64,000 nt of DNA from Raja brachyura (lineage: Eukaryota). Position 1 is the stretch's first letter; every line of letters starts with the position of its first letter. The translations under genes and the position numbers were made by a program. The notes below the pieces were generated by a model that searched no databases, had not been told where the DNA came from, and saw only the letters and a list, made by a program, of their open reading frames with translations. Shown piece after piece: positions 1 to 64,000 of the stretch. The DNA is taken from NCBI GenBank assembly GCA_963514005.1, contig OY740796.1, forward strand, positions 20,212,001 to 20,276,000, read 5' to 3'.

Positions 1-55
1 AGGACAGTATGTAAGTAAAGAATTGTCACTGCATATTGACCATTGACTTGCCTAC

Positions 56-297
56 CTGACAGATCCAATTGGCGGAGGGTGGTAGTGAGGCATTGCATGT
101 CATCTTCTGGGTCTCGCTTGGCGATGGGTTCCACGTTGGGCACTTGCGCCGGACCGACGGAAGCGCTCTCCTCCTGGAAAGTCATAAGGGACACGCTCCT
201 TGGGATCTGAACTTCCGGCTGCTCCAAGATCATGAATATGTCGGACCTTGATCGGGGTAGAGTGAGGTTCCTTGCTCCTTGCTGTGTCGCCAAAGGT
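56..297 (-). CDS. CISH: CISH coding exon 2 (N-terminal region up to the start of the SH2 domain); gene continues left of the window
   Basis: Minus strand: acceptor ...ccgtag|A at 297, donor tcaG|gtaggc at 56. 242 nt, open frame (G)PLATQQGARNLTLPRSRSDIFMILEQPEVQIPRSVSLMTFQEESASVGPAQVPNVEPIAKRDPEDDMQCLTTTLRQLDLS(G), resembling CISH [20 protein letters not shown](WYWG). Phase fits exon 1 (GG+A = Gly). Confidence 0.88.
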
Positions 298-611
298 CTA
301 CGGGTACGGAAGGAGTGGGGAGAGGAGGGTGCGAATGCATTGGTGGGGGGGGGGGAAGAGAGAGAGAGAAAAAATATGTTTATTTCAATATGAATATCCA
401 CACCATAAGTACGGCCCACTTACATCCCCGAAATTGTGAGAGATATAAAATATATTCCAGACACATGGAATCTCAAGCAACTTGGTGTAACTCAATGGGA
501 CAGACAGTATCTCCGGAGGACATGGATAGACAACACAGAACATTACAGCATTGGAACAGGCCCTTCAGCCCGCGATGTCTGTGCCGAACAAAATGCCAAG
601 ACCAACTCTCA

Positions 612-845
612 AGGGCCTGTCCCACTTAGGCTATTTTTAGGTGACTGCCGGCGACTGTCATAGTCGTAGCTGGTCACCGGAAAAACCGGCGACTGGACCC
701 CCCTTTGACATAAAATCTGAAATAGAATCATAACTTTAACCACAGCACCGGCGACAACCTACGTTAACCTGGCAACAACTACGTCAGGAGAAGTCAAGCT
801 ACTCCCATTGGCGTCAAACCCACTGTCCCCGACTGTCCGATCAGG
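612..845. mobile_element. Partial Harbinger-type MITE (one end)
   Basis: Begins AGGGCCTGTCCCACTT like the other copies; the second TIR was not found. Confidence 0.55.
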
Positions 846-1559
846 ACCCTTCCTCGAACTGATTGTGGGAGGGACTGGAGTGATATGGGTCTCATGTAGT
901 CTGCTTAAGTGCGCAATGACTATGCCTCTTGCATATAAGATCACCTGGCACTACTTGAAAGATGCAAAGCTAGATTATCGGTGATATCCCACCCACGGTT
1001 TGTCCCTCAAAGGGGCGGCACAATAACACTGCAATAGAGTTGCTGCCTCACAGCGCCAGAGACCCGAGTTCGATCCTAACTACGGGTGCTGCACGTATGG
1101 AGTTTGTAGGTTCTCCCTGTGACCGTGTGGGTTTTCTCCGGGTGCTCTGGTTTCAAGGATCGAATCCGGGTCTCTAGCGCAGTGCGGCTATAACACTACC
1201 GGCGTGTTGCCCATGCTAGATACTAGGGATGATTCCAACCTTTAAATCCCTTTAGTTGCCAGTGGAGCTGATTAAATTAAATCAAAGTCGATGCCCTAAT
1301 AAAACCGATACTCAGATCAAGCATTTATTGCTTCAGTAATGTTGTGACCTTTTCGACCCGAGGCTCAAACATCAATCAGCAAGGACAATGCTGAGAATGT
1401 TACGGTGCAGTTGTAAGTCCCCAGTCACCACTGACTGGAGCACAAAGCATCATCCAATGTGAACAGCAGCACAATTTTCTTTTGCTTAATATTTTTATAA
1501 TTCACGATGAGAATGAGTCCATTTATATAATCAAGATGTTGAGGCTTAATGTGCTGGAG

Positions 1560-1878
1560 TAATGTTGGGGGAGTCCAGAACCAGGGGCCACCGTTTAAGA
1601 ATAAGGGGTAAGCCATATAGAACGGAGATGAAGAAACACTTTTTCACACAGAGAGTTGTGGGTCTGTGGAATGCTCTGCCTCAGAGGGCGGTGGATGCGG
1701 GTTCTCTGGATGCTTTCAAGAGAGAGCTTGATAGGGCTCTTAAAGATAGCGGAGTCCGGGGATATGGGGAGAAGGCAGGAACGGGGTACTGATTGGGAAT
1801 GATCAGCCATGATCACGTTGAATGGCGGTGCTGACTCGTAGGGCTGAATGGCCTACTCCTGCACCTATTGTCTATTGT
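1560..1878 (+). mobile_element. CR1/HER1 3' end fragment (others at ~5990-6440-, 7250-7670-, 7700-8125+, 9725-10320+, 10960-11370-, 15820-16300-, 24350-24760+, 27420-27820+)
   Basis: SRTRGH...FFTQRVVGLWNALP...FKRELD motif with the conserved tail ggctgaatggcctactcctgcacctattgtctattg. Confidence 0.9.
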
Positions 1879-3649
1879 AATTCAGCGGGTCAGGCATCAT
1901 CTCTGGAGAACATGGAGAGGCGACATTTCAGGTTGGGACCCTTCTTCAGACCGATTGGAAAAGGGTCTGAAGTCTGAAGAAGGGTCTCAACCTGAAACGT
2001 CACCTATCCATGTTCTCTAAGGATGGTGCCTGACCCGTTGGATTACTCCAGCACTATTTGTCTATCTTCGCTATAAACCAGCATCTGCAGTTATTTGTTT
2101 TTACTGATGCTGTCTGGCCTGTTGAGTTACGGCAGCACTTTGTGGCTTCTTTTCCCCCATAAACCAGCATCTGCAGTTCCTTGGATCCACAAGTGAATGA
2201 GGCTGCTCAGCTCGTCAATCAAGATGAGGCCATTTCACCCATCAAGTCAGTGTTTCCCTTGTTTCATCAATGAGAGCGAGGGCATTCAGCCCATCAGGTG
2301 GATGCAGCCTTCGGTGCATCAGTAAGGGCCATTATTAGGTCCATCAAGAGGAGACTGTCCAGTTCATCAATGAGAATTAGGCCATTTGGCCCATCGAGTC
2401 TATACCAGCTCTCAGGGCAGTCTGATCAATGTCCTCCAATGTCACCATCTATTTCCCTGCAGGTAATATTCCCACTACCCATCCGCACCAGAGTTGACCC
2501 AGAGCAGCTAATTAACACCAACCAGACAGGAAAATAGAGCACTCGGGGGAAACCCATGGGGTCACTCAGGGGAGATGTGCAAACGACTCAGAGAGGCTGG
2601 AGTGGAACGGAGGGCCGGTAAACAGACCGGCTACGGGAGAGATTGCTCGGTCTCGACGGGGGAGTGGGTCGCTGGAGACCCTGCAGCTGCCTGGGGCTCG
2701 GCTGGACCCGGGGCCGCTACGGTCCACGTGTCAGGCGCGTGGAGCGGACACGGCCCACAGCTGTGTACCAGCAGCGGAGCACATCACAGCTATGCTTGGC
2801 CAGGCCGACCCTGCAACATCGCCATGACAACGGGCCTTCATGGTCAGGTCAAGATCCTTGCATTTACAACAACTGGGACTTGAAAATTGAACCAAACCTG
2901 TGACTCTGTATCCTGTCTCAGTGTACGACTGCTGTACACTTGTACTGTATCGGACATGCTTATCTAAGATGTATCTCAGAGCTTATGAAAAGGGATACTT
3001 CTAGCGAGCTTTTTACAAAAATGAATTTCATACTGTATCGTTAAACCAGAAACATGGGTGTTTCCAAAACCTAGCAAGTCATTCAGTTACATAAAGCAGC
3101 AAGAACAACAAACCCAGGCTGCCAACTCCACACGTCATTGGGGAAAATGACTGTCATGTCCTGTGATTTGCAGGAGATACAGGGATGGGTGGAGTTACAG
3201 CCATGGCCTTCACTGCAAAGAAAACAAGAACAGTGTGTTTACTGGGAGAGAGGCACGCAACAAGTGTGTCAATGAGCCAAACATCCACTTCTCAATTCAG
3301 GCTTCCTCACCAGTAAACAGTGTCAATTAGCGGGGCTTACGTTTGCCTCGTGAAAACAAGGAAAGCAGTAAAAATGGAGAAGAAGGGTCCCGACCTGAAG
3401 CGTCACCCATCTACAGTATGTTCTCCAGAGAACCTGCCAGAACTGCTGAGTTACTCTAGCACTTTGTGAGTGTTCATGTGTGCGAGTTCTAGGAGCAGAA
3501 TTAGAACATTCGGCCCATCAAGTCTGCTCTACCGCTGTACCCACTGGACAACTTAAGAAGCTGCTGCCATTTTACATTTGGCGCTGTGGTTGGTTCATAC
3601 TGATCCATAAAGAGGTGGAATTAGCGAAGCCACAGAAGTGGTTTGACTT

Positions 3650-3906
3650 CACACACACACGTGAACACACACAGAGGTGAACACACACACACACACGTGA
3701 ACACACACACACGTGAACACATGAACACACACGTGAACACACACACACGTGAACACACACACGTGAACACACACACACACACACGTGAACACATGAACAC
3801 ACACGTGAACACACACACACATGAACACACACACACGTGAACACACACACACACGTGAACACACACACATGCACAAGTGAACACACACGTGAACACACAC
3901 ACACAC
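3650..3906 (+). repeat. Compound (CA)n-GTGAA minisatellite
   Basis: Repeated (AC)nGTGA units; the source of the V/C/H/T-rich spurious ORFs. Confidence 0.97.
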
Positions 3907-6900
3907 TTCACATTCCTTCAGCTGCTTTCACAGGACAGAGATTTCCACACAGACCCAGGATTGGTAGACGCAAAGCTGGATTACAGAAACAAAGACACAA
4001 AGTGCTGGAGTAACTCAACATGTCCAGCATCATCTCTGGAGAACATGGATAGGTTATATAGGTTATTTCAGGTCGGGACTGGTCGCAGTGGGGGGGGGGG
4101 GGGGGAGCTGTAAAATAGATAATGGGGCAGGACAAAGCCCCTAGGCTCTGTAGGGATGAGACTAAGACTGACCACCATTCACTAAGGTGAGGGGCCAGAT
4201 GGGTTTGTCTGCGATTTGGACGAATGTGTGATGGGTTCACATCAGAGAATACAATGTTCCAATTTTAAACATTGGCTGTTGTTCAAAATCGTGGAAAAAT
4301 ATGTCCTTTTTAATGTTATCTTCTTTCAATTTCCAAGGCCACGGTATTATTCCTCTGCAAAGCAGCTCGCAATGCTGATAGTTTTAGATTTTAGTTTGTA
4401 TTTTTTAGAGATACAGCGTGGAGGCAGGCCCTTCGGCCAATCGGGTCCGCGCCGACCAGCGATCCCCCGTACACACGTTCTATCTTACACACTATCCTAC
4501 ACACAATGTTACAGAGGAATGTTTTATTGTCATATATCCCAATCAGAAAATTGGGATTCTTACTTGAAGCAACACAACAGAATATGTACTTTCTCATCCG
4601 CTCCCTTACACACCAGGGGACAGTTTACAGAAGCCAATTAACCTACAAACCTGCACTCTTTGGAATGTGGGAGGAAACCGGAGCACCCAGTGAAAACCCA
4701 CATGCGCACCGGGAGAACGCACAAATTCCCTAGAAATACCACCCGAGGTCAGGATCGAACCCGGGTCTCTGGCGCTGTGAGATAGCAACTCTACCGCTGC
4801 GCCACCGTGCCACCTTAGACCCACAACCTTGGCTGATAGTCGCAATGGAACTGATGCTCCACAATGCTGAGAACTATATTCTGCACTCGGTGTCTTTCCC
4901 TTTGCTCCACCTATTGTATTTGAGTTTGGCTCGATTCCCCCCTCTCCCATCAGGCAGGACGTACTGACGTTTGAAAGCGCACACTTCCAGATTGAGGATA
5001 AAGCTGCTGCTGCTGCTGATGATACTTTATTGTCACATGTATCGATGTACCTGGGCACAGTGAAGATCTGAGCCAGTAAAATCCTACTATAGATAAGCTC
5101 TATCGTGGATAAGTACAAAAGTGCAACAATTGTAGTATAATAGTAGACATCCACCGAGACAGCACACAGAGTCGCCATGCTTCTGGAGCCCACAATGTTT
5201 CAAAGTTTCAAAATTCAGGGACAGTTTCTTCCCAGCTGTTATCAGGCAACTAAACTACAATACCATCAACTAGAGTGAGGTCCTCACCTCCCATCCAGCT
5301 CATTGAAGACCTTTGAACTATCTTCAATTTGACCTTATCTTGCACTAAATAATATAGCCTTTATCCTGCATCTGTACACTGTGGATGGCTTGATTGTAAT
5401 GTATAATCTTTCCATTGACTGGATAGCATGCAATGGGAAAAGATTTTCATTGTACCTCGGTACACGTAACAATAATAAACTAAACTACAGCAAGCAGCTG
5501 GTAGAGACCCAGGTTCGAGCCTGACCTCGGATGCTGCCCGTGTGGAGTTTGTATGTTTTTCCCGTGACCATGTGTTCTCCGGTTTCCTTCCACATCCCAA
5601 AGACGTGTGGGTTTGTAGGTTGGTTGGTCTCTGTAAAATTGCCCCCTTGTGTGTCGGGAGCGGACGAGAAAGTGGGATAACCTACAACTGGTGTGAATGA
5701 GCGATCGGTGGTCGGCGTGGACTTGGTGGGCCGAAGGGCCTGTTTCCATGCTGTACCTCTCCAAAACGTAACCTAAGTACCTCAGTACGCACAACAATAA
5801 TGAACCTGAACCTAGCAATGCAGCACAGTGTGGGATCAATACACTGTCAGAGATGCTGGTTTCAAGCAGTTATGTTAAATGAAGCCTTTGCCTGACTTTG
5901 TTGATACATTTAGAGTCTCTATGAGACTCAATTTATATTCAATGGAGTCTTCACCAAATCTCCTCAATCTTCTAAGGAAGTAAAGGCATTAGAGTCATAG
6001 AGTCATACAGCTTGGAAACAGGCCCTTTGGCCCAATTTGCCCATGCCGACCAACATGTCCCATCTACACTAGTCCTATCTGCCTTTGTTTGGCCCATATC
6101 CCTTTAAACCTATCCTATCCATGTACCTGTCCAAATGCTTTCTAAACGTTTTGATAGTACCTGCCTCAACTACCTCCTCCAGAAGCTCGTTCCATACACT
6201 CATCACCCTTTGTGCAAAACGTTGCCCCTCATGTTCCTATTAAATCTTTACCCTCTCACTTTAAACCCATGTCCTCTGGTTCTTAATCCTCCTCCACTGG
6301 GTAAAAGTCTTTTGCATCTATCCTATCTATTCCTCCCATGATCTTATACACCCCTATTAGACCACCCCAGCCACCTGCACTGTAAGGAACAAAGTCCTAG
6401 CCTACCCCAACCTCTCTCTATAACTCAGGCCGTCCGGGCTTGTTTCAGAGAACAGCTGGGGATTTTAACTTTGATTGATAGACTGTTGAACGTTTGTGGC
6501 TTCCTGAGCACGATTCCCATCCCCGTACGTTCCCCACGCGACGCTTGAGAAGTTGTACGCTGCTTGTAGGCTAATGACGCATCCTGACCTCGTGAGAATT
6601 ATGGGGGGAAAAAAGCTGCAGATGCTTGAAAAGTGAAATAACAACTGAAAATGTCACAATCATTCAGCAGGTCAGGTAGCATCTACAGAGGGGGAAACAA
6701 TTACTGTTTTTGGTCTGATACCCGTTGACTGGTGATTGCTTCGCTTGTTCATTGTTCCTCTTTCTAGTGCTTTCTGTTCTTGCTCCTGAGCTCGTGAGAT
6801 TAATAATTCATAACTTAAGTTTTATGCATTTTTGCATTTTCTTCGCTTCATTCCTTCCCGCCCACCCACTCCCCCCAACTGTGCCAACTGGAGTTATCTG

Positions 6901-8214
6901 TGCCTGGCAAGTGTGCGTGTGTGTAAGTGGGTGAACTAACTCACAATGACTTGTAGAGTAACACAGCACAGAAACAAACCCTTCAGCCCAACTCATCCGC
7001 ATTAGGGCAGCACAGTGGTGCAGCAGTAAAGTTGCTGTCTTACAGCGACAGAGACCCAGGTTCGATCCTGACTACGGGTGCTGTCTGTACACCCACACTC
7101 CAAAGGAATGCAGGTTTGTAGGTTAATTGGCTTTGGTAAAATTGTAAATTGTCCCTGGTGTGCAGTGATGGGCGTGATCACTGGTCAGCATGGACTTGGT
7201 GGGCCGAAGGGTCTGTTCCACGCTGTATCTCTAAAGTCTAAATTCTAAAAGTCATCCATTCTGGCCAAGATGCCCCATTTAAACTAATCCCATTTGGCCC
7301 ATATCCCTCTAAACCTGATCTATCCATGTACCTGTCCAGGTGTCTTTTAAATATTTGCATAGTACCTCCTCTAGCAGCTCATTCTGTACACCCACCACCC
7401 TCTGCGAGAAAACGTTATCCCTAAGTTTCCTATTAAATCTTGCCCCTCTTACCTTAAACCTATGCCCTCTGGTTCTTAATTTCCCTACTCTGTAAAAGAC
7501 TGTGCATTCACCCTATCTATTCCCCATGTGATGTTCTACATCTCTATAAGATTACTCCTCATCCTCCTGCACTCTAAGAAATAAAGTCCTAGCCTGTTTA
7601 ACCTTTCCCTATAGCTCAGGCCTGGAGTCCTGGCGACATCCTCGTAAACTTTCTCTGTACATTCTTGCGTGTACCTTCCTACACGGTTCAACTGAGGTTG
7701 GTGCAGAAGCTGCAGACGCTGCAACCAGTGACGAGCGGAGTTCCGCGGGAGTCGGTGCTGGGGCCGCTACTTTTCACTTTGTGGATTTGGACGAGGGAAT
7801 TGGAAAGTCTAGGAAAAGATTTAGGACCAGAGGCCATAGCTTCAGAATAAAAGGACATACCTTTAGAAAGGAGATGTGGACGAATTTCTTTAGTCAGAGG
7901 GCAGTGAACCTGTGGAATTCATTGCCACAGAAGGCTGTGGAAGCCAAGTCAATGTGTATTTTTAAGACGGAGATTGCACATTCTTGATTAGCACGGGTGT
8001 CAGGGGTTATAGTGAGAAAGCAAGAGAATGGGGTTGTGAGGGAAAGATAGATTAGCCGATCAGCCATGATTGAATGACGGAGTAGACTTGATGGGCTAAA
8101 TGGCCTAATTTTGTTCCTGTAACTCAACTGTGGTCTTGGGCAGAGCTGTTCCAAAACCAGGCTGTGATGCAACCTAGCCAGTGTGATGGACTGGGCTATA
8201 TTCTTATTGATGGA

Positions 8215-8425
8215 AGGAACTGCAGATGATGCTTTAAACTGAAGTTAGACACAAAATGCTGGAGTAACTCAGCAGGACAGGCAGCATCTCTGGACGGAAG
8301 GAATGGGGGACGTTTCGGGTCGAGACCCTTCTTCAATCTGAAGTCTCGACCTGAAACGTTATCCATTCCTTCCCTCCAGAGATGCTGCCTGTCCTGCTGA
8401 GTTACTCCAGCATTTTGTGTCCTTC
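8215..8425. mobile_element. Fold-back (long palindromic) element with Penelope-like ends; about two dozen complete or half copies (e.g. 1880-2100, 9350-9680, 29470-29637, 33215-33430, 38160-38350, 59870-60010, 60325-60450)
   Basis: Arm acacaaaatgctggagtaactcagcaggacaggcagcatctctgga...gacgtttcgggtcgagacccttcttca followed by its reverse complement; CTGAAGAAG...GAAACGTC at the centre. Confidence 0.8.
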
Positions 8426-11400
8426 TTTGGATATATTCGTTTTCCCTTTGAGGTCTTCTAGAGCTACACTGGTGCATTGCAGTGGAGAAAGAGAGAGAGC
8501 GGGGAGGGGGGGGTTGAAAAGCAAGTGGGAGGGGGGTGAGGATTTAAAGAAAGGCTCCAGAAGTCAGATTCTCCCCCCCCCCCCCCCCCCCCACAAAAAA
8601 AAACCTTGAAGGTTTTACTGGGAGTGAAAGGGTTCTTCCCTTTCTCTGCTTCCTGCCCACGTTTCAGATCAAAAATAGCGACTTCTTGTGTAATAATGCA
8701 AAGGTTCAAGTTTGCAAACACTAATCCCGGTCATGAAATTCAGGCAAATTGGTCTGTTCAAATGATTCCCACATCCCAACGAAACCCTCGCAGTTTCTGC
8801 CCAGTGCTCGCAGTTCCTTCTCCCCCCCCCCCCCAACCCCCCTCGCCCTTCTACCACATTATCGCCTCTTTCTCCCCCCCCCCCCCCCCCCCCCCACCAC
8901 CACCACCACCACCACCAAAACCACTGACTCTCAGCCATTTGCCACTAGAGGTTCGAGCCTCTCTCTCCCCCACCTCTTGCAAACTTGCTCTTAAATCACT
9001 GTTCAGCTTATTGTGATGTTTCATTGTGGGGGGGGGGGGGGGGGGGGGGCTGTGTGAATGGTGCGGGTTGTTGTTGTTCCAAGAGCCGCCGGATTCAAAG
9101 AGGAAGCCAAATGTGAGTTCAAATTTAGTAGGGTGAGGAGAGGGGAGGGGCTTTCAGGAGTTGGTTGGCCGGGGTGAGGGGGAACTGGGGGGGGGGGGGG
9201 GGGGCATTAGCAGAGGTGTCTCACTGATGGGGATCGTGGAAGAGCGCCGCTGGAAGGATGTGGACGTCAGCAGATAGTCAAGTAGTCATCACCGCGCTAT
9301 CGTGTAGTGAATACACCCACCGCACACACGTCGCTCGTCAGGCAAGTGGCAACACGAGGAAGTGCAGATGCTGGAACCGCGGCTAAAACCCAAAGTGCTG
9401 GAGGAACTCAGCAGGTCAGGCGGCATCTGTGGTGGGAAATGGACAGGAGATGTTTAGTGTTGGGACCTTTCTACAGACTGTGCAGGAAGGAACTGCAGGT
9501 GCTGCTTTACACCGAAGATAGACACAAAATGCTGGAGTGACTCCGCGGGACCAGAGAACATGGATAGGTGACGTTTCGGATCGGGACAGTCTGGAGAAGG
9601 GTCCCGACCCGAAATGCCACCGATTCCTGTTCTCCAGAGATGCTGCCTGACCCGCTGAGTAACTCCAGCACTTAGTGCCTTTCTGCAGACTGGTGGCACT
9701 CAAGGGCTCAATTCCTGAGAACTGTCAATTAAAAGACACTCGGACAGGTACATGGAGAGGGAAGGTTTAGAGGGATATGGGCCAAAGCGGGCAAAAGGGA
9801 CTAGCATAGATGGGGCATCTCGGTCGGCAAGGGCGTTGGGCCGAAAGGACCCGTTTCCGTGCTGTATGATTAAGACAATTCTTCCAATCAGTTTGAGGCA
9901 TTGGGTTTTCCATAGTAACCACTATATATCTTACAGAAACATATTAAATTCTTAAGGGATTGGACAGACTAGATGCAGGAAAAATGCTCCCGATGTTGGG
10001 GGAGTCGAGAACCAGTGGGTCACTATTTAAGAATAAGGGGTAGGCCATTTAGGACTGAGATGAGAAAAAAACATTTTCACCCAGAGAGTTGTGAATCTGT
10101 GGAATTCTCTGCCGCAGAAGGCAGTGGAGGCCAATTCGCTGGATGGTTGCAAGAGAGAGTTAGATAGATCTCTTAGGGCTAACAGAATCAAGGGATATGG
10201 GGAGAAAGCAGGAACGGGGTACTGATTTTAGATGATCATGATCATATTGAATAGCGCTGCTGACTCGAAGGGCCGAATGGCCTACCCCTGCACCTATTTT
10301 CTATGACTCTATGTTTCTCTATGGGAATGGACAGACGGCGTTTCGAGGCTGAAGAGTCCCGACCTGAAACATCCACTGCCAATTTGCCCGCAGATGCTGC
10401 CCGACCCACGGAGTTCCTCCAGCACTGTGTTCTGGCCAGTAAGTGGCCAATGTTATATTTTAGTGAACCAATAAAATTGGGATGATGGAATAACTGAGTC
10501 CGAGGCAGGGTCTCGACCCGTAATCATATTCCTTTTCTCCAGAGATGCTGCCTGACCCGCCGGGTTCCTCCAGTATTGTGTGTCTATCTTCGGTGCTAGT
10601 CGAGGCACATGGACTTCAACAACCCAAGTCTCCGTTGTCTACACCAGTGGAGACCAATTGCAGCTTTTTTTTTCCGCAGCCCGTTACAAACATTACATAA
10701 CACAGGACAACCAACTTGCAAAGCATTCACTAGGATTCTCACCGCCATTGTTCCACGCCGTAAACATTCTGAATCCGTTTAGGGATGTGTCTCTAAACAT
10801 ATTATTTTATTATTCCGGACAGAAAGTCGAACTCAGGACAACAAATTCGCGCAGTCGCCACAGAACGAATTGAAATGACAAAACTCGTCTCCGGCAATGT
10901 TAGCCTGGGGAACTGGCCGGGTTTTGTACAGGTTCATGGGTTGCATCTTCCCTCTTTTCACAGAGTCACACAGCGTGGAAACAGGCCCTTCGGCCCCACT
11001 TGCCCACACCGACCAGCATGCCCCGCCGACACTAGTGCCACCTGCCTGCGTTTGGCCCATATCCCTGTAAACCTATCATCCAAATCGACCTGTGTAGTGA
11101 GGATCTGAAGATGCTGGTTTGCACCGAAAATCGATACAAAAGGCTGGTTTGTTTAAATGTTTCTTGAACGTTGCGACAGCACCACGCGGCAACTTGTTCC
11201 AAACATCCACCACCCTTTGTATAAAAAAGTTGCCTTTCAGGTTCCTATAAAATCTTCCCCTTCACCTTAAACCTCGGTCCGGTGTTTCTTGACCCCCCCC
11301 CCCCCCCCCCGGGCAGGAGACTCTGTGCGTTTACCCGATCTATTACTCTTATGACTTTGCACACTTATATACAACATTTATTTCAGAGTTAATCAAATCT

Positions 11401-11582
11401 CTGCGTCAACGAATCCGCCAAAGGTTTGCCCTGCTAGTTGAGGGTAATGGGACATTTAACCAGGTTTTGTACTCACTTTTGAATGTTTCTAGTCCTCGAT
11501 TCTGTTCCGCGGCAATCATACACAAGATATCAAAACACCCTTCACACTGGAGGCAAATTAAACAGAAAAACGCAACGCTTAC

Positions 11583-11602
11583 CCTTGCAAACAGAGTAAC
11601 AT
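11583..11602 (-). CDS. CISH: CISH coding part of exon 1 (MLLCLQG)
   Basis: Minus strand ATG TTA CTC TGT TTG CAA GG|gtaagc. Matches the mammalian CISH start MVLCVQG, ends in a strong donor, is phase-compatible with exon 297-56, and lies just downstream of a STAT-site cluster. Confidence 0.88.
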
Positions 11603-11927
11603 GTCAAGTTCGAGAGATGCAAATCCTTGGTGCTCGTTTTCCAAAATAGGGCGGAGGTTAAGGTGAGCAGAACAGGTGAGAGAAGGAAGACCTTGTTTTT
11701 TTAAGTGTGTGTATATATATATATATACACCGGTTAAACAAAATAATTAATATTTACACCCCCGCCTTGTTTGTTTCCTGGCCCTTTTCTCTGCTCCGGT
11801 TCAGATGAATTCAGAGAGAGACAGGTCTGCTGTAAACATCCCAAGTTCCAAGTTCAAATGCAGGGCGCAGGTTGAGTGCGGCAGCACTGGTCGTAACTGC
11901 TGGTTTTAGATGCCCTTGCTAATGTGA

Positions 11928-12290
11928 TTCCAAGAACGAAAAGGGAGGGTTCCTGGAATTGCACGAAACAGCTTGCAACTTGCAAGAAGGACTACAATGG
12001 GTTCAGTCGGACAGAAACAACCGGGCAGCGAGCAGCACTGCTATAGCTGCCATCTGTTGCTCCGTGTGCCCTTGAGTTGAGTGTGTGTGTGTGCAAATGT
12101 GCGCGTAATTCGCGATAAAGGGCGCTTAACAGTCATCGACTTCCCCTCTCTCTGGATCCGGCTTCTGCCCAAGAATGTGTCACAGCCCACGACGGAAATG
12201 CCTTTGATCCAGTTCCAGGAAATTTCCAAGAATTCGCAGCCGAGCGTCATGCAAAGGAAGGAGACTTTGTGAAAGAAAAGCCAATGAACG
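11928..12290 (-). promoter_or_regulatory. CISH promoter with four TTCN3GAA (STAT5/GAS) sites in two tandem pairs
   Basis: TTCCAAGAA 11928-11936, TTCCTGGAA 11950-11958, TTCCAGGAA 12213-12221, TTCCAAGAA 12224-12232. Also degenerate TTGCAAGAA 11980-11988, ETS-like CGGAAAT ~12193, TCF/LEF-like CCTTTGATC 12201-12209 and CCAAT ~12281. CpG-enriched and repeat-free. Confidence 0.85.
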
Positions 12291-13049
12291 CGCTTGGAGG
12301 CGTTGCGACTGGATTTTTTTTAAACCACGCTGTGTGCAACACAGAACCTCGGCCAAACACGCACACACCGGCATTACATCAAATCGCTTCAGGCTTTCCA
12401 TTCTCTCTAATCCTACGAACGACCATTTTTTAGGAGGTTTGCATTATTTTAACCTTGCAACGACCAGTCAAGTTCTGCTGAGTTTATTGTCATATGGACC
12501 AGTACAGAGCAGGTGCACAGTGAACAATGGACAGCTTGCATGCAGCAGCATCACTGGCACATGGACTCAGATAACACACAAACACATATTGTACATCAAT
12601 TCTACAATAATTTTTAAAGAGGAGAAGACTATCCCGAAAAGAGCAAGATATCAGTGCAGAAATACACAATTCTCAATTCAATTCAACGATTCAATAAACC
12701 TTAGGCATAATGAAATGCTTCGTGTTGCGTGCAGCCCGGTAAAACCATACAGCAGACCTCTACTAGGCAGAACACAAAGAGTCACCATGTTTCTGGCAAA
12801 GTTACAAAAGTATCGAACAGGTGTATCTTCTGCTACGTGGCAGCAGGTGGCCACTCGACCCCCTCCCTTCATCCATGGTTGCGCAAAAGGTTTCATTTAA
12901 GTTAGATACAGCATATTAATTGGCCCACCGAGTCCACCACGACCATCGATCACGCCAGTCCCATGTTATCCCACTTTCTCATCCACTCCCTACACACAAG
13001 GGCGTTATTTACAGTGGGCCAATTAACCCACAAACCTGAACGTCTTTGG

Positions 13050-13233
13050 GATGTGGGGGTGTGGGTGGGGGGTGGTGGGTGTGGGGGGGGGGGGGGGTGG
13101 GTGGTGGGGTGAGGGTGGGGGTGAGGGTGGGGGGGGGTGGTGGTGGGGTGAGGGTGGGGGGGGTGGTGGTGGGGTGAGGGTGGGGGGGGTGGTGGGGTGA
13201 GGGTGGGGGGTGGTGGGGTGAGGGGGTGGGGGG
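13050..13233 (+). repeat. G-rich (GGT/GGGGTGAGGGT)n expansion inside a SINE
   Basis: Interrupts the SINE at gatgtggg|...|ggaaaccggagcacc. Confidence 0.9.
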
Positions 13234-13507
13234 AAACCGGAGCACCTGGAGGAAACCCACGCAGTCATAGGGAGGACATGCACATTTCACAAAGACGGCT
13301 ACCGAGGTCAGGATCGAACCATGTCTTTGGCGCCGTGAAGCAACAGCCTACCAGCTGCACCACCGCGTAAATAGACATAGACAATACACAAAACATAAAT
13401 TATACAGTCAATTATACATAAATTGTACATTCGTGCAAACATGCATAATTGGAAAACAAGTACACAATTGGGCGGCACAGTGGCACAGCAGTAGAGTTGC
13501 CGCCTTA

Positions 13508-14136
13508 AGGGCGTGTCCCACGTGGGCGTCATTTGCGCGCCATCCTAAACATTGGTTGGCACGTCGTGATGCACGCATGGCGAGGCGTGGTGGCGTATGC
13601 AGTAACGCGCAGTATGCTGGAGCACGCGGCACCTCAGGATTTTATGAGGCTCAAAATCCTCGCGCGCCACCTGCGTGACATATCCCGTGTGCACGCTGAC
13701 GTGCTGATGGCGCACGCTGACGTGCTGATGGCGCACGCTGACGTACTGATGGAGTGTGTGGTGACGCATGGTCACGCACGATCGTTACCTATGCTAATTT
13801 ATTATGTGTCAACGTGCATCAACGTCCGTAACCATGTGCCGTCCGTATGGTGTCGGCACGTCATTTGAGCGCCGCACCACGTGACCACCCGGGTATAAAG
13901 CGTGCGTAGTTTTGACATTTTTTCACCATTGATTTTGATTTTCGCTGGGAAAATCCTTGCCACGGACTAAGTGTGAACGACATCGCAAATGGCTCCCAAA
14001 TGAAGCAGGGCCCTCAAGAGCAGTTGGCGCGCGACTGTCGTATTTCTAGACGATTTTCGCGCGACTGTTGCGCGTCCGTCACGATTGGCCTGTTGCGTAA
14101 ATGACGCGCAAATGATGCCCAAGTGGGACAGGCCCT
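13508..14136. mobile_element. PIF/Harbinger-type MITE inserted in a SINE
   Basis: ~36-bp imperfect TIRs (AGGGCGTGTCCCACGTGGGCGTCATTTGCGCGCCAT / ATGACGCGCAAATGATGCCCAAGTGGGACAGGCCCT), TTA TSD on both sides, CpG-rich interior with a 21-bp tandem repeat. Confidence 0.88.
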
Positions 14137-17100
14137 TTACGCACCAGGAACCCCGGTTCGATCCTGACTACGGGTGCAGTTTGCACTGCATCCTCCCTGC
14201 GACAGCATGGGTTTTCTCCTGGTGCTCCGGTTTCCTCCTACATTCCAAAGACGTACATGTTTATAGGTTAATTGACTTTGGTAAAATTGTAACATTTGTC
14301 CCTAGTGTGGAGGATAGTGTTGGTGTTGGGGTTGATCGCTGGTAGGCGCGGACCGGGTGAGCTGAAGGGCCTGTTTCCACGATGCAACTCTCAAGTCAAA
14401 AGTCTAAAAGTAAAGTCCACGGCAGTGCAAGAGGTGGTGCGTAATGTTCCGTTGCCAAGGGAGGATTTGGGTTGTGCGGGTCGGTTCCAAAACCTGATTG
14501 TTTTAGGAAATAGTTTGGGACTGCTGGATGGTAGCAGTGAGACGAGCGCATGGTAAGGATTCTTGAGGTTAGATGCCGTCATCATGAGTCAGCGCCTCAT
14601 GTCGATGCTTTCGATGGTGGGGGGGAGGGGGGGACACACCTGCATCCGTGTTGAGTCCAACACATTTTGCACCCTCTTGCCTTCCTCCGCACAGGAATTG
14701 CCGTACCAGGCCATAATGTAACCAGTCAGTGCACGTATAGGGGTTTGTTAGAGTATTCAGTGACATGCATGTCGTACTTCTTTAAACTTCTATTTAGTCC
14801 CAGAGCAGACTAGCAGACAATATTGGTTCAGATGCCCGTCCTTTAGAACTTAGTGAAAAATCATAAGATGATAAGACATAGCAGCAGAATTAGGCCATTC
14901 AGCCCATCAAGGCTGCGCTGCCATTCAATCATGGCTGATCTATTTTTCCCTCTCAACGCCAATCTCCTGCCTTCTCCCTGTATCCTGACATTAGGGTAAA
15001 CAGACAGAACTGTTTCCCAACATAAAAAAAATCAAATACTAGAGGGCATAGCTTTAAACCGAGAAGGGCAGTTTAAAGAAGACCTGTGGGGCATATTATT
15101 TTACACAGAGGGCAGTGAGTGCCTGGAATGTGTTGTCGAGGGGATGTGGAGGTAGATACCACAATGCACCTCATAATGCACATCTGGACAAAATTATGAG
15201 AGCACACCTGATAGGGAAAGTGCAGGTAAAAAAAAAAAAGTGCAAGGAACACAAAAAAGGTAGATTGGAAGATCGGGAATTTGTCCCTAGCATATTAAGT
15301 GGTCTGTACAAGAGTCTGATATCAGAGGGAAAGAAGTTGTTCTGGAATTTATAAAAGGTCATCAACTTGAAATGTCACTCTGTTACTCTTCCCACAAGCG
15401 CTGAGTGACCTGCTGAGTATTTCTAGAATGTTCTGTTTATGCTACGATTTACCAATGTCTGCGTTTTTTTCGATGATTCTTGGGTTTTTTATTTTCAGTT
15501 TTGCATCGTACACACTAACGTCTTCTTAAACTGTTGCAGTCGCTCTGGTGAGGGTGCTCCTATAATGCTGTTGCGGAGGAAATCTGCAGAAGGGTCCCGA
15601 CCTGAAACGTCACCTAGTCATGTTCTCCAGAGATGCTGCCTCACCCACTGAGTTACACCAGCACTCTATGTCTTATTTTAAGGCATAGAAGATTACAGTC
15701 TTAAAACAGGCAAATGGAATTAACGTAGATGGGCAAGAAAGTTGGCATGGACGTGGTGGGTCAAAGGGCCTGTCTATGGGGTGCATGAAGCTTGGACACT
15801 TTATAAGTTCATAAATTCATATTATTGGAGCAGATTTAAGCCATTTGACCCTTCAAGCCTACTCAGCCATTCAATCATGGCTGATCTAACTTTCCCTCTC
15901 AACCCCATTCTCCTGCCTTCGTGCCATAACCCCTGACACCTATACTAATCAAGAATGTATCATTCTTGCAATCTCCGCCTTAGAAATACCCATTGGCTTG
16001 GCTTCCACAGCCTAATGTGGCAATGAATTTCACAGATTCACCACCCTCCGCCTAAAGAAATTCCTGCTCATCTCCTTTCTAAAGGTATGTCCTCTAATTT
16101 TGAGGCTGTGGCCTCTGGTCTGAGACTCTGCCACTCGTGGAAAGATCCTCTCCACATCCACGCTATCCAGGCCTTTCACTAATCATTAAGTTTCAAGGAG
16201 GTCCCCCCCATCGTCTTTCTAAACTCCAGCGAGTACAGTCCCAGTGCCGTCAAACGTTCATCATGTGTTAACACAATAATTCCTGGGATCATTCTCCCCT
16301 GGACCATACAGATACAGTCTGTAGCGAGCATCAGCCAAGCATCACCTTGGTTTTCTTGGCCAATTTTGATCTCTCAGCCAACAATGCCAAAATTATTTGA
16401 TCCCTTCCACAGCACAAAAGCAAAAGCAGTTCAAAAAGCAAAGCACTGCGTGGTAAGCATCTGAAGTCAGAAGAAACAAACATATCATAATTGTATGTTG
16501 CCTTTCCAACACCACTGTTATACAGGAACAGCATGGAGACAACCCGGTCTTTGCACCGGGGTTGATAGGCACAAAATGCTGGAGTAACTCAGCGGGTCAG
16601 GCTGCTTCTCTGGTGAAAAGGAATAGGTGACGTTTCGCGTCAAAATCCTTCTTCAGATTGAGAGGTAAACTCTCACGGTTCAGCACAAATCACAGCTGGT
16701 ACCGATGACCTAGGAAAGGTGGAGCCCACAATGGTGCATTGTTGGCTGTGGAAGAGGTGATAACAAAGGGATATACAGATGCGAAAAGTGGAACTAACAA
16801 GATGACTAGGGTGGGAGAGGGGCAGAGGGAGAGGGAATGCAAGAGTTACTTGAAATTAGAGATATCAAAATATCAAACCGATGGGTTGTAAGCAGCACAA
16901 ACACTGGGTGGGCAGTGGAAGGCACTGCCACCTGGTGGCAAATCAGAATAAATGGCATTTGGATTTGGAGCCAAGCAACCTAAAACAGGTGGGAGGCCCA
17001 AGCGACTGCAGATGCAAGGTTAAGGGAGAGATCAAGTGTGTTTTTTGTCATATGTCTTTGGTGTGTTTATCATTTGCCTCATTTAATTGTCAACTTTTCC

Positions 17101-19349
17101 TCACAGTATTTACATTTACTGCACATATTCCTACTCACATTCCATCCAGAATATAACTCACCAACTCACTGTGGGACAGAAGCCGCAGGTAGTCTGATCC
17201 ATGTTTTCACCCTCATCTGGGTCAAAAAAACTTCCTTCTGGGTCACTATCTTCAGTCACTGGCCAGTCTTGCTCCACACTATCACCATTTTTCACTCTTC
17301 TCTTTCTCAGGCTGTTCACCTTGAATTTGTACATGTCTATGCCAAGGCATTTCCCAAGTTTGCTCTCAAATAACATTCTAACATCAGGTAACATTATGAT
17401 TGATGGATATCCTGTGGAAGTTCACAGTTGGTTTTGGCTGACTGAAAAGCTTCCTGCTGGCATCTATCTTCAAGGATCCCCATCATCCCAGGCCATGCCC
17501 TCTTCTCACTGCTACATCAGGTAGGAGGTAAGGAAGCTATAAGTCTTACACCACCAGGTTCAGGAAAGTTGTACTTTCCAACAACTATCTGGTTCTTGAA
17601 CCGTCCTGCACAACCCTAGTTTTTAGTTTTGTTTAGTTTTGTCACGTGTACTGAGGTACAGTTAAAAGCTTTTGTCGCTAGCCAGTCTGTGGAAAGACAA
17701 TACAAAGTTACAATCGAGCCATTTACTGTGCACAGATACACGATAAAGGGAATAATGTTTAGTGCAAGATAAAGTCTATTAAGGTCCGATTAAAGACTGT
17801 CGGAGTATCTACAATGAGGTGGATAGTAGTTCAGGACCCCTCTCTAGTTCTTGATAGAATGGTTCAGTTGCCTGATAATAGCTGGAAAGAAACTGTCCCT
17901 GAATCTGGAGGTGTGCGTTTTCACACTTCTGTACTTCTTCCGTGATGGGAGAGGAGAGTAATCCTACCTTGCAAGGGAACACTACAGACTACCTCTTGCA
18001 CTACCGTGGACGTGTTTTCTAATGGTACATTTTTGCACTAATGTCCTGTTTCTGTACAGATTATTTTATTTTACTTTCTGGCAAAATTTGTGTGATTTAT
18101 GTATACTTGATGCTTTTGTGTCTTGTCTATGTGCCTGTGGTACTTCATTGTACATTTCATTGTGTATTGTACATTTCATTGTATCTGTACTTCACTGTAC
18201 TTGTGCATAGGACAATAATCTTGACTTGACCAGTTACATTTGACGAAGTCTGAAGTTGGGTTCCAATCCAAAATGTCAATTATCCATGTTCTCCAGAGAT
18301 GCTACCTGAACCGCTGAGTTATTCCCACACTTTGTTTCCTATCCAGTTACTTGTGTCTCCATCTTACAATGTAGGTCAGCTGTGTTTTCAGTATTGTGTT
18401 TATACGCTGTTTTGCTGCTGCACGTAAGAATTTAATTGTTCCTTTGTTGGTACATATGACAATTAAACAGCCTTGACTTTCAGCTGACTCTGAAGGGATA
18501 TGACCTCACTATATCCTGAAAGGTACCAAGCTAAGTCGAGAAATAGCACAATGGCGCCATCCGATGTTTGATTAAGAAGTGTTCTAACAATTACAGAACT
18601 TACTTTATGGACATTGTGAACCATGGGATCTGAGTTCAGAGGGGGAAAGAAGAGTTAATTATGGTCTTATTGAATGGTGGGTAAGATGCCAGGGTGGCAC
18701 AGTGGGGCAGCAGCAGTGTTGCTGGATTTTCCCCAGGTGCTCCGGTTTCCTACCTCATTCCAAAGACGTGTTAATTGGCATCTGTAACTCGTCTCTAGCA
18801 TGTAGTATAGAACTAGTATATGGGTGATTGCTGGTCGGCACGGATGCAGTGGGCCAAAGAGTCTGTTTCAACTAACTCTAAACTCAACTCAAAGAAATGT
18901 ATGGCCAAATCACACTGAGTTTCTCAAGCATTGCTACAACACAAAGTACACTATACAGTTGGGAAGTGTGGGAATACAGCAGACAGGTCGCACAGCAAGA
19001 GCCCAATATTGCCCCAGGCTAATCCATCTTTACATATGCTGGTTGAGGATATGTTCTTGCATGTTGGTAAGAACACAGCCACAACACTGGCATAGCTGCT
19101 GCTTCACAGCACCAGGTTCAATCCTGACCTCGGGTGCAGTCTGTGTGGAGTCTGCATGTTCTCCCTGTGATCATGCAGGTTTCCTCCACATCACAGATGT
19201 GCTGGTTTGTAGGTTAATTGGCCTCTGTACAAAATTGCCCCTGGTGTTTAGGGAGCAGATAGGAAAGTGGGATAACAAAGAACTAGAGTGAGCGAATGAT
19301 CGATGGTCAGCATGGACTCGGTGGGTTGAAGGGCCTGTTTCCATACTGG

Positions 19350-19620
19350 TGTTGGCATTCGTCCACCTGCAAGAGATGATGTTGCGGCTTTGACGTTGTC
19401 CTGCTTGGAGAGGAGAATGTTTGTTTCCCTGCTGTGGCCGACTCGTCCTATCCTTGACAGGCAGACAGACCGTCCCACAGCTTCCACAGGTGAAGTTGCC
19501 TCTGGCCGTTGATGCATGGCCTCCAGGGTCTTGACCATATGCTGCCAGGCATATCCCAGGCCATCAGCAGCCACTTCCCAGTTGCCAGAGCCAATGTTAA
19601 AATTTGTCATATCTCTTTTA
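19350..19620 (-). mobile_element. RTE-clade LINE 3' fragment
   Basis: Decayed WEVAA...W region followed, across a frameshift, by TCGSCGTVCLSRIGRVGHSR, resembling the RTE C-terminal CxxC..SRIGL.SH motif. Confidence 0.65.
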
Positions 19621-21538
19621 ATTGTATCCTTGTAGCAGAGCTTTGCTCTCCCTCTTGGCCTCTGAGCATTGGCTACCTCTCATGCTCTAATATCTTTTAC
19701 TGAATTAAACTTAGCCCAACTCATCCACAATGCTGGTGTTCAGGAAGCCACAGAATGGACAGGTGAGGGAACAACAGAATAGGGTATGGAAACAAGGAAC
19801 TGTAGATGGTTTACAGAAAATACACAAAGTGCTGGGGTAACTCAGCAGGTCAGACAGCATCTCTGGAGGACAGGGATAGGTGATTTTCTGTACCAGGAGC
19901 CTTCTTCAGACTGATTGCAGTTAAGAAAAGTGGGAGAGCTAGGAGCAGAATAAAGCTTGGCAAGTGATTGGTGGATACAGGTGAGAGGTGTTTATTGGCA
20001 GATGGCTAGACAAAGACCAGAGATGAAAAGACAAAAAGTCTGAAAAAGGAGGGAATATGTGTGAATAGTGAAGTAAGAGGAAAGGGACATTAAGTTGGAT
20101 GATTCTTGTAATCCTACATACTACTCGGTCCCGATCCAAAACGTCGTCTGTCCACAGATGCTGCCTGGCCTGCTGAGTTCCTCTAACAATTTTTTTTATT
20201 TTTTTTGCTTATATGATTTCTGAGCCTGATAATATTGAAACATCGTTGTGCTCTTCTAATTCAGAGGCCAGGGCATTACCATCTATAGCCCTCTCTTCAA
20301 AAGATTGATTGAAAGATACAGCATGGAAACAGGCCCTTCGGAGATGTATCAGCTAACCAGCGTATCACTCACCCTCGATCACCCGTTCACACTAGTTCCA
20401 CATTATCCCACTTTCTCATCCACTCCCTGCACACCAATTTAGATGCCAATTAATTCAACAAACCCACGTCTTTGGTTCGTGGAAATAATACCGGAGGAAA
20501 CCCACACGGCCACAGGGAGAACATGCAAACTCCACATAGGCACCTGAGATCAGGATCGAACCTGCGTCTCTGGTGCTGTGAGGCAATTGCTCTACCAGCT
20601 GCGCCAACAAGCTCTTCCTTTAAGATTCTTGCTAAAATGACTTCTTGGCCTACTGCCCTAATATTCCAGGTTTTAATATGCCAAGGTTCTGTGATGCAAG
20701 TGGGAATACTTTACAATGTTATATAAATGCAAGTGTTGAAACTCAGATCTGGAGTGGTTAGTGTTTCGTACATCAGACCTTTGAAAGGAAAACAGGCAAA
20801 TCAAACTGCGTCAATACTTTTAAGTAATAAAAAGGAACTGCAGATGCCGGTTTATACCAAAGATATACACAAATTGCTGGAGCAACTAAACTGGTCAGGC
20901 AGCATCTTTGGAGAAAGTAGATGGGTGACGTTAGGTAACTCTAAACAAACAGGCAACACCATTACAGGATGACAGGGGACACAGCTGCTGCCTCCCAGAG
21001 ATCTGAGTTCAAACCCCACCTCAAGTGCTGACTGCATGCAGTCCGCATGTTCTCCTTGCAGTGCTCCAGTTTCTACCCACACTCCATTGATGGACTGGTT
21101 GACAGGCCACCATCAATTTGCTTCTAACCTGTAACTGATGGGGGGGGGGTGGCTGAAGTCCCTGTGCATTTGTAATGAAATGTGTCTCTAAATTTTGGGG
21201 TGCCACTGTTGTCAATATCCTGAATTTCAGAAAGCACAAAAAACTATTTACTGTCCTGGATAAGTGCCTGACAGGAGCTACAACACTAATCCACAGTACA
21301 TCCCTTCTAGAAACTAATCTTCATCTTAGCTGATACACACCAATGGACATATGAGCCCACACAAAGTATTATTTATAACCCACTGGTATGGCCATTGAAC
21401 TTACGGTAACCAGCCCACCCCCTTTCTTCCCTGTGCCCCATCTTGAACTGCATCTTTTTCTTCCCCACCCCATCCACCTGCATCCCTCCCTCTGGCTTCA
21501 TATTTCACCCCTCTCATCTGCCTCCACCTCATCTCTAA

Positions 21539-21841
21539 TAGCCCCGTCCCACGGTGCGAGTTCATTCCAAGAGCTCATCCGAGTTTAAAAAAAAAATCTA
21601 ACTCATGGTAAGCACGGAGAATGAACGTAGCGGGTACGTCGGAGCTCGGGGACGTCTCTTAGCAGCTCGTAACGCTAACGGCAGGTACTCGGGAAGACTC
21701 GTGAAGATTTTTCAACATGTTGAAAAATGTCCACAAGAGCCCCGAATACCGACGAGCAGCCATTACCGTAAATCTCCGAGTTCGAATCAGGGCAAACTCG
21801 GGAGAGCTCTTGGAATGAACTCGTACCGTGGGACAGGGCTT
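21539..21841. mobile_element. PIF/Harbinger-type MITE
   Basis: TIRs GCCCCGTCCCACGGTGCGAGTTCATTCCAAGAGCTC / GAGCTCTTGGAATGAACTCGTACCGTGGGACAGGGC; TAA flanks. Confidence 0.85.
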
Positions 21842-21868
21842 TAACTCAGTCTAAATGTCCTCCATCCA

Positions 21869-23459
21869 CAGTGCCCTCCATAATGTTTGGGACAAAGACC
21901 CATCATTTATTTATTTGCCTCTGTACGCCACAATTTGAGATTTGTAATAGAAAAAAAATCATATGTGGTTAAAGTGCACATTGTCAGATTTTAAAGGCCA
22001 TTTTTACACATTTTGGTTTCACCATGTATAAATTACAGCTGTGTTTATACATAGTCCAGTTCTCTCCCCCCCCCCCCCCCCCCCCCCCCATTTCAGGGCA
22101 CTATAATGTTTGCGACACATGGCTTCACAGGTGTTTGTAATTGCTCAGGTGTGTTTAATTGCCTCCTTCATGCAGGTATAAGAGAGCTCTCAACACCTAG
22201 TCTTTCAGTCATTCCATCAACTTTGGAAGCTGTTATTGCTGTTTATCAACACGAAGAGCAAAGTTGTGCCAATAAAAGTCAAAAAGTCATTATGAGACTG
22301 AGAAACAAGAGTTTGACATCAGCCAAACCTCAGGCTTGCCAAAATCAACTGTTTGGGAACATCATTAAGAAAGAGAGCAGGGGTGAGCTTACTAATCAAA
22401 AGGGACTGGCAGGCCAAGGAAGACCTCCACAGCTGATGACAGAATAATTCTCTCTATACTAAAGAAAAATCCCCAAACACCTGTCCGACAGATCAGAAAC
22501 ACTCTTCAGTAGTCAGGTGTGGACTTGTCAATGACCACTGTCTGCAGAAGACTTCATGAACAGAAATAGAGAGGCTACACTGCAAGATGCAAACCACTGG
22601 TGAGCTGCAAAAATAGGATGGCCAGGTTAGTTTGCCAAGAAGCACTTAAAAGAGCAACCACAGTTCTGTAAAAAAGATCTTGTGGACAGATGAGACAAAG
22701 AATAACTTATATCAGAGTGATGGCAAGAGCAAAGTATGGAGGAGAGAAGGAACTGCCCAAGATCCAAAGCATAGCATCTCATCTGTGAAATACGGTGGTG
22801 GGGATGTTATGGCCTGGGCATGTATGGCTGCTGAAGGTACTGACTCACTTATCTTCATTGATGATACAACTGCTGATGGTAGTAGCATAATGAATTCTGA
22901 AGTGTACAGACACATCCTATCTGCTCAAATTCAAACAAATGTCGCAAAACTCATTGGCCAGTGGTTCATTCTACAGCAAGACAACAATCCCAAACATACT
23001 GCTAAAGCAACAAAGGAGTTTTTCAAAGCTAGAAAATGGTCAATTCTTGAGGGGCAAAGTCAATCACCCGATCTGATCACTAAGCATGCATTTCATACGC
23101 TAAAGATGGCTGCAATATAGGCCTAGCAGAGCATCACCAGAGAAGACACCCAGCAACTGTTGATGTCCATGAATCACAGACTTCAAGCAGTCATTGCATG
23201 CAAAGGATATGTAACAAAATACTAAACATGACAACTTTCATTTTCATGACATTATGGTGCCCTGAAATAGGGGGACTATGTATAAACAATGCTGTAATTT
23301 CTACATGGTGAAACTGAAATGTATAAAAATGGTCTTTATTAAAATCTGACAATGTGCACTTTAACCACGTGATTTTTTTGTTACAAATCTCAAATTGTGG
23401 AGTACAGAGGCAAATAAATAAATGATGGGTCTTTGTCCCAAACATGATGGAGAGCACTG
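21869..23459 (+). mobile_element. Tc1-family DNA transposon, full length (~1.6 kb), decayed transposase
   Basis: Long TIRs starting CAGTGCCCTCCATAATGTTTGGGACAAAG with an inner direct repeat (IR/DR type). Transposase remnants WTDETK, QQDNNPKH and SPDL, with stops and frameshifts. Confidence 0.95.
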
Positions 23460-24879
23460 CACATTATTTAACATATCTGCGCAGTGGCACAGTTGATAGA
23501 GCTGCTGCATCACACCACCGAGGTCCCAGGTTCGATCCCAAACATGGGTCGTGTCTCTATGGAGTTTTCACAATCTCTCTGTGACGGTGTGTGTTTCTTC
23601 CGGGTACTGCGGTTTCCTCCCACTCACTACCCAAGGTATGAGTTACTGTAAATTGCCTCAAGTGTGTAGGAGTGAAAGTGTGTCCGGGTGATCACTGATC
23701 AGTGGGATTCGGTGGGCCGAAGGGTCTGTTTCCGTGCTTTATCTCTAAACAGAAAAACACTAATAGTGCATACATCTTGAAATAGTATCATTCAGAACTC
23801 CCCTGAAGTATCAGCATAACAGCGTATTAGAGTTTAGAGATAAGGCATAGTAAAAGGCCCTTGAGGTTACCAATTCTGTGCGGACCATCGATCACCATAT
23901 TAATTCTGTTATCCCACTCAGCCCACACAGAGTCGGCACCCTTCACACGAGTTCAATGTTATACCTCTTTCTATCTCACCCTACATACCAGGGGCAATTT
24001 GCAGAGGCCAATTAACCTAAAAACCCAAAACGATGTGGGAGGAAACTGGAGCACCCAGAGGAAGCAAACATTGTCCATAGAGAGAATGTGCAAGCTCCAC
24101 ATGGACACCACCCTAGTCAGGGTGAAACTCAGGACTTTGGTGGTGTAGGGCAGCAACTCTGTAGGGCAGTTGCACCACTGAGCTGCCGTAACCTTTCACC
24201 TTCAATACTCTGCTGCATTTTCAAGAGGAAAGTGGTGGGGAAAATAAAGTTGGAAGAAGGTGCAGGTGATAAGCGTTTTGAATATTCCACGTTGGATTTG
24301 CAGGGTTTGGGAAGCTGAAGACAACAGACTGTGACCTTGGGGAATACACATAATATAAGGAGGCTGAACAAACTTGGACTGTTTTTCTGGAAGTTGAGGC
24401 GAGACCTGTTAGAAGTATATAAAATGATGCGAGGCATGGATTGGGAGACAGTCAGAACTATTCCCCCCCCCCCCCCCCCAAAGGATGAAAAATCAAAAAC
24501 TCCAGGCCATTGCTTAGTGAGGGGGGAAAACTTTGAAGGTGGTGCGTAGGGCAAAGTTTGTTTTTACACAGAGGGTAGTGAGTGCCTGGAATGTGCTGCC
24601 AGGAGTGGTGGTGGTGGAGGCAGATACAATAGAGGTTTTCAGATAGATATATCGATGTGTAGGGAATGGAAAGATATGGATCATGTGCAGGCAGAGATTA
24701 GATAACTTGGCATCATGTTCGACATGGACATTGTGGGCTGAAGGGCCTGTTCTTGTGTTTTAAGGTGGCAACCTGCAGTCCCTCAGGCAAAACAGGTCAA
24801 CTGAAACATTTCCCCCCCACTCCAGAGAACAACCCAAAATCAACGTGGAAACAGGAAGCAAAAGGGTTAAGGTTTAATC

Positions 24880-26822
24880 TACATAGCTGTGAGATTTATT
24901 CAATGTTATCCATGTGATTCACCTCACATTTCGGATAAGAGGGCAGCAGCTACAAGGTAATAATTCAAATGGGTTCAGTAACACTGCAAACCTTGAGCAT
25001 GCATCGTAACAAGCTCAAATTTCAATTTCTTGTTGAAATCTTCCAACTAGTTATGCTGCAGAATAGAAAAACAAACATTTTTATTGCTTGCAAAGAGATC
25101 CTTGGCATTAAGGGTGCAGGGAGAAAAAAAAAATCATATTGGTTCTCAACGAGACGAATTTCCAAACTCTTGGCTTCAAAGGATGAAAAATAAATCAGAT
25201 GGAATGGTCAATATTGCTGCCAGGCTCTGCATCAGTTTTGTAGCAGTTATGGTGATCTAGGTCAGTGAAGCAGGTTGGTTGCATCTTCACTGGCAGCAGA
25301 TGTCACTTAACTTTACAGAGCTTCATCGCAGGTCGGCAAGAGAGGGAAGAGTCAATATGGAAACGAGTGACATGGTCAAATTTACCCAGAGCGTAGCCTA
25401 GGCGCCTGGCACGGTGTCACACTCTGCAAGGTGCCACTCCAGCGGAGAGACGTTGGCAAGGTTTCACACAATGGCAAGCCAGTGGAATTAAATAGTTTTT
25501 ATACCAGTAACAAAGATACAGTGGTTCTATTGCTGCACAAAGCACAATTAGTTGAAAACATTACAGCAGTTACACACCCTCTCAGCTGCAACGTCAGGGA
25601 GGGCGTGGGAGGTCGCGGAGAAAAAGATTCACGTCATAAATAGCTCCTACTCACCAACCCCAAGCAAAAAAACAAAACCAAAATATGAATTTTTTACTCT
25701 TCTTACTATTGTGGATCAGAATGCTGAGCGCACTCGAGGTAGTGTGACAAATATGAAATGTATAAAAACATACTTATATATCCTGGCAACCCACATACAC
25801 AACCAGGACCCCATTTTACCAATAGTAAGTACATCACTAAACCGTTACACAAAGTGGGTCTGGGGAAAAAAAGCTCAAAACACTTTTTTTTTTATTTTTA
25901 AAAAAAGATATAAACTACTTTAAAAATTGTTGATGCTGATCAGATAAGGTTGTAACAAATTGCTGTGCATGGTAGGGTGCGGAGGAAGTGGCAACGAGAC
26001 AGGTATTTCATGAAGCTCTGAACATTCATGAACTTCACTGCCTGTTTAAGTAATCAGCTGTTCTGCTGATTTCAGAGCATAGTAACAGCATACCTGTTGT
26101 CACTTTCCCTTTGCACCTGGGTGGGGGGGGGGGGGTGGGGAGGATAGGGGCAGATATTTTGTGTGCTCTACAGAAGGTATTAGGAAGTTCACCACACGTC
26201 ACGAAGATTGTTCACCTCCTCCATCCACATGTAAATTAATATTGACGTAATCCCCCCCTCAAATCAAACGGCAATTAAATTGTTCCCAGCCAAAGCAGGC
26301 AACTAACGATAAAGCAAGATTCCAGGAAACCAAATAATTCCCAAACAACTCCTCTTTAAGCAGTTTTCAATTCCCAGCTGTTGCTTATGCTGCGTGCCGT
26401 GGTGCCAGTGGTGGCACGATATAATTAGTTTGTGCCACACACGTCCCAAATATTCTTGTTCTAGTGAAAACCTACATTAAAAGCCTGCGGGATATTGAGG
26501 CTTCGGCAATCCTTCCCATCTCTCTGAATGTGTTTGTAAAAGGCAAGACTTCTTAAAAGATTCAACTATTTCCTTTTTCAATGTTAACACATTCTCCTTT
26601 AAAAAAAAAAGAAACACGTCTTTTTTTTCCCCCACTAAAAAAAAAGTCTAACACTATCATAGCTCATGAATGGAACGATCCATGAGTGTTGCTGACTACT
26701 CCAACAAACATAAGAAAAACCAAAGGATGGCAGATGATAAAAGAAACAAGGAACCAAAACCAATATTTCTTCATCTTTCCCAGCCAAGGCCTTATTCAAT
26801 GTGACACCATGTCCACAGTACT
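24880..26822 (-). other. ARIH2: Probable ARIH2 3' UTR (~1.9 kb), candidate polyA signal AATAAA at 24900-24895
   Basis: Continuous stretch with no recognisable repeats after the stop codon, in an otherwise repeat-dense region. Minus-strand AATAAA at its distal end; other AATAAA near 25080 and 25890, so the true end is uncertain. Confidence 0.6.
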
Positions 26823-26900
26823 TTAGTCTGACGTGTCATGAAAATCTTTAAGCAGTGTCCTACGTCTCTGCTCTGCTATATGCATTTGGTTCTCTAGATC
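26823..26900 (-). CDS. ARIH2: ARIH2 last coding exon ([25 protein letters not shown])
   Basis: tttcag| acceptor, 26 codons ending in TAA at 26825-26823. Confidence 0.96.
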
Positions 26901-28077
26901 CTGAAATGCAAAGGAAAGAAAGGTTAATATATGCTCCAACTCCTCCAGTAAATATATAACATCAGAATAAAGTTTAAACTGAATTTATTTTACTGGAACG
27001 ATGTTGCTAAGACTTGAAGAGACAAGGTGACATCCAAGCCAAGAGACTCTCTGCATGCTGGTCCCAGAAGTGGATCTGCAATTACACATTGTAATCGCTA
27101 CATCCTTTTAAACCTCTACTGCTTAACCTCTACTGGACTTTATCTTGCACAAACATTATTTCCTTTAGTCTGTATCTGTATACTGTGGATGGCAGGATTG
27201 TAATCATGTGTAGTCTTCCCGCTGACTGATTAACACACAAAAGTTTTTCACTGTACCTTGGTACATGTGAGAATAAACTACAAACTAAACTATAAGGAGA
27301 GGGTACACAAAAAGCTGGAGAAACTCAGCGGGTGCAACAGCATCTAAGGAGCGAAGGACATAGGCAACGTTTCAGGCCGAAACCCTTCTTCAGACCCAGG
27401 AGAAACCCTTCTTCAAACCATAAGGAGATGTTGGGCATGCAAAGGCTTTATTCCTTGGAGTGCAGGAGGCTGAGGAGTGGTCTTATAAAGGCATATAAAA
27501 TCATCAGGGGGCGAATAAGGTGAATGCGCAGTCTTTAACCCCAGGGTAGCAGAATCTAGAACCAGAGACCAAATGTTTAAGGTGAGAAGGGAGAGATTTA
27601 ATAGAAACCAGAGGGGCAACTTTTTCCACACAGAGGGTGGTGGGTTTATGAAATGAGCTGCCAGAGGAGAGTTGAGTTAATTTTGAAAAGACAATTGGAC
27701 AAGTACATGGATAGGAAATGTTTAGAGCAAAATGGGCCAAAAGTAGGCAGGTGGAACTAATGCAGATGGAGCATCTTACACAGAATGGGCAAGTTGGACC
27801 AAAGGGCCCGTTTCTGTGCATTCCTTTTCTCCAGAGATGCTGTCTGACCTGCTGGGTTGCTCCAGCATTTTGGTATAAACCAGCATCAGCAGTTCCTTCC
27901 TACACAAAACATGTTGATTTGGGATTATAAGACTGTTCCCTTCTCCGTGACAAAAAACATAACTTCCTCCTCCATGTCCACAGCATTTTGGGATGTGTAA
28001 GACCCGATAGCCTTGCCAGTGACTTTTGAGAAAGCAGTGGCCATTATTAGCTGTACTATGATCAACACACTTCTTAC

Positions 28078-28161
28078 CCCTCGGTCATAACTGTCTGCTC
28101 GCTCCACCTTCCACGACAAATTCTCAATCTCCGCTTCCAGCTGCGCTTGCTGATACTCAAA
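28078..28161 (-). CDS. ARIH2: ARIH2 exon ([28 protein letters not shown])
   Basis: 84 nt, ttccag|...|gtaaga; visible in ORF 27925..28182. Confidence 0.97.
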
Positions 28162-28770
28162 CTGGAAAGATAAAGTTATCATGTCAGAAAAATTGTGCGG
28201 CTAGTGTTATGCAGACCTGCGTAGAATCACACATTTACTACATAGGAGGTTATCTGGCCCTTAAAAGCAGCAGTCATGCTTAGTCTCAAAGTCCTGTCTG
28301 ATGCTCCATTATCATTAGGCTTAAGGTGACGTGGGAAAACATTACATCTGCCTCAGCATCTTTTGCCAGTGATTTTGGATTCCTAGCTTCACGGCTTCGG
28401 CACACCCATCAAAAGGAATATTTAATGTGTTCATAAATCATTGGAGTAGAAGTGGGCCATTCAGCCCATCATGTCTATCATTCCTTCTCAACCCCATTCT
28501 CCTGCCTTCTCCCCATATCCTTTGACACCCTTACCAATCGAGTATCTGTGAAAATCTCTGCCTTAAAAACACCCAATGACTTGATTTCCACAGCCACCTG
28601 TGCAGGCTGTCTAATTCTCTTTCTAGTATGCATAAACCTTCCCCCTTGAAAACCTTGATGTTGTCACCTAGTGATCTTTCCTATTCCAAGAACAAACTGA
28701 ACTTTTCCAAACGCTCTCATCAACTGAGTTCCTCATTCTTGGCAGCATCCAAGTAACTGCCCTGACTACA

Positions 28771-29087
28771 GGGCAGTCATGGTGGCGCAGGGGTAGAGTT
28801 GCTGCCTCACAGTGAATGCAGCGCCGGAGACCCGGGTTCGATCCCGATTACGGGTGCTGTCTGTACGGAGTTTGTACGTTTTTCCCATGACACGCGTGGG
28901 TTTTCTCCAAGATCTTCTGTTCCCTCCCACATTCCAAGGACGTACAGGTTTGTAGGTTAATTGGCTTGGAAAATGTAAAAAATTGTCCCTCGTGGGTGTA
29001 GGATACTGCTAATGTGCGGGGATTGCTGGTTGGCGCAGACCTGGTGGGCCGAAGGGCCTGTTTCCACGTTGTATCTCTAAACTAAAC
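28771..29087 (+). mobile_element. tRNA-derived V-SINE (HE1-like), near full length; more than 15 further copies (e.g. 1012-1215, 4405-4815-, 5500-5765, 7003-7245, 12905-13345-, 13470-14415, 20315-20610-, 23478-23750, 32735-33052, 34915-35170, 56590-56765-)
   Basis: A box TGGCGCAGGGGT, B box GGTTCGATCC, V-domain core (tgtacggagtttgtacgtt...gtgggttttctcc...cccacattccaa), CR1-shared tail gggccgaagggcctgtttcc...ctaaactaaac. Confidence 0.9.
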
Positions 29088-29637
29088 CTTTTCTGTATCA
29101 TTATTAATGCCATTTAAACCTTGAGATATCCATAATTCCTCTCCATTAACACCAACACCACTGAGGGTTAAATGAGGATATAGTGCAAGAAAGTCTGCTG
29201 AATGCAAGACACTAATGACAGGCACAGGGGCCTACAAGAGAGCAGAGAAAATCAAGAGCAAGTATTTCAATCTTCTGTATTTTACCTGCTGGTCAATGTA
29301 AAGGTATTTTTATGTTGCAACACCAGAGATGGAATCTGCATGCATTAGAATAATCCCTCCCTTCATAAAGAATGTACCAGGAATCACATCAAAAACTGAA
29401 ACAACTTGTATTCCCAATTAAATTACATTACATTTTGCTAGTTGGATAGAAAACTGCACCTATTATATTGTAGATAGACACACACCTTTGTTTTGAAGTA
29501 ATTCAACAGGTTAGGCATCACCTCTGGAGAAAAGGAATAGGTGATGTTTCGTGTCTGAAGAAGGGTCTCGACCCAAAACGTCACCTATTCCTTTTGTCCA
29601 GAGATGCTGCCTGACCTGCTGAGTTACTCCAGCATTT

Positions 29638-31119
29638 TAGGCTGTGGGCCGAGCATCGAAAATGTGTCTAGAATTTAACTTTCGTGACCCATGTCTGGGA
29701 ACTACTTGACATTTGGCACAGATTTAGATCAAATATAACTGAGAAGGAAGTCATAACTCATCAGTGCCAAAAGTTGCACATTAATTAATTAAGCTAATTA
29801 GAAAATGAGATCGAAAAACTAAACGCCATCTAGTGTTCAATGCTCATATTACTCTATGGGGAGCTTAATTCCGTGCTGCTGTCTTTTTATACCATATATT
29901 ATGAAACCATATTATATAACTTATGGGAACACAAAAGGCTGGAGAAACTCAGCGGGTGCAGCAGCATCTAAGGAGCGAAGGAGATAGGTGACGTTTCGGG
30001 TCGAGACTCTTTTTCAGACATATATAACTTGTGAACATGACTGGAGTTATATATAATTATATTATATAAAAATAACATAATGAATATAATTGTGAGTGTG
30101 TATTTTGAATGAGACTGCCGCAGAGGTCCGGCTCCTGAACCTGCCCAATTAATGGGCGAGTGGAGTTCCTGTGGGTTCCCGTTTACTGAACCTGACTGAT
30201 TGCCAGTGGGCAGAGTGGGGGTCACAGCCATAGTGGGATTGGGGCAGTGCCAGGCTGGGGGTAGGCTAAGGCATCTTCCACTGAGAGGAAAATGCCTAAC
30301 CCTAATTCGCCCCCCTTCCAGAGCTGCCCACGGCTGGAGCTGGAGCCGCTTTGGGACCGGTAGCCGGCTCCATACATGTGGCCACTCAGTGCGTCCACCT
30401 CGGCCAGCATGCCCTTCTGGATCAGCACGCCGCCCGGGCCACCTTCAGCACCCCCATAGTGCCGGCTCCGTCTGTCCACCCGCTCGTTCGCAGCAACACC
30501 AGCCGTCCGACAGCCCGACCGACCCCTCGTACCTTTCACCGGCAGCCCGACCGACTCACCGGCAGCCCGTCTGTCTGACCGACGCTTCACAGCATCCACC
30601 GGCCTACCGACAGCCCAACAAACCGACTTCTGACTGACTGACTTCTGTCTGGCCGACTTCTGACTGACCGAATGACTGACCCTAATCCTAGCTCTACATT
30701 TTTATTTATTATTTTTATTTAACAGTTCACATCATAACTTTACAAAGATAAATCAAAATTTAAAACAAAATTATCAGCAAGGTTAACATTACCTTTATTC
30801 CTTCAAAACCTTGCTACTGTTTTGATGTAATAAGGAGGCAGCCATGATCCCACAGTGTTCGCTGCCTAGCTTCCATGAAACAAAGCTCGTGATTTGTCAA
30901 TTGCCGTCCAAAGCAATGTCAAACATGCATTGATTGGACAATTACTACTCGGAAAATTGGAAGTTTCTCTCATATTTTAAAAATATGTGCAGGTTTTGTT
31001 CTTGACTAGTTTCAGTTATGATTTCTATAATATTTTTGTACACAATATGTTAAAAATGCAGGTAGTTATGTGATTTAGGTCACAAACTTAAACGAAAAAG
31101 CACCTCGGCCCACAGCCTA
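29638..31119. mobile_element. Non-autonomous TIR element with TAG..CTA ends (possibly Academ-like), inserted in a fold-back element
   Basis: Perfect 16-bp TIRs TAGGCTGTGGGCCGAG / CTCGGCCCACAGCCTA, TTT on both flanks; splits the host motif gagttactccagcattt|gtgtct. Confidence 0.75.
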
Positions 31120-31197
31120 TTTGTGTCTTTGTTCAGTGTAAACCAGAATCCGCAGTTCCTTCCTACCCATTATAATGTATCTGAGCAAAGTTCTTAC

Positions 31198-31266
31198 CAG
31201 TTTCTTCCTGGGCCCAGACTCCATGTAGTAGGCGTATGGGTATGTATACTGCAAGGTGTACCGACA
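31198..31266 (-). CDS. ARIH2: ARIH2 exon ([23 protein letters not shown])
   Basis: 69 nt, ctaaag|...|gtaaga. Confidence 0.96.
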
Positions 31267-32543
31267 CTTTAGAAAGACAAAATGATGATTACAAACTTAT
31301 TGCCATTATGCCAAAAACAAGTAATTCAGCTAGAATCTGCAATAATGGTACAGCTGCTGCCTCACAGCGCAATAGTCCACAGTTAAATATGACCTCGGGT
31401 GCTGTCAGTGCGGAGTTTGCATGATCTCCCTGTTACCGTCTGGGCTTCCTCCAGGTACTCTGGTTTCCTCCCACATCCCTAAAAACGTGCGGATTTGTAG
31501 GTTACTTAGCCTCGGTAAAATTGCTCCCATTGTGCAGGGAGTGGGTAAGTAGAAAGTGGGAGAACAGAACTAGTGTGAACGAGTGGGCAGTTCACTTCCC
31601 CATCAGATTGGCCAGTGTACTTTCCTGTCATTTAACTCAATTCAATCTGGATTACAAAAGGTAACATCTGTAATGTTAATAACCAATTTTCTGCTGCCAA
31701 TTTAAATTCATTAATATCCCTATCATCTGATGGGGGAAGAAAAACCCTCCACACTACTCCGGTATACAATCTGGTAAGCAAGTACTATCGCAACATTTAA
31801 GAAACATTTAGACAGGTACATGGATAGGATAGGTTTAGAGGGATAAGGGCCAAACACAGGCAAGTGGGTCTAGTGTACATGGGTAGGTGGGCAAGATGGG
31901 GCGAAAGGCCTGTTTCCATACTGTGTGACTATGACTCTAATGTGGTAGGCCATTAACTGACCAGCAAGCCACAGAGTGGCATCAAACTGCTCTCATCATA
32001 TATATGAAAAAAGACTATCACCAGGCAGATTCTGATTTGTTAGGGAGGAAAATTGGGTGTGCCCATGTAATCTTAAGACATGTCAAAATTGGACAGGCTG
32101 GCCTACAGTCTTATCAAGAAATAATCAAACAAGTTAAAACTCTTGCAAAGAGTTTGTCCATTGCAGGGCAGGAGGCTCAGTGGTAACAAACGTGCGTGCA
32201 TGCAGTCAGGGGGAAGCAGCCCAGGGAAGTAACACAAACTGGAAACCACATGATTTCTGACTGTAGCAGGTGAAGTATGGATGAGCAAACCTCCCACTGG
32301 AAACCACCTTATCATGAATCTGAGGTAGACAAAAATGCTGGAGAAACTCAGCGGGTGAGGCAGCATCTATGGAGCGACGGAGCTGAAGATTGCCAGCATG
32401 TTCCCTCGCATAATTTAGCATGGGCAATAAATGCTGCCCCACCAGTAATGCCCAACATCGCATGAGTAAAAAAGGCATCTGGTATTTTTATGCGCATTAT
32501 ACCCATGTGCTCGATTCTGCCAATGCTTGGATAAGCAGCCTAC

Positions 32544-32687
32544 CTTGGCAAGCAGCTTGGCAGCATTCTGTAAATATTGCCAATCAATCCATGTTCCCAA
32601 ATTATTCATAACTCGCTCCTGAATTTTTTCTTGAATCCGCTGGTATGTCTGTGCTTCCAGTTGCAGGCTTTTGTTGTGGTTTTCCCA
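32544..32687 (-). CDS. ARIH2: ARIH2 exon, Ariadne domain ([48 protein letters not shown])
   Basis: 144 nt, ctgcag|...|gtaggc; visible in ORF 32415..32774. Confidence 0.97.
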
Positions 32688-33834
32688 CTGCAGAAATAGG
32701 AAAAGGCCATTTAACAAGACTTTGAGCAAACCTGAGGGCGGCATAGTGGCGCAGCGGCAGAGTTGCTGCCTCACAGCGCTGGAGATCCAGATTCTATCCT
32801 AACTATGCGTGCTGTCTGTACAGAGTTTGTACGTTCTCCCTGTGAACGCATGGGTTTTCTCAGTGCTCCGGTTTTCTCCCACATTCCAATGAGGTGCAGG
32901 GTTATAGGTTAATTGGCTTCTGTAGGTTGCCCCTAGTGTGTAGGATGTGAAACTGGTTCTTAACATAGAACTAGCGTATGGGTGATCGTTGGTCACCGTG
33001 GATTCAAAGGGCCCGTTTCCACATCATATCTCTAAAACTAAACCAAACTAAACCTGGTGCAGGAGGTATTTTGAAGCAGGTCAGGCAGCATCTGCGGTAA
33101 CAAACGTAAACCCTTGCTTTCACTGTCCAAAATCACTTGATAGGGCAGAATGCTTTTTGGAGAGAATTCCACTGCAATAGTCAAGATGATGATAGAATGT
33201 CCTTAATTACTAAAGGTAGACACAAATGCTGGAGTAACTCAAGAGGTCAGGCAGCATTTCTCTGGAGGGAAATGGACGGGTGACATTTCAGGTTGGGACC
33301 CTTCTTCAAACACTCGTGAACCGAAACTTCACCCATCCTTTTTCTCCAGAGATGCTGCCTGACCTGCTGAGTTAGTCCAGCACTTTGTGTCTATCTTTGG
33401 TTTAAACCAGCACCTGCAGTTCCTTGCTTATATCCTTAATTACCAGATTGCTAGAATGTTTACCCAAAGGTATTTAGAGCACGAAAATATTCCATATTAA
33501 CTGCAGGTTTGGGATTCAAAGTCATGCCAATTAAAATCAGATTTTCAATGCCTTCCAATATCAAAGAACGTGCCTAATAGTTAAAGGCTTCCAGGCAAAA
33601 TACATTACACTAACTAGAAAAACAGTATGTTGAACCATCATCCAGCAACAGTACAATTGTCCCTAAAGTGCAGAACAAAACTAGTATAAGAGTGATCACT
33701 GGTCGGCACGGACTCGGTGGGCTGAAGGGCCTGTTTCCTCGCTGTACCTCTATACTAATCTAAACGTTTAACAGCCTTGGAAAGTTGGTGGAAGGAATAG
33801 GCAATTTCTGACATCCATTCAACACAGCACTTAC

Positions 33835-33986
33835 CCTTTCAAAATAGAACAAGTACTTCTTCAAGGCTTCCCTGGCCTGTGCCTGCTGACTCTGATTCAC
33901 AATGTCAGGATTCTCTTTGTACCGACTGCATTCATAATACTCGCTGCCATGGGTCTTCCAGTCTCCCAGGCACATCCAACAGAAAT
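33835..33986 (-). CDS. ARIH2: ARIH2 exon ([51 protein letters not shown])
   Basis: 152 nt, ttttag|...|gtaagt; visible in ORF 33760..34017. Confidence 0.97.
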
Positions 33987-35862
33987 CTAAAATATAAAAC
34001 ACAGTGGTGATGTTCAAGAGAGGAAAAAGCAGCAGGGTTCAGAGGGAAAAACTAGGGAATGAGACTGGTAGGATTTTTCTTGTCGAGATTTCATGATTCT
34101 ATGATATAAAAAGCCAGGCCATGTCAAATTACAATAGAACGTTACCACAGTGTTGCTGGTCAGCGTAGACTCGGAAAGGGCATTCACGTCGCGGGCCCTG
34201 TTTCCACCACCACGCACAAGGAGCGCAAAACAGACACCATTGTACAGAACCCGAGAAGTGTGTTCAGCTCTGGCTGAACAACTTCTAATCTTGTATGTGG
34301 ACTCGATCAGAAGGGCCTGTTTCTGTGTTGTCTCTCGAAACTGAACCTTTCCCCTCTCACCTTAAATCTGACTAGTGCATGGAACTGGTCTCCTGAGCTA
34401 CATGACCTCTTCCTGCCTCCATTTCACACATACCATCGGTGGCAACATGATGTATTACAGCACACAACAAATTGGTAGATTTCATGAACAGTTTAAAGCA
34501 ACGCGCGACTTTAAGGGGAGAATTAAGCGAGCAAGCCTTAGATATTTATGTAAAGCATAACCCCCATCATTTGAAGAGTGTAACCTGGTCTCAACTTCCA
34601 GTCTACAGAAATCAACATACATGAGCTGTACATGAAATGTTACATAAGCAATCCATACATTAATTTGAAATGTTTATATCTGTTTTGGATGCATATTATG
34701 TACGTATGCTTTAGAATTTCTCACAGGGCAATTTCTGCAATGCAAGCGCGTGGATGGTTAATAATAACAACTTCCCATCCGTGCCATCATTTACACTTTT
34801 GTTTAAGACTTTTCAAATACTACGGTTCCAAAGTAAAACTTCCCAAATTACACCTTTCAAACCATGTCCAGAAGTTATGGAATGGAATACTAAAATACAA
34901 AATTAAGGGAAGCAATTGGTTCAATCCCGAGTCGCCTGTACCGAGTTTGTACGTTCTACTCGTGATCTGCGTGGGTTTTCTCCGGGATCCCCAGTTTTCT
35001 CCCACATTCCAAAGATGTACAGGATTGTAGGTTAAATAGCTTGGTATAATTGTAAATAGTCCCAGTGTGTAGGATAGTGCTAGTGTACTGGGTGATCGCT
35101 GGTTGGCGCGGACTCGGTGGGCCGAATGGTCTGAAAAACCTGCTTCCACGCTGTACCTCTAAACGAAACAAACTTGGATTGCATCAATACTAAATACAAT
35201 AAAATATTACACAGCACCAATACGATTTAGTACATGGTCAGGTGCAAGAGGTCAAGTTGTTGCACTAACATGAAGATGTCAGGACATTAGCTCATAACAC
35301 AAGACAGCGAGGGAATATAAGCTTTTAAATTGGAATTTGAAAGCTTGCTTTAGTTTTATAGTCGTCATACCAATGAATGGTCATAAAATACCAACAGGTT
35401 CACCTATTTCCACCAGGGAAGGAATCTGATAATCTGTTCATCTTCTGACTGACAGACATGGAAATCTAAACTCAAAACCATCAAGGTGGTTGTCTCATCT
35501 TAAAGGCCATTAAGGGTGGCCAAAGAGAATCAGTTGTGGCAGCTGCACGCACATTCCTGAATGAGTAAATAATGAACAAATACTCGATACAATGCCAAAA
35601 TATGTCATTCTTCGAATGCAACCACAAACTATTTCGCATCAAATATTTAAGGATTTATTCCAAAATCGGTATCTCTAATACTTTGCTGAAGTATTGGTCC
35701 ACAGAATTCACAATTTGGAAGTCACAAATAGATATCCCAAGGTTCTGTTTCTCTGAGGTACACAGTAATTGTATTTACAGGAGCTATGCTTCTTATCCAT
35801 GCAAATGTTTCCATATATACACAACATACAATTTTATATTATTTGCCTTTATTGTGACTCAC

Positions 35863-35884
35863 CGTGCTTGCATTTTGAACATTG
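35863..35884 (-). CDS. ARIH2: ARIH2 22-nt micro-exon (QCSKCKH-D)
   Basis: tttcag|CAA TGT TCA AAA TGC AAG CAC G|gtgagt; the phase bridges the two flanking exons. Confidence 0.95.
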
Positions 35885-35981
35885 CTGAAACAAAAAGAAA
35901 GAGATGAAAAGTAATAAAACAGAACATTTAGCACATTGGAATATACATAAAGCACACTGAAATGATGCACCGTTCTCTTAC

Positions 35982-36032
35982 CATATGATTACACCCTCCA
36001 TTCTTCTCAATGCAAATACTGCACTTAGGACA
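35982..36032 (-). CDS. ARIH2: ARIH2 exon, RING2/Rcat with catalytic Cys ([17 protein letters not shown])
   Basis: 51 nt, ttttacag|...|gtaaga; the GGCNHM motif is diagnostic of Ariadne RBR ligases. Confidence 0.97.
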
Positions 36033-37131
36033 CTGTAAAAAGTTAAACAAAAGTAATAAGAACCAGGTCTTAAAAAAAATAGATCAATGTACTAAACAAC
36101 TTTACCAAAGTTCAGTTTAGTTTATTATTGTACCGAGATAATAACAGTGAAAAGCTTTTGTTTGAGGGCCATCCATTCAAAGACTGTACCTGAATACAAT
36201 CAAGCCATCCACAATGCACAGATAAAGGTCAGTGCAAAATATAACATTGAGGTCTGATAAAGTCTGATTCAAGATTGTTGAAAGGTCTCAAATGACGTAG
36301 GTGGGAAGTCAGGACCGTCCACCATCTGACAAGAGAACCATTCAGTTGCCATGTAACAGCTGGGAAGCAACACAAAATTGGAATACTTAATAATTCAGTA
36401 TTCCATCTTTTAAAAATGATGCTTGAAACCCAACTTCAGAATGCCAATATCAGAGAAGGGGTTACATATCACAACAATATGACTGATCTAATTCACAAGG
36501 GGTATTAAACAATAAACTAATAATTCAGCTAATAACTCAGGATTTTGGATTTTCAGGACTACTGGATGCTATTTCTGTTAATACCCCACGTTTTTTTTTA
36601 AAAGAGGTTACACAATACTGCAATATTTTTTCCAGCAAACCCAATACGTTTCAGTGAAGCTTGGAAACCATGGTCAGTGAATATTTCAGGGAAATGTGGG
36701 AGGCATCATCTGGGACTCGGGTTTCTAATTATTGGACATAAATTAAAAACAGCTATTTCAGCTTACTTCAGATGTGCTGGTTATAAGAAATATTTGTTTT
36801 TTAAAAGTACCTTTTATGTCTTCCCTAGAATTCCAAAACATTTCTGAGGCAATGAACCATTTCTGAATTAAAGTCACTGCGATGATAGCAGCTTATTGAG
36901 ACTCCTGTGACTGTTCCCCTCTTAAAACAAGTGTAGAATCTTGGTTACTGTCAGAGGCAAGGCCTCTCAGCAGAAAATGCCAGCAACACCAGATGGATGG
37001 CATCCCTATTTGCTGTTGTAGAGTAAGGTGTGTCAAAGCCGGAAGGAAAGTCCCTTCCTAAAACGTCCTTTTTCCTCCAGAGATGCTGCCTGTCCTGCTG
37101 AGTTACTCCAGCACTGTGTGTCCCTCTAAGG

Positions 37132-37706
37132 CAAGGGTGGGCAACATTATTCTGCATAGGGGCCAGATGGCATGTCTGTGAGCGGACAGCGGGCCACATC
37201 TACCACGTGTTCACATAGATCCCGCCCTGGATGGCAGGCATCAAATCACGTGTTCACATAGATCCCGCCCCTTCGAGGACCCCACCCAAAGCACTGGCCC
37301 CAAGTTACGTGCGCTCACGAACATGGCGTACCTACGGTCCATTGCCTTGGCTCTGTCCTGAAGGCGGTGGCTCAAATACTCACACATCCCCAGCCTATTG
37401 ACAACCCCGATCCCGAAAGTGAAGCCCAGACACAGATGGAGCGCGGCTGTGCCAGCGGCTTTGTGCAGGATGCGGTACAGCAGAGCTCAGTGCTTGGCTT
37501 CTCGGCCTCTTGGCGGCTCCGCAATTGCGGCCGCCAGCGCAGACCTCCTTGCATCACCGCACCTGGGCGCCTCGGGCCCAGGAGGTACTGGAGACGAAGG
37601 AGGTCTGCAGGCCGGATGACTATGGAAAAATAAATACGCCTGCGGACCAGATCATTTCAGGTGACGGGCTGCATTCGGCCCGGGGGCCGTAGGTTGCCAA
37701 CCCCTG
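37132..37706. mobile_element. hAT (Charlie-like) non-autonomous element
   Basis: TIRs CAAGGGTGGGCAAC / GTTGCCAACCCCTG; 8-bp TSD CTCTAAGG / CTTTAAGG; internal duplication of CACGTGTTCACATAGATCCCGCCC. Confidence 0.85.
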
Positions 37707-37719
37707 CTTTAAGGTATAT

Positions 37720-38510
37720 CAAAAGTTAGGCGAGCAAGTGTGATAGCGGACTCTTTAGTCAGCGGTATTTCTGTGTCCACAAGCGAGACTCCTGGATGAT
37801 GTGTTGCCTTCTCAACACGATGCTCAGAGCAGGCCCAGGACATTCCAGGAGAAGAGGCTGAACAGCCCGAGATTATGGTCCATATTAGTACCAATGGCAA
37901 AGGCAGGAAGAGATGACGTCTTGTAAAGAGAGTTTAGGGAGTTTGGTTGGAAGTTAAAGAACAGGATCCCTTGTGTTGTACTCTCAGATTTACTCCCTGC
38001 ACCGTGAATCTAGCAAAAAAAAAGAGAATGTGTGGCTTGGTGCAGAGAGGGCAGGTTTCAGATACATGGATCATTGGGTTCTCTTTCAGAGCAAGTGCGA
38101 ACTGCACAAGGAAGAGAGTTGCACCTTAACTCGAGGGACAGCGATATCCTGAGGAGTAGAAAGGAGGAACTGGAGTTACTGGTCTACCAAGGTAGGACAC
38201 AAAGTGCTGGAGTAACTCGGCGGGTCATGCAGCATCTCTGGAGAATATAACAGGTGACGTTTCGAGCCCCGAACCAAAATATAATCTATCCATGTTCTCC
38301 AGGGATGCTGCCTAACCCGATGAGTTACTCCAGCATTTTGTGTCTATCTTCACAGGGAGCTTTGCTAATATTATTTGGGTGTGTTTAAACTAGTGGGACG
38401 GTAGGTCAGCAAGTGGAGGGATTGAGAAAACAGGGGCTAAGGCAATTAACTGTGAAAGGACAAACATGGTGGGATGGGCTGAAGTGTAGTTATTTCCAAT
38501 GCAAGGAGTA
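37720..38510 (+). mobile_element. Decayed CR1 ORF1 (esterase-like) to ORF2 start region
   Basis: Remnants VIADSLV (GDS-like) and EQPEIMVHISTN, then ...tatttccaatgcaaggagta typical of the CR1 APE start; resumes after 39560. Confidence 0.6.
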
Positions 38511-38516
38511 ATATAT

Positions 38517-39560
38517 TAGCAATGTTACAAAATTTTGAGATTTTAAAAATCATGTCTGCAATTTATCCCATCAGATAAAGCACAAAAATACGTTTAATTT
38601 GACATAATTCACTTTCATATCTTCAGTATTAAAAACGTTATGGAAATTTTCATACTTGGAAATTAGCAACTTGTTTCCTATTGCTTTTTTATTAACTTAA
38701 CACAAAAGCTGTGATCGAGGACAGTCAAAAGCCGATAACTTCCTTAAAAATTAAGAGAACTGAAAGAAATTTTCAGTTATTATAGACTGAAGCATTCTGA
38801 AACAAATATGAAACAATCTTACTTGGATGACCTGAAATTAAAGCATATAATTAGTTAGTTACCCAATTGTAGCTAATTACAAAATTCAATTACTAGATCT
38901 AAACATCTATTCATTTCTTAAGAAAAAAATAACTTTTTTTTTTAAAGCCTAAGTGTCCAAATAGCATTCACACAAGAATTCACAATATAACATGATTTTT
39001 AAATCTAATTGTCATTAATTTATAGGCCAAATTGAAGGAATTTAATGTTTAATGCCCGTAGATTAATGGCCATTTAAATCAGCTTGCGAGTGGGATTTTC
39101 TGGAATGCGATGGACTGGAACATTGCGGTTGCGGTGAATTTAAACCCCATATCGGCAGGAAAAATTCTGCAGGTTCGTATGGGGCCTAAATCACCGTTTC
39201 GCAACATGAAATGTTGATTAAGGTCATCTAAACAAACAAATCTATATGAAAAAATAAACAACTTTCATTTACCTGTCCCCTACGTAAAATCCGTCCCCGT
39301 TGTCGGCGTTCACGGCATTAGGAGCTAATTTTTATTTTACTACAGCGCTGAAATAGTCAGGCGATTTAAAAAAAATATTTAACTTACCGGCAGTCGGAAC
39401 AATCTATAGAAAAAGTTTGCACTCCGAGAAAATAAAGCTCCGGAAGGCAAGGGGAAACTGCATTTTAACCCCGCCACCCCCCCTCAAAGGCGCCAAAGTC
39501 ACGCACACGGCCAGTGACAGAACTGCAGCACTGCCAAAGGTAAGTTTTGTAACATACCTA
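38517..39560. mobile_element. Unclassified non-autonomous DNA transposon inserted in a CR1 ORF2 5' region
   Basis: Imperfect TIRs TAGCAATGTTACAAAA / TTTTGTAACATACCTA; flanks AATATAT / AATACAT. Confidence 0.6.
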
Positions 39561-40029
39561 AATACATGTCAGGCAGATGATCATAGAGCCTGGATTAATA
39601 CATGGAACTACATAGCAGTAGTTACGCTACTGATGAGAGAAAATTCTATTGGATTCACAAGATACGATTCCCATGCACAAAGACACGTTGACTTTCCAGA
39701 ATGCAGATCCCATCTCTCAGAAACCCTTTCAGTAACTTTCTCATCAGTGAAGTTGGTTCACCAGCCTGTTGCTCCCTGGGTCCTTGCAGCCATTCTTGAT
39801 TAAGTCACAACATTAGTCACCCTCCAGTGTTCCAGTACCTCATCAGTACTTAACAATGATACAAATATCTCTGCCTAGAGCCCAGTTATATGGGTGCTGC
39901 TCAAGCCACAGACCTTCCAGCAGTTTCTTTTTTGGTCAAGGAAACAGCTTTGCCAGCTACATCCAAAATTCAGTGAATAAAAACATCTCTGATACACTAG
40001 ACCATTACACGGAGTAGCTATCTCCTTAC

Positions 40030-40147
40030 ATCTTTTGTATGCGCACTGATGTAATTTGCAGTTTCCGAATCATCAGCACATTTCGTGAGCCACTTTTTAA
40101 TGGTTGGACAGTCAGTGGGAGCATGGTACATCTGGCGACACTTGAAG
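40030..40147 (-). CDS. ARIH2: ARIH2 exon ([39 protein letters not shown])
   Basis: 118 nt, ttgcag|...|gtaagg; end of IBR plus linker. Confidence 0.96.
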
Positions 40148-40942
40148 CTGCAAGAAAACAAAATCCGGTTAAAACTCAAATAATGTTCCAGATTTAATCA
40201 GTAACAACTTGTATTAAAGTGAAGCATTTCTAATATGTCCTCGAAGGAACATAGGACAGTACAACGCAAGACCCACAATGTCTATGTTGAACATGATGCC
40301 AAGACCAACCCTTATCTGCCTGTACATAATCCATACCCCTCCATTCCCTGCATATCCATAAGCCCCTTAAACATCTCTTAAATGCCATTATCGTATCTGC
40401 CAGCAGGGCATTCCAGGCACTCCCCACCCTTTGTGTAAAAAAAAGTAAGATTAAACGAGAACTTACCAGTTCGAAGGTTGATCTTTATTTTATGAGGAGT
40501 TGCGGTGAGGGATTTCGTGAAGACCCCGCCAACACGCATGCGCGGCATCCTTCAAAGCAGCGGTGTGGAATCACAGACCCGACCAAAAGTAAAGATATTA
40601 AGATTAACCCTTTGAACTAACCAGTTGAACATAATGATCGAGGGTTGGGAGCGGAGGGCACGAAATCCCTCACCGCAACTCCTCATAAAATAAAGATCAA
40701 CCTTCGAACTGGTAAGTTCTCGTTTAATCTTACTATTTTACTTCGGAGTCACGTGAGTGACTTCGTGAAGATTTCAAAGCTCTGTGATTACACGCCCTGG
40801 ACAACGTCCATGCTACCACACTGCCGCAATCCTGATGGAGGAAGTTTGTTAATGCAATCCAGACTGGACAAGCTGAAAGCAAAATAATGGAGATTTATTA
40901 ACACAAATCATAAACAAACCCCCTGGCTGGGAACAAATGACA

Positions 40943-41906
40943 TTAGGGAGCAGCCCTGAGTACTGCATCCGCATATGTTGCAGGTCCGGCCAATGGCTTG
41001 TGGTAAAACCGCTGGAAGGTTGTCTCACTGGCCCATCCTGCTGTAGCGAGGACGTGATCCATGGGCACCTCCATGGCCCTCGCTGTTGATGTGGATGCAG
41101 CCCTGGTGGAATGAGATTTAAAAATGTGAGTGTCAATACCTGCTTCATCCAACACCTCCCTGAACCACCTGGAGATTGTCTGCACTGTCACCCGGTGATG
41201 TGGTTTTTTGTGGCTTATGAGCAGTCCTTGTTCTGAGTTCCTGATTGGCTGGGTTGACTCGATGTAGTAACGGAGGTGGGCGACTGTGCAGAGTGTGGCA
41301 TCAGTGAGGTACGCCTGGAATTCCAATTGCAGCCCCGTAGTCCCGGGTCTATGCTGCTTTAGCAACTCTGCAACGTAAAAAGTTACTTTCCCAGGGGTAG
41401 AGAGCATATTGTCAATGCGCAACTTTTGAAGCGCCTGTACCCGCTGAGCAGATGTGAGTGCCATCAACATGACCACCTTTAGGGTGAGTCGGTGAAGTGG
41501 TAACCCCGCCATGGGAGACCATGATCTTAAAAGGGACAGGACCACTCCTGCATCCCAGACAACGTTATATCTGGGCCGTGGAGGGTTGGTATTAAATACA
41601 CCCCTCATGAATTTTGACACCAGATTGTTGGTCCCCACTCCTACTGGAAGGTACGAGGACAGCGCACTCCTGGCGCTATTGATGGCACTATAGCTGAGCC
41701 CATCATCGTAATGGAGGCCTGCCAGGAATTCCAGGACGTCAGGTATCGTAGCAGAATCATAGGAAACATTGTTCCTTGAGCAGAATAACTCCCATTTCCT
41801 GATCTGGGTCAGGTACTGCCGTCTGGTTAGATGTTCTGCATGATGCAGCGATTACATCCATGGCCCTCGATGAAATCCTGGTGTTTATAAGAGGCCTTTT
41901 CAGAAT
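40943..41906 (-). pseudogene. DIRS ORF3 tyrosine recombinase with a single +1 frameshift near 41828
   Basis: Catalytic residues R (SAQRV), HSTR, AGW and Y (QRFY) present. Removing one A from TCTAACCAGACGG joins ORF 41757..41939 to the downstream frame (...RTSTRRQYLTQIRKWELFC...LSYSAINSARSALS...). Confidence 0.9.
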
Positions 41907-43933
41907 CTGCAGATCAACAGGTTTAGACACCCGTGGCACGGATGCGACGCGCCAGTGACGGGATTAGTGATCAATCGCGGGTTGTTTGCAATTTGCACCC
42001 AAGGATGTTTGAACATCTGGGAGACCACCGGGTACCATGGTTGTGTCGGCCAGTCGGGTATTACCAGAATGCCTGACGCAGAGTCCAATTTGATTTTCTG
42101 CAATACCCGGCTGATGAGGCAGAATGGGGGAAATGCGTAGCAATACCATTTCCCCCAGTGGAGCGAAAAAGCATCCAACGCCACTGCCCCAGGGTCTGGT
42201 TCCCACGATACATACGTTGGTATCTGATGGTTCAACCTAGACGCAAATAGGTCAATATCTGGCATACCAAATTTTGTTACAATATCAGCAAACACATGGG
42301 GATTCAGCATCCACTCGATGTTATCATTGAACACTCGTGACCTGGTGTCCGCCACTGTATTGAGTATCCCCGGGAGGTACGTTGCTGATATCCAAATATC
42401 CCTTTTGATACACCAGAGCCAAATTGTATTTGCCAAATCATTACAAGATACTGACCTGATACCACCCATATGATTTATATATGCTACCACCGTGGTATTG
42501 TCTATTTGAAGGCGGACATGTGCATGACGCAAGTTACAGCAATACGCCCGTAACCTATGAAAACCCCCCAGCATCTCCAGATAATTAATGCCTTGTACTT
42601 GGAGAAGGGTGAACTCATGAGCGTCCCATCTACCACCGCAGCTGGTTATGGTGTCAGTTGCTCCCCAGCCTTGTGCGCTTGCATCAGTTTGCAACAGAAC
42701 TGTTGGATTTGGGAGAAGGATGGGTTTGGAACTTCCTCTTATACCGTGAACCCACCAGTTCAACTCGGCCTTTTCCCCTATGCCCAGTTGCATTGGTCGG
42801 TCAAAATGTCCCGCATTCAATTTTAACGCCAGAATTTTGCTTGTTTGTAATTTCCGGTAGTGTAATGGACCATAATTTACAGCTGGGAACGTAGCTACCA
42901 GCTTCCCAATTACCCTTGCAACCTGCCGAATGGTTGGCCTGTTGCTGTCAAGTAAACTGATGCATGCGTGTTGAATGTCCACCACTTTGTCAATTGGGAC
43001 GGTGACTTTCATCTGGTTAATGTCTATAGTGAACCCCAAATAGTCCATGACCTGCGAAGGGTTGAACTTGGATTTGTCTGGATGGATTAGAAACCCCATC
43101 CTTTGAAACAAAGAGATGGCGGCTGAGACTGCCAGCTGGGCTAGCGCTAGGGTTTCCCCCGCTATGAATATGTCATCTAAATATGCCATAATGATATGGT
43201 TTTGTTTCCTAAGATGTGCCAATATAGGTTTAACAAGTTTGGTAAATAGTCTCGACGCTGTTGTAATCCCATTAGGCAAAGCTTTATATTGCCATAATTG
43301 ACCTTCCCAGACAAATTTCAAGAACCTTCTATGTTGTTTAGCGATAGGCACTGTATAATATGCATCCTTGAGGTCAATGCAAGCCATAAAGTACCCATGA
43401 CTGACCAACTGCTTGGCTGTCTCAAACGTCTCCATTTTGAAATGGGTATATTGTACGAAAGCATTCAACTGGGTTAAGTCGATGATAATCCGACAGCCTC
43501 CATCCTTCTTGGTTCTAGTAAAGATGTTGGATACAAACTCCAATGGCTCATGCGTCGTTTTCTGTATCACCCCTTTTTCTTCCAATCGTAGTATCTCAAC
43601 ATGAGCCCGCTCCTTCTCTAATTGAGAGAGTGCAAATCTGCGACTAGGCTCATGTTGCGAAGGGGGATCCCTGCCATTAATAAACTCTATCTCATAACCC
43701 TGAATGCTTTGTAAAATAAAAGGATCCGTAGTTATGGTATCCCAGGCAGACCGGAATTCCCGTAGCCGACCCCCCACCGGTGAGGTTACTATTGCTACTT
43801 TATGGAAGGAACCAAGCCCCCTTACCTCCAAGGTCAGCGCCGGGGTCTGGACTGTGGTGTTTTTGCTCCCCGTGTGGCATGGCCCTGTTGCCGCATCTTC
43901 CAAGCTGGCTTGGGCTGGCCTTGGAATAAAAAA
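41900..43933 (-). CDS. DIRS ORF2: reverse transcriptase - RNase H - adenine-methyltransferase-like domain (no initiating ATG; -1 frame relative to gag)
   Basis: RT: IDLKDAYY, ALPNG, YLDD, YLG. RNase H: TDAS, INYLE, IDNTT, NTVAD. MT-like: IDLFAS...YAFPPF. No stops; the ORF-track start at 43903 is TTG. Confidence 0.95.
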   Translation of the reverse strand, partial: FFIPRPAQASLEDAATGPCHTGSKNTTVQTPALTLEVRGLGSFHKVAIVTSPVGGRLREFRSAWDTITTDPFILQSIQGYEIEFINGRDPPSQHEPSRRFALSQLEKERAHVEILRLEEKGVIQKTTHEPLEFVSNIFTRTKKDGGCRIIIDLTQLNAFVQYTHFKMETFETAKQLVSHGYFMACIDLKDAYYTVPIAKQHRRFLKFVWEGQLWQYKALPNGITTASRLFTKLVKPILAHLRKQNHIIMAYLDDIFIAGETLALAQLAVSAAISLFQRMGFLIHPDKSKFNPSQVMDYLGFTIDINQMKVTVPIDKVVDIQHACISLLDSNRPTIRQVARVIGKLVATFPAVNYGPLHYRKLQTSKILALKLNAGHFDRPMQLGIGEKAELNWWVHGIRGSSKPILLPNPTVLLQTDASAQGWGATDTITSCGGRWDAHEFTLLQVQGINYLEMLGGFHRLRAYCCNLRHAHVRLQIDNTTVVAYINHMGGIRSVSCNDLANTIWLWCIKRDIWISATYLPGILNTVADTRSRVFNDNIEWMLNPHVFADIVTKFGMPDIDLFASRLNHQIPTYVSWEPDPGAVALDAFSLHWGKWYCYAFPPFCLISRVLQKIKLDSASGILVIPDWPTQPWYPVVSQMFKHPWVQIANNPRLITNPVTGASHPCHGCLNLLICRF

Positions 43934-45618
43934 GGCTTCTGCTGTTGGGGCCCCGGCGTGGAGAATGTTGATTGTGGGTATGTTCTGGGGACCCTGTCTG
44001 CCGGTGTGCGGGACCTGACCGAGGAATGTGGCTGCTGCCTGGTGTAAACGTGAGCCTTAGATGAATGAGGCTGCCTCATCATCCCCACAGTCTTGGCCTC
44101 CTCGTCCAGTTCTTTTACCCGCTTAGGTAGGTCTTCCCCAAACAGCTGCCTTGGTGGTGGTGCGGTGGAGGTGCTGCATAATCCCGCAAATTTGGGATTT
44201 AAATTTGGCCGGATGGAGCTTTTCCTAAAACAGTTTATCTCAAACCGAGTGTTGCACAAGAGCGCTAGTGCATCCTGCTGCTCCTCGGAAACACTCGTGG
44301 CATCCAGAGGCCGAGCGAAAGCCGTGATACCCGCCGTCAGCAGTTTCAGGATCTTCTGGCCCTCCTTGATCCTTGTATTAGTAGACATGTTCCCCCATAT
44401 CGCTGTATTCACCTTAGGAACGTTGAGGGAGTTGCAGTTCGCCGGTGCTTTGTATCTGGCCATTGTTTCCGTGAGCACGGTATCCTGGAGCTGGTGCGTA
44501 GTCAGAAAATCAATCGAAGCCGCTATCTTGGGATGTAATGGGTCCCCAGCGGTAGCAGGCGACCCAAACTTCGAGACTGCCTGCAACATTTCCTGTGGGG
44601 CGTTGAGCTCTCCCTCCTCCTCAGACTCACCCATACTGCCTAGCTGGCTCTCAAGCGATGGTGAGATGGAAGGTGGCGGCTGTGCGTAGCTCCCAGAGCT
44701 CTGGGACTGCCGTTCCTGATGCTCCAGGTCCCGTTTGTAGAGCACCTCCACCATACGCTCCAACCGGGCCATACGACCGTCACCGCTGCACGCGGGCCAC
44801 TGGTCGTCTTCCCCAGCCTCTCCAGAGGAACCGGGGCTTCCGGCAGTTGTCAGCACCCCCACGGAATGCACTGCCAGGAAGTCGCCAGCTCCCGCTCCAG
44901 CGGGGCTGTGCGACTCCCGCACGGACATACCGCTGGTCCGCCGTCGTTTGGACAGCAGCGGCCCCTCTGTCTGGTGGGAGGGAAGAGGGCTTGAGTCAGT
45001 GCTTGTACCAGAAGCCAGACTCCTCGATGTCCGTGCAGGCTTACCACCACAGTGTTCCACACATAAACGGGAATGTGGCGGCGCATGGTCTGTTATACCC
45101 GCCTCAGCAGGAGTGCTAGACCGTACTTTGCTGCCACCGGCCCGCACTACGGCAGCCTGTTCCGGTGGTGTGCCGGTACATCCTGCCCCCACAGGGATCC
45201 TCGGCACGCCAGCATTGCCACTGGTCTGCTTCCTTGCAGGTTTACCCAGTGGCTTGTCAGTGCCTGCCGAACCGACAAGGCTGGACTTTAGCGAGGCTTC
45301 CCCCCTGTTCTGCCCACGAGGGACCTCTAAAGGGGGGGATGCACTCGCAGACACGCTTGCTCCAAGAGCCCCACGTGCCTTACCTCCAGCCCTGGACTTG
45401 GGCACTGGAGGCCTGGAGTCAGGGTCTCCCAGCCCCTGCTCCGGCGCGGACACCCTCTTCTTTGCCAGATGGGTTGTGCCGGGTCTAGTCAGCTGCCCAG
45501 AGCTCCCCGACTTCCGCGACTTCCTCCCCGGTGGTGTCTCAGCTGCTCCCGATGTAGCGGGCAGCTCCGGGGACTGCACTCGCTGAACGCGACTCTTAAT
45601 GCTCCTTCCTCCTTCCAT
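43834..45618 (-). CDS. DIRS ORF1 (gag-like)
   Basis: Long uninterrupted ORF from gccATGG at 45618. Low-complexity N-terminus, then a conserved-looking PANCNSLNVPKVNTAIW...LFGEDL region as in DIRS ORF1 proteins. Confidence 0.85.
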   Translation of the reverse strand: MEGGRSIKSRVQRVQSPELPATSGAAETPPGRKSRKSGSSGQLTRPGTTHLAKKRVSAPEQGLGDPDSRPPVPKSRAGGKARGALGASVSASASPPLEVPRGQNRGEASLKSSLVGSAGTDKPLGKPARKQTSGNAGVPRIPVGAGCTGTPPEQAAVVRAGGSKVRSSTPAEAGITDHAPPHSRLCVEHCGGKPARTSRSLASGTSTDSSPLPSHQTEGPLLSKRRRTSGMSVRESHSPAGAGAGDFLAVHSVGVLTTAGSPGSSGEAGEDDQWPACSGDGRMARLERMVEVLYKRDLEHQERQSQSSGSYAQPPPSISPSLESQLGSMGESEEEGELNAPQEMLQAVSKFGSPATAGDPLHPKIAASIDFLTTHQLQDTVLTETMARYKAPANCNSLNVPKVNTAIWGNMSTNTRIKEGQKILKLLTAGITAFARPLDATSVSEEQQDALALLCNTRFEINCFRKSSIRPNLNPKFAGLCSTSTAPPPRQLFGEDLPKRVKELDEEAKTVGMMRQPHSSKAHVYTRQQPHSSVRSRTPADRVPRTYPQSTFSTPGPQQQKPFLFQGQPKPAWKMRQQGHATRGAKTPQSRPRR

Positions 45619-45814
45619 GGCCCTGCAAACAATACAGAGCACACGAACCAGCTAAAGGTTAACTTACCTGCAGCTGCTTACCTTTTTGAAGGAGCCGGTT
45701 GAGGGAACGCACTCCCCCCACCAGCTGCCGTGAGCAAATGCGCGCGACGATATGTCGCGCATGCGTGTTGGCGGGGTCTTCACGAAGTCACTCACGTGAC
45801 TCCGAAGTAAAATA

Positions 45815-47175
45815 TATAATTTGCCCCGCACATCTCCTTTAAACTTAGTCTCTCTCACCTTACATTTATACCCTCTACAGATTAATGTTTCCATTCTGTG
45901 AAAAAAAGGTTCTAACTGTCTACACTATCTATGTCTCCCAATTTTACATACTTCTATTGGTCTCCCCACAACCTCCAGCATTCTAGGGAAAAAAACCCAG
46001 GTCTGTCCAATACCCCGACCATCATTCCAGTAATTTGGAACTTCTGCACATTTCTAAAGCCTCCAAATTTTTCCTGTAATGGTGCGACCAGAACTGTGAA
46101 CAATACTCCAAATGCAGCCTAACCAAAGGCCTTTATAGCTGTATCATGACTTCCTCTTACAATCAATGTCTCGACTTCTGAAAGCAAGCATACCATTTGC
46201 CCTCTTTATCACTCTATCTACTTACGTTGCCACTTGCACAGAGTTATGGACTTGGATCCCACAATCCCTCTGTACATCAATGCTGTTATAGTCATGTCAT
46301 TAATTGTACATTTTCCCCTTGCATTTGATTCCCAAAGTACACCTCACGCTTGGATTAAACTCCATCTGCCATTTCTCCACCCATTTCAGTAGCTGATCTA
46401 TGTCCTACTGCATACTTTGGCAGCCTTCCTCACAGTTCGCAACCCTAGCAATCTTGGTGTCATCTGCAAACTTACTAATGAACCTGTCTTTGTTTGCGTC
46501 CAACTCATTTATATATATCACAAACAGCAGAGATCCCAGTACAGAAGCTGCGGAACTCCACTGGTCACAGATCTCCAGCCTGAATATCGTCCTTCCACCA
46601 CAACCCCATCTTCTAACCATAAGCCAGTTATGGATCCACACAACCAAGTCACTGTTAACCCTGTGCATCTTAATCTTCCAGATCAGCCTACCATGGGGGA
46701 TTTTATCAAAAGCTTTAGAAAAATTCCATGTAGATAACATTCACTGCCCTACCTCATCACCTTTGTCACCTCCTCAAAAAACTCGATCAAGTTAGTAAGA
46801 CACAACCTGTCGTGTGCAAAGTGACGCTGACTGACTGTGCCTAATTAACCTATTCTTCCAAATGGGAGTAAATCCTGTCCTGAAAAATGGTCTACAATAG
46901 CATCCCTACCATTAACACAAAGCGCACAGGCTTATAATTCCGTGGATCCTGCCTACTTCCCTCCTTAAATAAACGAACAACATTAGCTACTCTCCAGTCC
47001 TCGGAACCCCGTCTGTGGCTTGAGAAAGCAAGGATCTTTGTTAAGGCTCCTGCAAACTCCTTTCTTGCCCCTCTCAATAACCTGGAATAGATCCCATGAG
47101 GTCCTGGGGGGTTATCCATTTTAATGCTCCTCAGGAGCTCAAAACACTGCCTTCTCAAACTTCCCTTGCATATTA
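45815..47175 (-). mobile_element. CR1 (HER1-like) LINE fragment; its 3' tail continues at 40230-40443 beyond the DIRS insertion
   Basis: NYKPV, FSKAFDKIPHGRL, SVLGSLLFVIYINELD, SKFADDTKI; tail SAWNAL... Confidence 0.9.
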
Positions 47176-47573
47176 GCTTTTTTTCAAAGAATCCATTTCA
47201 CGTCTTAATCAAGTCCAAAAAACCAAACTGATGTGAGTTACTGTGGAGGTGATATTCTACAGATGCAACGCTAAAATGCTAAACAATTATTCCACTCGCT
47301 TACCGTAATGATTCAGATGTAAATTATAGAGCACAATGCATTATTCAAACCAGGGCAGAGATCTGTGATGCCATCTGTACAATTGCCTTTTTGGTTAATT
47401 CATAATACTGATATACGTCATGTATTTCTTATTCTTGTGCGTGACGAATTGCACTGTCCAAAATAGCTGCCAAGTACACCCACGGTAACTATATTTAAAA
47501 ACCAATTTAATGTACATAGAGATTGGATAGATATGATGCAATGTGATAAACCAGTGTCAAAGCAAATACGTTA

Positions 47574-47788
47574 TGCCCCTGTCCCACTTAGGAAACCTGA
47601 AGGGAAGCTTCTGGAGTCTTTGCGCCCCACCCAATGTTTCTGTGCAGTTCCTGGAGGTTTTTGTCAGTCTCCCTAATGGTCAAAAGTGGTTTCCGCTTCT
47701 TCAATGATCCGGCGATTATTTCAAAAAATTGAAAAAACCTCCGGGAACCTGACAAAAACCTCCGGGTTTCCTAAGTGGGACAGGGGCA
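47574..47788. mobile_element. PIF/Harbinger-type MITE
   Basis: Perfect 24-bp TIRs TGCCCCTGTCCCACTTAGGAAACC; TTA TSD. Confidence 0.88.
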
Positions 47789-47791
47789 TTA

Positions 47792-48671
47792 CATAGAATG
47801 TAGGACAGTGCAGCATAGGAACAAGCCCCATGGCCCACAATGTATGTGCTGAACATGTTCCTAAAGTACACCAATCCCTTCTGCCCGAATTATTCATTCT
47901 CTTTCATTCCCTGCATATTTACGTACCTATCCAACAGCCTCTTTAACTACTGTATCTGCTTCCACCACAACCCCTGGCATCACATTTCAAGCCCTAACAC
48001 TCTCCGGGTAAAAATAACTTGCTCTCTACATCCTCTTTAAACTACCCCTCTCACAATAAAGTTATGCCCTTTCATATTTGAAATTTCCACCCTGGGAAAA
48101 ATATTCTGACAGTCTAGCCTATCTGTGCCTTATAATTTAATAAACTGTGTCTAGCCTACCTATATAGCTAATACTCTAATGAAGGCAACATCCTGGTAAA
48201 CTTCTTCTGCACCCTCTCCAAAGCCTCCATGCCCCTCCTATAATGGAATACAACCAGAACTTCATACAATATGCGGCCCAACTAAGGTTCTACAAAGCTG
48301 CAGCATAACTTCCTGACTCTTATACGCAATGCCCCAATCGATAAATGCAAGCATATAATTTGACTTCTTTCCCACTAACTCCTCCTGTTGCTGCTTTCCA
48401 AGACTTATGGACCCCAAGAATTCTCTGAACATCATTGCTGTTGAGGGCAATACCATAAATTGTATTAATTCCCTCTACATTTGACCTTCCAACATGCAAT
48501 ACCTCACACATTCCAGGTTTAAACTCCATATGCCATTTCTCCACCCACATCCGTACCTAATTTATACTATTATATCTCCAATGGCATCTTCACAGTCCGT
48601 AACTTCGCCAATTTTTGTACCGTCTACAAACTTACTAACCAATCCGTCTACATTTTCGTCTTTTATATATA
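47792..48671 (-). mobile_element. CR1 LINE 3' fragment (continues at ~51081-51210 beyond the Tc1)
   Basis: SKFVDGTKIG, WHMEFKPGMCEVLH, YKSQEVMLQLCRTLV motifs. Confidence 0.88.
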
Positions 48672-51080
48672 CAGTGCCCTCCATAATGTTCGGGACAAAG
48701 ACCCACCATTTATTTATTTGCATCTGTACTTCACTTGAGATTTGTAATAGAAAAAAATCACATGTGGTTAAAGTGCACATTGTCAGTTTTTAATAAAGGC
48801 CATTTTTATACATTTTGGTTTCACATGTAGAAATTACAGCAGTGTTGATACATAGTCTCCCCATTTCATGGCACCATAATGTTTGGGACACAGCAATGTC
48901 ATGTAAATGAAATTAGTCATGTTAGTATTTTGTTGCATATCCTTTGCATGCAATGACTGCCTGAAGTCTGCGATTCATGGACATCACCAGTTGCTGGGTG
49001 TCTTCTCTGGTGATGCTCTGCCAGGCCTGTATTGCAGCCATCTTTAGCTTATGCTAGTTTTAAGGGTGGTTAGACCCCTTCAGTTTTCCCCTCGGCATAT
49101 AAAAGGCATGCTCAATTGGGTTCAGATCGGGTGATTGACTTGGCCACTCAAAAATTGACCATTCTTTAGCTTTGAAAAACTCCTTTGGTGCTTTAGCTGT
49201 ATGTTTGGGATCATTGGCTTGCTGTAGAATGAACCGCCGGCCAATGAGTTGAGGCATTTGTTTGTACTTGAGCAGATAGGTTGTGTCTATACACATCAGA
49301 ATTCATTATGCTACTACCATCAGCAGTTGTATCATCAATGAAGATAAGTGGGCCAGTACTTTCGGCAGCCATACATGCCCAGGCAATAACTCCCCTACCA
49401 CCGTGTTTCACAGATGAGGTGGTATGCTTTGGATTTTGGGCAGTTCTTTCTCTCCTCCATAATTTGCTCTTCACCATCATTCTGCTATGTTAATCTTCAA
49501 GTTCACGTTTATGGTTATTGTCACTTAACCAACTAAGGTAGAGAAATTTGAGTTACCATACAGCATACTAAGTGAAAAGCAATAGTACACAAAGCCACAT
49601 AAAACTAAAATTTAACATAAACATCCACCACAGTGGAATCAACATTCCTCACTGTGATGGAAGGCAATAAAGTTCAGTCATCTTCCTGTTTGCTCACCCA
49701 ACGTCGGGGCATTTGAACCCTCTGCACTTGCCGCTGCAGACGGTCCGCTGTTCAAGCCCTCTCATCGGGATAATCGAAACTCCAGTGTCGGAATGGATTG
49801 GAACACTCCGCGGCATGAGGCTCCCGAGTCGGCCGCTTCTTACTGGAGACCGCGGCTTCACGGTGTTAAAGTCCACAGGCGCTGCGGTTGGAGCTCCGCT
49901 GGCGACCCGCAGCAAAGGATCGCAGCTCCCGATGTTAAAGTCTGTGCCGCGCCCATGGCTTGAATCTCCGGGCCGGTCTCCAGGAAAGGCCGCACCACTC
50001 CACATTGTAGGTCGCAGGGGAGGACGGAGATGCGACATGGAGGGAAATTATTATTTTTTAAATGGCATCTCTGTTGAGGTAAATGGCTGAACAAAATTTC
50101 TCCCGATTCTCTCCCCTCCCCCCCCCCCCCCCCCCCCACATGAAACAAATCAAGAAACACTAAATCATACTTTTAAAACATACTTTAAATAATAAAAACA
50201 GAGTGGGGACTGACAGACTGTTGGCTAGGCAGCCACCACGGTGGTGCCGCCCGATGGACATATCTTTGTCTCATCTGTCCACAAAGCATTTTTCCAAAAC
50301 TGTGATTGCTCTTTTAAGTACTTCTTGGCAAACGGTAGCCTGGCCATCCGATTTTTGCGGCTAACCAGTGGTTTGCCTCTTGCAGTGTAGCCTCTGTATT
50401 TCTGTTCATGAAGTCTTCTGCAGACAGTGGTCATTGACAAATCCACACCGGACTCCTGAAGAGTGTTTCTGATCTGTCGAACAGGTGTTGGGGATTTTTC
50501 TTTATTACACAGAGAATTATTCTGTCATCAGCAGGTCATCCTTGGCCTGCCAGTCCCTTTGCGATTAGTAAGCTCACCAGTGCTTTCTTTCTTCTTAATG
50601 ATGTTCCAAACAGTTGATTTTGGTAAGCCTAAGGTTTGGCTGATGTCTCTAACAGTTTTCTTCTTGTTTCTCAGTCTCATAATGACTTCTTTGACTATCA
50701 TTGGCACAACTTTGGTCCTCATGTTGATAAACAGCAATAAAAGTTTTTAAAGGTGATGGAAAGACTGGAGGAAAGGCTAGGTGCTGAGAGCTCTCTTATA
50801 CCTGCATTAAGGAGGCAATTAAACATACCTGTGCAATTACAAACTCCTGTGAAGCCATGTGTCCCAAACATTATGGTGCCATGAAATGGGGGGGTGCTAT
50901 GTATAAATTGAGCTGTAATTTATACAAGGTGAAACCAAATGTATAAATTGCCTTTATTAAAATCTGACAATGTGCACTTTAACCAGATGTGTTTTTTTCT
51001 ATTAAAAATCTCAAATTGTGGAGTACAGAGGCAAATAAATAAATGATGGGTCTTTGTCCCAAACATTATGGAGGGCACTA
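48672..51080 (-). mobile_element. Second copy of the same Tc1 family, interrupted by a 764-bp insertion and itself inserted in a CR1 fragment
   Basis: Same TIRs with TA at the left flank. Transposase pieces in ORFs 50528..50737 (paired-type HTH), 50225..50446 (WTDETK) and 49060..49480 ([12 protein letters not shown]). Confidence 0.95.
49498..50261 (-). mobile_element. GC-rich ~760-bp non-coding insertion (family X, copy 1) inside the Tc1 transposase
   Basis: Flanked by ATCTT / ATCTT; shares sequence blocks with 52044-52791. Confidence 0.7.
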
Positions 51081-52043
51081 TGTTCCAAATCATAGAGGTC
51101 CCTACAGATTACTATTAGTCACAGACATCCAGCCAGAATAACACCCTCTCATCATTCCTCTGAGTTTTATATGGATATAAGCCAGTTCTGAAATCCAAAC
51201 TAGCAAGTTTATTTTTCAGTTTTAGGATGCCCTCAAGTGCCCTCAAGTCCACACTGACCATGGATCATCCGTTCACACTAGTTCTTTGTTATCCCACTCG
51301 ATACACTGGGGTAGAGACAAATTGACCTATAATAATAATAATAATAATAATATGTCGGACTCAAGGTCCAGACAACATTACATAAAAATACATTGCATAT
51401 AAAAGCATCATAACATACATATAAAATCTTTTACAATGATCTTATACAAAAAAAACAATGATTTAAAATCCAGAATGAAAACAAAAATCAGTGTCCTACA
51501 ATGAGACAGTGATACCAGTGTCCACGCAACTGGGATTCGTAGCGTGTAGTGCTAAACCTTATGTTTGACAAGGCCACGATAATTACATTTTTAGAGTAAT
51601 TTATCCTGCAAATGAATTTATACATATGATTTCTTAGGATAGCTTCTAAAGTACTGACTCCTGCAGCCACAAACATGTTACTAGCACTACACCATCTAGA
51701 TTTCCTTCGCAATGTTCTCATGGCATCATTATAGCCGCCTTTAGTCTCTGCAAACTTGTCTTTCCGTAGTTCGACCACAGGTGCGCAGTATAGAGTGGTG
51801 TGCAATATGCTCTAAACAGCGACATCTTCACCACATCTGTACATGCACCAAACTTACGCAAGAGAATATGCGCCTGTACATACAACATACGTCGTTGCCT
51901 ATAAATATTCTCATCACCTGTCATTTGTTCTGTAGTAAAATGCCCAAGATATTTTACCTTATTACAGATACTAAGATTATTGTCAGACAATTTAAAATCA
52001 GGAAATGTTAGACATTTATCCTCTTTGGATCTACAGATCATAA

Positions 52044-52791
52044 GATAGAATGCCATTTATTGGCATTTAAACATACAACATTCAAACGAGATTACGTTCC
52101 TGCAGTCATAACAGCAAAAAAAACCCCACATAATTGACACAATTCCACACAAACATCCATCACAGTAAATCTCCAAACACCTCCTCACTCTGATGGAAGG
52201 CAAAAGTCTTATCTCTGCCCTGTTCTCTGTTCTTTATTCTTCTTCTCCCGCAGTCAAGCAGTCAAATTGGTGCATCGAGCTGATCGAGGCTTTTGATGTT
52301 AGAGCCCCCGGCGGGCGATGGTAAGTCCCGCTGCCGTTTAAGCCGCGCCAGGAGATTTAAACCCCTTGATTCGGGCGGGAGAAGTTGCCGCTGCGGGAGC
52401 TCCGAAAAGCCGTCTCCCACCAGGGACCCGCGAGCTCCCGATGTTCCCATCCACAGGGCCTGCAGCCGGAGCCTCCGAAGCTCCGGTCGGGTCGCAGCCG
52501 CGCGCCACCACATCGCTCAGCGCTCCGAAGTCAGCCAGCTCCGCGATGGAGTCCACAGGCTCCGCGACTGGAGCCCCAGGTCGATTCCGGTTGGAGGCCG
52601 CCAGCTCCACGATGTTAGGCCTCAATGACAACGGAGACTCGACAGGGAAAGGTCAAGTCCCCCGTGCTAGGAATAGATTAAAAAGATCCCCCTCCCACAT
52701 ATATACACAGCTAAAAATAAAATAAAACTAAAACCAAAAACATACGCCTAACAGGACAAAAAAAAAGACAGACGGACTGCAAGGCACCGCC
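52044..52791 (-). mobile_element. GC-rich ~750-bp non-coding insertion (family X, copy 2) inside the LINE RT
   Basis: Flanked by ATCATAA / ATCTTAA; minus-strand 5' end reads AAGATGGCGG and 3' end has AATAAA; shared blocks such as aaacatcca.cacagt...cctcact.tgatggaaggcaa. Confidence 0.7.
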
Positions 52792-54089
52792 ATCTTAACA
52801 GCACTCTTACACGCATTATATTTAATATCATGTTCCACACCATGCACAGAACATATAGTAAGGAGTTGCTGGAGACCAGCGCTAGATGGACTAAAGACCA
52901 CAAGATCATCTGCATACATAATATGGTTCACTAAAATATTACCAATTATGCATCCAGTATTACAGGCTTTCAATTGTTTGGACAGATCATCAATATAAAG
53001 ATTATAAAGGACTGGGGGTAAAATTCTCCCTTGTTTAACACCATTGCTAACTCCAAATGGATCTGAGACCCTATTGCCCCATTTTATTTGCATAGTCTGG
53101 TGGGCATACCAGTAAGCCAGAATTCTCACAATGTATATAAGCACCCCTCTGACTCATTTTAACAAACAGCTTTCTGTGATTAACACGATCAAAGGCTTTG
53201 GAAGCATCAATAAAGCACATAAGAATTGAAGAGTTTTTGCCTCTATATTTGTTTACAATCGCCTTTGGGGCATATATGCACAAGTTAGTGCCATGTTTAG
53301 CTTTAAAACCAAACTGGTTATCTGTGGAGTTAACAAACTCATTTACTCTATCCAGCAGAACTATTTCTAAGACTTTTGACAATAAGCTGGCTAAAGCTAT
53401 CGGCCTGTAATTATTCAGGCTGCCTACTTTACCAGCGTTGTCCTTAATGACCGGCTCTAGCAGAACAGACAACATTAAGTCTGGTAACAAGCCATGAATC
53501 ATAAAGCCAGTAAAACAAATAGCAAGGAGAGGAGCTATCCTCATGCTCGCATACTTTAGATGTTCAGCATAAATATAGATCCAAGCCACTTGCTTTGTTG
53601 TTGGACAGCTTGTTCATGGCATGATACACCTCATGTGACATAATCACCATTGAGTCATTACTCAATATTGTCCACCCTTTACAAATCACCTTGGACACAG
53701 TTGAATAAAGTACTATAATGTTGTCGCCATAACCTCGCGATATTAGCTGTTCCGGAGATTCCATCTACAGTGCATGGTAGATGTTTTGCAGCTGTTAAGA
53801 GCTCTCACGTCTTTCCAAAAATCAGTAGCATTGTTACTTAGCAGCTTCTTAGCCATGGAATCTGCTCTCATAGCTTGCTCATCTTTACAGATGAAGCAAA
53901 CAGCGTACTTATATCTTGCATTAGTGAGCTTCTTATACTCAAACACAGGCCCCTGTCTGGGTCCACCTGCCATAGCCCATGATTTAGTGGCTTTGTGGGC
54001 TTCAGCATGATACTCAGCTACATACTTATTCCAGCCAGGCCTGATGTTATGCGTCTTATTTTTATGCTTGTATGATATGCTTGTATTGT

Positions 54090-55780
54090 ATGATACGGTG
54101 GACCATAACATACTGCTTGACAGACTGGAGAAATGGGTAGGACTCTCTGGTTCTGTGCTGGACTGGTTCAAATCCTACTTGAAAGATCGGGATTATTTTG
54201 TTTCCCTTGGTAATTATGAATCAGAACATACAAAACTCACATGCGGGGTTCCCCAGGGCTCCATTCTTGGACCCATCTTGTTTAATATTTACATGCTCCC
54301 CCTAGCTCAGATCATAGAGTATTTTAACATATCCTACCATACTTATGCCGATGACACACAACTTTATATCACAGTGTCACCGCATGACCATAGTCCCCTA
54401 CACTCACTGAGTCAGTGTGTCACACGAATTAATGAGTGGATGAACCAGAATTTCCTCCAGCTCAATGCAAATAAGACAGAAATTATTGTCCTTGGCCCCA
54501 AAAAGACAGAGTTAATGTGGACAAGCTTTTCCCTTTGAGAATAGGGAAGATTCAAACAAGAGGACATGACTTTAGAATTAAGGGACAGAGGTTTAGGGGT
54601 AACATGAGGGGGAACTTCTTTACTCAGAGAGTGGTAGCGGTGTGGAATGAGCTTCCAGTGGAAGTGGTGGCGGCAGGTTCGTTGGTATCATTTAAAAATA
54701 AATTGGATAGGCATATGGATGAGAAGGGTATGGAGGGTTATGGTATGAGTGCAGGCAGGTGGGACCAAGGGAAAAAAGTTGTTCGGCACGGACTTGAAGG
54801 GCCGAGATGGCCTGTTTCCGTGCTGTAATTGTTATATGGTTATATGTTATATGGTTAAAAAAAATAAAGCTAGAGATAAGCGCTCAACTTGACTCCATTG
54901 CAATGAAAACCACAGACAAAGCCAGAAACCTTGGTGTAATTATAGACTCGGATTTGAATTTTAACAGCCATATAAAGACCATTACCAAATCTGCCTACTA
55001 CCATCTAAAAAACATTGCAAGAATCAAGGGATTTCTGTCCAAAGAAGACACTGAAAAACTTGTTCATGCATACATCTTCAGTAGATTAGATTATTGTAAT
55101 AGTATCTTTGCAGGTCTCTGTAAAAAATCAATTAAACAACTGCAGCTTATCCAGAATGCCGCTGCCAGAGTCTTAACCAACACCAAGAAAATGGACCACA
55201 TTACACCTGTCCTTAAATCTCTGCACTGGCTCCCTGTGTGTAAAAGGATAGATTTTAAAATTCTGCTACTGGCATACAAGGCTCTGAATGGTCTGGGTCC
55301 AAAATACATCTCTGACCTTCTTGTTGTTTATGAGGCACCTAGACTCCTCAGGTCTTCGGGGACAGGTCTACTGCATGTTCCCAGGGTGAGAACAAAAAGG
55401 GCTGAAGCAGCATTCAGTTTCTATGCTCCGCACCTGTGAAACAGGCTCCCCGAACACCTGAGGTGTGCACAGTCCGTAACCACATTTAAGTCAGGCCTAA
55501 AGACATTATTGTTTGATGTAGCCTTCTCATGACCCTACATGCGGGTAATTTTAATCCTCTTGTTTTAACCTTTTTATGTGCTCTTAAAATCGCCTTAATA
55601 TTTTAGTGATTTTGCTTTACTATTCATACAATTGGCTTATTGGCTATTTTGTTGTCCTGTGTTGTATTGTGGGTCTGCAATGTTTTTAAACTATTTTATT
55701 CTCTTGTTTCCTTTGTAAAGCACTATGAATTGCAGCTTGTATGAATGGTGCTATATAAATAAACTTGCCTTGCCTTGCTT
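54090..55780 (+). mobile_element. 5'-truncated L2-clade LINE nested in the LINE above
   Basis: DTVDHNILLDRL, GVPQGSILGP, YADDTQLY, RLDYCNS, HITPVLKSLHWLPV; L2-type 3' end ...tgctatataaataaa(cttgc)n. Confidence 0.93.
54511..54855 (+). mobile_element. CR1 3' fragment nested in the L2
   Basis: TRGH...FFTQRVV..WNELP motif and a (tatatggt)n-like tail; interrupts the L2 reading frame. Confidence 0.9.
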
Positions 55781-57745
55781 GCAGTAGGGCTTACTGCCTA
55801 CACACAAAGCACTTACCATAGCATTATACATGCAGATATCTCTCCTATGCTTCATATCCTTACAATTAACATTACTACACATTATTTCATCTTTAGGTAG
55901 ATGAATATTCCTTAAGAATTTATCTGTATGGGCATAATAGGCTAAGGTGTCTTCCTTTGTGAGGGTTGACCAGTCCAGTTTTTCTGTGTTTATTTCTATC
56001 TCTGGATACCACAGGTAGGTGTTCAACATTTATTGTCATAGCAACAGGTATACGAGTCACTGCTGCCCCATACAGAATGCTCATACACCCCAATGAGGCA
56101 TGTGCATCAGCTGTACTAATACAGTGGTCCAGCCATGACGTAGTGTGCCAGGCTAATATAACTATAACTATCTGTAGGTAAAAACATTTGGCTTGACAAA
56201 ATTAAATTATTATCTTGACAGAACTGAGCCATATGATTGGCAAATAATGAGATCCTGTCTGAGATATCTGCATTCATATTCCCAATGACATATACACTAC
56301 AATAATTATTGTTTTGAATAAAGGAATAGATAAAAGCAAGTCTATTTAAATATTCATCCTCATTCTGATGGCATTCATAGGGTATATACACATTCAGGAT
56401 AACAAATTCCTTGTTGTTGTGAGCAAAGTGCATTGCAATACACCAGTCAGCATCAAGCAGAACCACATTTATTGATGAGACAAGCTTCTTGTTCCATAGA
56501 ATAGCCACACCCCCTGGTATCCCAACTCTGACTATTCCCATGCCAAGGTCAGTTGTCGGCTCCCCAGCCCCATAAAGGTTGTCACTGAGAGAATTGAGTT
56601 ATAAATCCATACGTCTTTGGGATGTGGGAGGAAACTGGAGCACCCGGAGGAATCCCATGGGATCAGAGGGAAAACATATAATCTACACAGAGTTTGCCCA
56701 AGATCAGGATCAAACCTGGTTATCTGGTACTGCGAGACAGCAGCTCTATCGGCTGCGCCACCGAGCTATCCATTTGTAGACTGTGGTTGTGGCTCCGTGC
56801 ATCCTAATCTTCTGGATCGGTCTACCTTTGGAGATCTTGACAAATGCCTTGGCATGGCCACATAGATAACATCCACTGCATAATTCATCATTTCGTGACA
56901 TTCGTAATAAGGGTTTCAATTTCATCCCAAGTACCTGGAGAACTTCATAGTACTCCTCAAATGTGTTGAGGCCTCGTGGAAGTTCCAAAAGCCATTGGAG
57001 GTGTACAATTCATCAATACATTTAAACAAGTTGCCAGTTGGTATCTGTTGTTTAACATATTCATTTTCCCTCCCTTTAAACTCCGCTCCATGAGTTTTCA
57101 GAAGATGATAGCTAGTATCGACCATTTAAAATACTCACTGTTATTTCCATTATACCTCCAATACACAGACTTGCCATTAACACATTTGTTGTCACAACCT
57201 TTGAACTCCACTGCGTGCAAAGTTCAGAGGACGGCAGCTAGTATCAATCGTCAATATATTCATTGTCTTTACCTTGACACATCAGCACTCAGAAGCCACC
57301 AGCTGGTATCTGCTATTACTCCTTATCTGTGTACCCTGTTAAGCTAAGACCCAAACAGTCGCAATCCAGTGTCAAATTATTAACATATTAAGTATGCTTA
57401 CCTTTGTACCTTATTGCATTTGGAACCAAGAAGTCTCAACTTTTGTACAATGTAAAAGTAAAACACAATTCCTGTAATTAACATATCAATCTACATCACA
57501 TCTGTATTTCCTCAAGTTATCTTTTTTGGTGTATAAATGTCCTGCTGTACCGACTTAACTTTGGAGTTGAGATCACAGCCTTTAACTGATACACTTCTCC
57601 CCTTGTGCAAGTTAAACTTACTGCTGATGGTTAATCTTATAGGTCCTCGAGTCTTATTAAAGGGTCGACTTTGTCAGCCTTCAAGAACCAGCTAAGCCAT
57701 GAAGCAGGCAGCTGACATGGTTAAATTTCTACACCAGTCACTTAC

Positions 57746-57855
57746 CAGAAGACTTCATTACAGCGGCTGCACTGCACTCGCCGAGCTTTCGGTTCCTGTA
57801 CCTGGATCACCATCGGACAGTCAGCACCGGGGCAAAGCTGCAGTTGGTAGTGGCT
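57746..57855 (-). CDS. ARIH2: ARIH2 exon, IBR domain ([37 protein letters not shown])
   Basis: 110 nt, aatag|...|gtaagt; IBR cysteines present. Confidence 0.96.
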
Positions 57856-59886
57856 CTATTTGAAGAGCAACAAAAACAAGAATTAGTTGAGAAAAAGCAG
57901 CAGACTCTTTCAGATTCCACAATAATAGCTTCCTTTTATTAAAGGGAAAGGCCCCAAGAAGATTCTTAGACTATAACTCTTACATATCCAACAGTGTATT
58001 CAGACAAAGGATAGGCACAGGTTACATATTTTTGTCAAACTCGATCCAAAACAATCAGATAATACGCAAGTAGAATCAAGACAAACTCAAGCACAATAGA
58101 TAGAGCAACGGGGAAGATGCAGACCGCAGAATATAGTTCCTCATCATTATAGCGCATCAGTTCCATTGACAAAATCCAATGTTCTCAAAGGGGAAGAGTT
58201 GAATCAGACAGTATCCTTGCATGAAGGACCGTTCAGAAGCCTGATAATGGGAGATAAGAAGCTGTTCCTGAGTTTTGCAGTGCAGTGCACGCTTTCAAGC
58301 TTCTACTCACAGATGCAAGGAGAAGGAGGAATGACTGGGGTAGGACAGGTTTTTAAATTATGTTGGCTGTGAAAGGTACCATGGCACTACCTCAAGGATG
58401 ACCGGAAAATTATTCAGTTAACCAACTTCATTGAATCAGATCTGACCATTTCGCCTACCGATTCCTGTTGTAATAATGCCAAAGAATCTGCTTCATGCAC
58501 AAAGATAGCGACTTGATTTCACACCTTACCCAAAAGACAGCTGGAACTATTAACCTTCTCGAGGTCATTGCGTCATAGCCAATGCTTTAAAAAGCAAATG
58601 TTCTTACACACAAGCAGATAAGATCAACACTGTTGTTGCAGTCTGTTTTTCATCCTGCACTTCAACACCAGCCACAATGCCTGGCATAGCCGTGGTAGGA
58701 TGGAGTTCAACTAGCCAAGCTGTAGCTGACAAATAGCTGCTGGGTTTTTTTAGGTAGTAGTGCGTTTGGTGACTTAATAATTACTACACAGATAGAGGTG
58801 AAGAGTGCTAAATGGCCAGGCTTAATGCTCAAAGTCCAACTAGAAAATAAACATTTTAAATCATGACCATTGTCTTAGCTCCTCCACTCAAGGAAAATAT
58901 TAAATCTCTAAGCAATTATGCACGATTCATTCCATGAATTTTTTTGTTGTCTCATTCACATATATGTTTGCATTTACTCAGAGCTCACCTATCAACACAA
59001 CTGCATTTTACAATTACCCAATTTTACAGAGGCCATTTATCCTATAAACCAACACGTCTTTGGTATGTCGAGGGAAACTAGAGCACCTGGAGGAAACCGC
59101 ATAGTTACAGGGAGAATGTTTAAACTACACACACCCAGGTTTTGAGTGTGAGCGACAGCAGCTCCACCAGCTGCGCCACCGTGCTGTCTTCTCCAACAAC
59201 TATTATGTTCAGAGGATTCAACCTCCAGAATTTCTTCAAATTACATCGGAAATTAACATGCATGAAAAAAAAGCTTTCTTTTGAGAATCTCATGCTACAT
59301 TATATATTTTGTGATATATCTCGTGATATATTTCCACTAAATTGGAAGATCAAGTGATGGCCATTTTACAACCAAGTAGGAGACTCAATCCTATGGCAGC
59401 TATGCCAGGCCCTATGGATGGTGCTGGCCAGACTGCTGCCACAGTGTTAGAAGCACAAACATCTGAAGCAGTAGGATTATCTGCAAATTCCCTGAGATTT
59501 CCATTCTGCGCAAATATTTAAACCGATGGTCCAATGCTTGGGTAACACACTCAGTTCAGTACTACTTTTAACTTGGGTAACGCAAGTTCAGTACTACTTT
59601 TAACTTGGGTGTCACAGCAGTATCCAGTGCTGAATTAAGCAACTGTCACCCATTCACATGAAGGGAACCAAGTACAGAAAATGTCAATGGGGGAAGCAAT
59701 GTTTTCTTTACCCAATGGAGCTTATAACATTTCCAACAATGTTTTCAATGGTTCAATGGTACTTCATTGTCAGGTGTACCTAGGTACAGTGTACCTAGGT
59801 ACAGTGAACTTCCTTTTTTGCATACAGTTCAGTATAAATCTTACCATACATAGGCATGATCAGAGTGTAGAAACAAAGAACTGCAG

Positions 59887-59922
59887 AAGTCTGAAGAAGG
59901 GTCTCGACCCGAAACGTCGCCT
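59887..59922 (+). ncRNA. Candidate minimal (Penelope-type) hammerhead ribozyme motif
   Basis: CUGAAGA-A-[GGGU CUCG ACCC]-GAAA-CG-UC: complete core, stem II, palindromic ACGU in place of helix III, GUC cleavage triplet. Helix I is weak in this copy. Confidence 0.55.
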
Positions 59923-60897
59923 ATCTCCTTCGCTCCTTAGATGCTGCTGCACCCGCTGAGTTTCTCCAGCTTTTTGTGTAACCCTCGATTCTCCAGCATC
60001 TGCAGTTCCTTCTTTAACAAGAACTGCAGATGTTGGTTTGTGCACAATCATGCTCAAGTACACGAGTGCAGGAATTGTACATTAAACTGAGGCAATATAC
60101 AAGTCGCTATGTTTCCAGTGCCATTGTATGTGATTCAAGTGATGCTTAACAATGTTGGGATACCTTAAATAATTTGAATTACCAAATAAAATTTAGGTTA
60201 TGTTTCAGTGCTTCTTGTATTTGGACAACAAAAATTGAAAATTTGTTTTCTTGAAAACGGAAAGACATAAGCAATTAATGTAAGTGTTCTGGACGTGCTG
60301 TCTGTACAACTGTCCTCTCTTAATACAAGTCTGAAGAAGGGTACCAATCCAAAATGTGGTTTATCCATTCCCTCCACAGGTGCCGCCTGATCCGCTGAGT
60401 TACTCCCGCACTTTGTGCTTTGCTCAAGGTTCCAGCTTCTGCAGTTCCTTGTCTCTCCAGAGATCAGTTCTTATCATTTGCAGCCCTGTACCTTTGTCTC
60501 CCAGCTTGCAATTGTGATAATGGACTTCTGCAGTCTATTTATGTTGCACCCCTCCAGGCTCAGTTTACTCCTTTCCCAATATCTACACTCGCTTTCCAAG
60601 TTGGTCAATGGACAACACTTGGAGGTCCACATTAATCTTATCCTGCACTTTGCTCAAAAACCAGAAGCTTTAATATACATTAAATATACCTTAGAATGAA
60701 TACAAACACAACCAAAGTATACCAATTTTAGTTTCTGTATATCCAGTTTATCTTTGCCTTGGATTTTATGTTTTATCATTAACTTAAAACATAATTATCT
60801 TCCTGTTAAGTTCTGGCAGAGGCCCAACAAGTTCTTTACTTGTTCAGTTATTAACAACTCAACAACCCACTCCACATAAAAATGAATCAACACCTAC

Positions 60898-61019
60898 CTC
60901 CACATAATCTCTGAAGAGGTAGCGCCTGTATTTTTCTTTCAGTTCTTCATTAGAGATCAAAGTAAAAGCAAAGTCTTCAGGCGTTCGAAGCAAGCAGTCT
61001 TGCGCCATACAGGATATGC
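60898..61019 (-). CDS. ARIH2: ARIH2 exon ([41 protein letters not shown])
   Basis: 122 nt, ttag|...|gtaggt boundaries; translation closely matches vertebrate ARIH2. Confidence 0.95.
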
Positions 61020-61374
61020 CTAACAAGACAAAAGGGCTAGTTTCTAGTAAAGAAACACTTAAACAAACCAGTTAACAGTTTAACGGAGGATCAATTTTTC
61101 CAATGAAAGGGTCTTAATTTTTGTAATCTTTCAGATCCCAGCCAGTTGCATGGCTCCCCGTACGTACAACATTTTTCACAAATAGACCACATTGGAACTG
61201 GGTGTAAAGTTCAGTTTAGAGATATAGTAGGCGCTGTAAGGCAGCAACTCTACCACTGTGGCACTATGCCACCCATTGGCAATTAGACGACAGTAAAGGT
61301 CTCATCCTGTGTTGTAATAAATTCAGGAACCACAGAATTTGTGGTAAGTCCTTTAAAAGAGCGGGGAGGGTGGA

Positions 61375-62688
61375 GAAGGGGGAGGAGAGGAGAAGGGGAA
61401 GGGGGGAGGACGGAGGAGGGAAAGGGGGAGAAGGGAAGGGGGGGAGAAGGGAAGGGGGGGGAGAAGGGAAGGGGGGGAGAAGGGAAGGGGGGGAGAAGGG
61501 AAGGGGGGGAGAAGGGAAGGGGGGGAGAAGGGAAGGGGGGGAGAAGGGAAGGGGGGGAGAAGGGAAGGGGGGGAGAAGGGAAGGGGGGGAGAAGGGAAGG
61601 GGGGGAGAAGGGAAGGGGGGGAGAAGGGAAGGGGGGGAGAAGGGAAGGGGGGGAGAAGGGAAGGGGGGGAGAAGGGAAGGGGGGGAGAAGGGAAGGGGGG
61701 AGAAGGGAAGGGGGGGGAGAAGGGAAGGGGGGGGAGAAGGGAAGGGGGGGGAGAAGGGAAGGGGGGGAGAAGGGAAGGGGGGAGAAGGGAAGGGGGGGAG
61801 AAGGGAAGGGGGGAGAAGGGAAGGGGGGAGAAGGGAAGGGGGGAGAAGGGAAGGGGGGAGAAGGGAAGGGGGGAGAAGGGAAGGGGGAGAAGGGAAGGGG
61901 GAGAAGGGAAGGGGGAGAAGGGAAGGGGGAGAAGGGAAGGGGGGAGAAGGGAAGGGGGAGAAGGGAAGGGGGAGAAGGGAAGGGGGAGAAGGGAAGGGGG
62001 GAGAAGGGAAGGGGGGAGAAGGGAAGGGGGGAGAAGGGAAGGGGGGAGAAGGGAAGGGGGGAGAAGGGAAGGGGGGAGAAGGGAAGGGGGGAGAAGGGAA
62101 GGGGGGAGAAGGGAAGGGGGGAGAAGGGAAGGGGGGAGAAGGGAAGGGGGGAGAAGGGAAGGGGGGAGAAGGGAAGGGGGGAGAAGGGAAGGGGGGAGAA
62201 GGGAAGGGGGGAGAAGGGAAGGGGGGAGAAGGGAAGGGGGGAGAAGGGAAGGGGGGAGAAGGGAAGGGGGGAGAAGGGAAGGGGGGAGAAGGGAAGGGGG
62301 GAGAAGGGAAGGGGGGAGAAGGGAAGGGGGGAGAAGGGAAGGGGGGAGAAGGGAAGGGGGGAGAAGGGAAGGGGGAGAAGGGAAGGGGGAGAAGGGAAGG
62401 GGGAGAAGGGAAGGGGGGAGAAGGGAAGGGGGGAGAAGGGAAGGGGGGAGAAGGGAAGGGGGGAGAAGGGAAGGGGGGAGAAGGGAAGGGGGGAGAAGGG
62501 AAGGGGGGAGAAGGGAAGGGGGGGAGAAGGGAAGGGGGGGAGAAGGGAAGGGGGGGAGAAGGGAAGGGGGGGAGAAGGGAAGGGGGGGAGAAGGGAAGGG
62601 GGGGAGAAGGGAAGGGGGGGAGAAGGGAAGGGGGGGAGAAGGGAAGGGGGGAGAAGGGAAGGGGGGAGAAGGGAAGGGGGGGGAGAAG
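61375..62688 (+). repeat. ~1.3 kb polypurine minisatellite (G5-8 AGAAGGGAA)n, unit 14-17 bp
   Basis: Directly visible; essentially only G and A on the plus strand. Confidence 0.98.
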
Positions 62689-62699
62689 TTTAGCAGTCA

Positions 62700-63062
62700 T
62701 TTAACATTACCTTTGTTCAGAAAACACGTGCTTTCGGTTTTCCCCTCCAATGAGCCAATTAAATTGCCCGGTCAGGAAAGGAGATTGCCTACGGCTACCT
62801 CGACTACCTATAACTGCATGGCGATCCCACTACGACTGTATTACGAGTTCAAAAAAACCATGCCCACCAATTTTTACTCGGGGAAAATATTTCTGCATAT
62901 TGAAATATTTTCCTCGACCAAACTGTGGCTGCGAGTCTGCAGGAACTTCCCTCGAGATTTACAGTGACCTCCTAGGACCACGTGTCGAGCATGCTGCAAG
63001 TATGTGGCGAGCGCAATCTCTTCTACACTCGCAAATTAGGTCGCCATAGTGGGACAGGCCCT
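62700..63062. mobile_element. Partial Harbinger-type element (right end), abutting the purine satellite
   Basis: Ends GTGGGACAGGCCCT followed by TAA; left TIR not found. Confidence 0.55.
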
Positions 63063-63393
63063 TAACTCTCATACTCTTCTTCCTAACCACATATGAAGGA
63101 GCTAATCTTTTAGAATGCTGTGAACAAGATTTGGTCTGAATGCATTTTAAAGGTGCTCATTAGTTGTGCCATTTCAAATTAAACTTTAGTTTTAAAACAG
63201 TAAAACTTTTACGTTATACTTGGATGTTTTATTGTCAAAGATTCAAACCAAGCATACAATAACAGACAAGAAAGAAACCCAAATTAAATCAAAGAAACAA
63301 TACAACGTGCATTTACCCAACCATCATTTGCAGACCGTTGGTAATAAACTGAACTATAATTTTGGGCAAGGAACTGTTGGGGGAGGGGAGATT

Positions 63394-63443
63394 TGCAAAT
63401 AAATAAATGATGGGTCTTTGTCCCAAACATTATGGGCGCTGTA
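63394..63443. mobile_element. Solo terminal fragment of the same Tc1 TIR
   Basis: gcaaataaataaatgatgggtctttgtcccaaacattatgggcgctg followed by TA. Confidence 0.8.
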
Positions 63444-63978
63444 TATACCCAGGTCTCTGGCACCATGGGGCAGCAACTCCACTGCTATGCCACCTATAGA
63501 TGTATTGATTTAAAACATTATGTGGTCCCAATTGAGGATTGAATTTAAAGAAAACACTTTAACTTCAAACTAAGTTAATGGCCAAAATGAGCAGCAGGAA
63601 CTCTAAAAATACTGACAGAAACCAGAAGTAACTGATGAACAAAGTGCAGAATGACTGAGTCTTTCCAAAGCAAAAGGAATCTTGTTTTCATTTAATATCT
63701 CATACCTGAAAGTAAGTTCAGCTATTTGGAAAATCTCAGTTATAAATCAAGTCTTGCCGCTGTGGTGCCAAAACAAATGCCTTAACCAGCTGGCTGTGTA
63801 GAAATTTCCAAAGGCACATGGTCCTGCTAAATTTGAAACGGCATTCTGCACAGCAACCCATTTGAGCTACAGATAGAAGAACGCTTGCAACATCTGAAAT
63901 TTGCTGGCCAGCTTGAGGAAGAATCACTGCCAAGCCTCTCTCTCTCTCTCTAGGTAAACAGATCAAGTCTTAACTCAC

Positions 63979-64000
63979 CTACTCCAATGCCATCTTTCAC
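63979..64000 (-). CDS. ARIH2: ARIH2 exon, partial at window edge (end of RING1 region: VKDGIGVG)
   Basis: Minus strand GTG AAA GAT GGC ATT GGA GTA G|gtgagt. Matches ARIH2 VKDGVGVG; phase 1 fits the next exon. Confidence 0.85.

Follow-up and report, generated by a model that had tools for sequence, protein, structure and literature searches.

The family to which a DIRS1-like retrotransposon of Raja brachyura belongs very probably makes three products from the gag start, namely Gag, Gag-Pol and a Gag-linker-recombinase fusion, by means of a predicted −1 frameshift at the end of gag and a predicted splice removing pol. The element is full-length and occupies the minus strand from approximately 45814 to 40439 of the 64,000-nt stretch of contig OY740796.1 analysed here (the window). 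Expression of Gag, Gag-Pol and Gag-YR from one start codon via frameshift and intron had been suggested in the initial annotation for this very element; the suggestion is supported for the family by signal conservation and RefSeq gene models, but applies only in part to the copy in the window, the tyrosine recombinase (YR) gene of which is broken.

Three coding regions follow each other on the minus strand. The gag-like ORF1 (43834..45618, 594 aa) is the sole long ORF with an ATG start; it matches no Pfam family, and its tblastn matches lie directly upstream of pol in most relatives. The pol ORF (41900..43933; RT, RNase H and a methyltransferase-like region; RVT_1 E 4e-18) has no upstream ATG, its frame being open over 44056..41900 and −1 relative to gag. 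The annotated absence of an initiating ATG was thus borne out: the first pol Met (43435) lies approximately 70 residues past the start of RT homology at residue ~60. For RNase H no Pfam match was obtained in the window's pol, which carries the TDAS motif, while homologues carry PF17917; the methyltransferase-like region likewise has no Pfam match in the window, its DLFAS...YAFPP motifs being read from the translation, and homologues spanning 92% of the pol query carry PF05869 or PF12237. The YR coding region (40943..41906; Phage_integrase E 5.6e-8), for which a homologue was found in Leucoraja, is frame-broken near 41827. Neither an integrase nor a protease family was recognized by Pfam among the three ORFs.

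The left inverted terminal repeat (45752..45814, minus strand) forms inverted matches with 40505-40548 (93%) and with part of the internal region, 40734-40771 (100%), and inverted-repeat comparison delimits the right terminal repeat with the right extension (40439..40548, minus strand). The terminal repeats pair over 44 nt with 93% complementarity, and the internal complementary region (40659..40771, minus strand) pairs with both outer ends, over 81 nt at 99% and 38 nt at 100%. By these sequence features the element is assigned to the DIRS1-like group, with a methyltransferase domain recognizable from motif and homology only. It shares inverted ends, an internal complementary region, the order gag / RT-RH-MT / YR and the short pol-YR overlap with DIRS1-like elements as they appear in the available text of PMC3266345 and PMC7192593. 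The internal region points to a circular junction AAT and to termini ATT (40441-40444 and 40734-40740, minus strand), an expectation from which the window's copy departs by one base at its right end. The insertion resides in an ARIH2 intron in sense orientation, upstream of a host exon (40030-40147, minus strand; 37/39 residues identical to ARIH2), and an element with strong splice sites in such a place could disturb host splicing. Its 5′ flank (45816-48720, minus strand) holds decayed LINE-like RT fragments, presumably CR1-like, as a pair of diverged copies separated by about 2,160 nt.

Three signals connect these genes. The slippery heptamer T TTT TTA (43927..43933, minus strand) stands in gag phase and is the predicted −1 frameshift site, so that both the −1 relation of pol to gag and the in-phase heptamer given in the initial annotation stand. 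From it a −1-frame linker of 36 codons (43826..43933, minus strand; 11-62 codons in relatives), predicted to be common to Gag-Pol and Gag-YR, extends to the splice donor GAG|GTAAGG (43820..43828, minus strand; cut 43826/43825), which is located 8 nt past the gag stop and, as had been proposed, is in phase 0 of the pol frame. The acceptor ...ctgcag|ATT (41904..41925, minus strand; cut 41907/41906), designated site B, falls at the C-R codons of pol in phase 0 of the homologous YR frame. Together they delimit a predicted intron of 1,919 nt (41907..43825, minus strand; 1,646-1,952 nt in relatives) removing almost all of pol. The element contains 14 strict heptamers, 9 of them in gag phase; its donor fits 7/9 consensus positions and is outscored by 6 of the 286 GT sites; and the acceptor is ordinary by pyrimidine count (rank 44 among 178 YAG sites). 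Within a single element of 5.4 kb none of the three signals exceeds chance, and the case therefore rests on conservation in relatives. The check recommended along with the initial proposal, i.e. conservation of the signals at matched phase in related families, gave a positive outcome for all three, each assessed against controls.

The relatives comprise 92 loci with 33-52% pol identity to the window; no relative was found among the viral contigs searched. Twelve prokaryote genome assemblies (L081-L092) contain DIRS elements, probably as contamination from animal hosts. For the analysis of the gag end 28 of the 92 loci were set aside: 11 lacked a long ORF terminating close to RT, 10 were truncated, 4 had a pol frame extending far upstream, and 3 were too short. 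Among the 64 assessable loci, 62 have pol in the −1 frame of the preceding ORF, and YR is −1 to pol in 82/83. The 62 loci and the window fell into 41 clusters, and statistics were calculated on 39 of them, without the window and the damaged L067; since these families are kin, their counts do not represent independent events.

For the slip site, a strict X XXY YYZ heptamer was required in gag phase within the last 201 nt of gag. It is present in 35/39 families; counts for the other two phases are 8 and 3, those for windows further upstream in gag are 5/37 and 7/37, and synonymous recoding yields a mean of 14.3 with a maximum of 22 over 500 runs; a narrower heptamer set, picked after seeing the data, gives 33/39. 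Heptamer types are TTTTTTA (19), AAAAAAC (9), TTTTTTG (4) and TTTTTTT (1), the first two being textbook retroviral slip sites (U UUU UUA of HIV-1 and A AAA AAC of MMTV). The −1 frame is open from the slip site to RT in 37/39 families, and ATG is absent ahead of RT in 23/39; as exceptions, L020 has no slip site and L045 has a closed frame. An in-phase X XXY YYZ heptamer with an open −1 frame behind it is what qualifies this position as a predicted −1 frameshift site.

The same U-rich tract could be read as a splice acceptor (TTTTTTAG|G) rather than a slip site, in which case pol would be reached by splicing from upstream. A G does follow 14 of the 19 TTTTTTA sites in relatives, and strong donors lie upstream of gag in the window (45681 and 45667), yet the window and five relatives have no AG there, and at the same phase and place 4 families carry TTTTTTG and 9 carry AAAAAAC, which is the gag-pro slip site of MMTV and cannot be an acceptor. 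Moreover, an exon upstream of gag would provide no start codon in most families, and upstream donors are few, making this reading barely credible. The two window donors, together with an acceptor at 45623 immediately ahead of the ATG of gag (45623-45681, minus strand), suggest a short 5′ UTR intron; it is no general feature, 2/24 relatives having strong donors in the 400 nt that precede the ATG.

In the window the region after the heptamer folds no better than shuffled sequences (z 0.28, 0.64 and −0.39). The TTCCAAG/CTTGGAA hairpin, initially annotated as a possible stimulator, was discarded on inspection, for it follows the heptamer with no spacer and is absent from the predicted fold. Among relatives, pseudoknot-free folds give a good stem 5-10 nt downstream in 15/35 vs 15% of controls, with a mean fold z of −0.96 vs −0.25. 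Occurrence of the stem in only 15/35 relatives indicates that the stimulator is heterogeneous or absent.

The donor was scored as a GT between the gag stop and RT, in phase 0, with at least 7/9 consensus matches. Such a strong donor follows the gag stop in 36/39 families (6 in phase 1, 0 in phase 2), compared with 2.7% of 1,015 pol windows and with a synonymous-recoding mean of 7.4 (maximum 14), and in 36/36 families possessing it the distance from the gag stop is 2-41 nt. L015, L046 and L080 are exceptions with a weak or off-phase donor. L088, L090 and L091 serve as negative controls: their YR frame extends over the whole of pol, and they lack both a strong donor and the acceptor AG.

In most families the main acceptor (site A) lies within the YAFPPF-S motif of pol, in phase 0 and where the YR frame opens. 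The serine after PPF is encoded by AGY in 34/36 families, while AGY reaches at most 11/50 in 18 other serine columns and 25% overall. The motif was located in 55 of 57 clusters, and in 33 of these 55 the YR frame is open from the PPF-S site; the stop bounding this frame is a pyrimidine-preceded TAG in 18/53 families vs 121/2,168 other stops of the same frame. The clade of the window has PPF-C instead, without AG there, and carries TGC AG at the C-R codons of pol (site B; TGC AGR) in 7/7 relatives, which form one clade with the window (support 98 on a quick tree). The two sites exclude each other: site A only occurs in 32, site B only in 7, both in 2 and neither in 9 (Fisher p 0.003, a value confounded by kinship). 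Of the nine families with neither, three are the long-overlap elements also lacking the donor and six have another phase-0 YAG, situated exactly at the opening of the YR frame in L024, L035, L036 and L048; in L089 no acceptor was found. Slip site, donor and acceptor are all present in 31/36 relatives under an acceptor rule picked after seeing the data. Conservation of donor and acceptor at matched phase thus points to a predicted GT-AG intron.

Might all three signals be side effects of the encoded protein motifs (F-L of Gag, E-V-S of the linker, PPF-S and C-R of pol), with pol and YR expressed otherwise, for instance through a second frameshift in the pol/YR overlap? Such a route would agree with the −1 relation of YR to pol in 82/83 loci and has a precedent in the frameshift proposed for the Ngaro YR, as quoted in the available text of PMC13003380. 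However, synonymous recoding preserves the proteins and falls short of the observed counts, the AGY serine is specific to one column, the acceptor shifts between sites with its phase kept, and the window has no slip site in pol phase after 42566, which renders this explanation highly improbable.

The frameshift and the splice would act together as follows. Normal reading of unspliced RNA would give Gag, and −1 slippage would give Gag-RT-RH-MT; RNA devoid of the 1.9-kb pol intron would give the same Gag, and the same slippage on it would produce Gag-linker-YR. We infer in this way slippage of ribosomes, removal of the intron by the host and formation of fusion proteins. Location of the donor 2-41 nt past the gag stop implies that both RNAs encode the same Gag. 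A stop codon within ~50 nt of an exon junction escapes junction-dependent decay, and the gag stop would fall inside this zone. The short distance from gag stop to donor (36/36) possibly reflects selection to avoid nonsense-mediated decay. No protease domain having been recognized, RT and YR would remain attached to Gag.

An unlikely variant of the scheme retains the intron and has YR translation begin at an ATG past the acceptor, through reinitiation or internal initiation, leaving the frameshift to serve pol only. It draws on GCC ATG G about 43 nt past the acceptor of the window, on a YR-frame ATG near codon −27 in many site-A families and on ATG-started YR ORFs predicted by gene callers. Nevertheless, the Met of the window is not kept at its column in seven relatives of the clade, L048 has no ATG in the stretch between acceptor and YR, and the YR frame is kept open for ~70 codons from the acceptor ahead of those ATGs; besides, matching of donor phase 0 (36/39; phase 2 in 0/39) with acceptor phase 0 would not be needed under internal initiation. 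The fusion of YR to the Gag-linked −1-frame peptide is thus retained here as the preferred reading.

For the window's own copy the third product would be available only in truncated form. The acceptor is located where the initial annotation had put it, but the frame starting with ILKRPL does not run through into the YR domain: it stops after 49 codons, and YR homology lies in another frame. The window's copy cannot make the recombinase fusion because its YR gene is frame-broken near 41827, and it would give Gag and Gag-Pol. Relative to the window, contigs of all four sequencing runs compared have a 1-nt indel at 41827, which assigns the break to this copy. Other copies also have small in-frame insertions in gag at 44358 and 44151 relative to the window.

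Four RefSeq gene models, all from echinoderms (XP_072032829.1, XP_072043497.1, XP_071483612.1 and XP_071502116.1), independently connect a −1-frame linker with YR, and do so at the homologous place. The two Amphiura models contain the join KPAE|IVRRSL, aligning with the predicted donor and acceptor of L002 (linker score 87, above all 1,000 shuffles); the two Diadema models have PKE|VLKLPF at the corresponding position of YR. Within each pair the route from gag to the linker differs and the linker-YR join agrees. A small gag intron seems to have been introduced by the models in order to reach the −1 frame, the gag-to-linker join being seemingly an annotation workaround for the frameshift. Among the best 120 of 1,287 YR-profile matches no spliced protein came from transcript assemblies, and the only gag/linker N-terminus belonged to a RefSeq model (P0135). 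In one sequencing run, X1, which is RNA by presumption, one contig joins 43824 to 41824, the joint being absent from the other three runs. The contig was aligned at 80% likeness and its short side is 28 nt, the far end lies 82 nt past the acceptor with the intervening letters unaccounted for, and six other X1 joints occur at unrelated places; the joint is weakly consistent with a splice.

Some lineages hold gag and pol in one frame (L043, L072 and L084; P0071, P0078, P0096, P0120, P0256, P0257, P0258 and P0261). In one such clade the otherwise variable gag-pol junction keeps G-E-V-S in 7/7 proteins (P0071, P0078, P0096, P0256, P0257, P0258 and P0261), and L043 (GAG|GTAAGC, at the CDS level) and L072 have phase-0 donors at the junction; L084 and P0120 have no donor there, and L084 has no strong donor nearby either. 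Retention of G-E-V-S, i.e. of the donor, implies that splicing alone would give Gag-YR in these elements. Four of 150 gag matches examined for a Gag-YR protein of a one-frame family were all Gag-Pol, and the 845-aa P0257 is a truncated Gag-Pol. On the quick tree loss of the frameshift takes at least two changes, a single origin being still conceivable.

Taken across animals, short-overlap DIRS1-like elements probably share a plan not described in the literature covered. It combines a single start codon with one −1 frameshift, replaced in some lineages by a gag-pol in one frame, and with one intron that removes pol; the acceptor of this intron is written into YAFPPF-S and has been moved in phase in several lineages. 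According to this plan, RT and recombinase would be Gag fusions translated from separate RNAs in proportions governed by splicing and slippage; one gene would need splicing and frameshifting together; and the actual N-terminus of YR would have to be redefined, which matters for both biochemistry and annotation. The relatives also supply a large natural set of predicted animal frameshift sites.

In the available text of the surveyed papers expression of DIRS pol and YR is not addressed, and exact testable sites are now given for both. As far as that text extends, PMC3266345 gives no expression mechanism for DIRS1-like elements and PMC9210276 mentions neither frameshifting nor splicing. Likewise, neither gag-pol frameshifting nor a pol intron is reported for DIRS1-like elements in the parts available of PMC6681497, PMC7192593, PMC5633606, PMC9341512, PMC3266345 and PMC4495291, nor in those of PMC13003380, PMC9210276, PMC4157794, PMC3783388 and PMC1965478. 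No published account of the combined scheme was found within this coverage, to which Goodwin and Poulter 2001, Poulter and Goodwin 2005, Poulter and Butler 2015 and Repbase do not belong.

The closest counterpart among YR elements is Ngaro, for the YR of which a frameshift was proposed by Poulter and Butler 2015, as quoted in PMC13003380. According to the available part of this source, the likeness comprises YR in the −1 frame to pol, a short overlap and proposed recoding, but Ngaro is another superfamily and its shift leads from pol to YR, whereas here the shift leads from gag to pol and YR is reached via splicing. Elements of the D. discoideum type with a long pol/YR overlap (L088, L090 and L091) seem not to need an intron. 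Retroviruses and LTR elements are known to use frameshifting as well as splicing that removes pol. With retroviral gag-pol frameshifting the DIRS family shares the heptamers, their phase, their place at the gag end and a −1 pol without ATG, although no conserved stimulatory structure or protease domain was found in it, and its slip site would in addition serve a third gene, carried by the spliced RNA. The env RNA of retroviruses and the gag RNA of copia, with pol removed, are spliced subgenomic RNAs, and the likeness to them consists in a large intron removing pol and in two RNAs from one promoter. The DIRS donor, unlike theirs, lies past the gag stop and in the −1 frame, and the gene reached encodes the integrating enzyme; it is this placement of the donor that would make the downstream gene dependent on both splicing and frameshifting.
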